Source: Acidimicrobiia bacterium (lineage in GTDB: Bacteria > Actinomycetota > Acidimicrobiia > Spongiisociales > ZC4RG35). From it: 64,000 nucleotides of DNA. The position numbers and the translations under genes are program-made. Positions 1 to 64,000 of this stretch are shown here, one piece after another; position 1 is the stretch's first letter; the number at the start of each line of letters is the position of its first letter. The notes beneath the pieces are model-generated. The model saw only the letters and a program-made list of their open reading frames with translations. It did not search any database and had not been told where the DNA came from. The DNA lies in NCBI GenBank assembly GCA_041744375.1, contig JBGTLA010000095.1, forward strand, positions 131,018 through 195,017. Direction: 5' to 3'.

Positions 1-266
1 TGGGGGGCGCTACCGCTCTGGCGTTGGGACGGAAACTGGCTGCTCTGGCCACCGATCGCCAGGTGCTGTGCGTGACTCATCTCCCGCAAGTGGCCGCCTT
101 CGCCGCCAAGCACTACGTCGTCACACGGCGGGACAACACGGCAACGGTGGGGGTGGTTGCCGGCGACGGGCGCCTGGAGGAATTGTCGAGGATGCTGGCC
201 GGGTTGCCGGCTTCCGAACGTGGCCGTGACGCTGCCGAGGAGCTTCTCGAGCTTGCCACCCGCTGA
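1..266 (+). CDS. recN: DNA repair protein RecN, C-terminal fragment (gene starts upstream of window)
   Basis: ORF 24..266 is in frame from base 1. The C-terminal motif ...LCVTHLPQVAAFA..HYVV...GDGRLEELSRMLAG... matches the conserved RecN tail. Confidence 0.75.
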   Translation, partial: GGATALALGRKLAALATDRQVLCVTHLPQVAAFAAKHYVVTRRDNTATVGVVAGDGRLEELSRMLAGLPASERGRDAAEELLELATR

Positions 267-333
267 GAGGCCCCGGCCCCTCCCCCCAGGAGTAGGTGGT
301 CCATCGGCGCCGGAGGGGGTAGCGTGGAGTCGC

Positions 334-1101
334 ATGAGTTGGAACCACATCGACGTGCAACACGCCGGGCATCGACTTGTGCTCACGCTGGCCCGGCCGC
401 AACTTCGCAACGCCCTGAGCCTGGAGATGATGACTGAGGTGACGAAGGCGTTGCGCCAGGTACCCGACGACGTCCGGGTGGTCGTGCTGGCGGCGGAAGG
501 GCCCGCCTTCTCGGCCGGACATGACCTGTCGGAGATGATCGATCGGCCGGCCGAGTTCTACGAGGCGTTGTTTGCTGCCTGTACCGAGATGATGGAGACG
601 ATCCAGTCGATCCCCCAACCGGTAATCGCGCGGGTGCACGGGGTCGCCACCGCCGCCGGCTGTCAGCTGGTGGCTTCGTGCGACCTCGTCGTCGCCTCGG
701 AGGAGGCGTGGTTCGGCACCCCGGGGGTCAAGATCGGTTTGTTCTGCACGACGCCGGCGGTGCCTCTGGTCCGTGCCATCGGACGCAAGCGAGCGATGGA
801 GATGCTCTTGACCGCCCGCCCGGTCGACGCAGCCACCGCCCTGTCATGGGGCTTGGTCAACCGAGTCGTGCCGCCGGGGGCGCTCGATGCAGCCGTCGAC
901 GAATTTGTCGAGGCGATAGTCTCCAACAGTGGTCGTGTCGTCGGGTTGGGCAAGGAAGCTTTCTATCGGCAGGCATCGATGTCACAAGCAGACGCCTATC
1001 GTTCGGCTCAGCCGGTGATGGTGGAGAACGCCACACTTCCCCACGCTCAGGAGGGCATGACCGCCTTCCTGGAGAAACGGTCCGCCGACTGGCCCGACTG
1101 A
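334..1101 (+). CDS. enoyl-CoA hydratase/isomerase (crotonase family)
   Basis: Crotonase-fold pattern (VVLAAEGPAFSAGHDLSEM..., oxyanion-hole region). The internal ATG at 334 gives the typical ~255 aa; the track ORF starts at 157. Confidence 0.8.
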   Translation: MSWNHIDVQHAGHRLVLTLARPQLRNALSLEMMTEVTKALRQVPDDVRVVVLAAEGPAFSAGHDLSEMIDRPAEFYEALFAACTEMMETIQSIPQPVIARVHGVATAAGCQLVASCDLVVASEEAWFGTPGVKIGLFCTTPAVPLVRAIGRKRAMEMLLTARPVDAATALSWGLVNRVVPPGALDAAVDEFVEAIVSNSGRVVGLGKEAFYRQASMSQADAYRSAQPVMVENATLPHAQEGMTAFLEKRSADWPD

Positions 1102-1153
1102 CCTCAGTCCAAGGCGGCGCTCGGACAGGACTGACCCCCGACGCCTGTCGGCG

Positions 1154-2800
1154 ATGGCGTATCCTTGTCCGCCTGCGACAGAGGACGGTCGTGTGGAACA
1201 CCGAGTGGATGTCACCCAGCTCACCCCCCTGCTCTTCCTGGAGCGCTCCGCTCAGGTGTTGGGGGAAAAGACCGCCGTCACCTACGGCGATCGCTCCCTT
1301 ACCTATTCGGAATTAGCGGCCCTCACCCAGCGAACCGCCGCCGGTTTGGCCGCCCGGGGTGTCGGTCCGGGCGACCGTGTGGCCTATCTCATGCCCAACC
1401 TGCCCGAGATGCTCGTGGGGCACAATGCCGTTCCACTTCTCGGGGCGGTCCTCGTTGCGATCAACACCCGTCTCTCGGCCGCGGAGATCGAGTACATCCT
1501 TCAGCATTCGGGAGCCCGCCTCCTCGTGGCTGACACCGCCCTCCTGGTGCCTCTGGCCGAACGCCTGGGCGAATGTTCCGACCTCGAGTTGGTCGTTCAA
1601 GTCGCAGACGTCGTGGCGGAGATCGAGCTGGCCGTTCCCACTGCCGCACTCGAAGACGTACTGGCAGGTGGCGACGGACGGGCCCGGCCCTGGAGGGTGG
1701 ACGACGAACTGCGGCCCATCTCGATCAACTACACCTCCGGCACCACGGGGCGGCCCAAGGGCGTGCAGTACACCCATCGAGGTGCGCACCTCAATGCCCT
1801 GGCGGAGCTCCTCCACTCCCGCCATAGTCCTGAATCGGTATACCTGTGGACCCTCCCCATGTTCCACTGCAATGGCTGGTGCACGACGTGGGCGCTGACG
1901 GCCATCGGTGGGCGCCATGTGTGCCTTCGTGCTGTCGAACCGGCCGAGATCTGGCGTCTCATAGCCCATGAGGCCGTCACCCACCTCAACGCTGCCCCGA
2001 CCGTGCTCATCTCGATGGCCAATCACGTCGCGGCCAAGCCGTTCGAACGCCCATTCGTCGTCACCACGGCCGGGGCGCCTCCCAGCCCGACCATCATCGG
2101 TCAGATGGAAGAACTGGGAGCCACGGTTGTCCATGTCTACGGCCTCACCGAGACATATGGTCCGTACACGGTGTGCGAATGGCAGCCCGGCTGGCAGGAC
2201 TTGTCCCTCGAGGAGAGGTCCCTGCTCTTGTCGCGCCAGGGGGTGGCCTATATCGGCGCCGACCCGATCAGAGTCGTCGACGACGAGATGAACGACGTTC
2301 CCTGGGATGGAACGAGCATGGGTGAGGTTGTGATGCGGGGCAACAACGTGATGTCGGGGTACTACAACGATGTCGACGCCACAAACAAGGCCTTCCGAGG
2401 CGGTTGGTTCCACTCCGGCGACCTGGCGGTCTGGCATCCCAACGGCTACATCGAGCTGCGTGACCGGGCCAAGGACATCATCATTTCCGGTGGCGAAAAC
2501 ATCTCCACCATCGAGGTCGAGCAAGCCGTCGTTTCCCACCCGGCGGTCCTGGAGGCAGCGGTCGTAGCCGTGCCCCATCAGAAGTGGGGCGAGCGGCCGA
2601 AAGCCTTTGTGGTCCTCAAGGAAGGATCTGAGGCGACGGCCGACGAGATCATCGCGCATGTGCGTGAGCGGTTGGCCCATTTCAAGGCCCCTGATGAGGT
2701 GGCCGTCCTCGGCGAGCTCCCCAAGACGTCGACCGGAAAGGTGCAGAAGTATGTCCTGCGTGACGCCGAATGGGTTGGAATGGACAAACGCGTCAACTGA
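1154..2800 (+). CDS. acyl-CoA synthetase / AMP-dependent synthetase-ligase
   Basis: AMP-binding signature YTSGTTGRPKGV; 548 aa; conserved C-terminal Lys region. Confidence 0.85.
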   Translation: MAYPCPPATEDGRVEHRVDVTQLTPLLFLERSAQVLGEKTAVTYGDRSLTYSELAALTQRTAAGLAARGVGPGDRVAYLMPNLPEMLVGHNAVPLLGAVLVAINTRLSAAEIEYILQHSGARLLVADTALLVPLAERLGECSDLELVVQVADVVAEIELAVPTAALEDVLAGGDGRARPWRVDDELRPISINYTSGTTGRPKGVQYTHRGAHLNALAELLHSRHSPESVYLWTLPMFHCNGWCTTWALTAIGGRHVCLRAVEPAEIWRLIAHEAVTHLNAAPTVLISMANHVAAKPFERPFVVTTAGAPPSPTIIGQMEELGATVVHVYGLTETYGPYTVCEWQPGWQDLSLEERSLLLSRQGVAYIGADPIRVVDDEMNDVPWDGTSMGEVVMRGNNVMSGYYNDVDATNKAFRGGWFHSGDLAVWHPNGYIELRDRAKDIIISGGENISTIEVEQAVVSHPAVLEAAVVAVPHQKWGERPKAFVVLKEGSEATADEIIAHVRERLAHFKAPDEVAVLGELPKTSTGKVQKYVLRDAEWVGMDKRVN

Positions 2801-2863
2801 TCGAGTCGTCGGGTCATCAGCGTTCCTGACCCCGGGCCTCGGCGCCGACGTAACCTTCTAGAG

Positions 2864-3643
2864 TTGCCTCCAATGAACACGACGCGTGCCCGGGTTGCCG
2901 TCTCGGGTGTTCCGGGACGTCTGGCATCGGCAATAGCCGAGGCGATCGTCGCTGCCGACGATCTCGACCTGGTGGCCGCCGTCAATCCCGGCCGCCGGGG
3001 CGAAACCTGGAACGACTTACCGTATCGAAGTCTCGAGGAAGTCGACGCCGAGGTGGTGGTAGAGGCCGGGCCCACGTCCGTCGTCATGGACAATCTGGCT
3101 CGTTGGCGCGCTCTGGGGGTGGCGGTGGTGGTGGGAACGTCGGGGTTCACCGCCGAACGGGTGGAAGCTGTCGAGTCGCTGTGGGGCGACGGCAGACCCG
3201 GCTGCCTCATCGTGCCCAATTTCTCGATCGGTGCAGTCTTGGCAGGCCGTTTTGCCGAGCTGGCAGCGACGCACTTCGAGACAGTCGAAGTGATCGAGCG
3301 ACACGGCGCCAGCAAACCCGACGCACCTTCGGGAACGGCTCTCCACACTGCCGGTCGCATGGCGTCGGCGGGCGGTAGGTCCTCGAGTCGGGGGGAGGAG
3401 CTTGCCCCCGGTGCTCTCGGAGGGGACGTGTCTGGCGTGAGGGTGCATTCGCTGCGCTTGGCCGGCGTTCTCGCCCATCAAGAGGTCGCCATGTCCAATG
3501 TCGGTGAACAGTTTTCGATCGTCCACCACTCCACGAGCTATGGCTCCTTTGCCACTGGTGCGCTGGCCGCGGTGCGCGCCATCGGCGACATCGAGGGTGT
3601 CGCCATGGGCCTCGATGCCATTCTCGGCCTCGACACCGGATGA
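2864..3643 (+). CDS. dapB: 4-hydroxy-tetrahydrodipicolinate reductase
   Basis: N-terminal Rossmann region (RVAVSGVPGRL); DapB motif EVIERHGASKPDAPSGTAL; 259 aa. Confidence 0.75.
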   Translation: MPPMNTTRARVAVSGVPGRLASAIAEAIVAADDLDLVAAVNPGRRGETWNDLPYRSLEEVDAEVVVEAGPTSVVMDNLARWRALGVAVVVGTSGFTAERVEAVESLWGDGRPGCLIVPNFSIGAVLAGRFAELAATHFETVEVIERHGASKPDAPSGTALHTAGRMASAGGRSSSRGEELAPGALGGDVSGVRVHSLRLAGVLAHQEVAMSNVGEQFSIVHHSTSYGSFATGALAAVRAIGDIEGVAMGLDAILGLDTG

Positions 3644-3688
3644 CAAGGCCTTCGGAGCGGGGCGGACGTGCTAGCGTGACCTCCCGTC

Positions 3689-5434
3689 ATGAACGGGCCC
3701 TTTTCCAGCGGTGATTCCAGCAACCAGCCGACTCTCGACTCGGCACCCGCCACGAGCTTCGAAGGCGAGCGAGCCGTGGGAGTGAGGGAGCCCAAGTACG
3801 TGTTCGTGACCGGGGGAGTCGTGTCCAGCCTCGGCAAGGGGATTGCCGCCGCCTCGCTAGGGCGTCTCCTCGAATCTCGTGGTCTGCGGGTGGTGAACCA
3901 GAAGTTGGACCCTTACATCAACGTGGACCCCGGAACGATGAACCCCTTCCAGCACGGCGAAGTGTTCGTGACCGATGACGGCGGCGAGACCGATCTCGAC
4001 CTCGGCCACTACGAGCGGTTCACCGGCGAGAATCTGCGGCGATTGTCGAACGTCACGGCCGGGTCCGTCTACCTGTCCGTCATTCAAAAGGAGAGGCGGG
4101 GCGACTACCTGGGTGACACGGTGCAGGTCATCCCCCATGTCACCAACGAGATCAAGGATCGCATCCGCCGGCTGGGTGAAGAGGCGGACGTCGACGTCGT
4201 CATCACAGAGGTGGGTGGCACGGTGGGCGACATCGAGGGTCTCCCGTTCCTCGAAGCCATTCGCCAGTTCGGCAACGACGTGGGCCGGGCCAATGTGCTC
4301 TTCGCCCACGTGACCCTCGTTCCCTATCTCGGTACCTCCGAAGAGTTGAAGACCAAGCCGACGCAGCACTCGGTTGCCGAATTACGCAGCCACGGCATCC
4401 ATCCCGACGTGATCATCGTCAGGTCCGACCGTGAGATCGACGATGCCGTTCGCCGCAAGATCAGCTTGTTTTGTGACGTCGAAGCCAAAGCGGTGATAGC
4501 GGCGCCCGACGCCCGCGACATCTACGAGGTCCCGCTGACCCTTCACGCCGGTGGGCTCGATTCGGTGGTCTGTGACCGCCTGGGCCTCGTCACCGGTCCG
4601 GCCCGGCTCGAACCGTGGAGAGAGATGGTCAAGCGGGCGATGTCGGCCACGGAGGAGGTGACGGTAGGCATCGTCGGCAAGTACGTGGATCTCCCCGACG
4701 CTTACATGTCGGTCGTGGAGGCTCTTCGCCACGGTGCCGCCGCCCACGACGTCGCCCTCGACATCCGTTGGATACCGAGCGACGAGCTCACCGGGCTGCT
4801 GGCGCAGTCACATCTCGAAGGTGTGAACGGGATCGTGGTTCCGGGGGGCTTTGGTTACCGCGGAGTGGAAGGCAAGATCGAGTCCATCCGCCACGTCCGA
4901 GAGGCCGGGATCCCGTTCCTGGGCCTGTGTCTCGGACTGCAGTGTGCCGTCATCGAGTTCGGGCGCACCGTCCTGGGGTTGGGCGGGGCCAACAGCACGG
5001 AGTTCGATCCGTCCACGCCGCATCCGGTCATCGACCTGATGGAGTCCCAGCATGACGTGGAAGAAAAGGGCGGGACCATGCGTCTCGGCCTCTACGCCGC
5101 CAAGCTGGCCGAAGGGTCGCGGGTACGCGCCCTCTACGGCCAGGAGTTGGTGTATGAGCGGCACCGGCACAGGTGGGAGGTGAACAACCGCTATCGCAAG
5201 GATCTGGAGGCGGCCGGGTTGCGTCTGTCCGGTTTGTCACCCGACGACCATCTTGTGGAGTACGTGGAGCTCATCGATCATCCATTCTTCGTCGCCACCC
5301 AGGCCCATCCGGAGTTCCGAAGCCGTCCCGACGTACCCCACCCGCTCTTCTCGGGCCTGGTGGAGGCGGCTCGCGATCACCGGCGCCGAGCGGTCGGATC
5401 AGTCGTCGAGTCCGAGGTCGACGTCTCCGCATGA
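3689..5434 (+). CDS. pyrG: CTP synthase
   Basis: Canonical PyrG N-terminus [17 protein letters not shown]...; glutamine amidotransferase C-domain (GLCLGLQ); 581 aa. Confidence 0.95.
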
Positions 5435-5970
5435 CGCCGGAGTTCGAGGTAGTCGACACCGAGGTCCTCGCCGAGGGGGTGTTCTTGCGGTTCGAGGCTT
5501 TGACCGTGCGGTCGCAGTCGGGGACAACGGTCCGACGGGATGTGATTCGCCACCCGGGCGGCGTTGCCGTCCTCCCCGTGGGAGATGACCATGTCTGGCT
5601 GATACGCCAGTACCGTGCCGCTCTCGGCCGTCACGTCGACGAGATCCCGGCGGGCAAGCTCGACAGTGCGGACACCGACGCCGAGACGGCAGGGAGGAGG
5701 GAACTCGCTGAGGAGTTAGGGGCCACTGCCGGCCGGTGGCAGCATCTCGCCACCTTTTCTCCCTCTCCGGGCTACACCGACGAGGTGATCGAGATATTTG
5801 CGGCAGAAGATCTGGTGTTCGGGGATCGCCGCCCCGATGGAGTCGAAGAGCATCAGGCGACCTTGCTGTCCCTTCCTATCGACGAAGCGCTGGATAGCAT
5901 CGACCGTGGCGTAATCACCGACGCCAAGACCCAGGTGGCGTTGCTGGCATGGAAGAGGAGGCGAGGGTGA
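5431..5970 (+). CDS. NUDIX hydrolase (ADP-ribose pyrophosphatase-like)
   Basis: ATGA overlap with the pyrG stop. Nudix box region [23 protein letters not shown]. The track ORF 5173.. has a spurious N-extension. Confidence 0.75.
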
Positions 5971-7088
5971 TCGTCGGCGTACCTAAAGAGATCAAGACGG
6001 CGGAGCAGCGCGTTGCGATCACCCCTGTCGGCGTGCGAGAACTAGTGGAGAGGGGACACCACGTCGTCATCCAGAAGACGGCAGGCGAAGGATCCACCAT
6101 TCACGACGAGGAATATGTAGCGCAGGGAGCGAGCATCGTCGATACGGCCGACGACGTCTTCGAACGGGCCGACCTGATCCTGAAGGTGAAAGAGCCTCAG
6201 CCGTCGGAGGTCGACTTGTTCCGTCCGGGACAGGTCCTCTTCACCTATCTGCACCTGGCGGCCTACCCAAGTCTGGCGGCCGATCTGCGGGCGAAGGGCA
6301 TCGTGGCCATAGCCTATGAGACCGTGCAGGTCGCCGACAAGGGCCTCCCCTTGCTTGCTCCCATGTCGGAGATCGCCGGTCGGATGGCCACCCAGGTGGG
6401 TGCCTACTTCCTCGAAGCGGCGCAAGGGGGGCGCGGGATCCTCCTCGGAGGCGTGGCCGGGGTGAAACCGGCCAAGGTGGTGGTGATCGGAGCCGGAATG
6501 GCCGGTTTCAACGCGGCAGTGATCGCGGCGGGGATGCAGGCCGAAGTGGCCGTCTTGGACGTCTCGCTCGAGAAGCTCAGGTACCTCGACTCTCTCTACG
6601 CAGGCCGCATCGTCACGCTGGCTTCGAACCGGCTGACGCTCGAACAGCAGGTGGTCGAGGCAGACCTCGTGATCGGAACCGTGCTCCTCCCTGGCGCCTC
6701 GGCGCCCAAACTCGTGTCCGAGGACATGGTGCGCCAGATGAGGAAGGGCTCGGTGCTGGTGGATGTCGCCATCGACCAGGGGGGTTGCTTCGAGACGAGT
6801 CACGAAACGACCCACGACAACCCCGTCTACGAGTTGCACGATGTGCTCCACTACGCGGTCGGCAACATCCCGGGGGCCGTTCCCCACACTTCAACCTACG
6901 CGCTCACCAACGCTACGCTGCGTTATCTGCTCACTCTCGCCGATCTAGGAGCGGAGAAGGCGGTCTCGGCCCATCCCGAACTGGCGTTGGGGGTGAACGT
7001 GGTCGGCGACGACATCTGTCACCCGGCCGTGGCAGACAGCCTCGGGGTTTCATACGTCCCACCCCTAGAGGCTCTGGCTCGACGTTGA
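5967..7088 (+). CDS. ald: alanine dehydrogenase
   Basis: GTGA overlap with the NUDIX stop gives [20 protein letters not shown]..., matching the AlaDH N-terminus (the ATG at 5949 is an alternative start). NAD-binding motif VVIGAGMAG. Confidence 0.9.
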   Translation: MIVGVPKEIKTAEQRVAITPVGVRELVERGHHVVIQKTAGEGSTIHDEEYVAQGASIVDTADDVFERADLILKVKEPQPSEVDLFRPGQVLFTYLHLAAYPSLAADLRAKGIVAIAYETVQVADKGLPLLAPMSEIAGRMATQVGAYFLEAAQGGRGILLGGVAGVKPAKVVVIGAGMAGFNAAVIAAGMQAEVAVLDVSLEKLRYLDSLYAGRIVTLASNRLTLEQQVVEADLVIGTVLLPGASAPKLVSEDMVRQMRKGSVLVDVAIDQGGCFETSHETTHDNPVYELHDVLHYAVGNIPGAVPHTSTYALTNATLRYLLTLADLGAEKAVSAHPELALGVNVVGDDICHPAVADSLGVSYVPPLEALARR

Positions 7089-7099
7089 TTCCTCCTGAG

Positions 7100-7594
7100 G
7101 TGACGGCGGAAGCAGTCAAACTGCGGCCATGGCGGCCAGAGGAGGCGGGCCTCTATGTTTCCTCGCGAGATGAAACAGTCTTCAGTTTCACCACGGAGGC
7201 TCCCCAACTCGACGAGGCGGAATGCCGAAGCAACATCGAAGCCGCCCGCGCCGACCCATGGCAGGCACCGTTCGCAATTTGTGGTCCCGACGACCGCCCG
7301 GTGGGAAATGTGGCGGTAGTGCAGCGGGGAGACGTGGCGGTGTTGTCCTATTGGCTGGCGCCCCAGGCACGCGGGCGTGGGTGGGCTGTGGCAGCCGTTC
7401 GAGCCGCGACCCGCTGGGCCTTCGATACCTGGGAGGTGTCGGTGGTAGAGCTGGAGATAGACCCGGCCAACCAACCCTCGGTGCGGGTGGCGGAGGCATC
7501 TGGTTTCCGGCGACACGGCATCCGGCTGGAATCGGCCTGCGGAGGTGCGGCTCTGGTCTTTCGTCTCCCCCGTTCGTCCTGTCCCGCTGGTTGA
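7100..7594 (+). CDS. GNAT family N-acetyltransferase (RimJ/RimL-like)
   Basis: Acetyl-CoA-binding motif QARGRGWAVAAVRAATRWAF. GTG start at 7100 (TTG at 7085 possible); ~164 aa. Confidence 0.6.
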   Translation: MTAEAVKLRPWRPEEAGLYVSSRDETVFSFTTEAPQLDEAECRSNIEAARADPWQAPFAICGPDDRPVGNVAVVQRGDVAVLSYWLAPQARGRGWAVAAVRAATRWAFDTWEVSVVELEIDPANQPSVRVAEASGFRRHGIRLESACGGAALVFRLPRSSCPAG

Positions 7595-7605
7595 GGTGTT
7601 GGGTC

Positions 7606-7709
7606 AGAGGGCGCGCAAATAGGTGAGCCATCGTGCTGAGATTTCTGCTCGACACCAGGCGTTGTGGCTGGAAGAGGCTTAAACGCTCGAGCTCTATTTG
7701 CGTGCCCTC
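7606..7709. repeat. ~105-bp intergenic repeat with ~15-bp terminal inverted repeats (copy 1)
   Basis: GAGGGCGCGCAAATAG...CTATTTGCGTGCCCTC. A near-identical second copy in reverse-complement orientation lies at 32480..32584. Confidence 0.7.
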
Positions 7710-7838
7710 CAGGGCCGGAAGGGGTTGAGGCCGGGTGGCCGCAGCCGGCGGCAGGACAATGGAGGGGGCTTCGGTGGGTGTCGAGGCTATGATCGAATCT
7801 CAAAGCCGGCCGGCTTTGGCCCCACGTCGAGGAACGAC

Positions 7839-8189
7839 ATGACCATGCTTGACATCGACCAGATCCGACTGCACCTCGAGGAGCAGCGTGCCCGGCTCCT
7901 CGAACAGCTCGACGATCTCGGCGCAACTCCATCAGGCGACCTCCGCTCCGACGTCGACTTCGGCGACAGTTTCGCCGATGCCGCCGCAACCACTGCGGAG
8001 AGGACGGAACGTCTTGGCTTGGTCGAGACCCTCAAAGGCCAGGTCGACGAGGTCGACCGCGCCCTCGGGCGAATCGCCGACGGCGACTACGGCATTTGCG
8101 CTTCCTGCGGCAAGCCGATTCCGGCCGCTCGCCTGGAAGCCCGTCCCGAGTCGACATTGTGCGTGGAGTGCAAGTCGGCTCACCGGTGA
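7839..8189 (+). CDS. DksA/TraR family C4-type zinc-finger protein
   Basis: C-terminal CASCGKPIPAARLEARPESTLCVECK with an upstream coiled-coil; start at MTMLDIDQ (ATG 7839). Confidence 0.7.
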   Translation: MTMLDIDQIRLHLEEQRARLLEQLDDLGATPSGDLRSDVDFGDSFADAAATTAERTERLGLVETLKGQVDEVDRALGRIADGDYGICASCGKPIPAARLEARPESTLCVECKSAHR

Positions 8190-8695
8190 CTTCCTCCGAA
8201 AGCCACACGTTGGGGGGGTTTGCCCATCTCACGGCCCGGTTCTTCGACGTCGTGACCGCCCCGCCCCTCGATCGTCGTGAGCGGACCACGGTGAGCGGCT
8301 GGCTCAGAGGTGCCAATGAAGAGACGGCCTTTTTCGGCCAGTCCCACGCCGACCAACGTCATGGCTATTCGGCGGCGCTGGTGGTAATGAGGGCAAACCC
8401 AGAGCGAATCGACCTGGCGAGAGCAGCCTTGTTGCACGACATCGGCAAGCGCCACGCAGGTCTCGGACCGCTGGGGCGCGTGGCTGCCTCCGTGGCCATG
8501 CGGCTCCGCTTCCCGCTGAGACGGCGTTGGGCTCTCTATCGGGACCACGGCCCGTTGGCCGCGGCCGAGCTGGCGGGAGCCGAACCCGTTGTCGTCGAGT
8601 TCGCCCGCACCCATCATGGCGAGCGCCCGGCTGCCATCTCACCCCAGGAGTGGGACCTGCTGGTACGGGCCGACTCGACGCGGAGGGGTCGTTGA
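8186..8695 (+). CDS. HD domain-containing phosphohydrolase
   Basis: GTGA-coupled to the dksA-like stop; HD motif (LLHDIGK; H...HADQRHGY). Confidence 0.6.
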   Translation: MTSSESHTLGGFAHLTARFFDVVTAPPLDRRERTTVSGWLRGANEETAFFGQSHADQRHGYSAALVVMRANPERIDLARAALLHDIGKRHAGLGPLGRVAASVAMRLRFPLRRRWALYRDHGPLAAAELAGAEPVVVEFARTHHGERPAAISPQEWDLLVRADSTRRGR

Positions 8696-8750
8696 TTCCC
8701 GTCACCGCAGCGACCACCATTCCGTCGTCGTCCATCATCGGATAGCCACC

Positions 8751-9512
8751 GTGTCATACCACGTGTCGACGGCCGTGTTCGAAGGCCCTCTCGATCTCTT
8801 GTTGCAGCTCATCACCCGGCACCAGGTCGACGTGACGGCGGTGAACCTGACCGACCTCGTTTCCGAGTATCTCTCGTACCTAGACGAGATGCGCCAGCTC
8901 GACCTCGATGTCACATCCGAGTTCTTGCTCATCGCGGCAACCCTTATCCAGATCAAAGCCCACGCCTTGTTGCCGATGAGCGACGACATCGACCTGGACG
9001 AGGATCTCGCCCTCATGGAAGAGCGCGATCGGCTGCTGGCCCGCTTGCTGGCCTGTGTCACCTTCAAAGACGTGGCGGTTGTTCTGCGCCACCGCTTGGG
9101 GGAAGCAAACCGATTCGTTCCTCGCATCTCCGGTCTCGATCAGACCCTGGCCGTAGCGCCTCCCGTGGTCACCGTCCCCCTCGACGTCGCAGGGCTGGCT
9201 CGTGTGGCGGCGGCCGCGCTGGCGGCTGCCGATGCCGAGCCGGATTTGGATCACCTCGACCTGGAGCTGCCGTCGGTCGAGGCCGCCATCGACGAGTTGC
9301 GTGCCCGACTGGCGGCGGACGTGACTGCCAGCTTCGACACGATCGTGGCCCACTGCCGACGGCCTATGGAGATCGCCGCCTACTTTCTGGCGTTGCTGGA
9401 GCTGGCCCGATGGGGTTTGGTCGAGGTCACCCAGCCGGACTGGGCCGGCTCCATCGACATCAAGCGGACCGACCATCCCGACTCGCGGTTCGTTTCCGAA
9501 TGGGCAGTGTGA
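8751..9512 (+). CDS. scpA: segregation and condensation protein A
   Basis: ScpA N-terminus FEGPLDLLLQLITRHQVDVTAVNLTDLVSEYLSYL; GTG start at 8751 gives ~253 aa. Confidence 0.85.
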   Translation: MSYHVSTAVFEGPLDLLLQLITRHQVDVTAVNLTDLVSEYLSYLDEMRQLDLDVTSEFLLIAATLIQIKAHALLPMSDDIDLDEDLALMEERDRLLARLLACVTFKDVAVVLRHRLGEANRFVPRISGLDQTLAVAPPVVTVPLDVAGLARVAAAALAAADAEPDLDHLDLELPSVEAAIDELRARLAADVTASFDTIVAHCRRPMEIAAYFLALLELARWGLVEVTQPDWAGSIDIKRTDHPDSRFVSEWAV

Positions 9513-10069
9513 TGGAGCCACTGGCTGCTCTCGAAGCGATCCTGTTCGTCACGGAAGCACCCGTTCCCGCCACGGAGCTGTCGGAGGTTCTCGAGGTCAC
9601 CATCGAGGAGGTCGAGGACCTCATCGAAGACCTGAAGGGCCATCTCGAGGAGAGAGGTTCGGGTCTGGTCGTGCGGTCGACGTCAGGCGGTTGGCGGCTC
9701 TATTCACGACCGGAGGCGTACCCCTACCTGGAGCGTTTCGCCACCTCAGCCACTGCTCGCAAGCTGTCTCCGGCGGCGCTCGAGGTGCTGGCTGTGGTGG
9801 CCTACCGCCAACCCGTGTCGCGGACACAGCTCGCCGAGATCCGAGGGGTGGACTCCGATTCGTCGCTGCGGACCCTGGTGCAGATGGGCCTCATCGAGGA
9901 GGCGGGACGTTTGACGATTCCCGGCAACCCGACCATCTACCGGACGAGTGACCTCTTCTTGGAGAAGCTGGGTCTCGGGTCGCTGGGTGACCTGCCACCT
10001 CTCGCCGACCATGTGCCCCCTGCCGCAGTGGTCGATGCCCTTGAAGAGACATTTCGCGGGGGTGGCTGA
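9500..10069 (+). CDS. scpB: segregation and condensation protein B
   Basis: LEAILFVTEAPV... motif and winged-helix repeats; overlaps the scpA stop (alternative starts at 9509/9512). Confidence 0.85.
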   Translation: MGSVMEPLAALEAILFVTEAPVPATELSEVLEVTIEEVEDLIEDLKGHLEERGSGLVVRSTSGGWRLYSRPEAYPYLERFATSATARKLSPAALEVLAVVAYRQPVSRTQLAEIRGVDSDSSLRTLVQMGLIEEAGRLTIPGNPTIYRTSDLFLEKLGLGSLGDLPPLADHVPPAAVVDALEETFRGGG

Positions 10070-10805
10070 AACGTCGTCACGGTCGGATCTCCCCAAGCTG
10101 CAAAAAGCCATCGCCCACAGCGGGATGATGTCGCGGAGAGCTGCCGAAGATCTGATCGCCCAGGGTCGGGTGGCCGTCGACGGTCGGGTGGCACTAATCG
10201 GAGAGCGCGTGGACCCCGCGTCGCAGGCCGTGACGGTGGACGGCGTGCGCATTCCTATCAGGCCCGGCCTCGTTACCTACCTGCTCTACAAACCGCAGGG
10301 GGCCATCTCAACGGCGGAGGACCCGGGCGGTAGGCCCACTGTCGTCGACCTGGTGCCGCCCGAGCCGAGCGTGTATCCGGTGGGACGGCTGGACGCCGAT
10401 TCCGAAGGCCTCCTCTTGCTCACCAATGACGGTGACCTCGCCAACATCGTCATGCACCCTCGCTACGGCATACCCAAGACCTACACCGTCTTGGTCAATG
10501 GGCCCCCCGGCCCGTGGGTTGAGTGCCTGGTGGAGGGGGTGGAGCTCTCGGACGGACCGGCCGCCGCCCTGTCGGCTCGGGTACTCGACTCGACGAGAGA
10601 GAGCACGCTGTTGGAGATGGTGCTGGGCGAGGGGAGAAACCGCGAGATCCGGCGCATGTGTGACGCACTCGAGCACCCGGTACAAAGACTGGTGCGAACC
10701 GCAGTAGGGCCGATCACCGATCGGCGTCTGCGTCCCGGTGAATGGCGACGGCTCGAAGTCGGGGAGGTGGAGCGTCTCTACGCCACCGCCGACCCGGTGG
10801 TTTGA
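10062..10805 (+). CDS. rluB: 23S rRNA pseudouridine synthase (RluB/RsuA family)
   Basis: S4 domain (LQKAIAHSGMMSRR) followed by PSU synthase motifs (GRLDADSEGLLLLTNDGDL); GTG start overlaps scpB by 8 nt. Confidence 0.85.
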   Translation: MAETSSRSDLPKLQKAIAHSGMMSRRAAEDLIAQGRVAVDGRVALIGERVDPASQAVTVDGVRIPIRPGLVTYLLYKPQGAISTAEDPGGRPTVVDLVPPEPSVYPVGRLDADSEGLLLLTNDGDLANIVMHPRYGIPKTYTVLVNGPPGPWVECLVEGVELSDGPAAALSARVLDSTRESTLLEMVLGEGRNREIRRMCDALEHPVQRLVRTAVGPITDRRLRPGEWRRLEVGEVERLYATADPVV

Positions 10806-10836
10806 GCGAAACTGGACAGCTGGGTAGCTTTCGGCT

Positions 10837-12087
10837 GTGTTCACCGTTCCCACCATCGGCCGACCGGTAGCCGGCACGGTGCGGCCTCCCGGTTCGAAAT
10901 CCCTCACCAACCGCGCGCTCGTGGTGGCGTCGCTGGCGCGCCCGGCGGCGAGTCGCCTCGAGGGAGCCCTCGACGCGGAGGACACCGTCGCCATGCGGAG
11001 GGCCTTGCGGCATCTCGGGGTCCTGATCGACGACAACGAGGATCCCTGGCTCGTTCTCGGCACCGGGGGAGACCTGAGACCATCAGGAGAAGTGGTGGAT
11101 GTGGGAGCGTCGGGAACCACCGCTCGCTTCGTGACGGCAGTGGCGGCCCTGGCCCGAGATACCACCGTCATCGACGGCACCGCTCGGATGAGGGAACGAC
11201 CGATCGGGCCGCTGATCGCTGCCTTGGAGACGATGGGTGCCACAGTGGCCTCCGCCGGTGGCTACCCACCGGTTCGGGTGGGCGGCGGCCAACTGACCGG
11301 CGGACGTGTGACCGTCGAGAGTTCCCTTTCCTCCCAGTTCGCCTCCGCGGTCATGATGATCGCCCCCCTCGCCGACGCGCCCGTCGAGATCGTGCTGGAG
11401 GGAAAGGTGGCGTCGGCCACCTACCTCGAGGGGACCGTCGACATCATGCGCGCCTTCGGTGCCGATGTCTCCGCCACCTCCTCCGGATACCTGGTCGAGG
11501 CGACCGGTTACCACAAGGCACACATACAGATCGAGGCCGACGCGTCGGCGGCGGTGTACCCGGCGGTGGCCGCCGCCATCACCGGCGGTCGCGTGGTGAT
11601 CGAAGGGATCCCCGCCCATTCGACGCAACCCGACCTGGCCGTGCTGGATGTGTTGGGCGCCATGGGTTGTGACATCGAACGAGCCGCCGGGTCGATCACC
11701 ATCACGGGTCCGAGCCAGCTTCGGCCGGTGGATGTCGACCTGTCCGGCTCTCCCGACGGGGCGCTGGCCGTGGCGGTTGCAGCGCTGTTCGCCTCGGGTC
11801 CCTCGCGGTTGGCAGGCCTCTCGACCTTGCGCCTCAAGGAGACCGATCGGCTCGCCGCCCTGGAAACGGAGCTGAGACGGGTGGGGGCGGAGGTGACGAT
11901 CGAGGCCGACGTACTCACTGTTCGCCCCGGGCGGCTGAATGCAGCCGAGATCGAAACCTACGACGATCATCGCATGGCGATGTCGATGGCCCTGGTCGGC
12001 TTGGTGGTTGCGGGAGTGACCATCCGTCATCCGGCCACGGTCGCCAAGACGTGGCCCGGTTACTTCGACATGTTTTCGCTCCTGTGA
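10837..12087 (+). CDS. aroA: 3-phosphoshikimate 1-carboxyvinyltransferase (EPSP synthase)
   Basis: PGSKSLTNRALVVASLA motif; 416 aa. Confidence 0.9.
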   Translation: MFTVPTIGRPVAGTVRPPGSKSLTNRALVVASLARPAASRLEGALDAEDTVAMRRALRHLGVLIDDNEDPWLVLGTGGDLRPSGEVVDVGASGTTARFVTAVAALARDTTVIDGTARMRERPIGPLIAALETMGATVASAGGYPPVRVGGGQLTGGRVTVESSLSSQFASAVMMIAPLADAPVEIVLEGKVASATYLEGTVDIMRAFGADVSATSSGYLVEATGYHKAHIQIEADASAAVYPAVAAAITGGRVVIEGIPAHSTQPDLAVLDVLGAMGCDIERAAGSITITGPSQLRPVDVDLSGSPDGALAVAVAALFASGPSRLAGLSTLRLKETDRLAALETELRRVGAEVTIEADVLTVRPGRLNAAEIETYDDHRMAMSMALVGLVVAGVTIRHPATVAKTWPGYFDMFSLL

Positions 12088-12746
12088 ACAAGAGCGCATA
12101 CGTGGTGGCGATCGACGGTCCCGGAGGAGTCGGGAAGTCGACTGTCAGCCGGCTCGTCGCCGAGAGACTTGGGGCTGCCCATCTCGACACCGGGGCCTTC
12201 TACCGGGCCGCCACCGCAGTGGTGCTCGCCGACGGAGCAGACCCGGCCGACGACAGTGCCGTGATGCGGGCCTGGGGAAGCCGGAACATACAGCAGCGGA
12301 ACGGCCGCACGTTCGTCGACGGCCGTGACGTGTCCGAGGAAATCCGCACAGCAGAGGTCACTGAGGCTGTCTCCGTCGTGGCTGCCCATCCGCCGCTTCG
12401 AGCCGAGATGGTGGAGGCACAGCGTCGCTGGGTGGGCGAACGGGGTGTCCCGGCGGTGGTGGAAGGACGCGACATCGGCAGCGTGGTGTTCCCCGACGCG
12501 CTGGTGAAGGTATATCTCGACGCCCAACCTTCGGTACGTGCTCGCCGCCGCTCGAGAGAGACGGGGGCGGCGACGGAGTCGGTGGCGAGGGCTCTGCGCG
12601 ATCGTGACAAGATCGACTCCAGTCGCCTCGTGTCCCCCTTGGTGGCCGCGGTCGACGCCGTCGTGATCGACACCACCGATTTGTCGATCGATCAGGTCGT
12701 CTCCCGAGTGATGGAGCTGGTGAGCGCTCACCTGTCCAGGGGGTGA
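12084..12746 (+). CDS. cmk: cytidylate kinase
   Basis: GTGA overlap with the aroA stop; P-loop VVAIDGPGGVGKSTV. Confidence 0.85.
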   Translation: MNKSAYVVAIDGPGGVGKSTVSRLVAERLGAAHLDTGAFYRAATAVVLADGADPADDSAVMRAWGSRNIQQRNGRTFVDGRDVSEEIRTAEVTEAVSVVAAHPPLRAEMVEAQRRWVGERGVPAVVEGRDIGSVVFPDALVKVYLDAQPSVRARRRSRETGAATESVARALRDRDKIDSSRLVSPLVAAVDAVVIDTTDLSIDQVVSRVMELVSAHLSRG

Positions 12747-12788
12747 GTGGCTGTAGCTATCGGATCGCTCATCCCTACCATTGGGACC

Positions 12789-13835
12789 ATGGTTCAACGT
12801 GTCTTGCTGGCGGAGCCTCGCGGTTTTTGTGCCGGTGTCGAAATGGCCATCAAGGCTCTCACCTGGATGGTGCGTGTATTCGAGCCACCCGTCTACTGCT
12901 TTCACGAGATCGTCCACAACGAATGGGTGGTGCGGGCCTTCGAGCGGGTCGGTGTCGTGTTCGTCGACGATATCTTCCAGGTTCCGCAGGGGGCGCCGGT
13001 GATGTTGTCCGCGCATGGCTCTGCCCCCGAGGTGGTGGCCGGCGCGGCCTCTCGAGCCGCCGTGGTCATCGACGCCGTCTGCCCGCTCGTCACCAAGGTC
13101 CATCACGAGGTGAAACGTATGGCGGAACGTGGTTTCGACATCATCTACGTAGGCCATGAAGGCCACGACGAGGCGGTGGGGACCGTGGCGGAGGCGCCGA
13201 CTTCCATCACCCTGGTGGAGCCGGAGGTCGGTCTTCGCCAGTTCCACCCCACCGACCCTTCCAAGGTTGCCCTCCTTGCCCAGACCACACTCGGCATGCA
13301 CGAGTGGGAGGGTGTCCTGAATGCAGCCCAAGGTCGCTTCCCCGAGTTGGAAACTGCCCGCCGCTCGGACCTGTGTTATGCAACGACCAACCGTCAGGAG
13401 GCGGTGGGTCAGCTGGCGGAGAGGTGCGACCTGATCCTGGTGGTCGGCTCGGAGAACTCATCGAACACACAGGCACTGGTGCGCTATTCCATCGAGAACG
13501 GGACTCCGGCCCACCGCATCGACGATGCCGACGGGATACAAACAGGGTGGCTGGAAGCTGTCGAAGTGGTAGGGGTGACGGCGGGAGCGTCGGCGCCCGA
13601 TCATCTCGTCCAAGAGGTGATCGACCGGTTGGACCCGGCGGCCGGGTTCGAGCTGTGGCAGACCACACAAGAGGGCGAATACTTCCCCCTTCCGCCGCAG
13701 TTGCGCAGTTTCGTGGCGACGTTGAGCGCCTTGGTGGAGGCGGGAGTGACCGCCAGTGCCCCGAAGGAGAGAGGCTGGCTGGAGCGCGACAGGGAGTGGA
13801 CGGCCACCGAGGCTCTCGACCTGATCTCACGCTGA
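12789..13835 (+). CDS. ispH: 4-hydroxy-3-methylbut-2-enyl diphosphate reductase
   Basis: LLAEPRGFCAGVEMAIKAL N-terminal motif; ATG at 12789 (a GTG at 12747 immediately after the cmk stop is an alternative). Confidence 0.9.
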   Translation: MVQRVLLAEPRGFCAGVEMAIKALTWMVRVFEPPVYCFHEIVHNEWVVRAFERVGVVFVDDIFQVPQGAPVMLSAHGSAPEVVAGAASRAAVVIDAVCPLVTKVHHEVKRMAERGFDIIYVGHEGHDEAVGTVAEAPTSITLVEPEVGLRQFHPTDPSKVALLAQTTLGMHEWEGVLNAAQGRFPELETARRSDLCYATTNRQEAVGQLAERCDLILVVGSENSSNTQALVRYSIENGTPAHRIDDADGIQTGWLEAVEVVGVTAGASAPDHLVQEVIDRLDPAAGFELWQTTQEGEYFPLPPQLRSFVATLSALVEAGVTASAPKERGWLERDREWTATEALDLISR

Positions 13836-13861
13836 CGGCGCCCGCCAGTAGCGTTCCCCCC

Positions 13862-15199
13862 ATGTCGACTACTCCTCGATCCACGCGGCTGCCCATCGTC
13901 GCCGTGGTGGGACGGCCCAACGTGGGCAAATCGACCCTCGTCAACCGGATTCTGGGTCGCCGGGCCGCGGTCGTCGAGGAGAGACCGGGGGTGACACGCG
14001 ATCGGCGGCAGTTCGACGCCGACTGGGCGGGGAGAGACTTCGTCCTGGTCGACACCGGCGGATGGGAGCGCGATCCCGAAGCGGGCATCGACGAGTCGAT
14101 CCGACGCCAGGCGGAAGCGGCCATGAGTGCGGCCGACGTCGTGATCCTGGTCGTGGACGTCACCACCAGCGTGGGTGATGACGACCTGGGGGTGGTGGAC
14201 ATGCTGCGAAGGTCCGGGCTTCCGGTGGTGGTAGCGGTCAACAAGGTCGACGACCACGCTCGGGAGGGGGACGCAACCGAACTGTGGAACCTCGGTCTGG
14301 GAGAGCCCATGGCCGTGTCCGCCTTCCACGGTCGGGGAGTCGGCGATCTCCTGGATCGGGTGTTGTCGTTGCTGCCCGCGGCTGCGGCCGCTCCCGATGT
14401 CGCTGGTCCCCCCCGGGTCGCCATCGTCGGGCGGCCCAACGTTGGAAAGTCGACACTGCTGAACAGGTTGGTCGGCGAGGAGAGGGTGATCGTGTCCGAT
14501 CGGCCCGGCACGACGCGCGATCCAATCGATGTCGAGGTCGAACTCGACGGTCGACGGTATGTACTGGTCGACACGGCCGGTATCCGTCGCAAGCCCCAGA
14601 TCACCGAGGATGCCGATTTCTACGCGGTGGTCAGGGCACGAGAGGCGTTGGATCAGGCCGATGTCGCTCTCTTGCTCATCGATGGTGCCGAAGGAGTGAC
14701 CCGCCAGGACCAGCGCATCGCCGACGAGATCCTCGAGGCCGGCGCGGGTCTGGTAGTACTCGTCAACAAATGGGACGCGGTGGATCCCGACGATCGGCGG
14801 TTGCTCGAGCGCGACATCGGATCCCGACTGTCGTTCCTCGGGTGGGCTCCCATGTTGCGGGTGTCAGCCATTCGGGGAACGCGCCTCAAGTCACTGGGAT
14901 CTGCGATCGAAGTCGCTCTGGAAGGCCGCCGCCAACGGATCCCCACCGGGACGCTCAATCGTCTGGTGCGAGGGTGGACGGCCGCACATCCTCCCCCGGT
15001 CAAAAAGGGACGGCGTCCGAAGGTCCACTACGCCGTCCAGGCCGGCGTGGCCCCGCCTACGGTGGTGTTGTTCGTCTCGGGCGGGGAGCTGGGTGACGAT
15101 TATCTCCGGTTCATCGAGAACAGGATGAGAGAAGAGATCGATTTCACGGGCACACCGATCAAGGTGGTCACACGTCCGCGGAGCCGGCGTGAACCCTGA
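13862..15199 (+). CDS. der: ribosome biogenesis GTPase Der (EngA)
   Basis: Two tandem GTPase domains (VVGRPNVGKSTL occurs twice) plus a KH-like C-terminus; ATG at 13862 follows the ispH stop. Confidence 0.95.
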   Translation: MSTTPRSTRLPIVAVVGRPNVGKSTLVNRILGRRAAVVEERPGVTRDRRQFDADWAGRDFVLVDTGGWERDPEAGIDESIRRQAEAAMSAADVVILVVDVTTSVGDDDLGVVDMLRRSGLPVVVAVNKVDDHAREGDATELWNLGLGEPMAVSAFHGRGVGDLLDRVLSLLPAAAAAPDVAGPPRVAIVGRPNVGKSTLLNRLVGEERVIVSDRPGTTRDPIDVEVELDGRRYVLVDTAGIRRKPQITEDADFYAVVRAREALDQADVALLLIDGAEGVTRQDQRIADEILEAGAGLVVLVNKWDAVDPDDRRLLERDIGSRLSFLGWAPMLRVSAIRGTRLKSLGSAIEVALEGRRQRIPTGTLNRLVRGWTAAHPPPVKKGRRPKVHYAVQAGVAPPTVVLFVSGGELGDDYLRFIENRMREEIDFTGTPIKVVTRPRSRREP

Positions 15200-15367
15200 G
15201 CACGGTGGACTCCACCCCGATCCCGACGACCACCCCCCACCCAGCCCGATCAGCTTCCGGATCCTCGTCGGGTTGGCAGTGCTGTACCTGGGATGGCGCC
15301 TCGTGGAAGGCATCATCTGGCTGGTGAACCGCTTCGCTTGATTCGACAAGCCGTGATCAGGTCGCGT

Positions 15368-15928
15368 TCACAGTGTTCTGCCCTGGTCGTCGATCCAGTC
15401 TTCCTCGTCGACGCCCAGCCCTTCGGCGATGCGGTTGATGTAGTTGAAGTAGGCACACACCTGTGTGGCGTCGGTGATAGCCCGGTCGTCCCAGCCGGCG
15501 GATCGAAGCGCTTCGATGTGTAGTTTCGTCACCGAGGAAGGAGAGCGGGTCAGGAGTTCGGCATACTCCAACAGGGCGCTGGTGGCTTCGTCGAGCCCCG
15601 CGCTTCGCCAATCGCGCCCGAAGGCGTCGACCATCGTGTCGTCTGCGACCTCGGCCCGGAGGTCGTGGAGATGGGCACCTATTCAATAGTGGCACTCGTT
15701 CACCTGGGACGTCACCACAGCGATCATCTCGCGCTGAGCGCGCGAGATCGGTGAGTCACAGAACATCGCTGCCCCGTAGAGGCGCATCGACTCACGCAGC
15801 GTCTCGGGGTTGTGGCATTGCACTGACACGATATTCCAGAGTCGTCCCGCAGACGTAGCCCTCTGCTCGTAGATTCTTTCCAGGAGTCCGTCGGCGTCAT
15901 CTCGGCCGACGACATCGATGTGAGCCAT
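15368..15928 (-). CDS. AhpD/CMD-family 'peroxidase-related enzyme', interrupted by an in-frame TGA at the second Cys of the CxxC motif (candidate selenoprotein; alternatively a pseudogene)
   Basis: Track ORFs 15683..15928 (...SQVNECHY) and 15368..15634 are in the same frame, separated only by TGA: NECHY-[TGA]-IGAHLHDLRAEV.... The AhpD core motif is C-x-x-C-x-x-A-H, so the TGA sits exactly at the second-Cys position. A hairpin (GACCUC-CGGGCC-GAGGUC) lies ~17 nt downstream. Confidence 0.5.
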
Positions 15929-16085
15929 GCGCCTGCCACGCTACACGAACCATGTTCGGCCACCACGCGGGGATCGGGGCAACCCGGGGTTGCCGGTTTC
16001 ATAGATCCCCAATCGTGAGCTTCGTGGTGTATCGGGCCTGATGGCTCACTTGGGGCGGGTTGAGATTGGGAGGGCGTCGCTGGTG

Positions 16086-17543
16086 TCAGCGAGGTCGCGA
16101 GATCATCTGGTCGACGGGGGCGAAGTCATCCCGAAGGTAGGCGGCACCGTCTATGAACCGATGGAGTTCATCGTGAACGGCCACGACTTCGGAGCCACCG
16201 CGTCCGGCGACAGAGGCACCGATGCCTTTGACGTCGATGCGGGCGTGCGAGCCGACGAGCACGAAGTTCCCACCCCCCTCGCCTCCCAGATAGTGAGGTG
16301 GGGCCAGGACGGCCGTGTGGTCGAAGACGGCGTCGATCGTGGCGGTGGCCGCCCGAGCGAATCGCAAGTCTCCGTAATCGATCAGATTGAGGAGATAGAT
16401 CCCCTCCGGTCCCAGGCGGCGGGCGACTTCGGTGACGAATTCCAGGGTTGTCAGATGCCACGGCACCGACAATCCGCTGAAGGCGTCGCCCATGATGAGG
16501 TCGGCCCACTCGAGCGGAACGTTCTGTAGCGAGCGGCGGGCGTCGTCGACGATCACCGTCGCCTCGGGGTCAAGCCCGAGGCGGGAGTGCCCGATGTCGA
16601 CCAGCAACCGGTCTATCTCCAGCACCACATGCTCTGTGCCGGGTCTGACGGCGTCCAGGTAGGCGCTGAAGGTGAACCCGCCTCCTCCGATGGACACGGC
16701 CCGCAGGGGCTCACCAGGCGCCGTGTGCTCGATCACGTCGCCCATGACCTGGGCGTACCTGAACTCGAGATGGGTCGGGTCGACGAGATCGACGTAGCTG
16801 TTGCGCACACCGTCGAGCCACAAGATCCGCCCGCTCGATCGGTCTGGGTCGATCTCGATGTCGGCGCAGTGATAGGTGGTCTCGTATTCGCACGGCCCGC
16901 CAAGCAAAACCAGTGCCGCAGCCAGTGCCACACTCCCCCCGCCGGCCCGGAGACGACCCCTCCCATGATGGCTCCAGAAGCCCAAACCCGCGACTATCAG
17001 AGCGGCCCCGACGGCGATAATGATCGGGCGCGTGGGGAAAGCTGCGATGAGGACAAAACCGGTGGTGAAAGTCCCGAAGATGGCCCCGGCGGTGCCGATG
17101 GCCGAGTACGACCCGACCACCGAGCCGGTCTCGTCCAGGCTGGCCAGTCGCAGCTTCACCACCACCGGGGGAACGGCCGACAGCACGGCGGCGGGAGCGA
17201 AGAAACCAAGCGTGGTGATGACCACGATGGCCAGCGGCCCGGCCGACGTTGAGGCCGGGCCGACCACATCGACGATCAAGGGGGATGCCAGCGCGGTGAG
17301 GCCCCCGGCTACCAGGAGGGGCCCCACCAGCCGGGAAGGATCGCCCCGGTCTGCTGCTGCTCCCCCGGCCCATGCACCCACGGCGATGCCGGCCAGGATC
17401 ACCCCGATGACGCCGGTGAAGACTTCGAGACTAACCCCGAGGTAAGGAGCCAGGAGCCGCTGAGCGAGGATCTCCAGTACCAGCACCGCCGCCGAGGTGG
17501 AGAAGACGAGAAGTCGAGCGGTCAGCTGTGACATGGGGGCCAC
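16086..17543 (-). CDS. fused polytopic membrane domain / spermidine synthase-like (PABS) protein
   Basis: N-terminal ~200 aa are highly hydrophobic (multi-TM). The C-terminal spermidine-synthase fold includes VSIGGGGFTFSAYL and DLIMGDAF. Confidence 0.7.
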   Translation of the reverse strand: MAPMSQLTARLLVFSTSAAVLVLEILAQRLLAPYLGVSLEVFTGVIGVILAGIAVGAWAGGAAADRGDPSRLVGPLLVAGGLTALASPLIVDVVGPASTSAGPLAIVVITTLGFFAPAAVLSAVPPVVVKLRLASLDETGSVVGSYSAIGTAGAIFGTFTTGFVLIAAFPTRPIIIAVGAALIVAGLGFWSHHGRGRLRAGGGSVALAAALVLLGGPCEYETTYHCADIEIDPDRSSGRILWLDGVRNSYVDLVDPTHLEFRYAQVMGDVIEHTAPGEPLRAVSIGGGGFTFSAYLDAVRPGTEHVVLEIDRLLVDIGHSRLGLDPEATVIVDDARRSLQNVPLEWADLIMGDAFSGLSVPWHLTTLEFVTEVARRLGPEGIYLLNLIDYGDLRFARAATATIDAVFDHTAVLAPPHYLGGEGGGNFVLVGSHARIDVKGIGASVAGRGGSEVVAVHDELHRFIDGAAYLRDDFAPVDQMISRPR

Positions 17544-17579
17544 AGTATGGCGAGGGTGATTTGTTTCGCGACTCCGTGC

Positions 17580-18257
17580 CTAGTCGACACCCTTCCCCAC
17601 CGGGATCAGATAGAGCGGTTCCCACGTATTGGGCAATTCCAGTTGTTTCTGCACCTCACTGTCGTTGAAAGAGCCGATGGGAACGGCTGCCAGGTCCAGC
17701 TGTACCGCCTGGAGGAGGACGTTCTGGGCGGCATGACCGGCTTCGAGATGTACGTATCGCTGGGCCCGGTCGCCATATCTGCGTTCGGTGCGGGCGTACT
17801 CGGCGGCAATGACGAAGACTACCGGTGCCGAGGCGACGGCTTCCTGGCCGAAGGCGGCAGCCGCCAGATCGGCGCGGATGTCGCCGGAACGGGATCGGGC
17901 GAGAAGGTGATCCCCGGGCAGGTAATGAAAGACGCCGGTTTCCTCCACCACGAAAACTTCGAGCGGATAAGTGCCTCCCGCCGAGGGGGCGGTGCGACCC
18001 CCCGATTCTGCCGTAACGCCCTGTGCCGCCCAGAGCAACTGGCCGATCTGCTCGTCGGTGAGTCGGTCCTCTGTATACGAGCGGATGGACCGTCGTCCCG
18101 CCAGCGCCTTCCCCAGTCCGTCGCCTGTTTCCGCCGGTGGGAGCTGTCTGAACTCAGAGGCGTTCTCGAGTCCTGTGGTCGTCCGGTCGGAGCAGGCACC
18201 CACGGCGAGGAACGCCACCAGAACACTGATGAAGGCATGGCCTACAACTCCAGGCAT
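17580..18257 (-). CDS. SagB-type/nitroreductase-family lipoprotein
   Basis: Lipobox AFLAVGACSD; nitroreductase fold motifs (RRSIRSY; HLEAGHAAQNV). Start taken at MPGVVGH. Confidence 0.6.
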   Translation of the reverse strand: MPGVVGHAFISVLVAFLAVGACSDRTTTGLENASEFRQLPPAETGDGLGKALAGRRSIRSYTEDRLTDEQIGQLLWAAQGVTAESGGRTAPSAGGTYPLEVFVVEETGVFHYLPGDHLLARSRSGDIRADLAAAAFGQEAVASAPVVFVIAAEYARTERRYGDRAQRYVHLEAGHAAQNVLLQAVQLDLAAVPIGSFNDSEVQKQLELPNTWEPLYLIPVGKGVD

Positions 18258-18427
18258 CTCGTGTCGTATGTTGCAGAGCTCCATAGGCCAACACCAGGGC
18301 CGGAGGTCCATACCGAGACGGTTCGCCCATCGAGCTCGACACTCGCCCCCACTGATCACGCGTCACCCCGGCCAGTTTCCGAGGCGATAGGTGCCGCGGC
18401 CGACACCGTCTCCAGTCTGGAAGCGAC

Positions 18428-18455
18428 GAAACCCGCTCGGCGTTGAGCGGGTTTC
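18428..18455 (-). terminator. stem-loop (11-bp stem) just outside attL
   Basis: GAAACCCGCTC-ggcgtt-GAGCGGGTTTC. It is homologous to the terminator hairpin that follows the intact tRNA-Pro at 27731..27754. Confidence 0.4.
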
Positions 18456-18460
18456 TCACT

Positions 18461-18507
18461 GTCGGGCCGGGGAGATTCGAACTCCCGACCTCTTGACCCC
18501 CAGTCCA
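18461..18507 (-). repeat. partial tRNA-Pro copy (anticodon loop to 3' end) = attL of integrated element
   Basis: The minus-strand read GACUGGGGGUCAAGAGGUC-GGGAG-UUCGAAU-CUCCC-CGGCCCGAC is identical or near-identical to the 3' half of the tRNA at 27760..27834. The T-stem carries compensatory changes, and the 19-bp core GACCTCTTGACCCCCAGTC is identical. Confidence 0.7.
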
Positions 18508-18740
18508 CGAACGGCCGTCCCGACGAGTCACAGCCCGTCACACGTCGTACTCGGAATGTGGTCTCTACCTGGGGCTTTCAACTCAACCTGTCCCAGCCCG
18601 TCCAAGGTGGTCACGGCCAGTATCCGTCGTGATAGTGGAACGTTAGAGGAACGCTGACCGGGCACTGCCCGTGCCGGGCACTAGGACAAACGTCGCTCAA
18701 GGTCGGAGGGTTTCATTGCGGTGAAACCCTCCGAGCGGCC

Positions 18741-19208
18741 TTAGACGGCAATCCGGGCCAGCTCGAGGATCTCGGCCCGCTCATTGGCGCGGTGGTCACG
18801 GCAGTAGATCGCGTCAAAGTCGAGGCGAACGTCGATGGCCTTCCCGCAAGTCGGGCAGCGAGCCGTCGTCGCCATGGCGTGAGGCAGAGACATTCGGCGG
18901 TCTCGCGCCCATTCGGCGACGGCATGATGCCTGCGCCTGGCGGCAAGCTCGCCCACAGCCATGACCACCATCGCCGCCAGGTCGAGCGGCGACTCCTCCC
19001 ACAACCAGAACCGCACTTCTAGGTGAGTGAGCCCGCCGTCGACACCGGACAGCAACCGCCCGGCCGGATACTCGCGAGCCCAGGCGACCACGTCCTCAGA
19101 GGTCCGACAGTCCGCCAAACCGGCGGCGATTAGCTGAGCCTCCTCGGGACCGACCCAACGTGACACGCCTTCCTCGAAGGTCGGGGATTTGGTCATCGGT
19201 CGGGGCAT
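18741..19208 (-). CDS. hypothetical protein with C-terminal zinc-ribbon-like motif
   Basis: The C-terminal ~155 aa of track ORF 18741..19517 look protein-like (CPTCGKAIDVRLDFDAIYCRDHRANERAEIL); the N-terminal part of the track ORF is Arg/Pro-rich GC artefact. Last gene of the element operon. Confidence 0.45.
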   Translation of the reverse strand: MPRPMTKSPTFEEGVSRWVGPEEAQLIAAGLADCRTSEDVVAWAREYPAGRLLSGVDGGLTHLEVRFWLWEESPLDLAAMVVMAVGELAARRRHHAVAEWARDRRMSLPHAMATTARCPTCGKAIDVRLDFDAIYCRDHRANERAEILELARIAV

Positions 19209-19576
19209 CACGACCACCGGGCCCTGGCCGCCTTGCGCGCCCTTTCGGAGGCCGAGAGGTTGTCCCACTCCGAGACCTCGGCCTGCGCCTCGGGAAGCCT
19301 TATCCGGCTTAAGAGTTGGGCGAGGAGAGACCGCTGCAGACGCAGCTCGACGACAGCCGGGTGAGTGATCGGAGTTCCGGCCGCGTTCGTCGTGGTCAGC
19401 GGCGCAACGGCCACTTCGGCCTCGAGGCGGGCCACGAGATCGGCGGTCCGAGCGGCCTCTTCGAGCACTTTTAACTCGTCTTCGCGCCACAAATAGCCCC
19501 GTTGCAGGCGCCTCCACAACGCCTTTCCGGCCCGCCCCAACCCCAGAGGAGCCCTAAGTGGCTTGGTATCGGCCAC
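19208..19576 (-). CDS. terminase small-subunit-like protein (P27-family-like), tentative
   Basis: 122 aa; the pattern ...KALWRRLQRGYLWREDELKVLEEAARTADLVARLEAEV...THPAVVELRLQRSLLAQLL resembles P27-family TerS. Position matches the terS slot of PICI packaging modules. Confidence 0.45.
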   Translation of the reverse strand: MADTKPLRAPLGLGRAGKALWRRLQRGYLWREDELKVLEEAARTADLVARLEAEVAVAPLTTTNAAGTPITHPAVVELRLQRSLLAQLLSRIRLPEAQAEVSEWDNLSASERARKAARARWS

Positions 19577-19692
19577 TCAGGGCTCCCGAATCCGTGGCTG
19601 GATGCCACCAGGCAGAGCCAGGAATGGTATCCCACTGACCCGGGCCGACCCGGGGGGTGGGGGTCTCCCCCAGGTCGGTGGGGGTGGCATGG

Positions 19693-20523
19693 TCACTGCC
19701 GGGCCGCCTCCATCTCGCGGGTCCGTATCTCGAGGTCGAGGCGGTCACGCCGGTTGTCCTCGTGACCCTTGTGCTTTTGCTCCTGCGTTTGCCGTGACCG
19801 TGTGCGACTGGCGGCGGCGGTTGCGGTGGCCTCGGCCTCGCTGGGGGTGGCGAGGTGGAGCCGGAAGCCGGCCTCGATGAGGGCCAGCCATTTGCGGCCC
19901 AGGTGGGCGGCCCGGTCTAGGTCGTCTTGGGTGAGGTCCTTGCCCGTGATCCACCAGGTTGGCGATTCCTCCCGCGGACCGAACCGATACGTTTCGGCGA
20001 GCGAGGAACGTACTCGGGCGATGGCGGTGAGCTCGGCGGTGGCGGTGGCCCGACGGGTGTGGGTGTCGGTGAGGGTGGGGTCGGCGAGGGTGTGGCGGGC
20101 TCGGGTGGGGAGGGCGACCCCGGTGGTGGCTGCCAGGTCGTCGGCGGCGGTGGCGAAGCGGGGCTGTAGTTCAGAGATGATGGCGTCGCCGTGGTCTCGG
20201 ACCGCTCGGGCGGTGGCCTTGGACAAGGCGGCGACAACCTGGCGGTGGATTGCCTCAGCGGCTTCCTTTGCCGTCTGGGCGCGAGCCGTATCGAGGAATC
20301 GGTCAGCGGCGTCGTCGGGCTCGAGGGTCCCGTCGATGATGGCGGCGGCGAGGTCCTCAGCGGGCGAGACGGCGCTGGCCGCGGAGATGGCGGCTGAGAT
20401 CTTGGCGAGCCGGTCAAGGCCGGGCACCTCGATGTCGAGGTCGTCGAAAGTGGCGAGGGCACGGGCGGGGTCGATCGGGTGGAACATGAGTGGCCTTTCA
20501 GAATCGGTTGCGGGGGATGCCAA
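19693..20523 (-). CDS. hypothetical protein (element accessory gene)
   Basis: 276 aa with ordinary amino-acid composition and a coiled-coil C-terminus; follows the 108-aa gene in the same operon. Confidence 0.5.
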   Translation of the reverse strand: MASPATDSERPLMFHPIDPARALATFDDLDIEVPGLDRLAKISAAISAASAVSPAEDLAAAIIDGTLEPDDAADRFLDTARAQTAKEAAEAIHRQVVAALSKATARAVRDHGDAIISELQPRFATAADDLAATTGVALPTRARHTLADPTLTDTHTRRATATAELTAIARVRSSLAETYRFGPREESPTWWITGKDLTQDDLDRAAHLGRKWLALIEAGFRLHLATPSEAEATATAAASRTRSRQTQEQKHKGHEDNRRDRLDLEIRTREMEAARQ

Positions 20524-20824
20524 GTTTTTCGTGGATGGCTCGTTCGAGTGGGTCGCCGTTGAGCGCTAGCGCCGGCGGTTCGGATCCTGATCGGAGCGGG
20601 GGTGATGGTGCCTGTGTTTCCTCGTCGTACCTTTCGGGGCCTGGCCTCGGTGGGACCTTGGCGGCGAGGAGGGCAGCGAGCCCGTCGCTCGCTGGGGCGA
20701 AGGTGGCGGCGAGTTCGTCGGCCTCCTCAACGGTTTCCGCTAGGTGCCTGAGGCTGGCGGCTTCGGGGAGACCGAGGCCGTGCCGGTGGGCGATCTCAGC
20801 GGCCTCTATTGCAGTGATTCCCAT
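20498..20824 (-). CDS. hypothetical small protein
   Basis: Only the C-terminal 108 aa (from MGITAIEAAEI...) of track ORF 20498..21388 look genuine; the upstream part is Pro/Arg/Ser low-complexity. Confidence 0.4.
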   Translation of the reverse strand: MGITAIEAAEIAHRHGLGLPEAASLRHLAETVEEADELAATFAPASDGLAALLAAKVPPRPGPERYDEETQAPSPPLRSGSEPPALALNGDPLERAIHEKLGIPRNRF

Positions 20825-21201
20825 ACGGTCCTCTTCTCGACGAAGGTGTCCAAGTCTGTGCGTCGGATCATCACCCTTCGCCCCACCCGTACCTCGGGGA
20901 GGCTCCCGTTTCGGCGGAGGCGGTCGAGGTGGGAGGTCGAAACCCCCAGCACCTCGGCCGCTATCCGTCGGCTTAGGAGCATGGCGATGCCACTTGCACC
21001 ATCTTGGGGGACTTCGTTGGTCTCGGCTCTGGTCTGAGGAGCCGTGACGACTGAGGCCGACTCCTGATGACGAAGAGCCCGGATCAGTTGTGCCAGTTCG
21101 GTGGTGGGTGGGTGGCCTCGGGCGAGTCGGTCTGAGGCACCGTGGAGCAGCGTCTCCACCATCTCGGCTCGGAGGCGGTCGCTCACGTCGAGGAGGATCA
21201 C
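20806..21201 (-). CDS. helix-turn-helix DNA-binding protein (excisionase/MerR-like HTH)
   Basis: C-terminal HTH MLLSRRIAAEVLGVSTSHLDRLRRNGSLPEVRVGRRVMIRRTDLDTFVE. The GTG start is GTGA-coupled to the upstream 71-aa gene; a shorter product from the ATG at 20982 is possible. Confidence 0.5.
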   Translation of the reverse strand: MILLDVSDRLRAEMVETLLHGASDRLARGHPPTTELAQLIRALRHQESASVVTAPQTRAETNEVPQDGASGIAMLLSRRIAAEVLGVSTSHLDRLRRNGSLPEVRVGRRVMIRRTDLDTFVEKRTVWESLQ

Positions 21202-21413
21202 AACGGCCGCCAGATGGACTCTTCGCCTTGGGCGGCGACCAGGGCATCCCAGAACGCTTGGCGATGCTCCTCACGTGAGGGGATGGTGGCGTGGCGTCTG
21301 CGCCGGCCGTTGCCGTTGGGACCACCATTTGCGCAGAAGTGGTAGAGCTCGATGACATGCGGCGGGACGTTGTGCCACTCTCGGCCACATGCTGGGCAAT
21401 GGCGGGAGGTCAT
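21198..21413 (-). CDS. small zinc-ribbon protein, first gene after the iteron region
   Basis: MTSRHCPACGREWHNVPPHVIELYHFCANGG... (71 aa). Its stop is translationally coupled to the next gene. Confidence 0.4.
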   Translation of the reverse strand: MTSRHCPACGREWHNVPPHVIELYHFCANGGPNGNGRRRRHATIPSREEHRQAFWDALVAAQGEESIWRPL

Positions 21414-21713
21414 ATCAGGGGACACGGTTGGGACACAGTTCTCTTTTTTCAGCTTCGATGGCGGCACCGATGCGGGGCACCGTGTCCCGTGTCCCTCCTT
21501 AGAGAGGGGGAGGGACACGGTTGAACACGGCTATGTCCCATGACCGTGTCCCTGCTTGGGACACGGTTGGGACACGGGGGACACGGTTGCTGTTTCGTGC
21601 TTGGTTGCTGCGTTTCCGGTTGGTTGGTTGGGACACGGTTGGGACACGGTTTCGGCGGGTGGCTGGTAATTCGGTTTTTTCCGACACGGTGTCGTGTCCC
21701 TGGTCGGGACACG
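21414..21713. repeat. iteron array, putative replication origin of the element
   Basis: At least 12 copies of GGGACACGG(TTG) in both orientations (e.g. 21419, 21476, 21509, 21535, 21558-21589, 21630-21652, 21682-21710), interspersed with AT-richer tracts. Located immediately 3' of the helicase gene. Confidence 0.6.
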
Positions 21714-22790
21714 CTATTTCCCATCATCTTCCAGCCCTTCGCTCTTCTCGATGAAGGTCTCGTAACCCTTGTCGGTGAGGTAGTGGGCGTGGGCTGAGCC
21801 TTGCTTCTCCATGCGGACATACCCGTCTGTGATCATGGCGGCGATGGCCGAGTCGATGAGTTCGCCCTTGCCGCCGGCGTCTCGGATGGATCGTTTCGAT
21901 GATCCGGGCGCGCCGTCGAGGTATTGGGCGATGCGTTGGCGGACTCCGTAGTCGTTGGCGACGGCGTCGGTGGTCACTTGGTAGGTGACGCCGCCGTCGG
22001 GCCACGCGGTGAGTTTGACGGTGGCGGCCAGGTCGCCGGGTGAGTGACCGCGGACGTAGCCGGGCCGATCTTTGGCGACTCGCACCGAGACGATTCCCTC
22101 GACGGGGTCTCCGAGGTAGGCGCGGTGCACCTTGCGTATCGCGGTGACGTCGTAGGAGGCGCCGTCGGTGCCGGCCTTCTTGTGCTGCGATCCGATCGCC
22201 CACCCTTTGCGCCCTTCGGTGGATTTGGTCTGGTGGTCGATCACCGCGACGGCTGGGCCGGTAGCGGCGATCAGTTTGGGGATCCTGCGAATCCACTCGG
22301 CGGTGTCGGGTGTCGAGTTGGGGTCGAGATCTTCGATATTCATCGACTCGGACACTCCGTCGACCACGACCAGGGCCGGCTTGGTGGCGTCGAGAGCCTC
22401 GAACAGCTCGGCGCGCTGGTCGTCGCCTAGCGTTTCGTCGGGGCGCATGTAGACGAAGCGATTGGGGTCGGTGATGACCTCCTCGGGGACACCCAACGCC
22501 TGCAGGCGGGATTTGATGGAAGCCGGATGGTCCTCGAAATCGACATACGCGCAGTTGCCGCCGTCCAAAAGAATCTGCGCCACGGCGATGAGGAGGACCC
22601 ACGTCTTGTGCGATTCGGACTCACCCTGGAACCAGTGGACCCGCCCGGGGTAGATGAGCCCGACGTCGTCCACCCGCATGAAGATGGTGGCTTCCTCGAC
22701 GGTCATCCCGACGAGGGACATGTCGATTGGTGTCCAGGTGGTCTCCGGTGGGGCGGTGCGAGCCTCGTCGTCGAGGGGTGGCACCGTCAT
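21714..22790 (-). CDS. RepA/DnaB-like AAA_25 ATPase (replicative helicase-like)
   Basis: RecA-fold ATPase with Walker-A-like GESESHKTW (the Gly before Lys is replaced by His) and a Walker B (LVVVDGVSE); ATGA-coupled to Prim-Pol. Confidence 0.6.
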   Translation of the reverse strand: MTVPPLDDEARTAPPETTWTPIDMSLVGMTVEEATIFMRVDDVGLIYPGRVHWFQGESESHKTWVLLIAVAQILLDGGNCAYVDFEDHPASIKSRLQALGVPEEVITDPNRFVYMRPDETLGDDQRAELFEALDATKPALVVVDGVSESMNIEDLDPNSTPDTAEWIRRIPKLIAATGPAVAVIDHQTKSTEGRKGWAIGSQHKKAGTDGASYDVTAIRKVHRAYLGDPVEGIVSVRVAKDRPGYVRGHSPGDLAATVKLTAWPDGGVTYQVTTDAVANDYGVRQRIAQYLDGAPGSSKRSIRDAGGKGELIDSAIAAMITDGYVRMEKQGSAHAHYLTDKGYETFIEKSEGLEDDGK

Positions 22791-23647
22791 GCCCGCCTCC
22801 TTAGGTCTCGGCTGTCTCTGAGCGCCTTGGCGGCTGCAGAGAGATCGCCGTCATGTTCGAGGACAGCCCAAGCCCGAAACCGCGTGTAGCCGACCGGGCG
22901 GTCCGGTTCGGTGACCTCAAAAGCAGTGTTCGTGGAGTAGACGAAGAGACAGTCGTGGCGGACGGTGGCCGAGATCGGTGCGGTGGCGGTGGGGTGCCGC
23001 CACTTCTCGCCGGCATGGTCGACCGCGACCCATCCGAAAGGCTCGAGAACCTCGCGCCAAGTGGTCGAAGCTGTGAAAGCGTCCGCTGGCGAATCTCCGT
23101 CTATGGCCCACTGTCTCGGCTTCGGCCGCTTTGGCGGCGGCGGTGGAGCGAGCAAGAGCTGGAGCCGGAGCGGAGCCTCGCCTATGGGGATGCGCGGGTC
23201 GACCCAGGTGTACGGTCGGGCGCTATCGGGATGAATCGAGGGCGGCAGCACGACGTAGCCGGAATGCGTCTTCACGTCGACGCCGCGTGGGAGACGCCTT
23301 GTGTAGATGTTGCCGCCAGGATGCCGCCAGTAGTAATGGCGGCCACCATCACCACGACCCGACAGGGCGGTGAGCGTGTCCGGGAGCTCCCCTACTGCAT
23401 CAATGAGATCTCTGCCGACCGCGGGGTTGGTTCGTGGATCTGTGTCAAGAACGAAACACCCCGCGGGGACCCGGCCGCCGATGTTGGCGTTTGGGTATCG
23501 CTTCCACCATGTGGCGATGACATCGAGATCGGTGGTGGCGTCGAGGACACCGTTACCGCCGTTCCGCTTCGGGATAGCGGGCACTTTCCCGCGGAGCGGG
23601 AAAATCTCCCATCCTTTTCGGGCGTAGTCGAGAGCGTGGTCGATCAT
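22787..23647 (-). CDS. bifunctional DNA primase/polymerase (Prim-Pol) domain protein
   Basis: The N-terminus ALDYARKGWEIFPLRGKVPAIPKRNGG...LDATTDLDVIATWW...NANIGGRVPAGCFVLDTD matches the Prim-Pol N-terminal domain; start at MIDHAL (ATG ~23647). Confidence 0.7.
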   Translation of the reverse strand: MIDHALDYARKGWEIFPLRGKVPAIPKRNGGNGVLDATTDLDVIATWWKRYPNANIGGRVPAGCFVLDTDPRTNPAVGRDLIDAVGELPDTLTALSGRGDGGRHYYWRHPGGNIYTRRLPRGVDVKTHSGYVVLPPSIHPDSARPYTWVDPRIPIGEAPLRLQLLLAPPPPPKRPKPRQWAIDGDSPADAFTASTTWREVLEPFGWVAVDHAGEKWRHPTATAPISATVRHDCLFVYSTNTAFEVTEPDRPVGYTRFRAWAVLEHDGDLSAAAKALRDSRDLRRRA

Positions 23648-24006
23648 TTCAACCTCTGCCAAACCTGATTGAGCGCCTGGCTTGCTCGGCCGTTTCCGCC
23701 GGCGTCGGGATGCCACACTCTCTGAAGCGCCTTCCACGTCGCAGCGCGTATCTCGGCCGGGATTCGCGAGAACACGATCTCCAGCGCATCCTCAAGCGGA
23801 CCGTCGACGACCCCGTTGAGTCGGTCGACCAGACGTTGAACGTCCTCCGCGAATCGGAAAGGCACCCGCCAGCATTTCAGGCCAGGGTCCCACCTCGCCG
23901 CGGGCATGGCCTTGGCGTGGTCCTTGTCCTCAAACGCCACCCACAGACCAATATCACCGTCGCCGAGGTTCCTGAACGTGGCAGGACGCCGATTAGAGTG
24001 CGTCAT
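23644..24006 (-). CDS. DUF5710-like N-terminal domain fused to a C-terminal J-domain (HPD motif)
   Basis: N-terminus: LWVAFEDKDHAKAMPAARWDPGLKCWRVP. C-terminus: ATWKALQRVWHPDAGGNGRASQALNQVWQRL, i.e. J-domain helix II plus the HPD motif. Confidence 0.5.
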   Translation of the reverse strand: MTHSNRRPATFRNLGDGDIGLWVAFEDKDHAKAMPAARWDPGLKCWRVPFRFAEDVQRLVDRLNGVVDGPLEDALEIVFSRIPAEIRAATWKALQRVWHPDAGGNGRASQALNQVWQRLK

Positions 24007-24157
24007 GTCGTCGTCCTGTGAGCAGCTTGAGGGCGACTGGTGGCACCGTGCCCGCCCGCGGTGCGAACGGTGGAGGGGCCCGCTTCGGCGGGCTCCTCGT
24101 CTTGTAGACCAAGCACGGCCAGGAGCGGGGCGCGTGGGGTGATCGTGGTGGTGGTCA

Positions 24158-25078
24158 TCACGCCACCTCCCCGGAGATCAACTTCCGGATATCACCGAGG
24201 ATGGTCTTCTCGGACTCCTCTGCGGCGAGAGTGGAGTTCCACATCTCGGGGTCGTCGACAAGATCGAGAAGTGCCTGTTTCAACCGTTCCCGCAGGATCG
24301 GTGCAGGCAACGCCTCAACTTCAACGGCTTGTGGGACCAGTCCCTCTAATCGGCAATGGGCCAGGAATTTGGCGTAGTTGACGTCGTTCTTGTTGAGATC
24401 GTGGCTGACGAGATCGCCTTGGCGCACGTCATCGGGGGTGATCGCCACCCGGACGAACTCGATGTCGACCAGGTCCTTCGAGTAGCGGCGTAGACGTTCC
24501 TCCAGGGACCGAGCAATCGCCAACCCCGATGGGTCCCAATCACCTACGTAGAGGATGGTGACGGGCTTCCCGATGGTCTTGTACGCCACCGCCGCGTTGT
24601 AGGCGAAGGTCTTGGGAGCTTGGCCTTTGCATGGGAAGAGACCGATCCCGTAAGGGCGTGTGATCGGGTCGAGGACGCCAGCGATGGAATCGGACTCGCA
24701 CCACACTTCTACTCGCCGGGGTTGAGACGCCCACAGGTTTCGCCGGTACGACTCCTGCCAGCGAGCGAACGCGTCCTCGATGTCCTCGTACATGGTGTCG
24801 ATGCGGACGGACCGAGACGAGTCGGTGATCCAACCCCAGGGCAGAACTTCGTCTTCGCGGAGCTTCCCTAGCTCCCGGCAGACCATCTTGTAGTTGCGTC
24901 GCTTCGTCGCGCCAGTGTCCTTGGCCCACAGCACGGCGATACCGGAGTAATAGACGTGGCGGACGTTGCACGGCTGATTGCGTTCCACCAGCTCGTAGAT
25001 GGCATCCCGGAAGTGGGCCATCTCGGCCTTGGTCCGTCGAGCAGACGGCGGATTCTGAGACGTAGAACTAGCGGGCAT
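24158..25078 (-). CDS. Spo11/TopoVI-A-like protein (putative CAP-domain tyrosine + Toprim E...DxD)
   Basis: Putative catalytic Tyr motif NVRHVYYSG. Toprim acidic residues VWCESDS and ILYVGDWDPSG are spaced ~87 and ~65 aa apart, matching TopVIA/JetD-type spacing. 306 aa. Confidence 0.45.
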   Translation of the reverse strand: MPASSTSQNPPSARRTKAEMAHFRDAIYELVERNQPCNVRHVYYSGIAVLWAKDTGATKRRNYKMVCRELGKLREDEVLPWGWITDSSRSVRIDTMYEDIEDAFARWQESYRRNLWASQPRRVEVWCESDSIAGVLDPITRPYGIGLFPCKGQAPKTFAYNAAVAYKTIGKPVTILYVGDWDPSGLAIARSLEERLRRYSKDLVDIEFVRVAITPDDVRQGDLVSHDLNKNDVNYAKFLAHCRLEGLVPQAVEVEALPAPILRERLKQALLDLVDDPEMWNSTLAAEESEKTILGDIRKLISGEVA

Positions 25079-25268
25079 CTACGGACTCCTCCTCCGATTC
25101 GATCCCCAGCACGTCGAAAAGACGAGCACGCGAGAGGAGCAGGCGACGGCCGACCTTGATCACCGGGACGCCGGCCAGGTCGCCGGACTGGGCCTCGGCG
25201 TAGGCGGTGTTGCGGCTGACACCGAGCAGGAGGGCGGCTTCGGGGATTGTGATGGTGGCGGACGTCAT
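25068..25268 (-). CDS. excisionase-like HTH protein (Xis/AlpA-like)
   Basis: 66 aa: ITIPEAALLLGVSRNTAYAEAQSGDLAGVPVIKVGRRLLLSRARL. Confidence 0.6.
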   Translation of the reverse strand: MTSATITIPEAALLLGVSRNTAYAEAQSGDLAGVPVIKVGRRLLLSRARLFDVLGIESEEESVDAR

Positions 25269-25271
25269 TGC

Positions 25272-25505
25272 TCACTGACCCCCTTCGGTCACGAGGCGCC
25301 GTAGGTCCGCTAGGGCTTGGGCGTAGGCGCTGCGAACCCGGCCGGAGGGGTTGCGGTCTCCCGTTTCCCACTTGGCGACGGCTTGGCGGGTGACGCCTAC
25401 GACGTCGGCTACGTCTTGGAGAGTGAGTCCGGCTGCCACGCGCAGAGCTCGCCGCGCTGCGGGGGGCGGAAGGCGCTTCGCATTGGCGATAGTCTCGACA
25501 TCCAT
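25272..25505 (-). CDS. XRE-family HTH transcriptional regulator
   Basis: LTLQDVADVVGVTRQAVAKWETG, the canonical XRE HTH; divergent from the + strand regulator/int operon. Confidence 0.65.
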   Translation of the reverse strand: MDVETIANAKRLPPPAARRALRVAAGLTLQDVADVVGVTRQAVAKWETGDRNPSGRVRSAYAQALADLRRLVTEGGQ

Positions 25506-25570
25506 CTGGTGACATCTTGGCGACAATCTGCTACCTTGGCAACGTCACAAATAACGAATTGAGGAGACAG

Positions 25571-26128
25571 GTGGCGCAGCAAAATAACCCCGAGGGCGGA
25601 TGGTCCCTGAAGGTCAACTTCAAGATGGCGTTTCCGGACCCATTCATCATCCATCGGGGCATGGTCTATCCAAGGGTCCTGTCGGCGATGTGGCGGCGAG
25701 AAGATGGGCTCCAGCTCGACATCGACATCGAGGTGGAGGCTGAGGCTGGGGCGAGAGTTCGGCGCTTCACAGTCACAGGTGCCGACATGATTGACTCGGC
25801 GGACTTTCGGCAGCCGGTTCAGTCGATGGCGAAGCGAGCGGTCGCAGCGATGGCGGCGGAGCCCGATGGGCTTGGCAATGCGACGTTCCCACCGTCTCAG
25901 CCGGCGTCGGTGGTGGTTGGCCGGGTGACGAGCCGTACTAATGACGCTCGGCTAACGCGGGTTGCCGACCTTTATGGGCAGGCTCTCAGCGACGGGGAGC
26001 CAGTGACCTCGTTGATCGAAAAGGAGGAACACGTGAGCCAGTCAACGGCGTATGGACTGATATCGCGGGCGCGTAAGGCGGGATTCCTCCCGCCATCGAG
26101 ACCAGGAAGGAAGGCGACAAGCGAATGA
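25571..26128 (+). CDS. putative regulator co-transcribed with int (Stl-like position)
   Basis: GTG start with a GAGGAG RBS; C-terminal HTH-like segment HVSQSTAYGLISRARKAGFL; its stop overlaps the int start (ATGA). Confidence 0.45.
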   Translation: MAQQNNPEGGWSLKVNFKMAFPDPFIIHRGMVYPRVLSAMWRREDGLQLDIDIEVEAEAGARVRRFTVTGADMIDSADFRQPVQSMAKRAVAAMAAEPDGLGNATFPPSQPASVVVGRVTSRTNDARLTRVADLYGQALSDGEPVTSLIEKEEHVSQSTAYGLISRARKAGFLPPSRPGRKATSE

Positions 26129-27309
26129 GCGACAAGCGTCGACCCAGAGGAACCGGATCGGTTCGGGAGTGGAACGGTCGTGTGCAAGCCCGTTACACGT
26201 TCTTTGATGCACAGGGGCATCGACGCGAACGATCGAAGCTCTTCGACACCAGGACAGAGGCCCGTGGTTGGCTCACAGATCGCCTTGCGGAGGTCGCAGG
26301 CGGTTCTGTGGCCGATGCCAGGTCGATCACCCTAGGCGAGTACCTGGGTCACTGGCTGGGCAGCCTGGGAATGGCACAACTCGAAGCGGCGACATTGTCG
26401 TGGTACCGCTCCGCGGTGGAGCGTCACATCGTCCCTCAGATCGGCCACGTCCGCCTTGACAGGATCACGCCGGTGATGGTGGAGGCGTTCCTATCGGAGC
26501 GGGCCTCGAGCGGCCGGCTGCGGCGACCAGGCGACGACGAGACAACCCCGAAGGGGCTCGGGCCGTCCAGTGTCCGACGTCTCACCGTGACCTTGCATAA
26601 GGCACTTGACGCGGCCGTGCGCAAGGGAATGCTGGCCCGGAACCCGGTCGACTCCGCTGACAAACCCAAGATGCCCGCCTCAGACGTGACTCTCGACGTG
26701 TGGGCACCCGACGAGATAGCAGCGTTCCTTCAGGCGACAAGACAGCATCGCTTGGCGGCCGTCTGGCGTACAGCGGCCATGACCGGGCTGAGACGGTCGG
26801 AGGTGTGCGGACTCCAATGGGGCGACCTCGACCTAGAGACCGGACGCCTATCGGTCCGGCGTGCGATCGTCTCAGTGGATGGTCGGCCTCATGTGAAGCC
26901 ACCGAAGACAGCGAAGTCTCGACGTACGGTCGAGCTTGACGCCGGGACCGTGGCGATACTGCGGGAGTGGCGGAAGTCACAGCTCGAGGAACGGCTGCGA
27001 GCTGGGGAGGTGTGGGAAGCGGGGGAGTGGGTCGTGGCCGACGAGCTAGGCCGGTTCCTCCGTCCCGATCATGTGGGACGCCTGTTCTCCCGTCTGGTCG
27101 CCTCAGCGGGGCTCAGGCCGATCACGTTCCGCAAGTTGCGCCACAGTCATGCCACGGCGCTCCTGGTGGCCGGCGAGGCTCCCAAGGTCGTGCAGGAAAG
27201 GCTCGGGCACGCTTCGATCACGATGACGATGGACATCTACTCGGCAGTCCTGCCCAATATGCAACGAGACGCAGTCGAACGGTTGGCGTCGATGATGGAG
27301 GCCCAGTAG
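26125..27309 (+). CDS. int: tyrosine-type site-specific integrase
   Basis: N-terminal SAM-like domain and a C-terminal catalytic domain (LRHSHATALLVAGEAPKVVQERLGHASITMTMDIYSAVLP). Transcribed toward the tRNA-Pro 3' end. Confidence 0.9.
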   Translation: MSDKRRPRGTGSVREWNGRVQARYTFFDAQGHRRERSKLFDTRTEARGWLTDRLAEVAGGSVADARSITLGEYLGHWLGSLGMAQLEAATLSWYRSAVERHIVPQIGHVRLDRITPVMVEAFLSERASSGRLRRPGDDETTPKGLGPSSVRRLTVTLHKALDAAVRKGMLARNPVDSADKPKMPASDVTLDVWAPDEIAAFLQATRQHRLAAVWRTAAMTGLRRSEVCGLQWGDLDLETGRLSVRRAIVSVDGRPHVKPPKTAKSRRTVELDAGTVAILREWRKSQLEERLRAGEVWEAGEWVVADELGRFLRPDHVGRLFSRLVASAGLRPITFRKLRHSHATALLVAGEAPKVVQERLGHASITMTMDIYSAVLPNMQRDAVERLASMMEAQ

Positions 27310-27701
27310 TGAAGCGCAGAGACGACTTAGATCCAGAGCTCGAAGAACTAGCCCGGACGCTTGAACGGTTCGACGGTGTGACGGTCCAGGGTGGTCGCCT
27401 CGACAATGCCGAATGGTCGGTCATGTTCGCTGCGGCGGTCGAGGATGGTCGCCCCACCGTGGCAGCGTGGCACGGCGTTGAGTTCGTGGCCTGGGCCGTT
27501 CGGGATTTTCGGCTTGCTGGTGAGGGTGACGTGAGCCTGGTGGTCTCGGCCATCCCGCCCATGTTGAACGAGCCGGGCTATGGGGTGACGTTCTTTCTGT
27601 CCGCTCGGCGCTCGTCGAGCCACGAGCGAGTGAATGCGGAGGCGTTTGCCCTGGGGCTCAGCGCTCATGCGGCTGAAAGGGGCTTGATAGTGGAATCTTA
27701 G
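27309..27701 (+). CDS. hypothetical protein between int and attR
   Basis: GTG start overlapping the int TAG stop; 130 aa with no recognisable domain. Confidence 0.35.
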   Translation: MKRRDDLDPELEELARTLERFDGVTVQGGRLDNAEWSVMFAAAVEDGRPTVAAWHGVEFVAWAVRDFRLAGEGDVSLVVSAIPPMLNEPGYGVTFFLSARRSSSHERVNAEAFALGLSAHAAERGLIVES

Positions 27702-27730
27702 AGGAACGGCCCTGGCGGCCACGACCAGGC

Positions 27731-27754
27731 TCCGATGCAGAAACCCCGCTACGG
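27731..27754 (-). terminator. rho-independent terminator-like hairpin after tRNA-Pro
   Basis: GAAACCCCGC-uacg-GCGGGGUUUC followed by a U-rich tail on the minus-strand transcript. Confidence 0.45.
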
Positions 27755-27759
27755 CGGGG

Positions 27760-27834
27760 TTTCTGCCGGTCGGGCCGGCGGGATTCGAACCCACGACCTC
27801 TTGACCCCCAGTCAAGCGCGCTACCAAGCTGCGC
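27760..27834 (-). tRNA. tRNA-Pro (anticodon GGG)
   Basis: Hand-folded cloverleaf: acceptor CGGGCCG/CGGCCCG; D-arm GCGC-AGCUUGGUA-GCGC; anticodon arm CUUGA-CUGGGGG-UCAAG (U33, GGG, G37); variable loop AGGUC; T-arm GUGGG-UUCGAAU-CCCGC; discriminator A; CC encoded. Confidence 0.85.
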
Positions 27835-27919
27835 CACGGCCCGTGTCGGGGGTATCGTAGCGGTTCGCCCGGCGGCTGTGTTGACGGCGGCCCGGGCGGT
27901 ACCCCGCCCACGGAGGCTC

Positions 27920-28588
27920 ATGCGCCGGACCATCGCTGTCATCTGTCTCCTGACAATGGTCGGCTGTGCCAACGGGGAGGCAGTCGAGCCGGCACCGACC
28001 TCGGGTACGACCGAGGTTGTGACGACAGAGCCACCCACCACCACGTCGATCACCCCGCAACCCACAACCACGACCACAGCGCCTTCGACCGGATCCCCTA
28101 CCACCGGAGACGACTCTGGCATCACCTCGTGTGTGGTGGGGGAGTGGGAACTCGACACCGGAGAGTTCGAAGCCCAGGTGGAGACGTTCTACGACGATGC
28201 CGGTATGTCCTCGGACGTGTCGATCACTGGGGGGCGTGTCCTTCTGCATCTCGAAGCGGGCGGGTTGTTCGTCGGTGGTTATGACGAGTTGATGGTCGAC
28301 GTGAGCCTCGGCGATGCCCTTCCGGATCTCACCGTCACCTTCGGTGGGGTGGTTTCGGGCGAGTACTCGGTAGACGGGGATTCTCTCGTCCTCGTCCCCG
28401 ACGATCAATCCACCTTTGCGGCCACCGTCGAGGTTGGGGGTGTGTCGGTGTCACCGGCCGGTGAGCTCGGATTGGGCGACGTCGACCTCTTCACCGAGAG
28501 CGTGTCGGACGTAGTCTGCGAGAACGGTCTTCTCAGGATCGAACCCGCCGCCGGACTGGGCCCTGCTTCGGTGTGGAGGCGGCGGTGA
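27920..28588 (+). CDS. lipoprotein with Thr/Pro-rich linker
   Basis: GGAGG RBS; signal peptide with lipobox (LLTMVGC); low-complexity TTTTS/PT linker; C-terminal domain of unknown function. Confidence 0.6.
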   Translation: MRRTIAVICLLTMVGCANGEAVEPAPTSGTTEVVTTEPPTTTSITPQPTTTTTAPSTGSPTTGDDSGITSCVVGEWELDTGEFEAQVETFYDDAGMSSDVSITGGRVLLHLEAGGLFVGGYDELMVDVSLGDALPDLTVTFGGVVSGEYSVDGDSLVLVPDDQSTFAATVEVGGVSVSPAGELGLGDVDLFTESVSDVVCENGLLRIEPAAGLGPASVWRRR

Positions 28589-28731
28589 CCATGGGAGGGG
28601 GCGGATAGAGACGGGCTGCCGGAAATCGGAGCTGTCCAAGGCAGTGCCCCATGGGTTGGGCCGGCGATGTATCTCTGGAGGCCCTCTCATTCCCCGGGGT
28701 CGAGTGCCGGCGCCGGAGGTAGGCTTGGGAG

Positions 28732-29313
28732 GTGGGCGAACGAATCCTCACGATCCCGAACCTTGTCTCGGCAGCTCGTTTGGCGGCGATCCCCTATTTC
28801 TGGTGGGTTCTGTTGAGCGAGCAAAGGGTGGGCCTGGCGGCCGCACTCATCTTTGTGATCGGCTCGACCGACTGGGTGGATGGGTACCTGGCGCGCCGAC
28901 TCGACCAGGTCACCGAGTTGGGCAAGATCCTTGACCCGGTGGCCGACCGGCTGATGATCGCCTCGGCGTTGGTGGGTGGCCTCCTGGCCGGGGTCATCCC
29001 CGCCGTCTTCGGCTGGCTCCTCATCGTGCGTGAGGTCGTCGTGGTCGTCGGGGGGCTGGTCCTGGCAGGACGGGGGATGGGCAAACTCGTGGTCCGTCCC
29101 CTCGGCAAGGTGGCGACGTTCCTCCTGTACGGTGCCATACCGTCTTTCTACCTCGTGGCGGCCGACATCGCACCGTGGCTGTTCGCCCCACCGGCCTGGA
29201 TCGGTGGCTTCGTCGGTGTCGTCCTCTATTGGTGGGTGGGCGTCGAGTACGCGCTTGACATGAGGTCTTCCATGGTGTCGGTACAGTCTTCGGCCACGAA
29301 CCAGGAGGTGTGA
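28732..29313 (+). CDS. pgsA: CDP-alcohol phosphatidyltransferase (PgsA-like)
   Basis: D-x2-DG-x2-AR...G-x3-D-x3-D motif (STDWVDGYLARR...LDPVADRLM); multi-TM. Confidence 0.8.
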   Translation: MGERILTIPNLVSAARLAAIPYFWWVLLSEQRVGLAAALIFVIGSTDWVDGYLARRLDQVTELGKILDPVADRLMIASALVGGLLAGVIPAVFGWLLIVREVVVVVGGLVLAGRGMGKLVVRPLGKVATFLLYGAIPSFYLVAADIAPWLFAPPAWIGGFVGVVLYWWVGVEYALDMRSSMVSVQSSATNQEV

Positions 29314-29694
29314 GTGAACGTCCCGGACCAGTTGCGTTACACAGAAGAGCACGAGTGGATTGAAGTCGCCGAGGGCGACGCGTTACGTATCGGCATCACC
29401 GATTACGCCCAGGATCAGCTCGGTGACGTGGTGTTCGTGGAACTGCCCGTGTCGGGAGCCGAAGTGGGGGCGGGGGAGATGTTCGCCGAGGTCGAGTCGA
29501 CCAAGTCGGTGGCAGAGGTGTACGCCCCGGTGGCCGGCGTGGTCGAAGCCGTGAACGACGCCCTGGCCGACAACCCCGACCTGGTGAACACGGACCCTTA
29601 TGGTGACGGATGGTTCGTGGTCCTGCGTCCCTCCGATCCCTTGGACCCCGCCGCCTTCTTGGACGCGGCGGGGTATCGGAGCCTCATCGAGTGA
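29314..29694 (+). CDS. gcvH: glycine cleavage system H protein
   Basis: Lipoyl-lysine motif AEVESTKSVAEVYAPVAG; 126 aa. Confidence 0.9.
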   Translation: MNVPDQLRYTEEHEWIEVAEGDALRIGITDYAQDQLGDVVFVELPVSGAEVGAGEMFAEVESTKSVAEVYAPVAGVVEAVNDALADNPDLVNTDPYGDGWFVVLRPSDPLDPAAFLDAAGYRSLIE

Positions 29695-29736
29695 ACCGCT
29701 CGGGCTCGGAAGGATGAGCGCCTCTACAATCGTCTC

Positions 29737-30195
29737 ATGAGATGTCCCAGCTGCGAGGCCGAAATCACCGCAGATGCGAACTTCTGCCCTAGCTGTGGGG
29801 CCGAGATCGAGGCCGACCCGACCGTGGTGTACCTCCCCCTCGACGATCGCCGACAGCATCCGCTGACACCCGCCGAAGCAGCCAGTGTCGAGGGTATTCG
29901 CGGCTTCGCTCTGGTCGTGGAGCGGGGCCCGCGCAGCGGAATGACCTTCGTTCTCAACCCGGGCATGACCACGGTCGGCCGACACCCCGAATCGGACATT
30001 TTCTTGGACGACGTGACGGTGTCACGCCACCACTGCCGGTTTGTGATCGACGATGGCAACCTGTCGGTCGAAGACTCGGGTTCGACCAACGGTACCTATG
30101 TCAACGACGCCCGTGTCGACAGCTCGAATCTGTCGGCGGGCGACGAGGTGCTGGTGGGAAGGTTCCGTTTCCTCGTCGTTCACGGCGATGTCTGA
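29737..30195 (+). CDS. FHA-domain protein (GarA-like position) with N-terminal zinc ribbon
   Basis: CPSCEAEITADANFCPSCGAEI followed by an FHA domain (TTVGRHPESDIFLDDVTVSRHHCRF...NGTYVN). Confidence 0.75.
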   Translation: MRCPSCEAEITADANFCPSCGAEIEADPTVVYLPLDDRRQHPLTPAEAASVEGIRGFALVVERGPRSGMTFVLNPGMTTVGRHPESDIFLDDVTVSRHHCRFVIDDGNLSVEDSGSTNGTYVNDARVDSSNLSAGDEVLVGRFRFLVVHGDV

Positions 30196-30865
30196 AGACG
30201 CTCTCAGCATCGGGGAGGTGATCAACCTGCTTCGTGACGAATTCCCCGACGTGTCCGTGTCGAAGCTCCGTTTTCTGGAGTCACAGGGTCTCGTCAACCC
30301 GGCCCGGGCGGCGAGCGGATATCGACAGTTCGACGCAGAGGATCTCAAGCGCATCCGTTACATCCTCGGTCAGCAACGTGACCACTTCCTTCCCCTCAAG
30401 GTCATCAAGTCGAAGCTAACGCTGTGGGAGCGTGGCGAGGACTACGGCCCGGATGCCACCGAACCTTCCGAGGATGCTTTCGACAGCGAGGGGGAGCCAT
30501 TGACTCGCGCCGATATCGTGCGGCGGAGCGGCCTGAGCGAAGGGGCCCTCGACTCTCTCATCGAGCATGGCCTGCTGCTCCCGGCGGGGGAGTCGGGGGT
30601 CTACCCTCCGGAGGCGCTGGCCATGGCCATCGAATGTCGGCGCCTTCTCGATTCGGGCTTCGAGGCGCGTCATCTCCGCACGGTGCGGCTGGGAGCCGAG
30701 AGAGAAGCCGAGTTGCTGCGTCAACTCACAGCTCCGCTGCTGGCCTCCGAGTCGTCGGAGTTGAAGAGTCGCGCCCGAGACGTGTTGGCGGGTTGCACCG
30801 ATTCGATACAGGCGCTGCACCGCGCCATCCTGACTTCAGAAGTGCGCTCTCTCCTCCACGAATGA
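30188..30865 (+). CDS. MerR-family transcriptional regulator (FHA-associated)
   Basis: ATGTCTGA overlap with the FHA gene stop; MerR HTH LSIGEVINLLRDEFPDVSVSKLRFLESQGLV. Confidence 0.75.
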   Translation: MSEDALSIGEVINLLRDEFPDVSVSKLRFLESQGLVNPARAASGYRQFDAEDLKRIRYILGQQRDHFLPLKVIKSKLTLWERGEDYGPDATEPSEDAFDSEGEPLTRADIVRRSGLSEGALDSLIEHGLLLPAGESGVYPPEALAMAIECRRLLDSGFEARHLRTVRLGAEREAELLRQLTAPLLASESSELKSRARDVLAGCTDSIQALHRAILTSEVRSLLHE

Positions 30866-31926
30866 AACTCTCACGTCTTCTCGCCGTCTTGTCGGCGGCG
30901 GCGCTCATGGCGCTGTCTCCGGTGGCGCCCGCCCTAGGTGCTCCCCTGGTGATACCCGTTCCTCCCCGGGAGGGAATGCCGCTGCCCGACCCGCCGCACG
31001 TCTCCGCCCGTAGTTGGATCGTGTACGACGCCGGCGCCGGGATCGTCCTCGGATCGCACCAACCCGACACGCAGTGGGCGATGGCGTCGACGACAAAGAT
31101 GATGACGGCACTGCTCGCCCTCAAGTATGGCGACCCGAACTCGATCGTCACAGTGAGTGAGAGGGCTGCGGGGATCGGTGAGGCGCAGGTCGGTTTGGAA
31201 CCGGGGGAGCGGTTCCCACTCGCACTCCTCGTGGAGGCGTTGACCATACGCTCCGGCAACGACGCCGCCACGGCGGTAGCCGAGCACCTCTCGGGGTCGG
31301 TCGAGGCCTTCGTAGAGCTGATGAACGAAGAGGCGATCGCTTTGGGGATGACGAACACCCGTTTCGCCAACCCGCACGGTCTCGACGGACCCGACCATCA
31401 CTCCAGCGCCCGTGACCTACTCATCCTGGCTCTCGCCGTGATGGATTATCCGGAGTATCGGAACATGGTCACCACCCACGAGTTGCCCTTCCCCGACGCT
31501 CCCGACGGGACCGAGCGTGTGATCCGGGCGACAAATCGACTGGTCGAGGAGTATCCGGGGGCTATGGGGATCAAGACCGGCTTCACCAACCAGGCGCTGT
31601 TGGTGCTGGCGGCAGCCGCCGAGAGAGAGGGACGAACGTTGTTCACCGTCGTGATGGGCTCCGACGGTCGGGGCGGCCATTTCGAGGACTCAGAAACACT
31701 TCTCGACTGGGGCTTCGGCCGATTTGGTACGTTGGCCACGGTGGCTGGTTTCGCACCTTACGTCCCCGAGGAGCCGGTGCGGTTGGTCGAAGCTGACCCG
31801 GCGCTGGAGCCCGAGCCCGAACCCGTCGTGGTGGAGACCATTCGCACCTCGGATGGCGATCCGCCCGATCTGGCGGCGGCATTCGGATGGGCGGGGCGGA
31901 TCTTCGAGAGGTTCCAGAGTGGCTGA
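30862..31926 (+). CDS. D-alanyl-D-alanine carboxypeptidase (serine-type, PBP5/6 family)
   Basis: Signal peptide; active-site motifs ASTTKMMTA, SGND and KTGFT; ATGA-coupled to the merR stop. Confidence 0.85.
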   Translation: MKLSRLLAVLSAAALMALSPVAPALGAPLVIPVPPREGMPLPDPPHVSARSWIVYDAGAGIVLGSHQPDTQWAMASTTKMMTALLALKYGDPNSIVTVSERAAGIGEAQVGLEPGERFPLALLVEALTIRSGNDAATAVAEHLSGSVEAFVELMNEEAIALGMTNTRFANPHGLDGPDHHSSARDLLILALAVMDYPEYRNMVTTHELPFPDAPDGTERVIRATNRLVEEYPGAMGIKTGFTNQALLVLAAAAEREGRTLFTVVMGSDGRGGHFEDSETLLDWGFGRFGTLATVAGFAPYVPEEPVRLVEADPALEPEPEPVVVETIRTSDGDPPDLAAAFGWAGRIFERFQSG

Positions 31927-32479
31927 TGCCGCCGCTGTGGAGGTAGTGAGCGCAACCGACATCGCGGCCCGCGTGCATGAATTGGGGACCGCACTTGCGG
32001 TTGACTACGCCGGCAAGGATCCTCTTCTCGTTGCAGTCCTGGTGGGGTCGCTCCCGTTTCTCGCCGACCTGGTGAGGGCGATCTCGGCACCCGTAGAAAT
32101 CGACTTTCTCGGTGTGTCACGTTTCGGTGAGGGTGGGCGGATTCGCATCTCCCTCGACACTTCGGAGAACGTCGCCGATCGCAACGTTGTGATCGTCGAA
32201 GATATCGTCGATACAGGTCTCACCTTGACGGTACTTCGGCGCATGCTGGAAGCGAGAGGGGCCGCCTCGGTGGCGACGGTGACCCTGGTCGACAAGGTGA
32301 GGCGTCGCCTGGTGGACGTGCCGCTGGAGTACCGCGGCTTCGAGGTGGGCGACGAATACCTGGTGGGCTACGGGCTGGATTGGCGGGGGCGCTATCGCAA
32401 CCTCCCGTCTCTGTGGGCCGTCATGGACATGGAGGCGTTGGTGGCCGACCCCGATGCGCTGGTCGAGGCCGTGTACTGA
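31919..32479 (+). CDS. hpt: hypoxanthine-guanine phosphoribosyltransferase
   Basis: PRPP-binding motif VVIVEDIVDTGLTL; GTG start overlapping the upstream stop by 8 nt (a GTG at 31937 is an alternative). Confidence 0.8.
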   Translation: MADAAAVEVVSATDIAARVHELGTALAVDYAGKDPLLVAVLVGSLPFLADLVRAISAPVEIDFLGVSRFGEGGRIRISLDTSENVADRNVVIVEDIVDTGLTLTVLRRMLEARGAASVATVTLVDKVRRRLVDVPLEYRGFEVGDEYLVGYGLDWRGRYRNLPSLWAVMDMEALVADPDALVEAVY

Positions 32480-32584
32480 GGGGGCGCGCAAATAGAGCTC
32501 GTGCGTCTTAGCCTCTTCCAGCGACAACGCCTGGTGTTGAGCAGAAATCGCAGCACGATGGCTCACCTATTTGCGCGCCCTCTG
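32480..32584. repeat. ~105-bp TIR-flanked intergenic repeat (copy 2, inverted relative to copy 1)
   Basis: Its reverse complement is ~95% identical to 7606..7709 and carries the same GGGCGCGCAAATAG termini. Confidence 0.7.
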
Positions 32585-32757
32585 AGGGGACGGGCGGATG
32601 GGGACGGCTGCGGGAGCCGGAGCCGTCCTTACGAAACGCTCCCTGGCCTGGCCGGCCGTCTATCCGCGCGTTCCCAGAACTCGAACGGACACCAACTATC
32701 GGAAGTATTACGGCGGAACATTCCAGATGGAGGGTGATCCGCTGATAATCTCGGAGC

Positions 32758-33273
32758 ATGAAGGTGGACGCCATCGCCATGACGGTGGTGGGAGTACGGG
32801 TCGAACTCCCATCGAACAACCCGATCGTGCTGCTGCGCGAGGTGGAGGGCAACCGATACTTGCCCATCTGGATCGGTGCTGCCGAAGCCACGGCCATCGC
32901 CACCGCCATGGAGGGCCTCGACCCGCCTCGTCCTCTGACGCATGATCTCATGCAGGCGGTGATCGAGCGGCTCGGAGCGACGATCGAGCGGGTGGTGGTC
33001 ACCGAGATGAGAGACAGCGTTTTTTACGCCGACCTGATCCTGGTCACCGAAGGTGGCGAAGTGAGCATCTCGGCTCGTCCGTCGGACTCGATCGCTCTCG
33101 CCGTCCGTGTCGCCGCCCCGGTGTTCGCCGACCCGACGGTGCTGGCTGAAGCGGGCATCGAGATCGAAGAGGAGTCCCAGGAGGAACAGATCGAGCGGTT
33201 TCGGGAGTTCCTGGAAGAGGCCACGGTGGAAGACTTCTTGGGCGAGGAGGGCCCCGCTCCTGAGGAGGATTGA
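32758..33273 (+). CDS. bifunctional nuclease family protein (BFN/DUF151)
   Basis: NNPIVLLREVEGNRYLPIWIGAAEATAIA...DLMQAV pattern; acidic C-terminus. Confidence 0.7.
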   Translation: MKVDAIAMTVVGVRVELPSNNPIVLLREVEGNRYLPIWIGAAEATAIATAMEGLDPPRPLTHDLMQAVIERLGATIERVVVTEMRDSVFYADLILVTEGGEVSISARPSDSIALAVRVAAPVFADPTVLAEAGIEIEEESQEEQIERFREFLEEATVEDFLGEEGPAPEED

Positions 33274-33415
33274 GGCTCCCCAGCCCCAAGGTGTTTTCCA
33301 CAGGTTGTTGACAACTTGGGAGCGGGCCGGGTAGCTTTCTTGCACGCTCGGAATTACGCTCCTGTAAGCAACCCGAGCAGCACCAGACGAGGCGGCGCTC
33401 CGGAGGAGACCTGAC

Positions 33416-33895
33416 GTGGAACACACCACCCCGATACACGGCTACCGAGCCCCACAGGTGTGTGGCCTCGTAGATATCACCTATCGCCAGCTCGACTACT
33501 GGGCGCGCACCGGCCTGCTCCGCCCGTCTCTCCAGGAGGCGGCAGGGTCGGGTTCCCAACGGCTCTACTCCTTCACGGACGTCGTGCAGTTGAAGGTGAT
33601 CAAGCGACTTCTCGATGCCGGGATGTCGCTCAAGAAGATCCGCTCGGCCATCGAGATCCTCAGCCAGCAACTGGCGAGCGCCAAGCCCCTGGCCGATGTC
33701 ACCCTCCTCTCGGATGGGCAGACCATCTATGCCGCTACCAGCGCCGATGAGGTCGTGGACGTGTTTCGTCGTGGCCAGGGTGTGTTCGGTATCGCCATCG
33801 GTCCGGTTCAGGACGAGGTGGAAGGAGCTATCCACGAGTTGTTCCCGGCGCGAGAAACAGAGGGCGCTCCCACCGTCAAGGCAGGAGCCCACTGA
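33416..33895 (+). CDS. MerR-family transcriptional regulator
   Basis: HTH ICGLVDITYRQLDYWARTGLLRP. Preceded by a TTGACA-N17-TAGCTT promoter-like element whose -35 lies inside the palindrome GTTGTTGACAAC (33304..33315). Confidence 0.75.
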   Translation: MEHTTPIHGYRAPQVCGLVDITYRQLDYWARTGLLRPSLQEAAGSGSQRLYSFTDVVQLKVIKRLLDAGMSLKKIRSAIEILSQQLASAKPLADVTLLSDGQTIYAATSADEVVDVFRRGQGVFGIAIGPVQDEVEGAIHELFPARETEGAPTVKAGAH

Positions 33896-33897
33896 CT

Positions 33898-34329
33898 GAC
33901 AAGACCCAACTCCGGGCCAGCGAAGTCGATTTCGCTCACAACAGTGAGCGCCAGTTCGCTCTCCTCCTCGACTTCTACGGGATCCCCTGGGAGTACGAGC
34001 CCCGCTCATTCCCCATCTCGTGGGACCGCGATGGGCAACCCCAGCAATACTTCACGCCCGACTTCTACCTGCCGGACGACGATCTCTTCATAGAGATCAC
34101 CACCATGAATCAAAAATTGGTGACGAAAAAGAATCGCAAGGTGCGCCTGCTGCGAGAGATCCACCCGGAGATCCGCTGCAAAGTGCTGTATCAGCGCGAC
34201 TACCTCAACATGGTCACGAAGTACGGCCTCGAAGAACCCGACCATCTCGAGGACGTCACGCCTCCCACCCGGATGCCGGGCAGGCCGGTGGTCACCCGGC
34301 TCGACGCCCGGGGCAGCCGGACGGGATGA
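33898..34329 (+). CDS. protein-like ORF lacking an ATG/GTG/TTG start (possible non-canonical start or pseudogene)
   Basis: ~140 codons open after the in-frame stop at 33748, with protein-like composition (…EVDFAHNSERQFALLLDFYGIPWEYEPRSFPISW…) but no canonical start until the ATG at 34105. Locally AT-richer than its surroundings. Confidence 0.3.
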   Translation, partial: DKTQLRASEVDFAHNSERQFALLLDFYGIPWEYEPRSFPISWDRDGQPQQYFTPDFYLPDDDLFIEITTMNQKLVTKKNRKVRLLREIHPEIRCKVLYQRDYLNMVTKYGLEEPDHLEDVTPPTRMPGRPVVTRLDARGSRTG

Positions 34330-35363
34330 GCGAGACCTCACCCCTAAACGACCACCACGTCGCTCTCGGGGCGAAGTTCGTCGACTTCGGTGGATGGGAT
34401 ATGCCCGTGCAGTACGAGTCGGTGCTGGCCGAGCATCGAGCAGTCAGAGAGTCGGTCGGCCTCTTCGACGTCTCCCACCTGGGGCGTCTCTCCGTGAAAG
34501 GCCCTGGCAGCGCCGAGACCCTCGCCGCGCTCTTCAGCAACGATGCCCGCAAGTACGAACCAGGTCGCACCCACTACACCACCATGCTGACCCCCGAAGG
34601 AGGGATTCGCGACGACATCGTCATCTGGCGCTGGAACGACGACGAGTTCTGGGTCATGCCCAACGCCGGTAACGCTCCCGTCGTGGCGGAGGCGATTGCC
34701 GAGCGAGCACCCCAGGTGATGGTCGATGACATCCGACCGACCACGGTGCTGCTGGCGGTTCAGGGCCCCACCGCCTCCACGCTCCTGTCGGAGGTGCTGG
34801 GGGAGGCGCCCGTCCGGTTCCGGACGCTCGAAGTGGGCGGGATCAGGTCGGCAGGTACCGGGTACACGGGCGAGCGCGGAGGAGAACTGTGTGTGGAGGT
34901 CGGTGCGGCCGGCCGGCTCTTCGAAAGTCTCGTGGGAGCCGGGGCCCGACCGTGTGGCCTCGGTGCCCGTGACACCCTGCGGCTCGAGGCCGGCTTGGTC
35001 TTGTGGGGCGCAGACATCGACGTCACCACGACTCCGCTCGAAGCAGGTCTCGAATTTGCCGTCGACTGGGATCACGACTTCGTCGGTCGAGCGGCCCTCG
35101 AAACACAGCGGTCGAGTGGGATCACGCGCCGTCTCACCGGGTTGGTTATGGATGGCCGGGGCATTCCCCGGTCCGGACATGCGGTGAGATCGGGGGGATC
35201 GAAGGGAGTGGTCACTTCCGGCAACATCAGTCCCATTCTCGGAACCGGCATCGCCTTGGCGTACCTATCCCCCCCAGCCGCAGTGGGAACAGAAGTCGAG
35301 GTAGAGATCCGGGGAGCATGGACGCCGGCCACGGTGACGTCGCCGCCTTTCCATCGGCGGTGA
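34326..35363 (+). CDS. gcvT: glycine cleavage system T protein (aminomethyltransferase)
   Basis: Starts MSETSPLNDHHVALGAKFVDFGGWDMPVQY; GcvT fold throughout. Confidence 0.9.
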   Translation: MSETSPLNDHHVALGAKFVDFGGWDMPVQYESVLAEHRAVRESVGLFDVSHLGRLSVKGPGSAETLAALFSNDARKYEPGRTHYTTMLTPEGGIRDDIVIWRWNDDEFWVMPNAGNAPVVAEAIAERAPQVMVDDIRPTTVLLAVQGPTASTLLSEVLGEAPVRFRTLEVGGIRSAGTGYTGERGGELCVEVGAAGRLFESLVGAGARPCGLGARDTLRLEAGLVLWGADIDVTTTPLEAGLEFAVDWDHDFVGRAALETQRSSGITRRLTGLVMDGRGIPRSGHAVRSGGSKGVVTSGNISPILGTGIALAYLSPPAAVGTEVEVEIRGAWTPATVTSPPFHRR

Positions 35364-35438
35364 AATCCGGGGCGTTCTATTGCCGTGAAGGTATCGGGGT
35401 CGTCCACCGCGGCCGGTGTCGTTTCTAGAGTGATACAC

Positions 35439-36257
35439 ATGTCCATCACCAGCACGGCCACACCCCGCCCCCACTCAGTCGTCGGCTCCGAATTGGTCCG
35501 CCGGTGGGAGCCGCTCTCGGAGCCGGTGGCTGAGGTGGTCTTCGTGCACGGAATCGCCGAGCACAGCGGGCGCTACGAGAAACTGGGATCCCATTTGGCG
35601 GCAGAGGGCATGGCGATGACGGCTCCCGACCTCGTCGGGTTCGGCGTGACGGGCGGCCGGAGAGGCCATGTAGACGACTGGGTGCTTTTCTTGGACCAGG
35701 TCGAGGGCCATGTCACCGAGGCCGCGGCCACCGGCCGGCCCGTGGTCTTGATGGGCCAATCCATGGGTGGGCTCATCAGTCTCGAATATGCGTTGGCGGA
35801 GAGGCCCCGACCCGACCTGCTCGTGCTGATGGCCCCTGCCCTGGCCGGCGGCAAGCCCTGGCAACGACTGCTGGCCCCGACAATGGCCCGGCTCGCCGGG
35901 TCGCTCAGGCTGCCCAACGTGCTGGAGGGAGAGCAGTTGTCGCGCGATCCGGCGGTAGGCGAAGCGTATTTCAGCGATCCGCTGGTGGTTACCAAGTCGT
36001 CGTGTCGGCTTGGCCACGAGTTCTTCGTCGCCATGAATCGAACCAGGGTCGTCATCGACCGCCTCGATGTTCCCACCCTGGTGCTCCACGGGGGCCTGGA
36101 CACCATCGTGGCGCCGACGGCGACCGTCGACTTGGCAGCGCACCCGCAGGTGGAGCGGCGTCTGTATCCCCCGCTTCGCCACGAAGTGCTCAACGAACCT
36201 GAGGGCCCCGAGGTGATGGCCGAAATCTCTGCTTGGATCCGAGCGCGCATCACCTGA
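35439..36257 (+). CDS. alpha/beta hydrolase (lysophospholipase/monoacylglycerol lipase family)
   Basis: HGIAEHSGRY... followed by GQSMGG (nucleophile elbow). Confidence 0.75.
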   Translation: MSITSTATPRPHSVVGSELVRRWEPLSEPVAEVVFVHGIAEHSGRYEKLGSHLAAEGMAMTAPDLVGFGVTGGRRGHVDDWVLFLDQVEGHVTEAAATGRPVVLMGQSMGGLISLEYALAERPRPDLLVLMAPALAGGKPWQRLLAPTMARLAGSLRLPNVLEGEQLSRDPAVGEAYFSDPLVVTKSSCRLGHEFFVAMNRTRVVIDRLDVPTLVLHGGLDTIVAPTATVDLAAHPQVERRLYPPLRHEVLNEPEGPEVMAEISAWIRARIT

Positions 36258-36279
36258 AGCGCGATCGCCCGGATGACGC

Positions 36280-36915
36280 TCAGGCCAAGTCGACCACGAG
36301 TGCTCGGTGATCTGATCCGGCTACCCGTTCCACGCGAGTGTCTTTGACTTCGACACCCGCCACGAGAACATGGTCTATCCGCAGCATGGCCGGAAGCCAC
36401 GGTTGATACCCCCACGTGCGGCCGGGTCGTGTGCGTACACGGCGAGCCCAGGCGGCGACGCCGTCGACGAGGGTGCCATCCGTCAGCTGCCGGTAGGCCG
36501 GCCACAGGGGGGTGGCGTTGAAGTCGCCCACCACGACCGTCCGCGCCACGCCGTCGAGATGCGCGGTGAGCGCCTCGACCTGAGCGCGGCGGGCGGCGAA
36601 GGGAGGAGGGAACCCCACGGGATTGGCCAGGTGGACACTCCAGATCGTGATGTCGCCAGACTTTCCCACCATGGCGTCGCGATGGGGGAGGGGCACTCGG
36701 GTCACATCCATCGGAGAAAACGACGCCAAGCCGAGGCCGCTGTGATCGATGGCGGGATCGAGGCGCCCCTCGGGCAGCCGGGCCGCGATGACCTCGGCGG
36801 CATTCGGCGCCATCTCCTGGGTCGCCATCACATCGGGCCGGACGCGTTCGACCAATTCGGCCAGGAGGCGAGGATCGGCTCGGCCGTTGTACAGATTGGC
36901 GGTGAGGAGACGCAT
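36280..36915 (-). CDS. endonuclease/exonuclease/phosphatase (EEP) family protein
   Basis: LLTANLYNG...MATQEM...GDFNATP...SDHRALVVDL motifs. Confidence 0.7.
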   Translation of the reverse strand: MRLLTANLYNGRADPRLLAELVERVRPDVMATQEMAPNAAEVIAARLPEGRLDPAIDHSGLGLASFSPMDVTRVPLPHRDAMVGKSGDITIWSVHLANPVGFPPPFAARRAQVEALTAHLDGVARTVVVGDFNATPLWPAYRQLTDGTLVDGVAAWARRVRTRPGRTWGYQPWLPAMLRIDHVLVAGVEVKDTRVERVAGSDHRALVVDLA

Positions 36916-36947
36916 CCGAAGGCTGCATGGTATGGCAGGATTGGCCG

Positions 36948-37448
36948 ATGACGTGCAGCGGCCGTCTCTTGGTGGCGACACCACTCATCACGGATCCGAA
37001 CTTCGCCCACACCGTGGTCTACATCTACGCCCATGACGAGGGCGAGGGAGCAGCGGGGGTGGTGCTCAATCGACCCACCGACGAAGTAACAGTCGAGTAT
37101 CTCCCCGGGTGGCGGTCGGTGTTGGCGGCACCACCCACCGTGTTCTGGGGAGGGCCGGTGGCTCAGGACAGCGGCGTGGTCGTCATGGTCCGCGACGGCT
37201 CGATCGAATTGGTCGGCGACCCAGAGCCTCCACCCGACGGTCGGGCTCGACTGTTCGTTGGTCAGGCTGGGTGGGGCCCGGCTCAACTCGAAGCCGAGCT
37301 GGCCGAAGGCGCATGGCTCGTGGTCGATGCCCAACCCGACGACGTCTTGTCACCGTTCCCTTCGGAGCTCTGGTCCCGGATCCTTCGGCGTCAGGGTGGG
37401 CGCTTCGCCATGTGGGCCACCCATCCCCTCGACCCTTCCGCCAACTGA
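36948..37448 (+). CDS. YqgE/AlgH family protein (UPF0301)
   Basis: GRLLVATPLITDPNFAHTVVYIYAHDEGEGAAGVVLNRP...; start at 36927 or 36948. Confidence 0.7.
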   Translation: MTCSGRLLVATPLITDPNFAHTVVYIYAHDEGEGAAGVVLNRPTDEVTVEYLPGWRSVLAAPPTVFWGGPVAQDSGVVVMVRDGSIELVGDPEPPPDGRARLFVGQAGWGPAQLEAELAEGAWLVVDAQPDDVLSPFPSELWSRILRRQGGRFAMWATHPLDPSAN

Positions 37449-37571
37449 GAGGACAAACTTCTTGAACAAGTTTGCTGCAGCCATCGACGACAGTTCTCCT
37501 CTCAGGCCACGTCGACGCACCGACGGCCGGGCTTCCGCTCTTGTTGAACAACGTCCTCTAGGCTGACCCCG

Positions 37572-38270
37572 ATGTCGGTACCCAGACTTCGGTCCGCGCT
37601 GCGGGCTCACCCGCCCGGACTCGAAGTCGAGCACTTCGCATGGTCGGCCGGTGCCGATGTCGTGGTCGGGGTTGACGAGGTGGGGCGGGGAGCCTGGGCA
37701 GGGCCGTTGTCGGTGGGGGCGGCCGTTGTCCCGACCGACCGCAGGATCTACAAGGTCCGCGACTCGAAGCTTCTCACCGAGAGCGAACGTGAGGCCCTAT
37801 TCGACCGTGTCGCCGGGTGGTGCCGGGCGTGGTCGGTGGGCCACGCCACCCACCTCGAATGCGACGAGCTGGGGATGTCAGAAGCGCAACGGTTGGCCGC
37901 TCGGCGGGCCATCGACGGCCTCGGACTGGCTCCAGACCGCGTTCTGGTCGACGGCAACTGGGACTTCGTCGGCGGTGCCCAAAGGATTGTCGGCGGCGAC
38001 CGAACATCGCTGTCGATCGCGGCGGCATCCATCTTGGCCAAGGTCACGCGAGATCGCCTCATGCGGGAGCTCGCTCCCGAGTTTCCCCCCTACAACTTCG
38101 AGGGGAACAAAGGGTATCCCTGCCCAAACCACAAAGCAGCCCTGCAGGGCTGGGGACCCAGCGCCGTGCACCGTCAGAGTTGGGTCTTCATGGATCATCT
38201 GATGTGGAATGGCCTCACCCGACATCGGCGTCTGGGTGAGCAGCTCGAGCTGGGATTCGGCGCAACCTGA
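37572..38270 (+). CDS. rnhB: ribonuclease HII
   Basis: VVGVDEVGRGAWAGPLSVGAAVV...DSKLL...VDGN motifs. Confidence 0.85.
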   Translation: MSVPRLRSALRAHPPGLEVEHFAWSAGADVVVGVDEVGRGAWAGPLSVGAAVVPTDRRIYKVRDSKLLTESEREALFDRVAGWCRAWSVGHATHLECDELGMSEAQRLAARRAIDGLGLAPDRVLVDGNWDFVGGAQRIVGGDRTSLSIAAASILAKVTRDRLMRELAPEFPPYNFEGNKGYPCPNHKAALQGWGPSAVHRQSWVFMDHLMWNGLTRHRRLGEQLELGFGAT

Positions 38271-38387
38271 CTCGCCCTGGCTTGGTTGGAGGCGTGGCGC
38301 CTTTCGGGGAGGGACCGATCCAGCGGTGTGTGTCGGCCGAGCCACACGGCAACCCGGTTGGCCGTCCCCGGCTGCCCAGCACCAGGG

Positions 38388-39116
38388 TCATCGGGTCAGC
38401 TCGTCGAGATAAAGCGGCAGCATCTGGCGCCAGGTGGCCCAGTCGTGGGCATGGTCGGGTCCCCAATCGTCGACCCGATTGGGGACACCCCGCGAGCCGA
38501 CTAGTCCGGCGGCATGCCAGCTCTCGCCGGGGTTCTCCCACGCCCCCGAGCCGTGGGCGAAGATCACGAAGCGCCGGCGAAGCATCTCGATGTGGGGGCC
38601 CTCGGGAAGTCCGGGGAGATAGTGGAGGGGAGAGGACCAGTAGAAGTCGTCCCACCACGTGCCTTCGAGCCAGCGGCTGAGATCATACGTTCCCGACATG
38701 CAGACGGCGGCCCGGAAGACGTCGGGGTGTCGGCACGTCACCGCCAGGGCATTGAACGCTCCGATCGATGGCCCGGCGGCGATGATCTCGATGTCGTCTG
38801 AGTGGCAGTCGGCGCGCACGGCCGCAACCACCTCGTTACGAACCACCGCGTCGAATTGGTTCTGGACCCAAGATGCATGACCAGGAGGGGCGCCCCTCAA
38901 CCATGCTCGCCCGTTGAGCGAGTCGACGGAGTACACCTTGATCCTCCCGGCCGCCAGCAACGGTTGCAGGGCATCGACGAGACGGAACCGCTCGATCTCT
39001 TCGGAGTCGCCCCCCGCGGTGGGAAAGACCAGAACAGGCACCCCGGTGGCACCCCAGCGCGTCAGGCTCAGGGATTCACCGAGCCGGTCCGAGTGCCACC
39101 ACTCCCGAGCTTTCAT
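38388..39116 (-). CDS. esterase-family alpha/beta hydrolase (PF00756-like)
   Basis: ...VLVFPTAGGDSEE...CMSGTYD...; ATGA-coupled to the ATP-grasp gene upstream. Confidence 0.65.
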   Translation of the reverse strand: MKAREWWHSDRLGESLSLTRWGATGVPVLVFPTAGGDSEEIERFRLVDALQPLLAAGRIKVYSVDSLNGRAWLRGAPPGHASWVQNQFDAVVRNEVVAAVRADCHSDDIEIIAAGPSIGAFNALAVTCRHPDVFRAAVCMSGTYDLSRWLEGTWWDDFYWSSPLHYLPGLPEGPHIEMLRRRFVIFAHGSGAWENPGESWHAAGLVGSRGVPNRVDDWGPDHAHDWATWRQMLPLYLDELTR

Positions 39117-40375
39117 GCCGATGCGAGGCCGTCGATCCGATCCCTCTCCGTCTTGCGCCAGAACTCCAAGAGCCCCCAGAAGTGATCGGTGAACCGGTCG
39201 ACCTCGTGGGGGGGAAAGAGCATCTCCACCTTTCTTCGCACGGTCTCCTTGGCGCGGGCAGTACCGAAATACTCCCAAGCCACCTCATCGAGGTGGGTCA
39301 GGTTCTGGGCGCAGAAGTCTTCGAATCGATCGGTTTCATACACTACGGACGCAATCTGAGCGTAAGCCGAGAGCTTGTCGCGGTAGGGCATGGCGGAATC
39401 GGCGATCGCGAAGAACGGAGTCCAGTCGGGATGATGCCTCATCCGGCGTCTGGTCGCCGCGCAGTAGAGCGACCAACGTATCTTTGCCTTCACCAGCCAC
39501 GGTAAGTGGTAGTGGAGGCTCGTCACCTGGGAGTCGGGGCAAGCGTTGGCGAAATCGATGGGATGGAAGACGCCGTTCGAACGAAGAGCCTCGACAGAAT
39601 TGAAGTCCCAATTGAAGAACGTGTTGATCGTCATCGCCAGGTCGGTGAGGAGCTGCCAGTCGTCGGCGTCGAGGAAGTCGAAGTCCACCAGGTATCGCTC
39701 GTGGAGCGGAGCGGCGGGGTCGTAGTGGATCATGTGCACCTGGGGACCCACCGCCAGCACCCGGACGAAGAGGTCATAGGGTTCGATCGCCGCCTGCAGG
39801 TGCATCACCTGGCGCCCGCTTCCCTCGTAGGCCCGACGCAGGGCCTCCACCGAATCGACGCGCGACACCCCCCGCCAAGCCCCGCCGTCGAACGGCTTCA
39901 GGTAAGCCGGCAGTCCTACCCGATCGGCGACGTCGGAGAGGTCGAAATGTCGGGCATACGATTCGAGGGTCCTTCGCAAGTCCGGCTGGTCTTCGTACTC
40001 CTTGGGGGGAAGCAGAATCGTTTTCGGGACCGGCAAGCCCAGCCGGAGCATGGCGGAGTAGGACGTGTGCTTTTCCATCGCCTGGAGGGTGAAGGGGTTG
40101 TTGAGGACGTAGAGGTCGTCGTGGACGACGGCCTTCTTGATCCACTCACGCGAAGTGTGATACCAGTGGGTGAGCCGATCCAGCAACACGTCGTAGCGCA
40201 CGGGCTGGGCGAGGTCGAACGGCTCGATCGTAACCCGCTCCACCCGGAAGTCGATCGTCTCTCCGCCTATCCGAACCTTGGGATCGAGTCGAGAGAGGAT
40301 GTCTTCGTAGAAGATCGGCCAGCACAGGTCGGCACCCAGGCTGAGACCGATGAGTCGGGTGGATTCGGGGCTCAT
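39113..40375 (-). CDS. ATP-grasp domain protein (putative ligase) with long C-terminal extension
   Basis: Central ATP-grasp motif AYLKPFDGGAWRGVSRVDSVEAL; 420 aa; lies between two esterase genes. Confidence 0.5.
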   Translation of the reverse strand: MSPESTRLIGLSLGADLCWPIFYEDILSRLDPKVRIGGETIDFRVERVTIEPFDLAQPVRYDVLLDRLTHWYHTSREWIKKAVVHDDLYVLNNPFTLQAMEKHTSYSAMLRLGLPVPKTILLPPKEYEDQPDLRRTLESYARHFDLSDVADRVGLPAYLKPFDGGAWRGVSRVDSVEALRRAYEGSGRQVMHLQAAIEPYDLFVRVLAVGPQVHMIHYDPAAPLHERYLVDFDFLDADDWQLLTDLAMTINTFFNWDFNSVEALRSNGVFHPIDFANACPDSQVTSLHYHLPWLVKAKIRWSLYCAATRRRMRHHPDWTPFFAIADSAMPYRDKLSAYAQIASVVYETDRFEDFCAQNLTHLDEVAWEYFGTARAKETVRRKVEMLFPPHEVDRFTDHFWGLLEFWRKTERDRIDGLASA

Positions 40376-40384
40376 CTCGTGAGC

Positions 40385-41488
40385 CTACCGAAGCGAGTGG
40401 ATGAGGGCCGGGCCCAGGCGATCACGCCACGACAGCCACTGGTGCCCTTCCCAGACTTCTTCGTAGCGGACATCCAGACCCCCGGCACGTAGCCGGGGAA
40501 CGAGTGCTCGATTGAGGTCTACGAGACTCTCGTACCGACCCGCCGACACGTAGGTGGACACGCCCGCCAGCCGTCGGGCGTCGTCGATCCGGCCGACGAG
40601 ATCGACGATCGTTCCGAAGATTTCTTCTGGCCGGGTGTCGTCGATTCGATTGGCGAAGGATCCCGAGAGCAGCCCCAGGCCAGAGAACAGGTTGGGATGC
40701 TGCCAGGCAGTCGCCAGCGCGGCGGCGGCGCCGAGACTGGACCCGATGAGTACCGTACGGGTGGCGTCCACGTTCATTCGCTGGGCGACATGGGGGAGCA
40801 GCTCGTTCACGATGTGAGTGCCGTGGCCGGGGTGGTTGGAGTATTCGCTGAGCCTCCTCCGTGGGTGATGGAGGAGGGCGATAGCTGGGGGTATGGCTCC
40901 TGAATGGATGAGGTTGTCCAACACCGTGGTCAGGCCGGAGTGTTCCACGAAGTCGGGACCGTCGTGGACGATCACCAGTGGATAGGAATGGCCCGGATCG
41001 TGGCCGGCGGGGAGGTAGATCGAGTGGTGGCGACGTTCCCCCCATGCTTCTGATTTCACGCGAATCTCCACGAGGCGCCCCTGAGTGGATTCGGGTCGTG
41101 GGTGTGCCCACTGCGGCGAGCGGTAGCCGGGGCCGGTGGCGAGGGAGTTCGTTCCAAAGGGGTTGGTCGTCTTTCGCGGGTTCAGCGGATCCAGGATCTC
41201 GATGCTGCGGCCGTGGCGATGAACGGCCAACCGGTACTCGATCATGGCCGAGGCCGGAATGCTGACTGGTTTGACCCAAACGTCCGAGCCGGCGAGCCGG
41301 CTGAACTCGGGAGGTTGAGGGAACCCCGGCATCCAGGTGAGGAGGTCGACACCATCGGCCCGACCGCGCCACACGAACAGGGTTCTTCCCCCTTCGAGAT
41401 GGACCGGGGTGACGAGCTTGCCGTCGGCGAGCGACCGCTCGAGGTAGAAGGCGCCGGCGACGAGGCCGAGGTCGGAGACGTGATTCAC
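40385..41488 (-). CDS. esterase (enterochelin-esterase-like alpha/beta hydrolase with N-terminal domain)
   Basis: YPLVIVHDGPDF... followed by LIGSSLGAAAAL (nucleophile elbow). Confidence 0.7.
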   Translation of the reverse strand: MNHVSDLGLVAGAFYLERSLADGKLVTPVHLEGGRTLFVWRGRADGVDLLTWMPGFPQPPEFSRLAGSDVWVKPVSIPASAMIEYRLAVHRHGRSIEILDPLNPRKTTNPFGTNSLATGPGYRSPQWAHPRPESTQGRLVEIRVKSEAWGERRHHSIYLPAGHDPGHSYPLVIVHDGPDFVEHSGLTTVLDNLIHSGAIPPAIALLHHPRRRLSEYSNHPGHGTHIVNELLPHVAQRMNVDATRTVLIGSSLGAAAALATAWQHPNLFSGLGLLSGSFANRIDDTRPEEIFGTIVDLVGRIDDARRLAGVSTYVSAGRYESLVDLNRALVPRLRAGGLDVRYEEVWEGHQWLSWRDRLGPALIHSLR

Positions 41489-41521
41489 GACTTTGAGGGT
41501 ATCTCAAGCACAATCAGGCCG

Positions 41522-42757
41522 ATGCCTGTGAAATTGACTGAACGTGACCGAGAGTTGTTGGACGGCGTCGAGGGCGAGGGCACGGCCCTCGCCATGCGTA
41601 TCATCGTCGGAACGGCCGAGGCGATGGGTGCAGACGCCTTGCTCGATATCGTCTCGGCCCATGTCGACGGCTGTCTCCATCACGGCGTCGTGAGTCTCGA
41701 CTTCGCCCAGCGGCTTCTCGACGGTGGGGCGCAAGCTGTGGTTCCCACCACACTCAATGTCGGTTCGGTCGATCTGCTCCATCCCGAGCTTTTTAGGGGA
41801 ACCAAGGAGTCGGCCAGGGCTGGGGCCGAAGTGATGCACGCCTACGAGCAGTTGGGCTGTCGACCCACCTTCACCTGTGCCCCCTATCAGCTGGAGCAGC
41901 GTCCCGGCCGTGGTGATCAGATTGCATGGGCGGAGTCGAATGCAATCGTGTTCGCCAACTCGGTGTTGGGCGCTCGCACGGAGCGTTATGGAGACTTCAC
42001 CGACATTTGTGCTGCGGTGACGGGGCGGGCACCGGCGGTTGGCCTCCACCTGGATGCGGGGCGACAGGCCCACCTCATCGTCCGTCTCGAACTCCCCGAC
42101 GAACTACTCGATGAAGACGCCGCCTATCCGGCGTTGGGCCATCTCCTCGGAGCAGTGGCCGGCTCGACGGTGGCTGCCATCGTCGGCCTACCTGCTGCGA
42201 CTACGGAGGATCGCCTCAAGGCCCTGGGAGCGGCCGCGGCTTCGTCTGGTCCGGTGGGAATGTTCCACGCCGTGGGAGTGACACCCGAGGCCCCCGACCT
42301 GGCATCGGCGCTGGCCGCAGGAGGCGTCCGAGAAGTCACTGTCGACGAGTCGCGTCTGCGCGGGGCGGCGCGCCAACTGTCCACCGTGCCCGGCGGGCGG
42401 GTCGATGCCGTGTGCCTGGGGACCCCCCACTATTCGGCGGTTGAGCTGCGGCGTCTGGCAGCACTGCTGGCCGCCAAGACCTGTCGGATTCCACTTTTCG
42501 TCAACACCGGACGAGAGACCCTGGCGACCCTCGAGTCGCCGACCCGCGCCGGGCTCGAAACGGCCGGTGTGACGATGGTTGTCGACACCTGCACCTATAT
42601 AACCCCGATCCTCCATCCGACGCTGAAGACCGTCATGACGGACTCCGCCAAATGGGCTTACTACGCACCCGCCAACCTAGGCGTAGACGTGGTCTATGGG
42701 TCAATGGAGGCATGTGTCGCCGCCGCGACCGGAGAGGGGGAGGGAGAACCTTGGTGA
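41522..42757 (+). CDS. aconitase X catalytic (large) subunit, DUF521 family
   Basis: Starts MPVKLTERDRELLDGVEGEGTALAMRIIVGTAEAMGADALLDIVSAHVDGC... (AcnX-like). Confidence 0.7.
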   Translation: MPVKLTERDRELLDGVEGEGTALAMRIIVGTAEAMGADALLDIVSAHVDGCLHHGVVSLDFAQRLLDGGAQAVVPTTLNVGSVDLLHPELFRGTKESARAGAEVMHAYEQLGCRPTFTCAPYQLEQRPGRGDQIAWAESNAIVFANSVLGARTERYGDFTDICAAVTGRAPAVGLHLDAGRQAHLIVRLELPDELLDEDAAYPALGHLLGAVAGSTVAAIVGLPAATTEDRLKALGAAAASSGPVGMFHAVGVTPEAPDLASALAAGGVREVTVDESRLRGAARQLSTVPGGRVDAVCLGTPHYSAVELRRLAALLAAKTCRIPLFVNTGRETLATLESPTRAGLETAGVTMVVDTCTYITPILHPTLKTVMTDSAKWAYYAPANLGVDVVYGSMEACVAAATGEGEGEPW

Positions 42758-43164
42758 GAGTGTCCGGCCGGCTCCTCTCGCCGGGAGAAGGGAGCGGAGA
42801 GACGCTTCATCTCTCGGCTCCGGTGTCGTTCTGGGGAGGGGTCGACCCCCACGACTCCAGGATCATCGAACGCCGCCATCCCCAATTCGGGGTTCTCATC
42901 CGGGGGCGCGTGGTGGTGATGGAGGGAGGGAAGGGTTCGTCGTCGGGATCGTCGGTGTTGGCCGAGATGGTCAGAATGGGGACCGCTCCGGCCGGAATCG
43001 TGGTGAGCCGCGCCGATCCGATCCTGGCGGTCGGGGCGCTGGTGGCCGCCGAGCTGTACGGCCACCGCCTGCCCGTCGTCCTCGTGACCGAAGGCGATCT
43101 CGACGCCCTGACGAGTGTCCGTCACGTACACATCACCGATGGCGGGGTGGTGGCAGGTGGGTGA
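42754..43164 (+). CDS. aconitase X swivel (small) subunit, DUF126 family
   Basis: GTGA-coupled to the large subunit; conserved motifs include LSAPVSFWGGVD, VLIRGRVVVMEGGKGSSSGS and ...AGIVV... (DUF126). Confidence 0.65.
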   Translation: MRVSGRLLSPGEGSGETLHLSAPVSFWGGVDPHDSRIIERRHPQFGVLIRGRVVVMEGGKGSSSGSSVLAEMVRMGTAPAGIVVSRADPILAVGALVAAELYGHRLPVVLVTEGDLDALTSVRHVHITDGGVVAGG

Positions 43165-43181
43165 AATGTGATCCAGAAGTC

Positions 43182-44639
43182 ATGCCGATGGGCCGATATT
43201 CGATACCGATGGATGAGCTCGAGCACCAAGGGGACTTGGGCGACCTGTTTGGTCGTCTTCCCGTTGCCCTTTACCGGACCTCACCCGATGGTGAGGTGCT
43301 CACGGCCAATGCCGCCACTGCAGAGCTCCTCGGCTTCGAGACTCTCGGCCAAATGCTCTCCATGGGCGGAGTCGCCGGGAACGCCTACGTGGACTCAGGA
43401 GCTCGGGAGTCGTGGCGTGAGATCATCGAAGAGCACGGGACCGTCCACGGTTTTCTCAGTCGGCTTCGGAGGCGTGACGGCGAGATCATCTGGGTGCGAG
43501 ACACCGCCCGGACGGTGTGCGACGAGGCCGGAAGGGTCCGGTTCTACGAGGGGGTCCTTACCGACGTAACCCTCGAGATTCGGGCCACCAACGCGTCTTC
43601 GGTACTGGCCGGTGTCCTGGAAGCGACCACGGACTACGTGATCGTCTTCGACGAGGATGGGCTCCTCCAGTACGCCAATTCGGCTGCCCGGCGGTTCCTC
43701 GGCATCGCCGACGAGTTTCAGCGCCGGCGTCCCGAGTTTGAAGAAGTGTTTCCGGGGCGGGCATGGGAACCGACATTCGCTCATCTGAGCAAGGCCGGCG
43801 GCTGGTCGGGCGAGTTCACTGCGACCGACGCCGATGGCAACGACACTCCGCTGTGGACGGTTACGACCGTGCACGAGGGACGAGACAGCACCCGCTATGT
43901 GTCGGCGATCGCACGCGATCTCACTTCGATGAAGATGACACAACGGCGGCTAGAGGAGCTCGTGACCGCCAAGAACATATTCGTCGCCACGGTGTCGCAC
44001 GAGCTGCGCAACCCGCTGGCGGGTGTGGTGGGCCTGGCCGAGGAGATGAGGGACAGGTTCGAAGATTTCGCAGATGCCGAGCGACACGACCTCATCACGC
44101 TCATTGCCCACCAGGCCGCGGAGATGTCGTCGATTGTCGAAGACCTGTTGGTGGCCGCCCGCTCTGATGTCGGTGAGGTGGCTGTGGTGCCTGAGTTGGT
44201 CGAGGTCACCGAGCAACTCACCGGGGCGACGGCCGGTGTCAAGACCCCCCTGAGCTTTGACATTCCGGCGAAACAGCTGTGGGCGTGGGTTGACCCCCAG
44301 CGTTTCCGCCAGATCGTTCGCAACCTCATCAGCAACGCCGAACGGCATGGTGGTGATCACATTCGGATCTCCGCCGTCCGATCGAACGAGATGGTGATCG
44401 TAGAAGTTGCCGACGACGGCCCAGGAGTAGGCGCAGCCGACGCCGAGCGGATCTTCGAGCCGTACCAGCGCGCCAACGGTTCTGAGACGAAGAGCGGGTC
44501 CGTGGGCCTGGGGTTGAGTGTGGCTCGACGCCTCGCCCGGTTGATGGGGGGTGAGCTCGCCTATCGCCACGACGGAACGTGGGCGACGTTCCAAATCAGC
44601 GTTCCCGCTGCCGAGCGGTTCCGGGTTGAGAGCCGTTGA
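43182..44639 (+). CDS. sensor histidine kinase with tandem PAS domains (orphan)
   Basis: Two PAS-like segments, an H-box VSHELRNPLAGV, and HATPase N/G boxes (ISNAERHGG; DDGPGV; GSVGLGLS). Confidence 0.8.
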   Translation: MPMGRYSIPMDELEHQGDLGDLFGRLPVALYRTSPDGEVLTANAATAELLGFETLGQMLSMGGVAGNAYVDSGARESWREIIEEHGTVHGFLSRLRRRDGEIIWVRDTARTVCDEAGRVRFYEGVLTDVTLEIRATNASSVLAGVLEATTDYVIVFDEDGLLQYANSAARRFLGIADEFQRRRPEFEEVFPGRAWEPTFAHLSKAGGWSGEFTATDADGNDTPLWTVTTVHEGRDSTRYVSAIARDLTSMKMTQRRLEELVTAKNIFVATVSHELRNPLAGVVGLAEEMRDRFEDFADAERHDLITLIAHQAAEMSSIVEDLLVAARSDVGEVAVVPELVEVTEQLTGATAGVKTPLSFDIPAKQLWAWVDPQRFRQIVRNLISNAERHGGDHIRISAVRSNEMVIVEVADDGPGVGAADAERIFEPYQRANGSETKSGSVGLGLSVARRLARLMGGELAYRHDGTWATFQISVPAAERFRVESR

Positions 44640-44656
44640 CCCGTACCATCCCGGAG

Positions 44657-45664
44657 ATGAATGTGATCGTCACCGGAGGGGCCGGCTTTGTGGGCAGCCA
44701 TGTCTGTGTTGCCCTCGCAGAGGCCGGCCACGTACCAGTCATCATCGACAACTTCTGCAACGCAAAAGAAGACGTGCCGGAGCGGATCGGCAAGATCGTG
44801 GGGCAGGTGCCCGACGTATACCACGCCGATGTGCGTGATGAAGGCGCCCTCGGGTCCATCCTCGGCGATCTCCCGGTCGAGGCCGTCATCCACTGCGCCG
44901 CCCTCAAGGCAGTGGGTGAGTCGGTGGCAGACCCGCTCGGCTACTACGACAACAACGTGTCGGGAACCGTCAGCCTCCTGAAAGCGATGGATCGGACCGG
45001 TGTCCGCGCCATCGTGTTTTCGTCGTCGGCGACCGTGTACGGGGACCCGGTGGCGGTGCCCGTCACCGAAGAGTCGCCGGTTGGGCTGGCCACGAACCCT
45101 TACGGTTGGACCAAGGTCATGATGGAGCAGGTGATCTCCGATCTTCAGACGGCCGATCCGCGCTGGTCGGTGGCCTTGTTGCGCTATTTCAATCCGGTGG
45201 GTGCGCACCCGAGCGGGCTCATCGGCGAGGACCCCTCCGGTGTCCCCACTAACTTGATGCCCTTCGTGGCCCAGGTGGCAGCCGGGCGTCTCGACCGTCT
45301 CGAGGTTTTTGGCGACGACTACCCGACGCCTGACGGCACCGGCATCCGCGACTACATCCACGTAGTCGACCTGGCCGAAGGCCACGTCTCGGCTCTGGAG
45401 GCGATGGCGGAGCCGGGATCACGGCTCGTGTACAACCTGGGCACCGGGCGCGGAACCTCGGTTCTGGAGCTGGTGGCAGCTTTCGAGACCGCCACCGGGG
45501 CCGAGGTCGCCTACGAGGTGGTGGAAAGACGGCCGGGCGACGTGGCCGAGACCTGGGCCGATGTCACCAAGATCGAGAGAGACCTGGGGTGGGCGGCGGA
45601 GAGGTCGGTCGAAGACATCTGCGCCGACATGTGGCGCTGGCAGCGCTCCGAATACGCCAACTGA
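44657..45664 (+). CDS. galE: UDP-glucose 4-epimerase
   Basis: VIVTGGAGFVGSH Rossmann motif; catalytic YxxxK region; SDR family. Confidence 0.85.
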   Translation: MNVIVTGGAGFVGSHVCVALAEAGHVPVIIDNFCNAKEDVPERIGKIVGQVPDVYHADVRDEGALGSILGDLPVEAVIHCAALKAVGESVADPLGYYDNNVSGTVSLLKAMDRTGVRAIVFSSSATVYGDPVAVPVTEESPVGLATNPYGWTKVMMEQVISDLQTADPRWSVALLRYFNPVGAHPSGLIGEDPSGVPTNLMPFVAQVAAGRLDRLEVFGDDYPTPDGTGIRDYIHVVDLAEGHVSALEAMAEPGSRLVYNLGTGRGTSVLELVAAFETATGAEVAYEVVERRPGDVAETWADVTKIERDLGWAAERSVEDICADMWRWQRSEYAN

Positions 45665-45735
45665 CGAGCGGAGACCGGCCCTCTCACAACCTCGCATCCA
45701 GCCCGTGACGTCAGGGTGCGATAGCGTAGGGCGCC

Positions 45736-47442
45736 ATGAGCGGCCCCAACGACCTCGCTGCCCGCACCCGTGCGTGGATCGAGGGAGACCCCGATCACCG
45801 AACCCGCCGCCAGCTGGAGGCCCTGCTCGAGGCGGGGGATTGGGAGCAGTTGGCTGAGAGGATGGACGGTGAGCTCGAGTTCGGGACGGCCGGGCTGCGA
45901 GGGGCCGTCGAGGCGGGTTCCAACCGGATGAACCGGGCCACGGTCATCCGCACCACCGCGGGACTGGCCGAGTACTTGAAGGGGAGGAACGGGGTGGTGG
46001 TTGTCGGGTACGACGGCCGAACCTCCTCCCGGGGCTTCGCCGAGGACACGGTGGGTGTGTTGGCGGCAGCCGGCCTCGATGTCCGCTACTTTGCCGAACC
46101 CGTCCCAACTCCGATCGTCGCTTTCGCCGCCAAACAGCTCCAGGCCGCGGGAGCTGTGGTCATCACCGCCAGCCACAACCCTCCGGCCGACAATGGATAC
46201 AAGGTCTACGATTCCAATGCCGCCCAGATAGTCCCGCCGGCCGACGCGTTGATCTCAGAGGCCATCGCTCGAGTCGGCCCAGCCCGGGAGGTCCCCGGAG
46301 TCGACACCTCGTTGGAAGACGCCGAGGGAACGTCGGTGCTCGACATCGACGAGGTGTACGAGCAATACCGGTCCCAGGTCGATCTGATGAGGCCAAGGGT
46401 CCGGAGCCGCCAGACATTGATCATTGCCTACACGCCGATCCATGGGGTCGGCTGGCGGTTCCTGGAACGATTGATGCGAGACGGGGGTCATGACCGGGTG
46501 TCGGTCGTTCCGTCCCAGCGGGATCCCGATGGGCAGTTTCCGACGGTTCCGTTCCCCAATCCGGAGGAGCCAGGGGCGATGGATCGGGTGATGGAGCTGG
46601 GAAGCCGCATCGAGGCCGCCCTGGTCGTGGCGAACGACCCCGACGGAGACCGATTGGCTGTGGCCATCCCCCAAGGCCCTTCTCGATGGAGAAGCCTCAC
46701 GGGCAACCAGGTGGGAGTCCTCTTGGCCGATTGGCTCCTCGAGACATGGGCAGGCCCGTCGCGTGCCATCGTGGTCAACTCGATCGTTTCCTCGCCGATG
46801 CTCGCCGAGGTGGCTGCCGCCCACGACGCTCACTTCGAGCAGACCTTGACCGGGTTCAAATGGATCGCCAACGCCGCCATCGATCTCGAGGAACAGGGTC
46901 AGGGCCGATTCTTGTTCGGGTACGAGGAGGCACTCGGCTATTCGGTGGGTCCGGTGGTTCGGGACAAAGACGGCCTGTCGGCGGCGCTGATGTTCGCCGA
47001 CATGGCTTCCTCTCTGGCCGAGGCGGGCTCTTCGGTGGAGCAGAGTTTGGAGGACCTCTACCGGCGTGTCGGCCTCTGGGTGAGCACCCAGCTGAGCATC
47101 ACTCGCCCCGGGTCGAGCGGTTTGTCGGATATCGAAGCGGCCATGAACAGGCTCGGCACGAACGTCCCCGACTCGGTCGCCTCCCATACCGTGCGCCAAG
47201 CAGTCGACTACCGGCATGGTGCCGATCATCGTCCCCGCTGGCTGGCTGCCACCCCCTTGGTTGTGCTCTCCCTGGAGGAAGGGGGTCGCGTCCTCGTCCG
47301 GCCCTCCGGCACCGAACCCAAGCTCAAGATCTATGTTGATCTTCGGGGAGCGATAGGGGATGACCTGGCGGCCTCAGAGGGGGCGTTGATCGCCCGAGCA
47401 GACGAGATCGCCCGAGACATGGCGCGGTTCATCGGGCTGTGA
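45736..47442 (+). CDS. phospho-sugar mutase (phosphomannomutase/phosphoglucomutase family)
   Basis: Active-site loop ITASHNPPADNGYKVY; Mg loop DPDGDR. Confidence 0.85.
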   Translation: MSGPNDLAARTRAWIEGDPDHRTRRQLEALLEAGDWEQLAERMDGELEFGTAGLRGAVEAGSNRMNRATVIRTTAGLAEYLKGRNGVVVVGYDGRTSSRGFAEDTVGVLAAAGLDVRYFAEPVPTPIVAFAAKQLQAAGAVVITASHNPPADNGYKVYDSNAAQIVPPADALISEAIARVGPAREVPGVDTSLEDAEGTSVLDIDEVYEQYRSQVDLMRPRVRSRQTLIIAYTPIHGVGWRFLERLMRDGGHDRVSVVPSQRDPDGQFPTVPFPNPEEPGAMDRVMELGSRIEAALVVANDPDGDRLAVAIPQGPSRWRSLTGNQVGVLLADWLLETWAGPSRAIVVNSIVSSPMLAEVAAAHDAHFEQTLTGFKWIANAAIDLEEQGQGRFLFGYEEALGYSVGPVVRDKDGLSAALMFADMASSLAEAGSSVEQSLEDLYRRVGLWVSTQLSITRPGSSGLSDIEAAMNRLGTNVPDSVASHTVRQAVDYRHGADHRPRWLAATPLVVLSLEEGGRVLVRPSGTEPKLKIYVDLRGAIGDDLAASEGALIARADEIARDMARFIGL

Positions 47443-47457
47443 AAGGGCCAGGCGGCA

Positions 47458-47634
47458 GTCAGGGCCGTGTCGGCCGGTGCTGGTTGTAGAGGTACCACCA
47501 ACCCAGCCCGTGGATGGCGACTCCCAGGCCCAGAACCCAGGTGACAATCCACTGGCCGAATGCCGCCGCGACGAGAGCGGCGAGAACGGCGACGGCGACC
47601 AGAGCGGCGCGTGCTCCGTTCAGTGGCCCGAACA
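47458..47634 (-). CDS. possible small hydrophobic protein (58 aa)
   Basis: Translated by hand: MFGPLNGARAALVAVAVLAALVAAAFGQWIVTWVLGLGVAIHGLGWWYLYNQHRPTRP. Below the ORF-track size cutoff. Confidence 0.25.
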
Positions 47635-47656
47635 TGGTCTCAGAGGGCGCACCCTC

Positions 47657-48160
47657 TCAGCCTACCGCTGTCTGGCGCTGACCCAACTCCCGGTCAAGGA
47701 TCAACAGGGCGGAGCCGTCCTCACCGAGTCGCCTGATCTGAGCAATGATCTCATTGACCGATGCTTCCTCTTCGATCTGTTCCGCCACGAACCATTGCAG
47801 GAGAGGCAGGGCGTCGATGTCGCCGGCTTCGTTGGCGAGGCGGTACAGATCCCGGATGGCCTCGCTGACGTTTCTCTCCTGTTCCAATGCCTCCTGAAAG
47901 GCGCTCAGTGGCGAGGCGATGCCGTGCTCGGGGGCAGGTATGGCCCCGATCCGCACCTCTGTTCCCCGGTCGATGAGATGTCGCATGAATCGGTCGGCAT
48001 GTTGGCGTTCCTCGCCGGCCTGGGCGCGCATCCACGACGCCATCCCGGGTAGGTCGACCGATTCGAAATAGGCCGACAGCTGCACGTAGGCGATGGAACT
48101 GGCCAACTCCAGCGTGACCTGCCGGTTGAATGCTTGGGCGAGTGGTTCGGGCATTTTCAT
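47657..48160 (-). CDS. ferritin (non-heme, Ftn-like)
   Basis: Ferritin di-iron ligands in ...LELASSIAYVQLSAYFE...EERQHADRFM...; start at MKMPEPL. Confidence 0.8.
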   Translation of the reverse strand: MKMPEPLAQAFNRQVTLELASSIAYVQLSAYFESVDLPGMASWMRAQAGEERQHADRFMRHLIDRGTEVRIGAIPAPEHGIASPLSAFQEALEQERNVSEAIRDLYRLANEAGDIDALPLLQWFVAEQIEEEASVNEIIAQIRRLGEDGSALLILDRELGQRQTAVG

Positions 48161-48255
48161 CTGCCCGAGACTATCGGATCCCTGCCGACGAGGATGCACG
48201 GTGCCTCCACCTGGAAAAGTGCTTTCCACGCCTGGCGTAAGATCCCCTCCCAGTC

Positions 48256-49050
48256 ATGTTCGATGCTCTCTTCGAAGTACTCCCCGATTCCTCTCTTCAG
48301 CCCACCGGGCTGACCAGGGGTGGTTGGTCAGACGACGCCCAGCACGGGAGCCCTCCTTCGGGTTTGATGGCTCGAGCCATCGAAGCCGTGCCGACGGCCG
48401 TACCCATGGAGGTGGCCCGTTTCACCGTCGATCTCTTCCGGGCGGTTCCTCTCACCCCGCTCCGAGTCGAGACGGATATCGTTCGTGACGGCAAGAGGAT
48501 CCAATTGGTCGATGCGTTCCTCTCGTCCGCAGGTCTCCCGGTGGGGCGGGCCAGCGCCTTGCGTGTCCGCCAGGGTGCGATTGGACTGAGACGCACACCC
48601 ACGGACCGGTTGGACCCGGGCCCCGAGCATCTCGACGTTTTGGATTGGCGTGATGCGTTCGGGGATTCAGATGGGATCGAACGTTTCCACACAGACGGAG
48701 TGGAGATCCGCACGATCGACGACTCGTTCATCCGTCCCGTACCCGGCCGCTCATGGTTCCGTCTCTTGGCGCCGGTGGTGCCGCACGAAGAGGTGTCACC
48801 CTTTGTACGTGCCGCCACACTCGCCGATCTGTCCAACGGAAACTCTCAGGTTCTCGATCCCCGTCAGTATGTGTACGTGAACCCCGACATCACCCTCTAC
48901 CTTCACCGTCAACCTGAGGGTGAGTGGTTGGGGATGCACTCGGCGGTCTATCAGGGACCCGAAGGGGTGGGGATGGCCGATACCGCGCTCTACGACCGCA
49001 CTGGCCGGGTAGGTCGGGTGGTGCAGGCTCAACTACTCGAAGAACGTTGA
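48256..49050 (+). CDS. acyl-CoA thioesterase (TesB-like / 4HBT_3 family)
   Basis: Double hot-dog organisation; 264 aa. Confidence 0.6.
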   Translation: MFDALFEVLPDSSLQPTGLTRGGWSDDAQHGSPPSGLMARAIEAVPTAVPMEVARFTVDLFRAVPLTPLRVETDIVRDGKRIQLVDAFLSSAGLPVGRASALRVRQGAIGLRRTPTDRLDPGPEHLDVLDWRDAFGDSDGIERFHTDGVEIRTIDDSFIRPVPGRSWFRLLAPVVPHEEVSPFVRAATLADLSNGNSQVLDPRQYVYVNPDITLYLHRQPEGEWLGMHSAVYQGPEGVGMADTALYDRTGRVGRVVQAQLLEER

Positions 49051-50111
49051 TCTTCTAGGCGTCGGAACGAGTCGCAGATGGCATCGACGAGGGCACTTCG
49101 GTGCTTCCTCCACAGTGTGGCGTGGCCCCCGGGTAGCCAGCGGATCTCGGATCCGTCCCAGTGTTCGGCGAGAGCGGCGCAAGCGGCCGCGGGGACGAAC
49201 CCGTCGCTGCGCGCGGCAACCATCACCACCGACCGATGATGGGAACCCGGAGGGGTAGACAAGGCGCTGACCGAGCCGAGAAGCTCTGCGAGTTCACGGC
49301 GGGTGTCACGTCCACCTAGCGCCCTCCAGTCGATGGCGTGTCGAAGGGTCCCCTCCAGGTAGACAGGAGCGGGAGAGTGCGATGCGGCCATCAATCCGGT
49401 GGCCAGATGGAGCCTGGTGCGGGCCGTCACGAGAGCGGCGAGGTTGCCGCCCATGGAGAAACCACCCACCCCGAGCAGGCTGTATTCGCCGGCCAAGCTG
49501 GTCAGGAGCGACTCGCATTCCGCCACTGCTCCTCCACCCATCAGAGCGAAGTCGGCGACCGTACGTATGGGCATGCCGGTCGACCCGTGACGCCGCCGCA
49601 GCCCATAGAGGGGAATCTCTGCCATGAGGGTCGACACGTGCCGCTGCGCCAGCGGCTCGGCGAAGAGCCGGCGCCTTTCGAACCCCTCGTCGTTCCACGA
49701 AGGCAGAAGCACTACGAGACGGTCGGAGCCCCCGGCCGGTTCGATCAATTCAACCGGCACCACCCGGGCGGCGTCGGGAAGGAGTTCGCCCAGGGGGCTG
49801 GAAAAGGTGCCACGGCGACGCCGGTATCCCCGGTGTTCGGTCTTCGGCTGCCACACGAGCTCCGGGGGCGTCGCCGGGGCGGGTTCGCCGAGGCGGGTGA
49901 GAAGCTCCGCCGTGAGCCGGTCGCCCCAACCGTCGGGGAAGATCGTGGTGCCCGGGTTGGGCATGGCCAACGCCACCCCTGCCAGCCGGTCGATGAGATG
50001 GGACACATCTGAGATGCTGGCATGCTCACCACGGGGGGGCGAGCCGGAACTCACGCTCATGCCCGAGGTCGATCTGGTGGCGGCGATTGGGGGCCTGTTC
50101 GTCGCCAGCAT
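49029..50111 (-). CDS. alpha/beta hydrolase family protein
   Basis: 360 aa with a GGFSMGG nucleophile elbow. Confidence 0.6.
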   Translation of the reverse strand: MLATNRPPIAATRSTSGMSVSSGSPPRGEHASISDVSHLIDRLAGVALAMPNPGTTIFPDGWGDRLTAELLTRLGEPAPATPPELVWQPKTEHRGYRRRRGTFSSPLGELLPDAARVVPVELIEPAGGSDRLVVLLPSWNDEGFERRRLFAEPLAQRHVSTLMAEIPLYGLRRRHGSTGMPIRTVADFALMGGGAVAECESLLTSLAGEYSLLGVGGFSMGGNLAALVTARTRLHLATGLMAASHSPAPVYLEGTLRHAIDWRALGGRDTRRELAELLGSVSALSTPPGSHHRSVVMVAARSDGFVPAAACAALAEHWDGSEIRWLPGGHATLWRKHRSALVDAICDSFRRLEDQRSSSS

Positions 50112-50124
50112 CTATGCTTGACGG

Positions 50125-51126
50125 ATGAGCGCGCGTCCGCCCTTCGGCACGGTGTTTGGACCCGTCATGGCCACCGCCAGGTGGTCGGATGGCTCGTGGT
50201 CGGAGTCGTCGCTGGAAACGGTAGCCCCCATCCCCATGCACCCAGCTGCACACGTGCTCCACTACGGAAGCGCCTGCTTCGAGGGGCTGAAGGCTCATCG
50301 CGGCAACGATGGGATCGTGCGGATCTTTCGCGTGGATCGGCATGTTGGGCGGATGCGGGCGAGTGCGGCTCGCCTGTGGCTGCCGGTACCGGAGGCGACG
50401 GAGCTCACCTCGATGGTGGTCGACACGGTTGCCGCCAATCTGGGAGTGATCCCGCAAGTGCCCGGCTCTCTCTACCTACGCCCCACCCTGGTCGGCACAG
50501 CCGCCAACATCGGAGCGGCCGGATCCCCCGCATCCGAAGCCCTTCTCTTCGTGCTCACCAGCCCGGTCGGCGACTACTTCGCCGGGGGTATCCGACCCCT
50601 GAGGATCTCCGTCGAAAGCCGGCGTCCGCGTACCACGCCGCAGTTCGGGTCGGTGAAGACGGGGGCCAACTATGCCATGGCCCTGGGCGTGACGATGGAG
50701 GCGCGGGCGGCCCACGATGTGGCCCAGGTCTTGTTCGCCCCCGACGGCGTCGTGCAAGAGACCGGAGCATCGAATGTGCTGCTGCTCGAGGGCGACACGG
50801 TCGTGACCCCTGCCGTCGATGGTTCGTTCCTGGAGGGAGTCACCCGGGCTTCGATCTTGCAGCTCGCCGCCGACGCGGGGATGTCGGTGGAAGAACGCGA
50901 GCTGAAACTCGACGAAGTGCTCACCTGGGCCGACCACGGCGAGATTGCGCTGGCCGGCACAGCCGCGGTGTTGACTCCTGTGGGAACTCTGGTGGTGGAC
51001 GGCGTCGAGAAGATGGTGCGAGACGGCGGCGTCGGGCCTGCTACCACCCGCCTGAGACAGCTCCTGATGGACGTTCAGGCCGGACGGGCCCCGGACCGCC
51101 ACGGGTGGACGCTGCCGGTCGGGTGA
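50125..51126 (+). CDS. ilvE: branched-chain amino acid aminotransferase
   Basis: Class IV aminotransferase motifs (YGSACFEGLKA; ETGASNVLL). Confidence 0.85.
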   Translation: MSARPPFGTVFGPVMATARWSDGSWSESSLETVAPIPMHPAAHVLHYGSACFEGLKAHRGNDGIVRIFRVDRHVGRMRASAARLWLPVPEATELTSMVVDTVAANLGVIPQVPGSLYLRPTLVGTAANIGAAGSPASEALLFVLTSPVGDYFAGGIRPLRISVESRRPRTTPQFGSVKTGANYAMALGVTMEARAAHDVAQVLFAPDGVVQETGASNVLLLEGDTVVTPAVDGSFLEGVTRASILQLAADAGMSVEERELKLDEVLTWADHGEIALAGTAAVLTPVGTLVVDGVEKMVRDGGVGPATTRLRQLLMDVQAGRAPDRHGWTLPVG

Positions 51127-51228
51127 ATCGGTGAGGCTGCGGCCCGATGTGCCCGGATCCCTGCCACCGGAGACGCGGTGGGGGAGTGGTTGCCCCCGGT
51201 TTGAGCTCCTCGACTAACATGCGAACGC

Positions 51229-51864
51229 ATGTTCGCTGTTCAACACTCCTTGTTCGGAATCGGTGAGCCGACCATCGACCCTGACTTCGCCACGTGGCAC
51301 CGCACAGAACTCGAAGCGGGGGCGTGGCTCGATGTCGTACCCCACTGGCTCCAGGGGGACGGAACATTGTATGACATCCTGGCTGAGAGCCAACCATGGC
51401 AACAACCCGACGTGGTCATGTACGAGAGGTTGGTGTCTACTCCTCGGCTGGTCGCCAACGCAGCGGGGGATAGCCACCCGGTGCTGAGGGAGATGGTGGC
51501 GGCGCTGACAGGGCGCTACGGAGTGCACCTCCATCGCCTCACCACCAACTGGTACCGCGATGGGTCCGATAGCGTGGCGTGTCATGGGGACAGGGTGGCG
51601 CGTGACCTGGAGCGCTCCGTGGTGGCCGTCCTGTCGCTTCGGGGTCCGCGTGAGTTTCGTTTCAAGCCCGCCGCCGGGGGGCCGTCGCGGTCGATCTCGG
51701 CGGGCTTGGGGACGTTGGTCGTCATGGGGGGCACCTTCCAGCGAACCTGGCGCCACGCCATCCCCAAGTGCGCCTCAGCTCCTCCCAGAATGGCCGTGAT
51801 GTTTCGCCACGACTACCACTCCGACTACGACTCCGGGTCGGCCGGTCGCCTGCGGGATCCCTGA
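51229..51864 (+). CDS. alkB: alpha-ketoglutarate-dependent dioxygenase AlkB
   Basis: HxD...H iron ligands (CHGDRVARDLE; RHAIP) and the AlkB N-terminal pattern. Confidence 0.8.
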   Translation: MFAVQHSLFGIGEPTIDPDFATWHRTELEAGAWLDVVPHWLQGDGTLYDILAESQPWQQPDVVMYERLVSTPRLVANAAGDSHPVLREMVAALTGRYGVHLHRLTTNWYRDGSDSVACHGDRVARDLERSVVAVLSLRGPREFRFKPAAGGPSRSISAGLGTLVVMGGTFQRTWRHAIPKCASAPPRMAVMFRHDYHSDYDSGSAGRLRDP

Positions 51865-51875
51865 TCCGCCAAGGC

Positions 51876-53525
51876 TCATTCGAGGGGGTCGAGGGCGGCG
51901 CGTGTGTAGGTGGTGGCCGCATCCCACAACAGGATGTTGGGCACCCCGGCGTCGCGAGACGCCTCGATCTGTGCCCTCACCTCGGCCGGACCGTAGGCGA
52001 TCCCGAGCGAGAAGTCCTGGAGCCATGACACGACATGGGCGCCGGTGCCTTCGGTCAGCTCGACGAAGTCCACCAACGACCGGAAGGTGATGTCGTATGG
52101 TTGGGCGTTGGGGTTGTCGACCCCGTACTCTCCCGGTCCCCAATGCGAGGGGTACACCATCGGCGCCACGTAGTCGACGTGTTCGGCCATTCGGGGGATG
52201 TCTTGGGCCACCTCCGTGGGGCGCGTTGCGGCGATACCGAACACGGCCGCGCCCAGGCGGGCGCCGGACTCGATGACCCGGGGGCGGCTCTCTTCCAAGA
52301 AGCTGACGATGGCGTCTTCGGGGGTGCCGTCACCGCCGGGGTACACCAACTCGGAGAGGGTGTCGGGGCGGCGCACGTAGTCGAACATGACGTCGTCGAC
52401 CCCGAGTCGGGCTGCCTCTTCCGCCAGGGCGATGTTGTATTCGCGCACGTCGGGGTCGAAGGGATTCGTGAATCCTCCATACTGGCCGTAGGCGCTGCCG
52501 TCCGGGTTCTGAACCACCCAGTTCATGTTGCCGGTGGCGATGGCGTAGTTGGCCAAAATCGGGTCGCGGAAATTGACGATACGCGCCACGACCCTCACTC
52601 CTTTTTGGTGCAGTTCCTCGACGACGGTCGGGAGATCGAAGAGGACGGTGACCGCCCCGATCTCATGGGCGAGCTCGACTTCGGTGTCGTACCAGATTTC
52701 ACCCGCCTCGTCCTTGAGGTCCAATTGCACCGTGTTGATGAGGCCGGCGTCGATCATGTCCATGATCGGATCCTTGAGGATCGGGGTAGCCCACGTCCAA
52801 CCGGTGGCGTGCACCCCGAAAATGGGAGGTGCCCCCGGGGCTCCCGGAAGCGCCAATTCGACGGAGACGACCTCAGAGGCAGTGTTGCCGAGGTGGTCGG
52901 TGGCAGTAATGATCACGGCAGAGTTGGGTGGCTCCGCAAATAACCTCTCGAACGACCCGTCGGTAGCCACCGCCACCTCACGGCCGTCTACCAGCACCGC
53001 CGCTTCGAGGTCGTCGACGGTGCCACCGACCAGCACCTCCGAGCCGACCGGGACCGGGCCGTCGGGGCTGAGGATGCGCACGGTAGGTGGCGTGGTGTTG
53101 AGAGTGAAGGTGCGAGACTCCGACAGCGCCCCGAATGGGAACGAGCGAGGCAGAACTGCTTCCAGGGTGTGCTCGCCGTCGGGAAGGTCCGTCAACGTCG
53201 TTGTGAGCGAACCGTTGGGGCCCCTCGTCAGCGTGATGGGCTCATCGTTGAGTGTCACCGCTAGTTCGTCGGTCGATAGCTCGGTGGCGACGGTGATCGT
53301 CACCTCGGAGGAGTCTCCACCCAAGACGGCGCCATCCTCGACCCCGGAGAGAGTCATCTCGCCGCCGCCCGATCCGATCAGCCACGGGACCACCAGGATT
53401 ATCACCGGCAGGGCGACGAAGACGACCTTGCCCCGTCTCGTCAGCCGGTAACGAGGCTTGGGCGCAGAAGGCTTGGCCCGAACACTGTCGGCTCTCGTGG
53501 TGGGCGGCGGGGAGACATGAGACAT
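51876..53525 (-). CDS. membrane-anchored putative glycoside hydrolase (DUF4015/GHL-like)
   Basis: N-terminal TM anchor, Ig-like middle region, C-terminal TIM-barrel-like domain (...FGVHATGWTW...DYVRRP...). Confidence 0.55.
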   Translation of the reverse strand: MSHVSPPPTTRADSVRAKPSAPKPRYRLTRRGKVVFVALPVIILVVPWLIGSGGGEMTLSGVEDGAVLGGDSSEVTITVATELSTDELAVTLNDEPITLTRGPNGSLTTTLTDLPDGEHTLEAVLPRSFPFGALSESRTFTLNTTPPTVRILSPDGPVPVGSEVLVGGTVDDLEAAVLVDGREVAVATDGSFERLFAEPPNSAVIITATDHLGNTASEVVSVELALPGAPGAPPIFGVHATGWTWATPILKDPIMDMIDAGLINTVQLDLKDEAGEIWYDTEVELAHEIGAVTVLFDLPTVVEELHQKGVRVVARIVNFRDPILANYAIATGNMNWVVQNPDGSAYGQYGGFTNPFDPDVREYNIALAEEAARLGVDDVMFDYVRRPDTLSELVYPGGDGTPEDAIVSFLEESRPRVIESGARLGAAVFGIAATRPTEVAQDIPRMAEHVDYVAPMVYPSHWGPGEYGVDNPNAQPYDITFRSLVDFVELTEGTGAHVVSWLQDFSLGIAYGPAEVRAQIEASRDAGVPNILLWDAATTYTRAALDPLE

Positions 53526-53548
53526 GGTGGAAGTGAGCTACCAGCGTA

Positions 53549-55036
53549 GTGAATCGGCCGACATTCCCGACGTTGGGCCCACCCGTCGGTAGCATTCGGC
53601 CTCGTCGTCGATCCAGGTTTCCTGTGCTCTTCCCGACCATCCAGTTCGCCCTGTTCTTCGTGGTGGTGCTGACCGCCAACTGGCTACTGCTTCCCCATCG
53701 ACAGCGGTGGAAAGGGTTCATGCTGGCCGCCAGCTACGTCTTCTATGGGGCGTGGGACTGGCGCTTCATTCTGCTCATCATGACGTCGACTCTCCTCAAC
53801 CAGGCGGCGGCGACGGTCATGAGTCGCACCGAGGATCACGGGCGAAGGAGAGCGGCGGTGATCTCGGCGGTGGCGGCCAACCTCGGGATCCTGGGTTGGT
53901 TCAAGTACTACGGATTCTTCGTGAGTTCGGCGCTCAACCTGTTCAACAGCATCGGCGTGGAGTTGCCTCTGCCCTTGCTGCAGGTCACGCTGCCGGTGGG
54001 TATTTCGTTCTTCACCTTCCAGGCTCTCTCCTATGTCATCGACATCTACCGGGGGGAACAGGACAAGGCCCCCCTCTTGGACTTTGCGGTGTACCTGGCG
54101 TTCTTTCCGCAATTGGTCGCCGGTCCGATCGTCCGCAGCCGAGAGTTCTTGCCTCAACTCCACGGTCCCAAGGACCCGCGTGCCGTCGATGCCACCCGGG
54201 CCTTTGGGTTGATCGCAGGCGGACTGTTCAAGAAGGTCGTCGTGGCCAACACCTTGGCCACGACCATCGTCGACCCTGTCTTTGCCTCGCCAGGTCAGTT
54301 CAGCGCCCTGGAAGTCCTGATGGCGGTCTACGGGTACGCTGTCCAGATCTACGCCGACTTCTCGGGATACACCGACATCGCCATCGGCGTCGCCCTCTTG
54401 ATGGGCTTCAGATTCCCCGACAACTTCAACTCGCCGTACACCGCCGTCTCCATCCAGGACTTCTGGCGCCGGTGGCACATGACCCTCAGCCGATGGCTGC
54501 GCGATTATCTGTACATCCCGTTGGGAGGGAATCGCGACGGGCGAGCGGCCACCTATAGGAACCTGTCTCTCACCATGCTTTTGGGAGGGCTCTGGCACGG
54601 GGCGGCGTGGACATTTGTGCTGTGGGGAGCATTCCACGGGGGCCTGTTGGCCTGGGAGAGGTACCGGGGTGAGATGACGGCCCACCAGCCTGCCGTCGAA
54701 ACCCCGCTGAACCGAGCCGTCAGTCGCCTGGCGACGTTCCATCTCGTGTGTCTCGGGTGGGTCCTCTTCCGAGCCGACTCCCTCGGTCATGTGGGTGAGA
54801 TCCTCTCTCGACTCCTAGACTGGGGAGCGGCCCCGGCCGTGACTCCGGCGGTGTTGTTGCTGGTGGCGGGTGGGATCGGCGTCCAATACGTGCCCACCGA
54901 CTTCCGAGCCAGGCTGCAGGCGGGATTTGCCCGATTGGGGCCGGTAACGATGACGGCGGCGTTGGGAGTGTTCCTCTTGATCCTGGACGGGCTCGGGCCT
55001 GAAGGGGTTGCTCCATTCATCTATTTCCAGTTCTGA
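53549..55036 (+). CDS. MBOAT family membrane-bound O-acyltransferase (AlgI/PatA-like)
   Basis: Multi-TM; MBOAT catalytic His region (...FWRRWHMTLSRWLRDYLYIPLGG...). An alternative GTG start at 53624 is possible. Confidence 0.8.
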   Translation: MNRPTFPTLGPPVGSIRPRRRSRFPVLFPTIQFALFFVVVLTANWLLLPHRQRWKGFMLAASYVFYGAWDWRFILLIMTSTLLNQAAATVMSRTEDHGRRRAAVISAVAANLGILGWFKYYGFFVSSALNLFNSIGVELPLPLLQVTLPVGISFFTFQALSYVIDIYRGEQDKAPLLDFAVYLAFFPQLVAGPIVRSREFLPQLHGPKDPRAVDATRAFGLIAGGLFKKVVVANTLATTIVDPVFASPGQFSALEVLMAVYGYAVQIYADFSGYTDIAIGVALLMGFRFPDNFNSPYTAVSIQDFWRRWHMTLSRWLRDYLYIPLGGNRDGRAATYRNLSLTMLLGGLWHGAAWTFVLWGAFHGGLLAWERYRGEMTAHQPAVETPLNRAVSRLATFHLVCLGWVLFRADSLGHVGEILSRLLDWGAAPAVTPAVLLLVAGGIGVQYVPTDFRARLQAGFARLGPVTMTAALGVFLLILDGLGPEGVAPFIYFQF

Positions 55037-55039
55037 TTC

Positions 55040-56056
55040 ATGGATCAATCCGACACGAGATCTCCGGTCAGCTTGCGGCGCTCGATGCCCGCCGGCATCG
55101 CCCTATTCGTGACGATCGGGGCGCTGATCCTCGGTCTCCTGCTCAATGCGGCCGATATCCGACGGACGGCCGAGCGGCAACCTCTCGGATGGCAGCGATC
55201 GGTGGCTGTGGCACTCGTCGAGCCGGTTTACCACGTCAGCACCTTCTTGCGTCTCGACCGGCCCCGAGCGGCGCTGGACTCGGCCATGGGCCGTGAGACG
55301 GCCCTGCCTCCGGCCACCCAATCCCCGGAGGTCACTCCGTCGGCACCGAGCACCACGTCCACCAGCTTGGCGGTGACGACCACCACCGTTCCCGGTAGGC
55401 GGGTGGTGACCGAGGAAGAACCCCTCGTGATGTACATCGGTGGGGACTCGATGGTGGGCCAGTTCGGCCCCATGCTGCAGAACCGTGCCAACCGCAGCGG
55501 AATGGTGGACTCCGAGTTCGTGTACGAATTCGAGTCCGGCCTCAGCCGCCCCGATTTCGTGGACTGGCCGGAGCGGCTCGACGGGGTCCGCGAGGAGCTG
55601 GACCCAGATGTCTTCGTGCTTTACTTCGGCGGCAACGACGCCCAGGCCATCTACATGCCCGACGGTACCTGGATTCCCTTCGACACACCGGAGTGGGAAG
55701 CCGAGTATCGACGGCGGGTGGCTGAAGTCATGTCCACGCTCGACGCGGACGGGCGCTGGGTCTACTGGATGGGCATGCCCATAGTCCAGTCGGAGACCTT
55801 CCGACCGCGAGTGGAGCTGATGAACTCGGTCTATGAGAGTGTGGCAGACGAATACACCCGGGTCACCTTTGTCGAGTCCTGGTCGGTATTCGTGGATGCC
55901 GATGGGAACTACAGCGAGTATCTACGCGACGAGAGTGGGGACCTGGTCGACATGCGGCTCAACGATGGAGTCCACTTCACCACAGCCGGCGCCATCCGTT
56001 TGGCCGAAGTCTTCTACGGCGTGCTGGCCGGCGACTGGGACCTGCCCTTGGACTAA
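55040..56056 (+). CDS. SGNH/DUF459 hydrolase (AlgJ/PatB-like partner of MBOAT)
   Basis: N-terminal TM, Thr-rich linker, SGNH block GGDSMVG and a C-terminal DxxH-like region (NDGVHFT). Confidence 0.65.
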   Translation: MDQSDTRSPVSLRRSMPAGIALFVTIGALILGLLLNAADIRRTAERQPLGWQRSVAVALVEPVYHVSTFLRLDRPRAALDSAMGRETALPPATQSPEVTPSAPSTTSTSLAVTTTTVPGRRVVTEEEPLVMYIGGDSMVGQFGPMLQNRANRSGMVDSEFVYEFESGLSRPDFVDWPERLDGVREELDPDVFVLYFGGNDAQAIYMPDGTWIPFDTPEWEAEYRRRVAEVMSTLDADGRWVYWMGMPIVQSETFRPRVELMNSVYESVADEYTRVTFVESWSVFVDADGNYSEYLRDESGDLVDMRLNDGVHFTTAGAIRLAEVFYGVLAGDWDLPLD

Positions 56057-56088
56057 GAACGACGCAACGGATCAGAGGGCCGGTGGGT

Positions 56089-57219
56089 TCAAAGGACGCG
56101 AACGGCGACGAGGGTGGCGTCGTCTTGGATCGAACCGGCGACGTGTTCGACCACGCGGGCCAGTACCTCTTGTGTGAGGTTGACGAGAGGGAGCTCGGAG
56201 AGACCACTAACAGAGTCCACCAGCCGGGCGATGCCCCACTCCGAACCGGAGGGTTGGCGGGCTTGAACGACCCCGTCGGTGTAGAGCACCACCGTGTCGC
56301 CGGAAGCGATCGGGAGACGGGTGGGCGCCGCCCCCATCTGGCCGAGGCCCAGCGGTGGACTGGTCGGTGTGAGGGGCATCGCCTCGGTGAGCCCCTCCGT
56401 CGAGAGAATGGGTGGAACGTGGCCGGCACACCACACCGACAGGACCCCCTGTTCGAGGTCGATACGGGCAAGGACGCCGGTGACGTACCCGCAGTCGGTC
56501 CACTGGAAGGCGATCCGGCGGTCGATGGCGGCGGCGATTTCGGCGAGGGACCAGTCCTGCCTGCGTCGCAGCCGGTATTCGCCCAAGGCGACACTCGACA
56601 TCAGCGTGGCCTCCAGGCCGTGGCCGACGGCGTCGAAGATGGCGATGTCAACGCTCTTGTGGTCCACGGCATAGTCGAAGGTGTCTCCGGCGATGTCGTA
56701 GGCCGGTTCCAGCTTGCCGGCTACCTCCACCTGGTTGTCCTCGAAGGACGACGGGGGCAACATCTCGTACTGAATGGTGGCGGCCAGATCGAACCGCCCC
56801 GCCCCCCTGATTCGCTCGACGACATCGCTGTACTGGCGGGCGTCGAGGATGGCGGCGGCTATCACCGAGGCCATGGCCAGCAACGTTCTCTCGTCGAGTC
56901 GGCTGCCGGTCAACTCGAGGACTCCCACTCGTTGGGATCGCCGTGCCAGCGGAACGAAAGCCGTGCTGTCGACGACCTTGAGGGACATCTCCTGAAAGGC
57001 ATCACCCACAGGACCGTTGTCGGCACTAGCTGTTGCGTTGCCGTCATCGAGGGCCGTGAACGATTCGAGGGCGTAATCCACCACCCACACCCTCACTCCG
57101 GTACACATCTCGCCGAGCACCGAGGCGAGTCGTTGGTGGAGTTGGTGGATCGGGGTCGTGTCGAGGGCACCGACCAGGGTTTCGACCATCATCGTCGAGT
57201 CGGGGGGCTCGGATGTCAT
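56089..57219 (-). CDS. PP2C-family serine phosphatase with N-terminal sensory (GAF-like) domain
   Basis: PP2C motifs (DIAGDTFD; DAVGHG; YTDGV). Start ATG 57219 overlaps the stop of the upstream recombinase gene (ATGA). Confidence 0.7.
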   Translation of the reverse strand: MTSEPPDSTMMVETLVGALDTTPIHQLHQRLASVLGEMCTGVRVWVVDYALESFTALDDGNATASADNGPVGDAFQEMSLKVVDSTAFVPLARRSQRVGVLELTGSRLDERTLLAMASVIAAAILDARQYSDVVERIRGAGRFDLAATIQYEMLPPSSFEDNQVEVAGKLEPAYDIAGDTFDYAVDHKSVDIAIFDAVGHGLEATLMSSVALGEYRLRRRQDWSLAEIAAAIDRRIAFQWTDCGYVTGVLARIDLEQGVLSVWCAGHVPPILSTEGLTEAMPLTPTSPPLGLGQMGAAPTRLPIASGDTVVLYTDGVVQARQPSGSEWGIARLVDSVSGLSELPLVNLTQEVLARVVEHVAGSIQDDATLVAVRVL

Positions 57220-58205
57220 CGTTCTGAGAGGATGCGACGGGCGGGGTTGGCCATTGCCGTGTCCTCCACACCGCGGGCGGCGACGTCGATGTAGGCCTGG
57301 GTCGTGGCCAGGTCGGAGTGGCCCAGCAGGCGCTGCACTTCGGGCACCGACCCGGATTGTTCTACCAGCAAGGTGGCGTAGGTGTGACGAAGTGAGTGGG
57401 CCAAGGCGCCGGGGGGAGGGGCCACCGCGGCCCGCCGGAACCAACCCAACACCAGGTGGTCGATGACCTTGGGAGTGAGGGGTTTCCCACCGGGACGGAC
57501 CACGAGGCGGTCGGTGGCCTCGAACCCCCCGACGAGATCGCGGCGCGACTCCAGGTATCTGTCGATGATGACGACGACCTCGGGCGGGATGGGGACGGTT
57601 CGGATTACGCCGCCTTTGCCCGCTACCGACAGCTTCGTCATCTCGGTGGGGGAGCGCCGCACATCCCCGACTCGCAGCCCGATAGCCTCCGAGACCCGGA
57701 TGCCGGCCCCCACGAAAAGAGCGCACAACACCTGCTCGAGTTCGGGCCAGGGCGTCCTCGTGCGTTCACCGGGGACTTGGGCGGCCGCTACCACTCGGGT
57801 CAGATCGTCTTCGGATATCGGTTTCGGTCGCCACCGCTGGGCCTTGGGTGGCTCGACGAAGTCGATCGGGTTGGTTTCGAGGAGTTGGCGGTGGACCACG
57901 AGCCAGCGGCAGAAGCCCGACCACGTCGAGCGACACCGGCGGATGGTAGAGGCGGCATGATCAGAGGCGTAACGGGCAAAGACGTCGGTCATGACATCCG
58001 GAGTCAGGTCGGCGACCGTGAGGCGCCCCAGGTGGCGCTCGAAGGAATCGGGTCCCTCGCCGACGTCGTGTCTCAACTCCTCGGTCATCAGCCGGCCGAT
58101 GATGGCCAGGTCGGCACGGCGGGCGCGCCTGGTGGCAGACGACGGCTTGGATGTGTTCTTCCACGCCAGCCACCGTTGCGCCAGATCGGAGAGTGGTTCT
58201 TGCAT
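57216..58205 (-). CDS. tyrosine recombinase (XerC/XerD family)
   Basis: C-terminal catalytic motifs ...LRHTYATLLVEQSGSVPEVQRLLGHSDLATTQAYIDV...; 329 aa. Confidence 0.8.
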   Translation of the reverse strand: MQEPLSDLAQRWLAWKNTSKPSSATRRARRADLAIIGRLMTEELRHDVGEGPDSFERHLGRLTVADLTPDVMTDVFARYASDHAASTIRRCRSTWSGFCRWLVVHRQLLETNPIDFVEPPKAQRWRPKPISEDDLTRVVAAAQVPGERTRTPWPELEQVLCALFVGAGIRVSEAIGLRVGDVRRSPTEMTKLSVAGKGGVIRTVPIPPEVVVIIDRYLESRRDLVGGFEATDRLVVRPGGKPLTPKVIDHLVLGWFRRAAVAPPPGALAHSLRHTYATLLVEQSGSVPEVQRLLGHSDLATTQAYIDVAARGVEDTAMANPARRILSER

Positions 58206-58314
58206 GGCGCCACCTTAGACGATGAGGGCCCATTGAGTGCGGATAATACAGATTATCCGCAACAAGCAGAGGTCAGGCACCAAGGTGGTCAGCAAGGGCC
58301 ATCCGGGGCCACTC

Positions 58315-58683
58315 TCAACCGGTGGCGAGAGGTTCCAGGGCGATGGTGCGAGCTTCACCACAGGCTCGATAGAGATGCCAGAGCGCTTGGCGTGTGCCGG
58401 CGTCGGAACCGTCTTCACCCAGATCGGTGTCGACGTCGTCCATGGCGGCTTCGATGCGATACACGAAATCGCGTATGTCGTCGAGGCGGGACTGGGCCAT
58501 GAGGACCTGATCGGGTTGCAACCGGTGAGTCGTTGCCAGTCTGCGGGCCTCGTAGGCGCGCTGGCGATGGCTACGCCGACAGTATCGCGACGGCCGCCCG
58601 GCACCGGAGGTGATAGCGAAGCGCCGACCACACCACTGGCACCTCTGCTCTCGGGGACTGTGGCCTTCGGTTGATAACGTCAC
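58315..58683 (-). CDS. zinc-ribbon hypothetical protein
   Basis: CQWCGRRFAITSGAGRPSRYCRRSHRQRAYEARR, the same C-x2-C-G...YC..HR..A.E.R pattern as the element protein at 18741..19208. Confidence 0.45.
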   Translation of the reverse strand: MTLSTEGHSPREQRCQWCGRRFAITSGAGRPSRYCRRSHRQRAYEARRLATTHRLQPDQVLMAQSRLDDIRDFVYRIEAAMDDVDTDLGEDGSDAGTRQALWHLYRACGEARTIALEPLATG

Positions 58684-58722
58684 TGTGACGATATAGTAGC
58701 CGCTTGCGCCGGTGGGGCGACG

Positions 58723-59088
58723 TCAGTCCGCTGCCGGCTGGAGGATCTCGACGCGGTTGCCGAACGGGTCGGTGATGTACATCCGATCGTAACCGGGAAG
58801 CGGCTCATCGACCGCGATGGGGATCCCGGATCGTTCCAATCGCCGCTTCATGCCGCCGAGGTCGTTGGTGAGCAATGCCGGATGAGCTTTGCGGGTCGGA
58901 CGGAAGTCTGCGTCCACCCCCAGGTGGATGTGGGCAGAGCCTCCCACGAACCAGCACCCACCTCGCGCGGCCAAGTGGTGAGGCTTTGGTGTCTGCACGA
59001 GGCCCAGCACCCCGGCGTAAAAGGCCACAGCCTCTTTCTCCTGACCGGGGGGCATGGCCAGTTGCACGTGGTGAAGGCCGGTGATCAT
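58723..59088 (-). CDS. VOC/glyoxalase-family protein
   Basis: HVQLAMPPGQEKEAVAFYAGVLGL... and ...YITDPFGNRVEIL. Confidence 0.75.
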   Translation of the reverse strand: MITGLHHVQLAMPPGQEKEAVAFYAGVLGLVQTPKPHHLAARGGCWFVGGSAHIHLGVDADFRPTRKAHPALLTNDLGGMKRRLERSGIPIAVDEPLPGYDRMYITDPFGNRVEILQPAAD

Positions 59089-59639
59089 CCAGCCGCGGCC
59101 TTCGCCGCCTCCTTTTCGGTCGATGCACCCGCGCTGGTCAGCTCGCCGGCGGCGTTCTCGAGATGGGCCCGAACGAACCAGTGGTTCTGCTCCAGTTCGC
59201 CGATCTGGCCGACCAGGATGTCTTCGGTGACCGGGTCGAGCTCACCGAGGGCCTCTTGGGCTTTGCGGTGATCTTCGATGACTCCTGCATACACGAGATC
59301 GAGGGCGGCGAGATGCGCATCTGTCGTGGCCCGCCCGATGGAGTAATCCTCCCAGCGACGGGCGTCCACGACATGGCCGGGAGTGCCGTTGGGCGACCCT
59401 CCCAGGGTGGCGATCCGCTCGGCGAGGACGTCGACCATCGCCTGCACCGAAGCATGCTGGGGGTCGAGCATCTCGTGGACGCCGATGAAGCTGGGGCCCA
59501 CCACGTTCCAGTGGATGTGTTTGAGGGTAAGGGCCAGGTCGATGAGCGAAACCAGGCGATCGTCGAGAGTGGTGATGATATCTCGGGCCGATTCGAGGCT
59601 GAGGCCGGGAGTGGTGTAGGCGGGGGTGTCGGTATTCAT
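59085..59639 (-). CDS. dps: DNA starvation/stationary-phase protection protein Dps
   Basis: Dps ferroxidase motif LKHIHWNVVGPSFIGVHEMLD...; start at MNTDTP (ATG 59639). Confidence 0.85.
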   Translation of the reverse strand: MNTDTPAYTTPGLSLESARDIITTLDDRLVSLIDLALTLKHIHWNVVGPSFIGVHEMLDPQHASVQAMVDVLAERIATLGGSPNGTPGHVVDARRWEDYSIGRATTDAHLAALDLVYAGVIEDHRKAQEALGELDPVTEDILVGQIGELEQNHWFVRAHLENAAGELTSAGASTEKEAAKAAAG

Positions 59640-59730
59640 ACGCCAATACTGCCACGAAGCCGGAGTATCCAAACACGGGATGGCTTTGACATGCCGCCTC
59701 ACCGATGCTGTACTCGACACGTTGACAACG

Positions 59731-59875
59731 CGCTCATCCAGAGCGGCGGAGGGACAGGCCCTGTGAAGCCGCGGCAACCGGCCGGATCGGTGACAACCGA
59801 ATCGGACCACGGTGCCAATGCCTGATCGATGAATGCTTCGGCGGAAGTTACCGCTCGAAGCGCTCTGACTGGAGC
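59731..59875 (+). promoter_or_regulatory. SAM-I (S-box) riboswitch
   Basis: gCUCAUCcAGAGcGGCGGAGGGACaGGCCCugUGAAGCCgCGGCAACC...GGUGCCAAUgCCUG...GAUGAA matches the SAM-I consensus (P1-P4, kink-turn region, GGUGCCAAU). P1 closes with CUGGAGCG. Lies upstream of osmC-like/metY. Confidence 0.75.
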
Positions 59876-60073
59876 GTAACAAGCGAGCAAGAGGAACCAC
59901 CGCCATGACACACCCCCACTCCCCCACCTTCCTCCCGCCGGTCTCTGTGTCGGCACCCATGTACATGCCCGGGCTCCGGGCGCCATGTCTCTGTACCCAC
60001 TGACTCACCGCACCGCCCGCGAGCACAGGCCCTGCGGTGAGCCATCTGCAGACTTATCCACTACATGGAGGAC

Positions 60074-60594
60074 ACATGACCACTACCTACACATTGAATG
60101 AAGTCGATATCGCCACCGTCGCCGCCCTGACAGAAGCAGTGACGGCAGACCCCTCGGCCGCTCTCACCACTTGGAGCGCCGACGTGAGATGGACAGGGGG
60201 GTTCCGGAGCGAGGCGAGCATCGGCGACCACACGCCCATCCCCTCCGACGAGCCAACCGGCCTCGGGGGAACTGCCACCGCCCCCAATCCCGTCGAGCAG
60301 GTGCTGGGAGCCTTCGGCAATTGCTTGGCGGTGGGGATCGCGGCCAACGCCACCGCCCGGAACATCCAGATCGAGGAACTCAGCATTTCGGTGACCGGCG
60401 ACCTCGATCTGCGGTGCTTCCTCGGCGTGACGGAGGGTCACGCCGGATTCGATGCCATCCGCGCCAGCGTCTACCTCGACACCACAGCCGAAGCGGAGGC
60501 GGTCGACGACCTGATCCGACACGTCGTGGCGACATCCCCGGTGGGCCACACGCTGGCCGGCGCCATTCCGGTGAACGTGACCCGAGACGAGTAA
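60074..60594 (+). CDS. OsmC-family protein
   Basis: GGAGG RBS before the ATG; OsmC/Ohr fold with ...LGAFGNCLAV... Cys motif. Confidence 0.7.
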
Positions 60595-60644
60595 GGACCG
60601 AGAGATGGCTCCGGGGCGGGTTCTCCCCGCCCCGGGGCCACTAG

Positions 60645-61955
<1,311 letters not shown>

Positions 61956-61976
61956 CCGAGCAGGGGCGGGAGGGCG

Positions 61977-62720
61977 TCAGCCCTCTCCTCCCTGCTTGCG
62001 ATACACGGTCACATGAGTGGGCGACTCGTGGGTGAACGGCGACTCGTCGTACCACTGATAGCGCTCAGTCGGCTGTAGCCCGGCCGCGGCCGCCAGGGTG
62101 TCGATCTGGTCTGGGAACAGGTACCGGATGGGCACGGGAAGCATGTGGAACGTGCCATCGGCCCGACGGACCTCCACGACCGAGTCGACCTTTTGCTCGG
62201 CGGGGTGGTGCACGCTGTACTCCACCACCACCTGATCGACCGACACCTGGCGCGTCCTCACCGTCTGGCCCCGGTCGAAACGCCCGAGGTCCGGGACGAA
62301 CGCCTCGATGACGAAGGACCCACCCGCAGAGAGAGCCCCAGCTACCGAGCGGAAGACGTCGGCCTGTTGGGCGCCATCTTGGACCGCGAAGAGCGTGTTG
62401 AATACGAGGAGGGCGAGGGGATATCGCTCTTCCAAGGAGAAGTCGGTCATGTCGGACGCGACGATGGGCACCTCGGCTCCGCCCGGTCGGGAGCGAAGTT
62501 GCTCCAACATCTTCGGAGAGATCTCGATTCCATGCACCTGTAAGCCGCGGGCCAGGATCGGAATGGCCATGCGGCCACTCCCGATCGCCAGCTCCAGGAT
62601 CGGCCCCCCACCGGCGCGCGACTCGACGAAGTCGAGGACGTCTTCTTGCGGCGGGGGGAAGAGGTCGTCGTAGTGCTCGGCCCACATGTCGCCGTAGGTG
62701 CTCTTGTGGTAGCTCTCCAT
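61977..62720 (-). CDS. class I SAM-dependent methyltransferase
   Basis: Motif I LELAIGSGRMAIPLA; start at MESYHKSTYGDMWAEHYD. Confidence 0.75.
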   Translation of the reverse strand: MESYHKSTYGDMWAEHYDDLFPPPQEDVLDFVESRAGGGPILELAIGSGRMAIPILARGLQVHGIEISPKMLEQLRSRPGGAEVPIVASDMTDFSLEERYPLALLVFNTLFAVQDGAQQADVFRSVAGALSAGGSFVIEAFVPDLGRFDRGQTVRTRQVSVDQVVVEYSVHHPAEQKVDSVVEVRRADGTFHMLPVPIRYLFPDQIDTLAAAAGLQPTERYQWYDESPFTHESPTHVTVYRKQGGEG

Positions 62721-62809
62721 CCCTGGAGTCTTCCACGCCGGTGGGGGCGCTGGCGGTGAATTTGGAGCGGCGGACGGACGGTGACGGCTGCGCCTCCCCA
62801 CCCGTGTCT

Positions 62810-63739
62810 TCAGGGCAGGGCGGATATCCGTTCGACGACCAGCTCAGCGAAGCGGTCTCCGTCGATGGCCATTCCTACCCGCACGTTGGGGGGCTGGTCT
62901 GTGACATGCCAGCGATCGACCACCGTCCGGCCGGCGGTGAGAGCCGAGGATGTTTCGATCTCCACGTAGAAGCGCTCCGCCTCGATGAGATCCGGCCAGA
63001 TCACATCGGCCACGGCCACGGCGTCGTGGATGGGCGATGAGTCGAGGCCGTACACCTCTTGGTGGAAGCGGACGTAGAACTCCAACAGCTCGGCCACGAA
63101 GGTGCCGCAGGAGCCTTCGCCCCGGAGTCTTTCGCCGTGGGCCCGTCCCATCCGCGCTTGATGAGTGACGTCGAGGCCCACCATCGTCAGGTCGAGACCA
63201 CTCCCGAACACGATGGCGGCAGCTTCCGGGTCGGTCCAGATGTTGAACTCCGCCGAAGGTGTGATGTTGCCGAGGCCGATGGACCCACCCATGACGACGA
63301 CCCGCTCCACAAACTCGCTCACGTCCGGATGTCGTCGGATGAGCATGGCCACGTTCGTCAGAGGCCCCACCGCCACCAATGTGACCGGCTGGGGAGCCGC
63401 CCGCAGGGTCTCGGCCGTGAAGTCGACGGCGTGAGCTTGGACCGCAGCGGCCTTCGGGGCGGGTAGAGAAGGGCCGTCCATACCTGAGCGGCCGTGGACG
63501 TGATCGGCGGTTCGCAAGGGCCTGACGAGGGGGTGATCGCAGCCGGCGGCCACGGGAACGTCGGTGCGCCCTGCCACTTCCAGCACGGTGAGGGCGTTGC
63601 GGGTGGTGTTGGCGAGGCCCGAGTTGCCTCCCACGGTAGTGACACCGAGGACCTCGAGTTCGGGGCTGGCGAGCGCCAAGAGCAAGGCAATGGCGTCGTC
63701 GTGCCCCGGGTCGCAGTCGATGAGGACGGGAATGCTCAC
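62810..63739 (-). CDS. nucleoside hydrolase (IU-NH family)
   Basis: N-terminal DCDPGHDDAIAL aspartate cluster. Confidence 0.85.
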   Translation of the reverse strand: MSIPVLIDCDPGHDDAIALLLALASPELEVLGVTTVGGNSGLANTTRNALTVLEVAGRTDVPVAAGCDHPLVRPLRTADHVHGRSGMDGPSLPAPKAAAVQAHAVDFTAETLRAAPQPVTLVAVGPLTNVAMLIRRHPDVSEFVERVVVMGGSIGLGNITPSAEFNIWTDPEAAAIVFGSGLDLTMVGLDVTHQARMGRAHGERLRGEGSCGTFVAELLEFYVRFHQEVYGLDSSPIHDAVAVADVIWPDLIEAERFYVEIETSSALTAGRTVVDRWHVTDQPPNVRVGMAIDGDRFAELVVERISALP

Positions 63740-64000
63740 GAGCCCATGACGGCGGCGATGTCGGCTCCGCGGGGTGCCGACACCTGCGCTCCCCTACGGG
63801 TGGTGGCCAACGCCCCGGCGGCACAGGCCCAGCGGAGAGCAAAGGCCACGCTCCTGCCTTCGAGGAGGGCCGTCACGAGCGCACCGCAGAATGCGTCCCC
63901 GGCACCGACCGTGTCGATCGCCACCACAGCCGGGGGTTGCGCCTCGGCCACCAACCGCCCGGAGCGGAAGGCCTTGGCGCCGGCGGCTCCCATCGTGACA
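63736..64000 (-). CDS. PfkB-family sugar kinase (ribokinase-like), C-terminal fragment; gene continues beyond window end
   Basis: GAGDAF motif and ribokinase C-terminal region; the reading frame is open to the window edge. Confidence 0.7.
   Translation of the reverse strand, partial: VTMGAAGAKAFRSGRLVAEAQPPAVVAIDTVGAGDAFCGALVTALLEGRSVAFALRWACAAGALATTRRGAQVSAPRGADIAAVMGS

Follow-up and report, generated by a model that had tools for sequence, protein, structure and literature searches.

A probable Mini-A protein, a relative of the Top6A/Spo11 catalytic core, whose gene heads the replication module in a phage-satellite-like tRNA-Pro island

RESULTS AND DISCUSSION

A 9.3-kb island at a tRNA-Pro gene

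The window, by which we mean the whole 64-kb stretch of DNA that was analyzed, contains a small island flanked by a pair of att repeats (direct repeat D2; 57 nt, 88% identical, spacing of 9308). One repeat (27757 to 27813) overlaps the 3' part of a tRNA-Pro gene (27768 to 27843, minus strand), and the distal one (18449 to 18505) is a displaced tRNA 3' fragment at the far island end. A tyrosine integrase of 394 aa, the largest ORF in the island, is encoded on the plus strand (26125 to 27309; Pfam Phage_integrase, 1.9e-24). Upstream of the integrase gene and overlapping it is an ORF, also recovered by gene calling, for a protein of 185 to 203 aa without an assigned family (25517 to 26128, plus strand), which diverges from the first gene of a leftward operon.

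That operon is a single run of overlapping genes on the minus strand. It begins with an HTH_3 (XRE-type) regulator (25272 to 25526; Pfam, PHROG, and gene call), followed by an HTH_17 (excisionase/AlpA-like) gene (25068 to 25268; Pfam HTH_17, 1e-8; PHROG excisionase families) whose stop codon overlaps the start of the gene studied here, a Mini-A-type gene (24158 to 25078). The stop of the Mini-A-type gene is in turn overlapped (ATGA) by orf51, a small ORF of 51 to 52 aa found by ORF and gene calling and without a family match (24003 to 24161). Next come a DUF5710 protein of 120 aa (23644 to 24006; Pfam DUF5710, 1.7e-6), a Prim-Pol primase/polymerase joined by another ATGA overlap (22787 to 23647; 286 aa as called on an identical metagenome contig, with the longest ORF reaching 23737; Pfam Prim-Pol, 7.6e-36), and an AAA_25 (RepA/DnaB-like) helicase (21714 to 22790; Pfam AAA_25, 7e-13). 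The Mini-A-type gene heads this replication module of the 9.3-kb island. A J-domain was considered for the DUF5710 protein on account of its HPD tripeptide and was set aside for want of Pfam support. A scan of the operon for promoters and terminators returned nothing above chance.

Beyond the helicase gene lies an iteron cluster (21419 to 21714; repeat family D3) that is probably a replication origin. The repeat unit, GGGACACGG, is present in 10 exact and 3 one-mismatch copies in both orientations, and all 10 exact copies in the window are confined to 21419 to 21649. Further left is a gene like those for small terminase subunits (19208 to 19576, minus strand; PHROG 1496 "terminase small subunit," 6e-17). 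No capsid or tail family was matched when the island ORFs were scanned against Pfam and PHROG. Judged from its genes and att repeats, the host element is a phage-satellite-like (PICI-like) tRNA-Pro island. These results agree with a first-pass annotation that had described a satellite (here, att repeats at tRNA-Pro, replication genes, and iterons) carrying the gene between an xis-like gene (the upstream HTH_17) and replication genes (the downstream Prim-Pol and AAA_25), and without SMC-like partners; no SMC-type domain was found in the island, where no ORF exceeds the integrase in size.

A compact protein with a Tyr-bearing N-terminal domain and a Toprim domain

The Mini-A-type ORF starts with ATG, with a Shine-Dalgarno-like run (GGAGGAGGAG) 7 nt upstream, and its GC content by codon position is 76% at position 3 versus 44% at position 2. 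Its 306-aa product was assigned from the ORF itself, a PHROG 6247 match, AlphaFold/PDB matches, and tblastn matches to named Mini-A proteins, and consists of a 5Y-CAP-like N-terminal domain that bears the Tyr and, after it, a Toprim domain. The ORF and the three motifs that the first-pass annotation had picked out were recovered at the same places. The first, NVRHVYYSG (residues 38 to 46; codons at 24941 to 24967), holds R40 and the predicted catalytic tyrosine, Y44, and was recognized from the alignment of relatives, the Pfam TP6A_N match, and hhalign. The second, VWCESDS (residues 125 to 131; 24686 to 24706), supplies the Toprim glutamate, E128, where the first strand ends according to the AlphaFold model and the alignment, and the third, ILYVGDWDPSG (residues 175 to 185; 24524 to 24556), is the Toprim DxDxxG motif with D180 and D182, which aligns with FVDGDPYG of Top6A. 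To these we add AVEVEAL (residues 251 to 257; 24308 to 24328), which contains the invariant E253 and A256 and is position-equivalent to the T2BI box by alignment with SWELDAL of phage Mini-A proteins. The distances between motifs needed correction: Y44 to E128 is 84 aa (not ~87), and E128 to D180 is 52 aa (not ~65).

In a Pfam scan, TP6A_N matched residues 22 to 46, and no further domain, and no GHKL domain, was detected in the 306 residues. The AlphaFold model of the protein (pLDDT 85) shows a helical N-terminal domain ahead of a canonical strand-helix Toprim core. A model of the N-terminal domain in isolation (pLDDT 77) gave no significant structural match in a fold search, be it to CAP (winged-helix) domains or to others.

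Homology to the Top6A/Spo11 core and placement in the Mini-A family

The best PDB matches of the full-length model in Foldseek were Topo VI A subunits (9o8p_A, 9o7o_A, 9o0g_A, and 1d3y; probability of 1.0, E values of 1e-4 to 2e-3), which answers a structural comparison with Top6A that the first-pass annotation had suggested. Pfam TP6A_N was matched by 17 of 36 relatives (best, 2.3e-6). In hhalign, a profile of 78 Mini-A relatives aligned with 47 Top6A sequences over 188 columns (P = 9.1e-5) with the Tyr and DxD motifs colinear and the Tyr motif set against TKREAYY of Top6A; significance at this level (P = 9e-5) was reached only by the broadened 78-sequence profile, since narrow profiles (actinobacterial alignment A1 versus Top6A fragments or full-length sequences; Neff, ~2.4) aligned the right motifs without being significant. 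Searches of PDB chain sequences with the single protein and two profiles likewise yielded nothing significant, with Top6A 1D3Y at E = 1.6 and the DxD motif aligned, and nothing useful came from the BFVD viral structure library. In 27 full-length Top6A sequences drawn from metagenome loci, the Tyr-Glu distance was 96 and the Glu-DxD distance was 52. A query with a Top6A fragment had returned only truncated Top6A proteins, and the two long contigs bearing these carried broken genes. Taken together, the Pfam, Foldseek, and hhalign results support the earlier description of a small Top6A/Spo11-like protein in which the N-terminal domain bears the Tyr and is joined to a Toprim domain, and homology to the Top6A/Spo11 catalytic core holds.

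Within this superfamily, the protein very probably belongs to Mini-A, an already described and functionally uncharacterized group. Mini-A was named by Takahashi et al. (NAR Genom Bioinform 2019/2020; PMC7671362) for stand-alone homologs of type IIB topoisomerase A subunits in phages, archaeal viruses, and integrated elements. The satellite protein matched PHROG 6247 ("DNA topoisomerase") at 1e-36 over residues 28 to 291, and 75 phage records were matched by tblastn, among them that of Pseudomonas phage NP1 (2e-17), the protein of which has been called Mini-A (PMC7614492). A gene annotated "Topo mini-A" on the archaeal plasmid P-8H_18 was matched at 4e-20, and phage homologs align their Mini-A signature, SWELDAL, at AVEVEAL. 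No HATPase-family (GHKL/Bergerat) match and no adjacent B subunit were found among the island ORFs scanned. The first-pass annotation had regarded this architecture as known otherwise from Top6A/Spo11 and JetD/MksG, a list from which Mini-A and Topo VIII, both already published, are missing (PMC7671362). Mini-A proteins form a third, widespread branch within the Top6A/Spo11 family. The assignment also corrects the label of several hundred actinobacterial proteins now listed as "DUF2399 / hypothetical."

That label, borne by some database homologs, leads to the alternative of a JetD/MksG-type nuclease, or of a protein mimicking JetD, that would act as part of a Wadjet-like system or guard the excised circle from a host Wadjet, whose substrate is small circular DNA. 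A weak DUF2399/JetD match does exist at residues 173 to 197. The PADLOC JetD profiles, however, match only residues 171 to 198 (E values of 0.001 to 0.02), so that the resemblance noted in the first-pass annotation stands for ~25 residues at the DxD motif and for no other part of the protein; the JetD N-terminal domains returned no match, and the best fold and profile matches are to Top6A. The island is also without JetA/B/C or SMC-like genes, and the catalytic Tyr is conserved in Mini-A relatives (77/78), in contrast to JetD, which is described as being without one. We consider a JetD-type role highly improbable.

Conservation of the predicted active site

Conservation was assessed in an alignment of 78 relatives at 27 to 100% identity. 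R40, D180, D182, P183, G185, and E253 are kept in all 78 sequences, and Y44, E128, and A256 are kept in 77. Position 43 varies among Y, C, and F, as expected given that the second Tyr of the RxxY/F-Y motif is the catalytic one. Conservation of the motifs in homologs, on which the first-pass annotation had let its reading depend, was thus observed throughout the set (R40, Y44, E128, D180/D182, and E253 in 77 to 78 of 78). C37, C150, H226, and C242 are invariant in alignment A1, yet they occur in only 28 to 31 of the 78 broader relatives.

These counts bear on the possibility that Mini-A is a noncatalytic DNA-binding or regulatory protein with a leftover topoisomerase-like fold. Some phage homologs are annotated "DNA binding protein," and the literature that we found reports no activity or biochemical assay for any Mini-A protein, giving its function as unknown and offering hypotheses only. 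Against this, the Tyr and the Arg that partners it, together with the three acidic residues of the Toprim domain and the Glu of the T2BI box, persist in 77 to 78 of 78 relatives across phyla at 27 to 30% overall identity. Such near-invariance of a catalytic set at low overall identity is characteristic of an active site under selection, and we regard a noncatalytic role as very unlikely.

The C-terminal box is less uniform. The consensus xWELDAL for the Mini-A T2BI box was derived from 23 sequences, with structural roles given to its Glu and Ala (PMC7671362). Among the 78 relatives, about half have xWELDA[LM] at this position and about half have xVE[VAI]EA[LI], with intermediate forms such as CVELDAM and CVELEAL. 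Relative to xWELDAL, the satellite box AVEVEAL has V for both W and L and E for D, while the Glu (78/78), the Ala (77/78), and the Leu are retained. As judged from its sequence, the satellite protein is a member of an actinobacterial Mini-A subclade with the variant box VEVEAL instead of WELDAL, and the published WELDAL signature does not span the whole Mini-A group.

Gene neighborhoods of Mini-A

All four of the nearest relatives examined share the order integrase, regulator, HTH_17, and Mini-A, followed by DUF3631, Prim-Pol, or AAA_25, with a 4-nt overlap at three of these junctions and also at a fourth, where the ORF is cut (221 aa). More broadly, most integrase-linked loci have an HTH_17 gene on one side of Mini-A and a primase/helicase gene on the other. 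Among the 28 large ORFs immediately downstream at integrase-linked loci, primase/helicase families are the commonest (AAA_25, 7; DUF5906/D5_N, 4; DUF927, 2; RepB_primase, 2; Toprim, 2; and VapE, DUF3631, and Prim-Pol, 1 each). Because the loci were selected for containing Mini-A, these counts indicate association and not necessity. The pattern is not universal: many Streptomyces homologs have no integrase or primase neighbor, with some adjoining a LexA-like gene, and tblastn with the other island proteins indicated that most of the neighbors are not common to other Mini-A loci. An HTH_17 profile matched the upstream gene in 33 of 88 Mini-A loci, essentially those bearing an integrase, and in none of five phage loci. 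An obligatory two-gene module of HTH_17 and Mini-A was considered and rejected in favor of reading the HTH_17 gene as the AlpA/Xis-type gene that usually comes first in island operons.

Phage Mini-A genes neighbor DNA polymerase, primase, and nucleotide metabolism genes, and the Mini-A of the 8.8-kb archaeal plasmid P-8H_18 is the sole replication-type enzyme annotated there. In skuldviruses, where other replication genes are absent, Mini-A has been hypothesized to be a replication protein. The last two cases speak for Mini-A as a replication initiator, a site-specific nickase that, like HUH endonucleases, would use a covalent 5'-Tyr link to start rolling-circle replication: both concern elements without another recognizable replication enzyme, and the near-invariant catalytic Tyr (77/78) would fit. 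The island, by contrast, already has the full set of PrimPol, helicase, and iterons typical of theta-type initiation, a primase or helicase also accompanies most relatives, and related replication modules work without Mini-A. Two such modules (L175 and L177) have related helicases (32 to 39% identity) and no Mini-A, which implies that Mini-A is not obligatory for such replicons. An initiator in the strict sense seems unlikely here. The nickase or initiator idea of the first-pass annotation may hold, and in a weaker form it is the direction that we favor.

Dispensability for related replication modules would also fit accessory cargo, and satellites often bear defense genes. Mini-A might accordingly be an anti-phage, anti-helper, or anti-host effector that cuts the DNA of a helper or competitor; the first-pass annotation had suggested an anti-phage or anti-helper effector. 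Toprim nucleases are known in defense systems, and the weak JetD matches around the DxD motif could be read in the same way. PADLOC, however, gives no significant match (best, E = 0.001 over 25 residues), and homologs in virulent and temperate phages have replication genes as their neighbors. Across islands with unrelated integrases and replication proteins, Mini-A also stays in the same place, in translational coupling with primase/helicase genes, unlike the contents of a variable defense hotspot. We found no support for an anti-helper effector, and an effector role of any of these kinds is unlikely.

A possible accessory role in replication of the element

What is demonstrated is the homology, the conservation of the catalytic residues, the position of the gene in its operon, and a recurring order of genes. 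The likeliest role inferred from these for the satellite Mini-A, with about an even chance of being right, is that of an accessory Tyr/Mg2+-dependent DNA breakage-rejoining enzyme serving replication of the element. By analogy with Top6A, it would act as a homodimer in which Y44, positioned by R40, attacks the DNA backbone and forms a covalent 5'-phosphotyrosyl link. Mg2+ would be held by E128, D180, and D182 of the Toprim domain, with E253 in the C-terminal box predicted to touch the Tyr/Arg pair. Once excised from tRNA-Pro, the element presumably takes the form of a 9.3-kb circle, and Mini-A would make transient or directed breaks in this DNA as an accessory factor to PrimPol, the AAA_25 helicase, and the iteron origin. 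It may relieve or resolve topological links, or it may open the circle for rolling-circle or recombination-driven synthesis of concatemers that a hijacked terminase could package.

Cleavage by Top6A requires Top6B and ATP in topo VI, and a Mini-A without a B subunit may thus require some further partner. A bolder version would have Mini-A as a self-sufficient, B-free Spo11-type enzyme that makes programmed breaks (nicks or double-strand breaks with covalent 5'-Tyr) in the excised circle together with the adjacent primase/helicase, switching circle-to-circle copying to concatemers for packaging. We think this improbable; if it were true, the protein would be a tractable bacterial model for cleavage by a Top6A/Spo11 core without an ATPase subunit. 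Shielding of small circular elements from Wadjet is a rarer alternative to such programmed breaks. This locus and its relatives offer a clean genetic setting, here a 9.3-kb island with Mini-A translationally coupled to a defined replication module that has an obvious iteron origin. Since the order of integrase, HTH_17, Mini-A, and primase/helicase recurs across unrelated islands, a replication-linked role can be tested directly, with implications for the way in which a Spo11-like core could act without a B subunit.

Comparison with known systems

With described Mini-A proteins, the satellite protein shares a length of ~300 aa, an organization limited to a CAP part with the Tyr plus a Toprim domain, the RxxY/F-Y, Toprim Glu, and DxDxxG motifs, the lack of a B subunit, and carriage by mobile elements. 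It differs in the box (AVEVEAL versus xWELDAL), in its Toprim motifs (CESDS and GDWDPSG versus VEKDAL and GDHDPSG), and in being hosted by a small satellite-like island instead of a phage or prophage.

Top6A/Spo11 proteins have a homologous 5Y-CAP and Toprim core, the same Glu-DxD spacing of 52, and a conserved, position-equivalent T2BI Glu. The satellite protein, however, has 306 aa versus ~360 to 425 aa in Top6A, its Tyr-Glu linker is 12 aa shorter, and it is without the Top6B-binding N-terminal region, such that the alignment begins at about residue 128 of a 425-aa Top6A; nor is there a Top6B or GHKL gene nearby. With both the Top6B-binding region and the partner B-subunit gene missing, a full Top6A/Spo11 ortholog was ruled out. 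Topo VIII, the plasmid-borne fused B+A type IIB topoisomerases, likewise has a Top6A-like cleavage core and is found only on mobile elements, and the Val at the second position of AVEVEAL matches RVELNAM. The satellite protein is about one-third the size, without Bergerat/GHKL, H2TH, or transducer domains, and has I47 after YYSG where Topo VIII has a conserved Arg 3 residues past the catalytic Tyr (PMC7671362). Membership in Topo VIII was ruled out by the 306-aa length without a GHKL domain and by a box that is AVEVEAL and not RVELNAM. JetD/MksG proteins share a Toprim domain with a DxD motif, whereas the satellite protein has a conserved, predicted catalytic Tyr and no JetABC partners; without a full-length profile match or a JetABC operon, membership was ruled out here as well.

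The island itself resembles PICI-like satellites in its integrase, divergent regulators, xis-like gene, primase, helicase, iterons, small terminase gene, and size of ~9.3 kb at a tRNA gene. It differs from them in that its host is apparently an actinobacterium, with no known helper phage, and in that a Mini-A gene sits between the xis-like gene and the primase.

The Mini-A gene and conservation of its motifs

The first-pass annotation described a compact Spo11/TopoVI-A-like protein, and as an observation this is confirmed. A 306-aa ORF, here termed Mini-A, is present at 24158..25078 (-) and contains the three motifs claimed for it: NVRHVYYSG (residues 38 to 46), VWCESDS (125 to 131), and ILYVGDWDPSG (175 to 185). 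A strong Shine-Dalgarno-like run precedes its ATG, and GC contents of 62%/44%/76% at codon positions 1/2/3 show that the ORF is patterned like a real high-GC gene. The motif spacings first reported were only approximate; the measured distances are 84 residues from Y44 to E128 and 52 from E128 to D180. In 27 full-length Top6A sequences taken from metagenome loci, the equivalent Tyr-to-Glu and Glu-to-DxD distances are 96 and 52. Since the Glu-to-DxD distance is 52 in both, the corrected value suits a Toprim core better than the original estimate did. The interpretation placed on the ORF is partly supported.

A protein database search with Mini-A recovered 565 relatives, mostly actinobacterial and labeled hypothetical or "DUF2399 domain-containing." R40, Y43, Y44, E128, D130, D180, D182, P183, G185, E253, E255, and A256 were invariant in 36 relatives. 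A broad alignment of 78 sequences (27 to 100% identity), drawn from five phages and 80 genome loci spanning many phyla, retained R40, D180, D182, P183, G185, and E253 in all 78 and Y44, E128, and A256 in 77, with Y, C, or F at position 43. As aligned, R40, Y43, and Y44 fit the RxxY/F-Y pattern, whose second Tyr is the catalytic residue (PMC7671362); the relatives are a family under selection. Near-invariance of the catalytic residues across phyla argues for a predicted active enzyme and makes it very improbable that Mini-A is a noncatalytic binder. By homology, Mini-A would form a dimer, and Y44 (with R40) and a Mg2+ site of E128, D180, and D182 would cleave DNA via a 5'-phosphotyrosyl intermediate. 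Separately, the 36-sequence actinobacterial alignment shows no variation at C37, C150, H226, and C242, each of which is present in only 28 to 31 of the 78 broader relatives; the four may constitute a clade-specific metal site.

Kinship with Top6A and Spo11

Pfam matches to Mini-A itself were sub-threshold, with TP6A_N (E = 0.016) falling exactly across the Tyr motif and DUF2399 (E = 0.093) across the DxD motif; TP6A_N was matched by 17/36 relatives (best, 2.3e-6). An AlphaFold model built from the alignment was confident (pLDDT 85, pTM 0.79). Its N-terminal domain is helical and places Y43/Y44 on a helix; a canonical strand-helix Toprim core comes next, in which E128 ends strand 1 and D180/D182 lie immediately past strand 3. 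Foldseek against the PDB placed Topo VI A subunits on top (probability 1.0, E 1e-4 to 2e-3), namely Methanosarcina mazei DNA complexes 9o8p, 9o7o, and 9o0g and Methanocaldococcus jannaschii 1D3Y, with small Toprim proteins ranking after them. TM-scores were low (0.36), which we attribute to differing domain orientation. When profiles of the 78 relatives and of 47 full-length Top6A sequences were compared (P = 9.1e-5, probability 59%, 188 columns), SVRxvYY was paired with TKREAYY and YvGDwDPSG with FvDGDPYG. Narrower profiles reached no significance against Top6A, sequence searches of the PDB with the protein or its profiles returned nothing significant, and the N-terminal domain modeled alone had no significant structural neighbor. 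Given the isolated-domain and narrow-profile results, support is good for the Toprim domain and the overall Top6A homology, and assignment of a CAP fold to the N-terminal domain is putative and sequence-based.

A satellite-like island at tRNA-Pro

Mini-A lies on a 9.3-kb island bounded by a pair of 57-nt direct repeats with 88% identity (18449-18505 and 27757-27813). The island is integrated at the 3' end of tRNA-Pro (27768-27843, -), the 3' part of which is overlapped by the repeat, and a displaced piece of the tRNA forms the distal copy. One direction carries a tyrosine integrase and a gene without an assigned function. The opposite direction carries an operon of HTH_3, HTH_17 (xis-like), Mini-A, a 51-aa ORF, DUF5710, Prim-Pol, and AAA_25 helicase genes, along which stop and start codons overlap. 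Directly after the helicase gene, at 21419-21714, is an iteron cluster (GGGACACGG; 10 exact and 3 one-mismatch copies, in both orientations) flanked by A-rich tracts. Every exact copy in the 64-kb window falls within 21419-21649, and replication of the island probably starts from this cluster. Past the iterons are a second HTH_17 gene, a 276-aa ORF without an assigned family, and a small terminase subunit-like gene (19208-19576, -; PHROG 1496, 6e-17). Virion structural families (capsid, tail) were not detected on the island, and a terminase-like gene without them supports a phage-satellite lifestyle. The layout is that of a putatively helper-dependent, PICI-like phage satellite, and the earlier use of the word "satellite" was reasonable.

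At the position corresponding to the small terminase gene, relative L181 carries a Terminase_4 gene. The DUF5710 protein (23644-24006, -) ends in a C-terminal WHPDAGG that recalls the HPD tripeptide of J-domains, and Pfam gave no DnaJ match to it. A putative 106-aa ORF (21198-21518, -) with a CPACG zinc-ribbon-like motif and weak Pfam matches (E about 0.01) overlaps the lower iteron end (~21419-21518).

Gene neighborhoods and proposed function

Neighborhoods were surveyed in 80 genome loci and the window, all chosen for carrying Mini-A. A tyrosine integrase was found ~2.3 kb upstream in 32/83 loci, a serine recombinase upstream in 6 further loci (of 83), and an HTH_17-type gene co-oriented with Mini-A and immediately before it in 33/88. 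Primase/helicase families were commonest among 28 large ORFs immediately downstream (AAA_25, DUF5906/D5_N, DUF927, RepB_primase, Toprim, VapE, DUF3631, and Prim-Pol). All four of the nearest long-contig relatives (56 to 62% identity) had the order int, regulator, HTH_17, Mini-A, with a 4-nt overlap from Mini-A into a DUF3631, Prim-Pol fusion, AAA_25, or unannotated gene; one also had a Terminase_4 gene. In phage genomes, the neighbors of Mini-A included genes for DNA polymerase, primase, thymidylate synthase, and MazG and others of that kind. Some modules that have related helicases lack Mini-A: two IMG/VR contigs (L175 and L177) encode helicases 32 to 39% identical to the island AAA_25, with no Mini-A within the sequence analyzed.

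The fixed place of Mini-A at the head of several unrelated replication-module types argues that it acts on the DNA of its own element during replication; we consider a role as an anti-phage effector improbable. On the complete circular archaeal plasmid P-8H_18 (8,776 bp, 17 small genes), "Topo mini-A" is the sole annotated replication-type enzyme, which agrees with a published proposal that Mini-A can serve as a replication protein and would fit an initiator nickase. However, related modules manage without Mini-A, which argues for an accessory factor, and we regard the initiator role as unlikely. We infer function throughout, and hold with about equal confidence and doubt that Mini-A would manage topology or open circles, aiding replication and the supply of concatemers for packaging.

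Homologues also occur outside the integrase/primase-type context, at many chromosomal loci of Streptomyces and on about 30 plasmids of this genus (sizes, 37 kb to 1.3 Mb; 24 to 51% identity; all annotated as hypothetical). A LexA-like/S24 peptidase gene lies directly upstream in four Streptomyces-type loci (L004/L005 [Streptomyces], L017, L027, and L028), which hints at SOS-linked expression in a nonsatellite context; in L004, a cassette of DnaE2 and ImuB-like genes is also nearby.

Comparison with known systems

A Top6A orthologue was ruled out by absence of the N-terminal Top6B-binding part and of a Top6B gene nearby, and Topo VIII by absence of an ATPase part. JetD was also ruled out: likeness is confined to profile matches over ~25 residues (E 0.001 to 0.02), JetABC genes are absent, and the conserved Tyr is present. 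The short match and the missing JetABC genes make a Wadjet-related role for Mini-A scarcely credible.

Proteins named Mini-A by their authors lack a B subunit and are encoded in phage and archaeal virus genomes and in integrated elements; their function was given as unknown (PMC7671362), and later papers call it unknown or hypothetical. The window protein was matched by PHROG 6247 "DNA topoisomerase" (1e-36), and tblastn with it matched 75 phage records. Pseudomonas phage NP1, an example of Mini-A in a review (PMC7614492), was matched by tblastn at 2e-17; the match to an archaeal gene that carries the annotation "Topo mini-A" and lies on an 8.8-kb plasmid was at 4e-20. In the C-terminal T2BI box, five aligned phage homologues carry SWELDAL, the published Mini-A signature, where the window protein reads AVEVEAL (residues 251 to 257). 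Across 78 relatives, about half have xWELDA[LM] and about half xVE[VAI]EA[LI], plus intermediates. The box Glu is invariant (78/78) and the Ala nearly so (77/78), residues to which a structural role in Top6A has been given (PMC7671362). The direct matches to named Mini-As and the retained Glu and Ala lead us to class the protein among the Mini-As, in a divergent subclade that is mainly actinobacterial, with much higher confidence than we place in the functional proposal. This identity would not surprise a specialist; what makes Mini-A function experimentally approachable is its clean satellite setting together with its conserved primase/helicase coupling. The family is already known but functionally uncharacterized, and the window protein adds a member of the divergent subclade.
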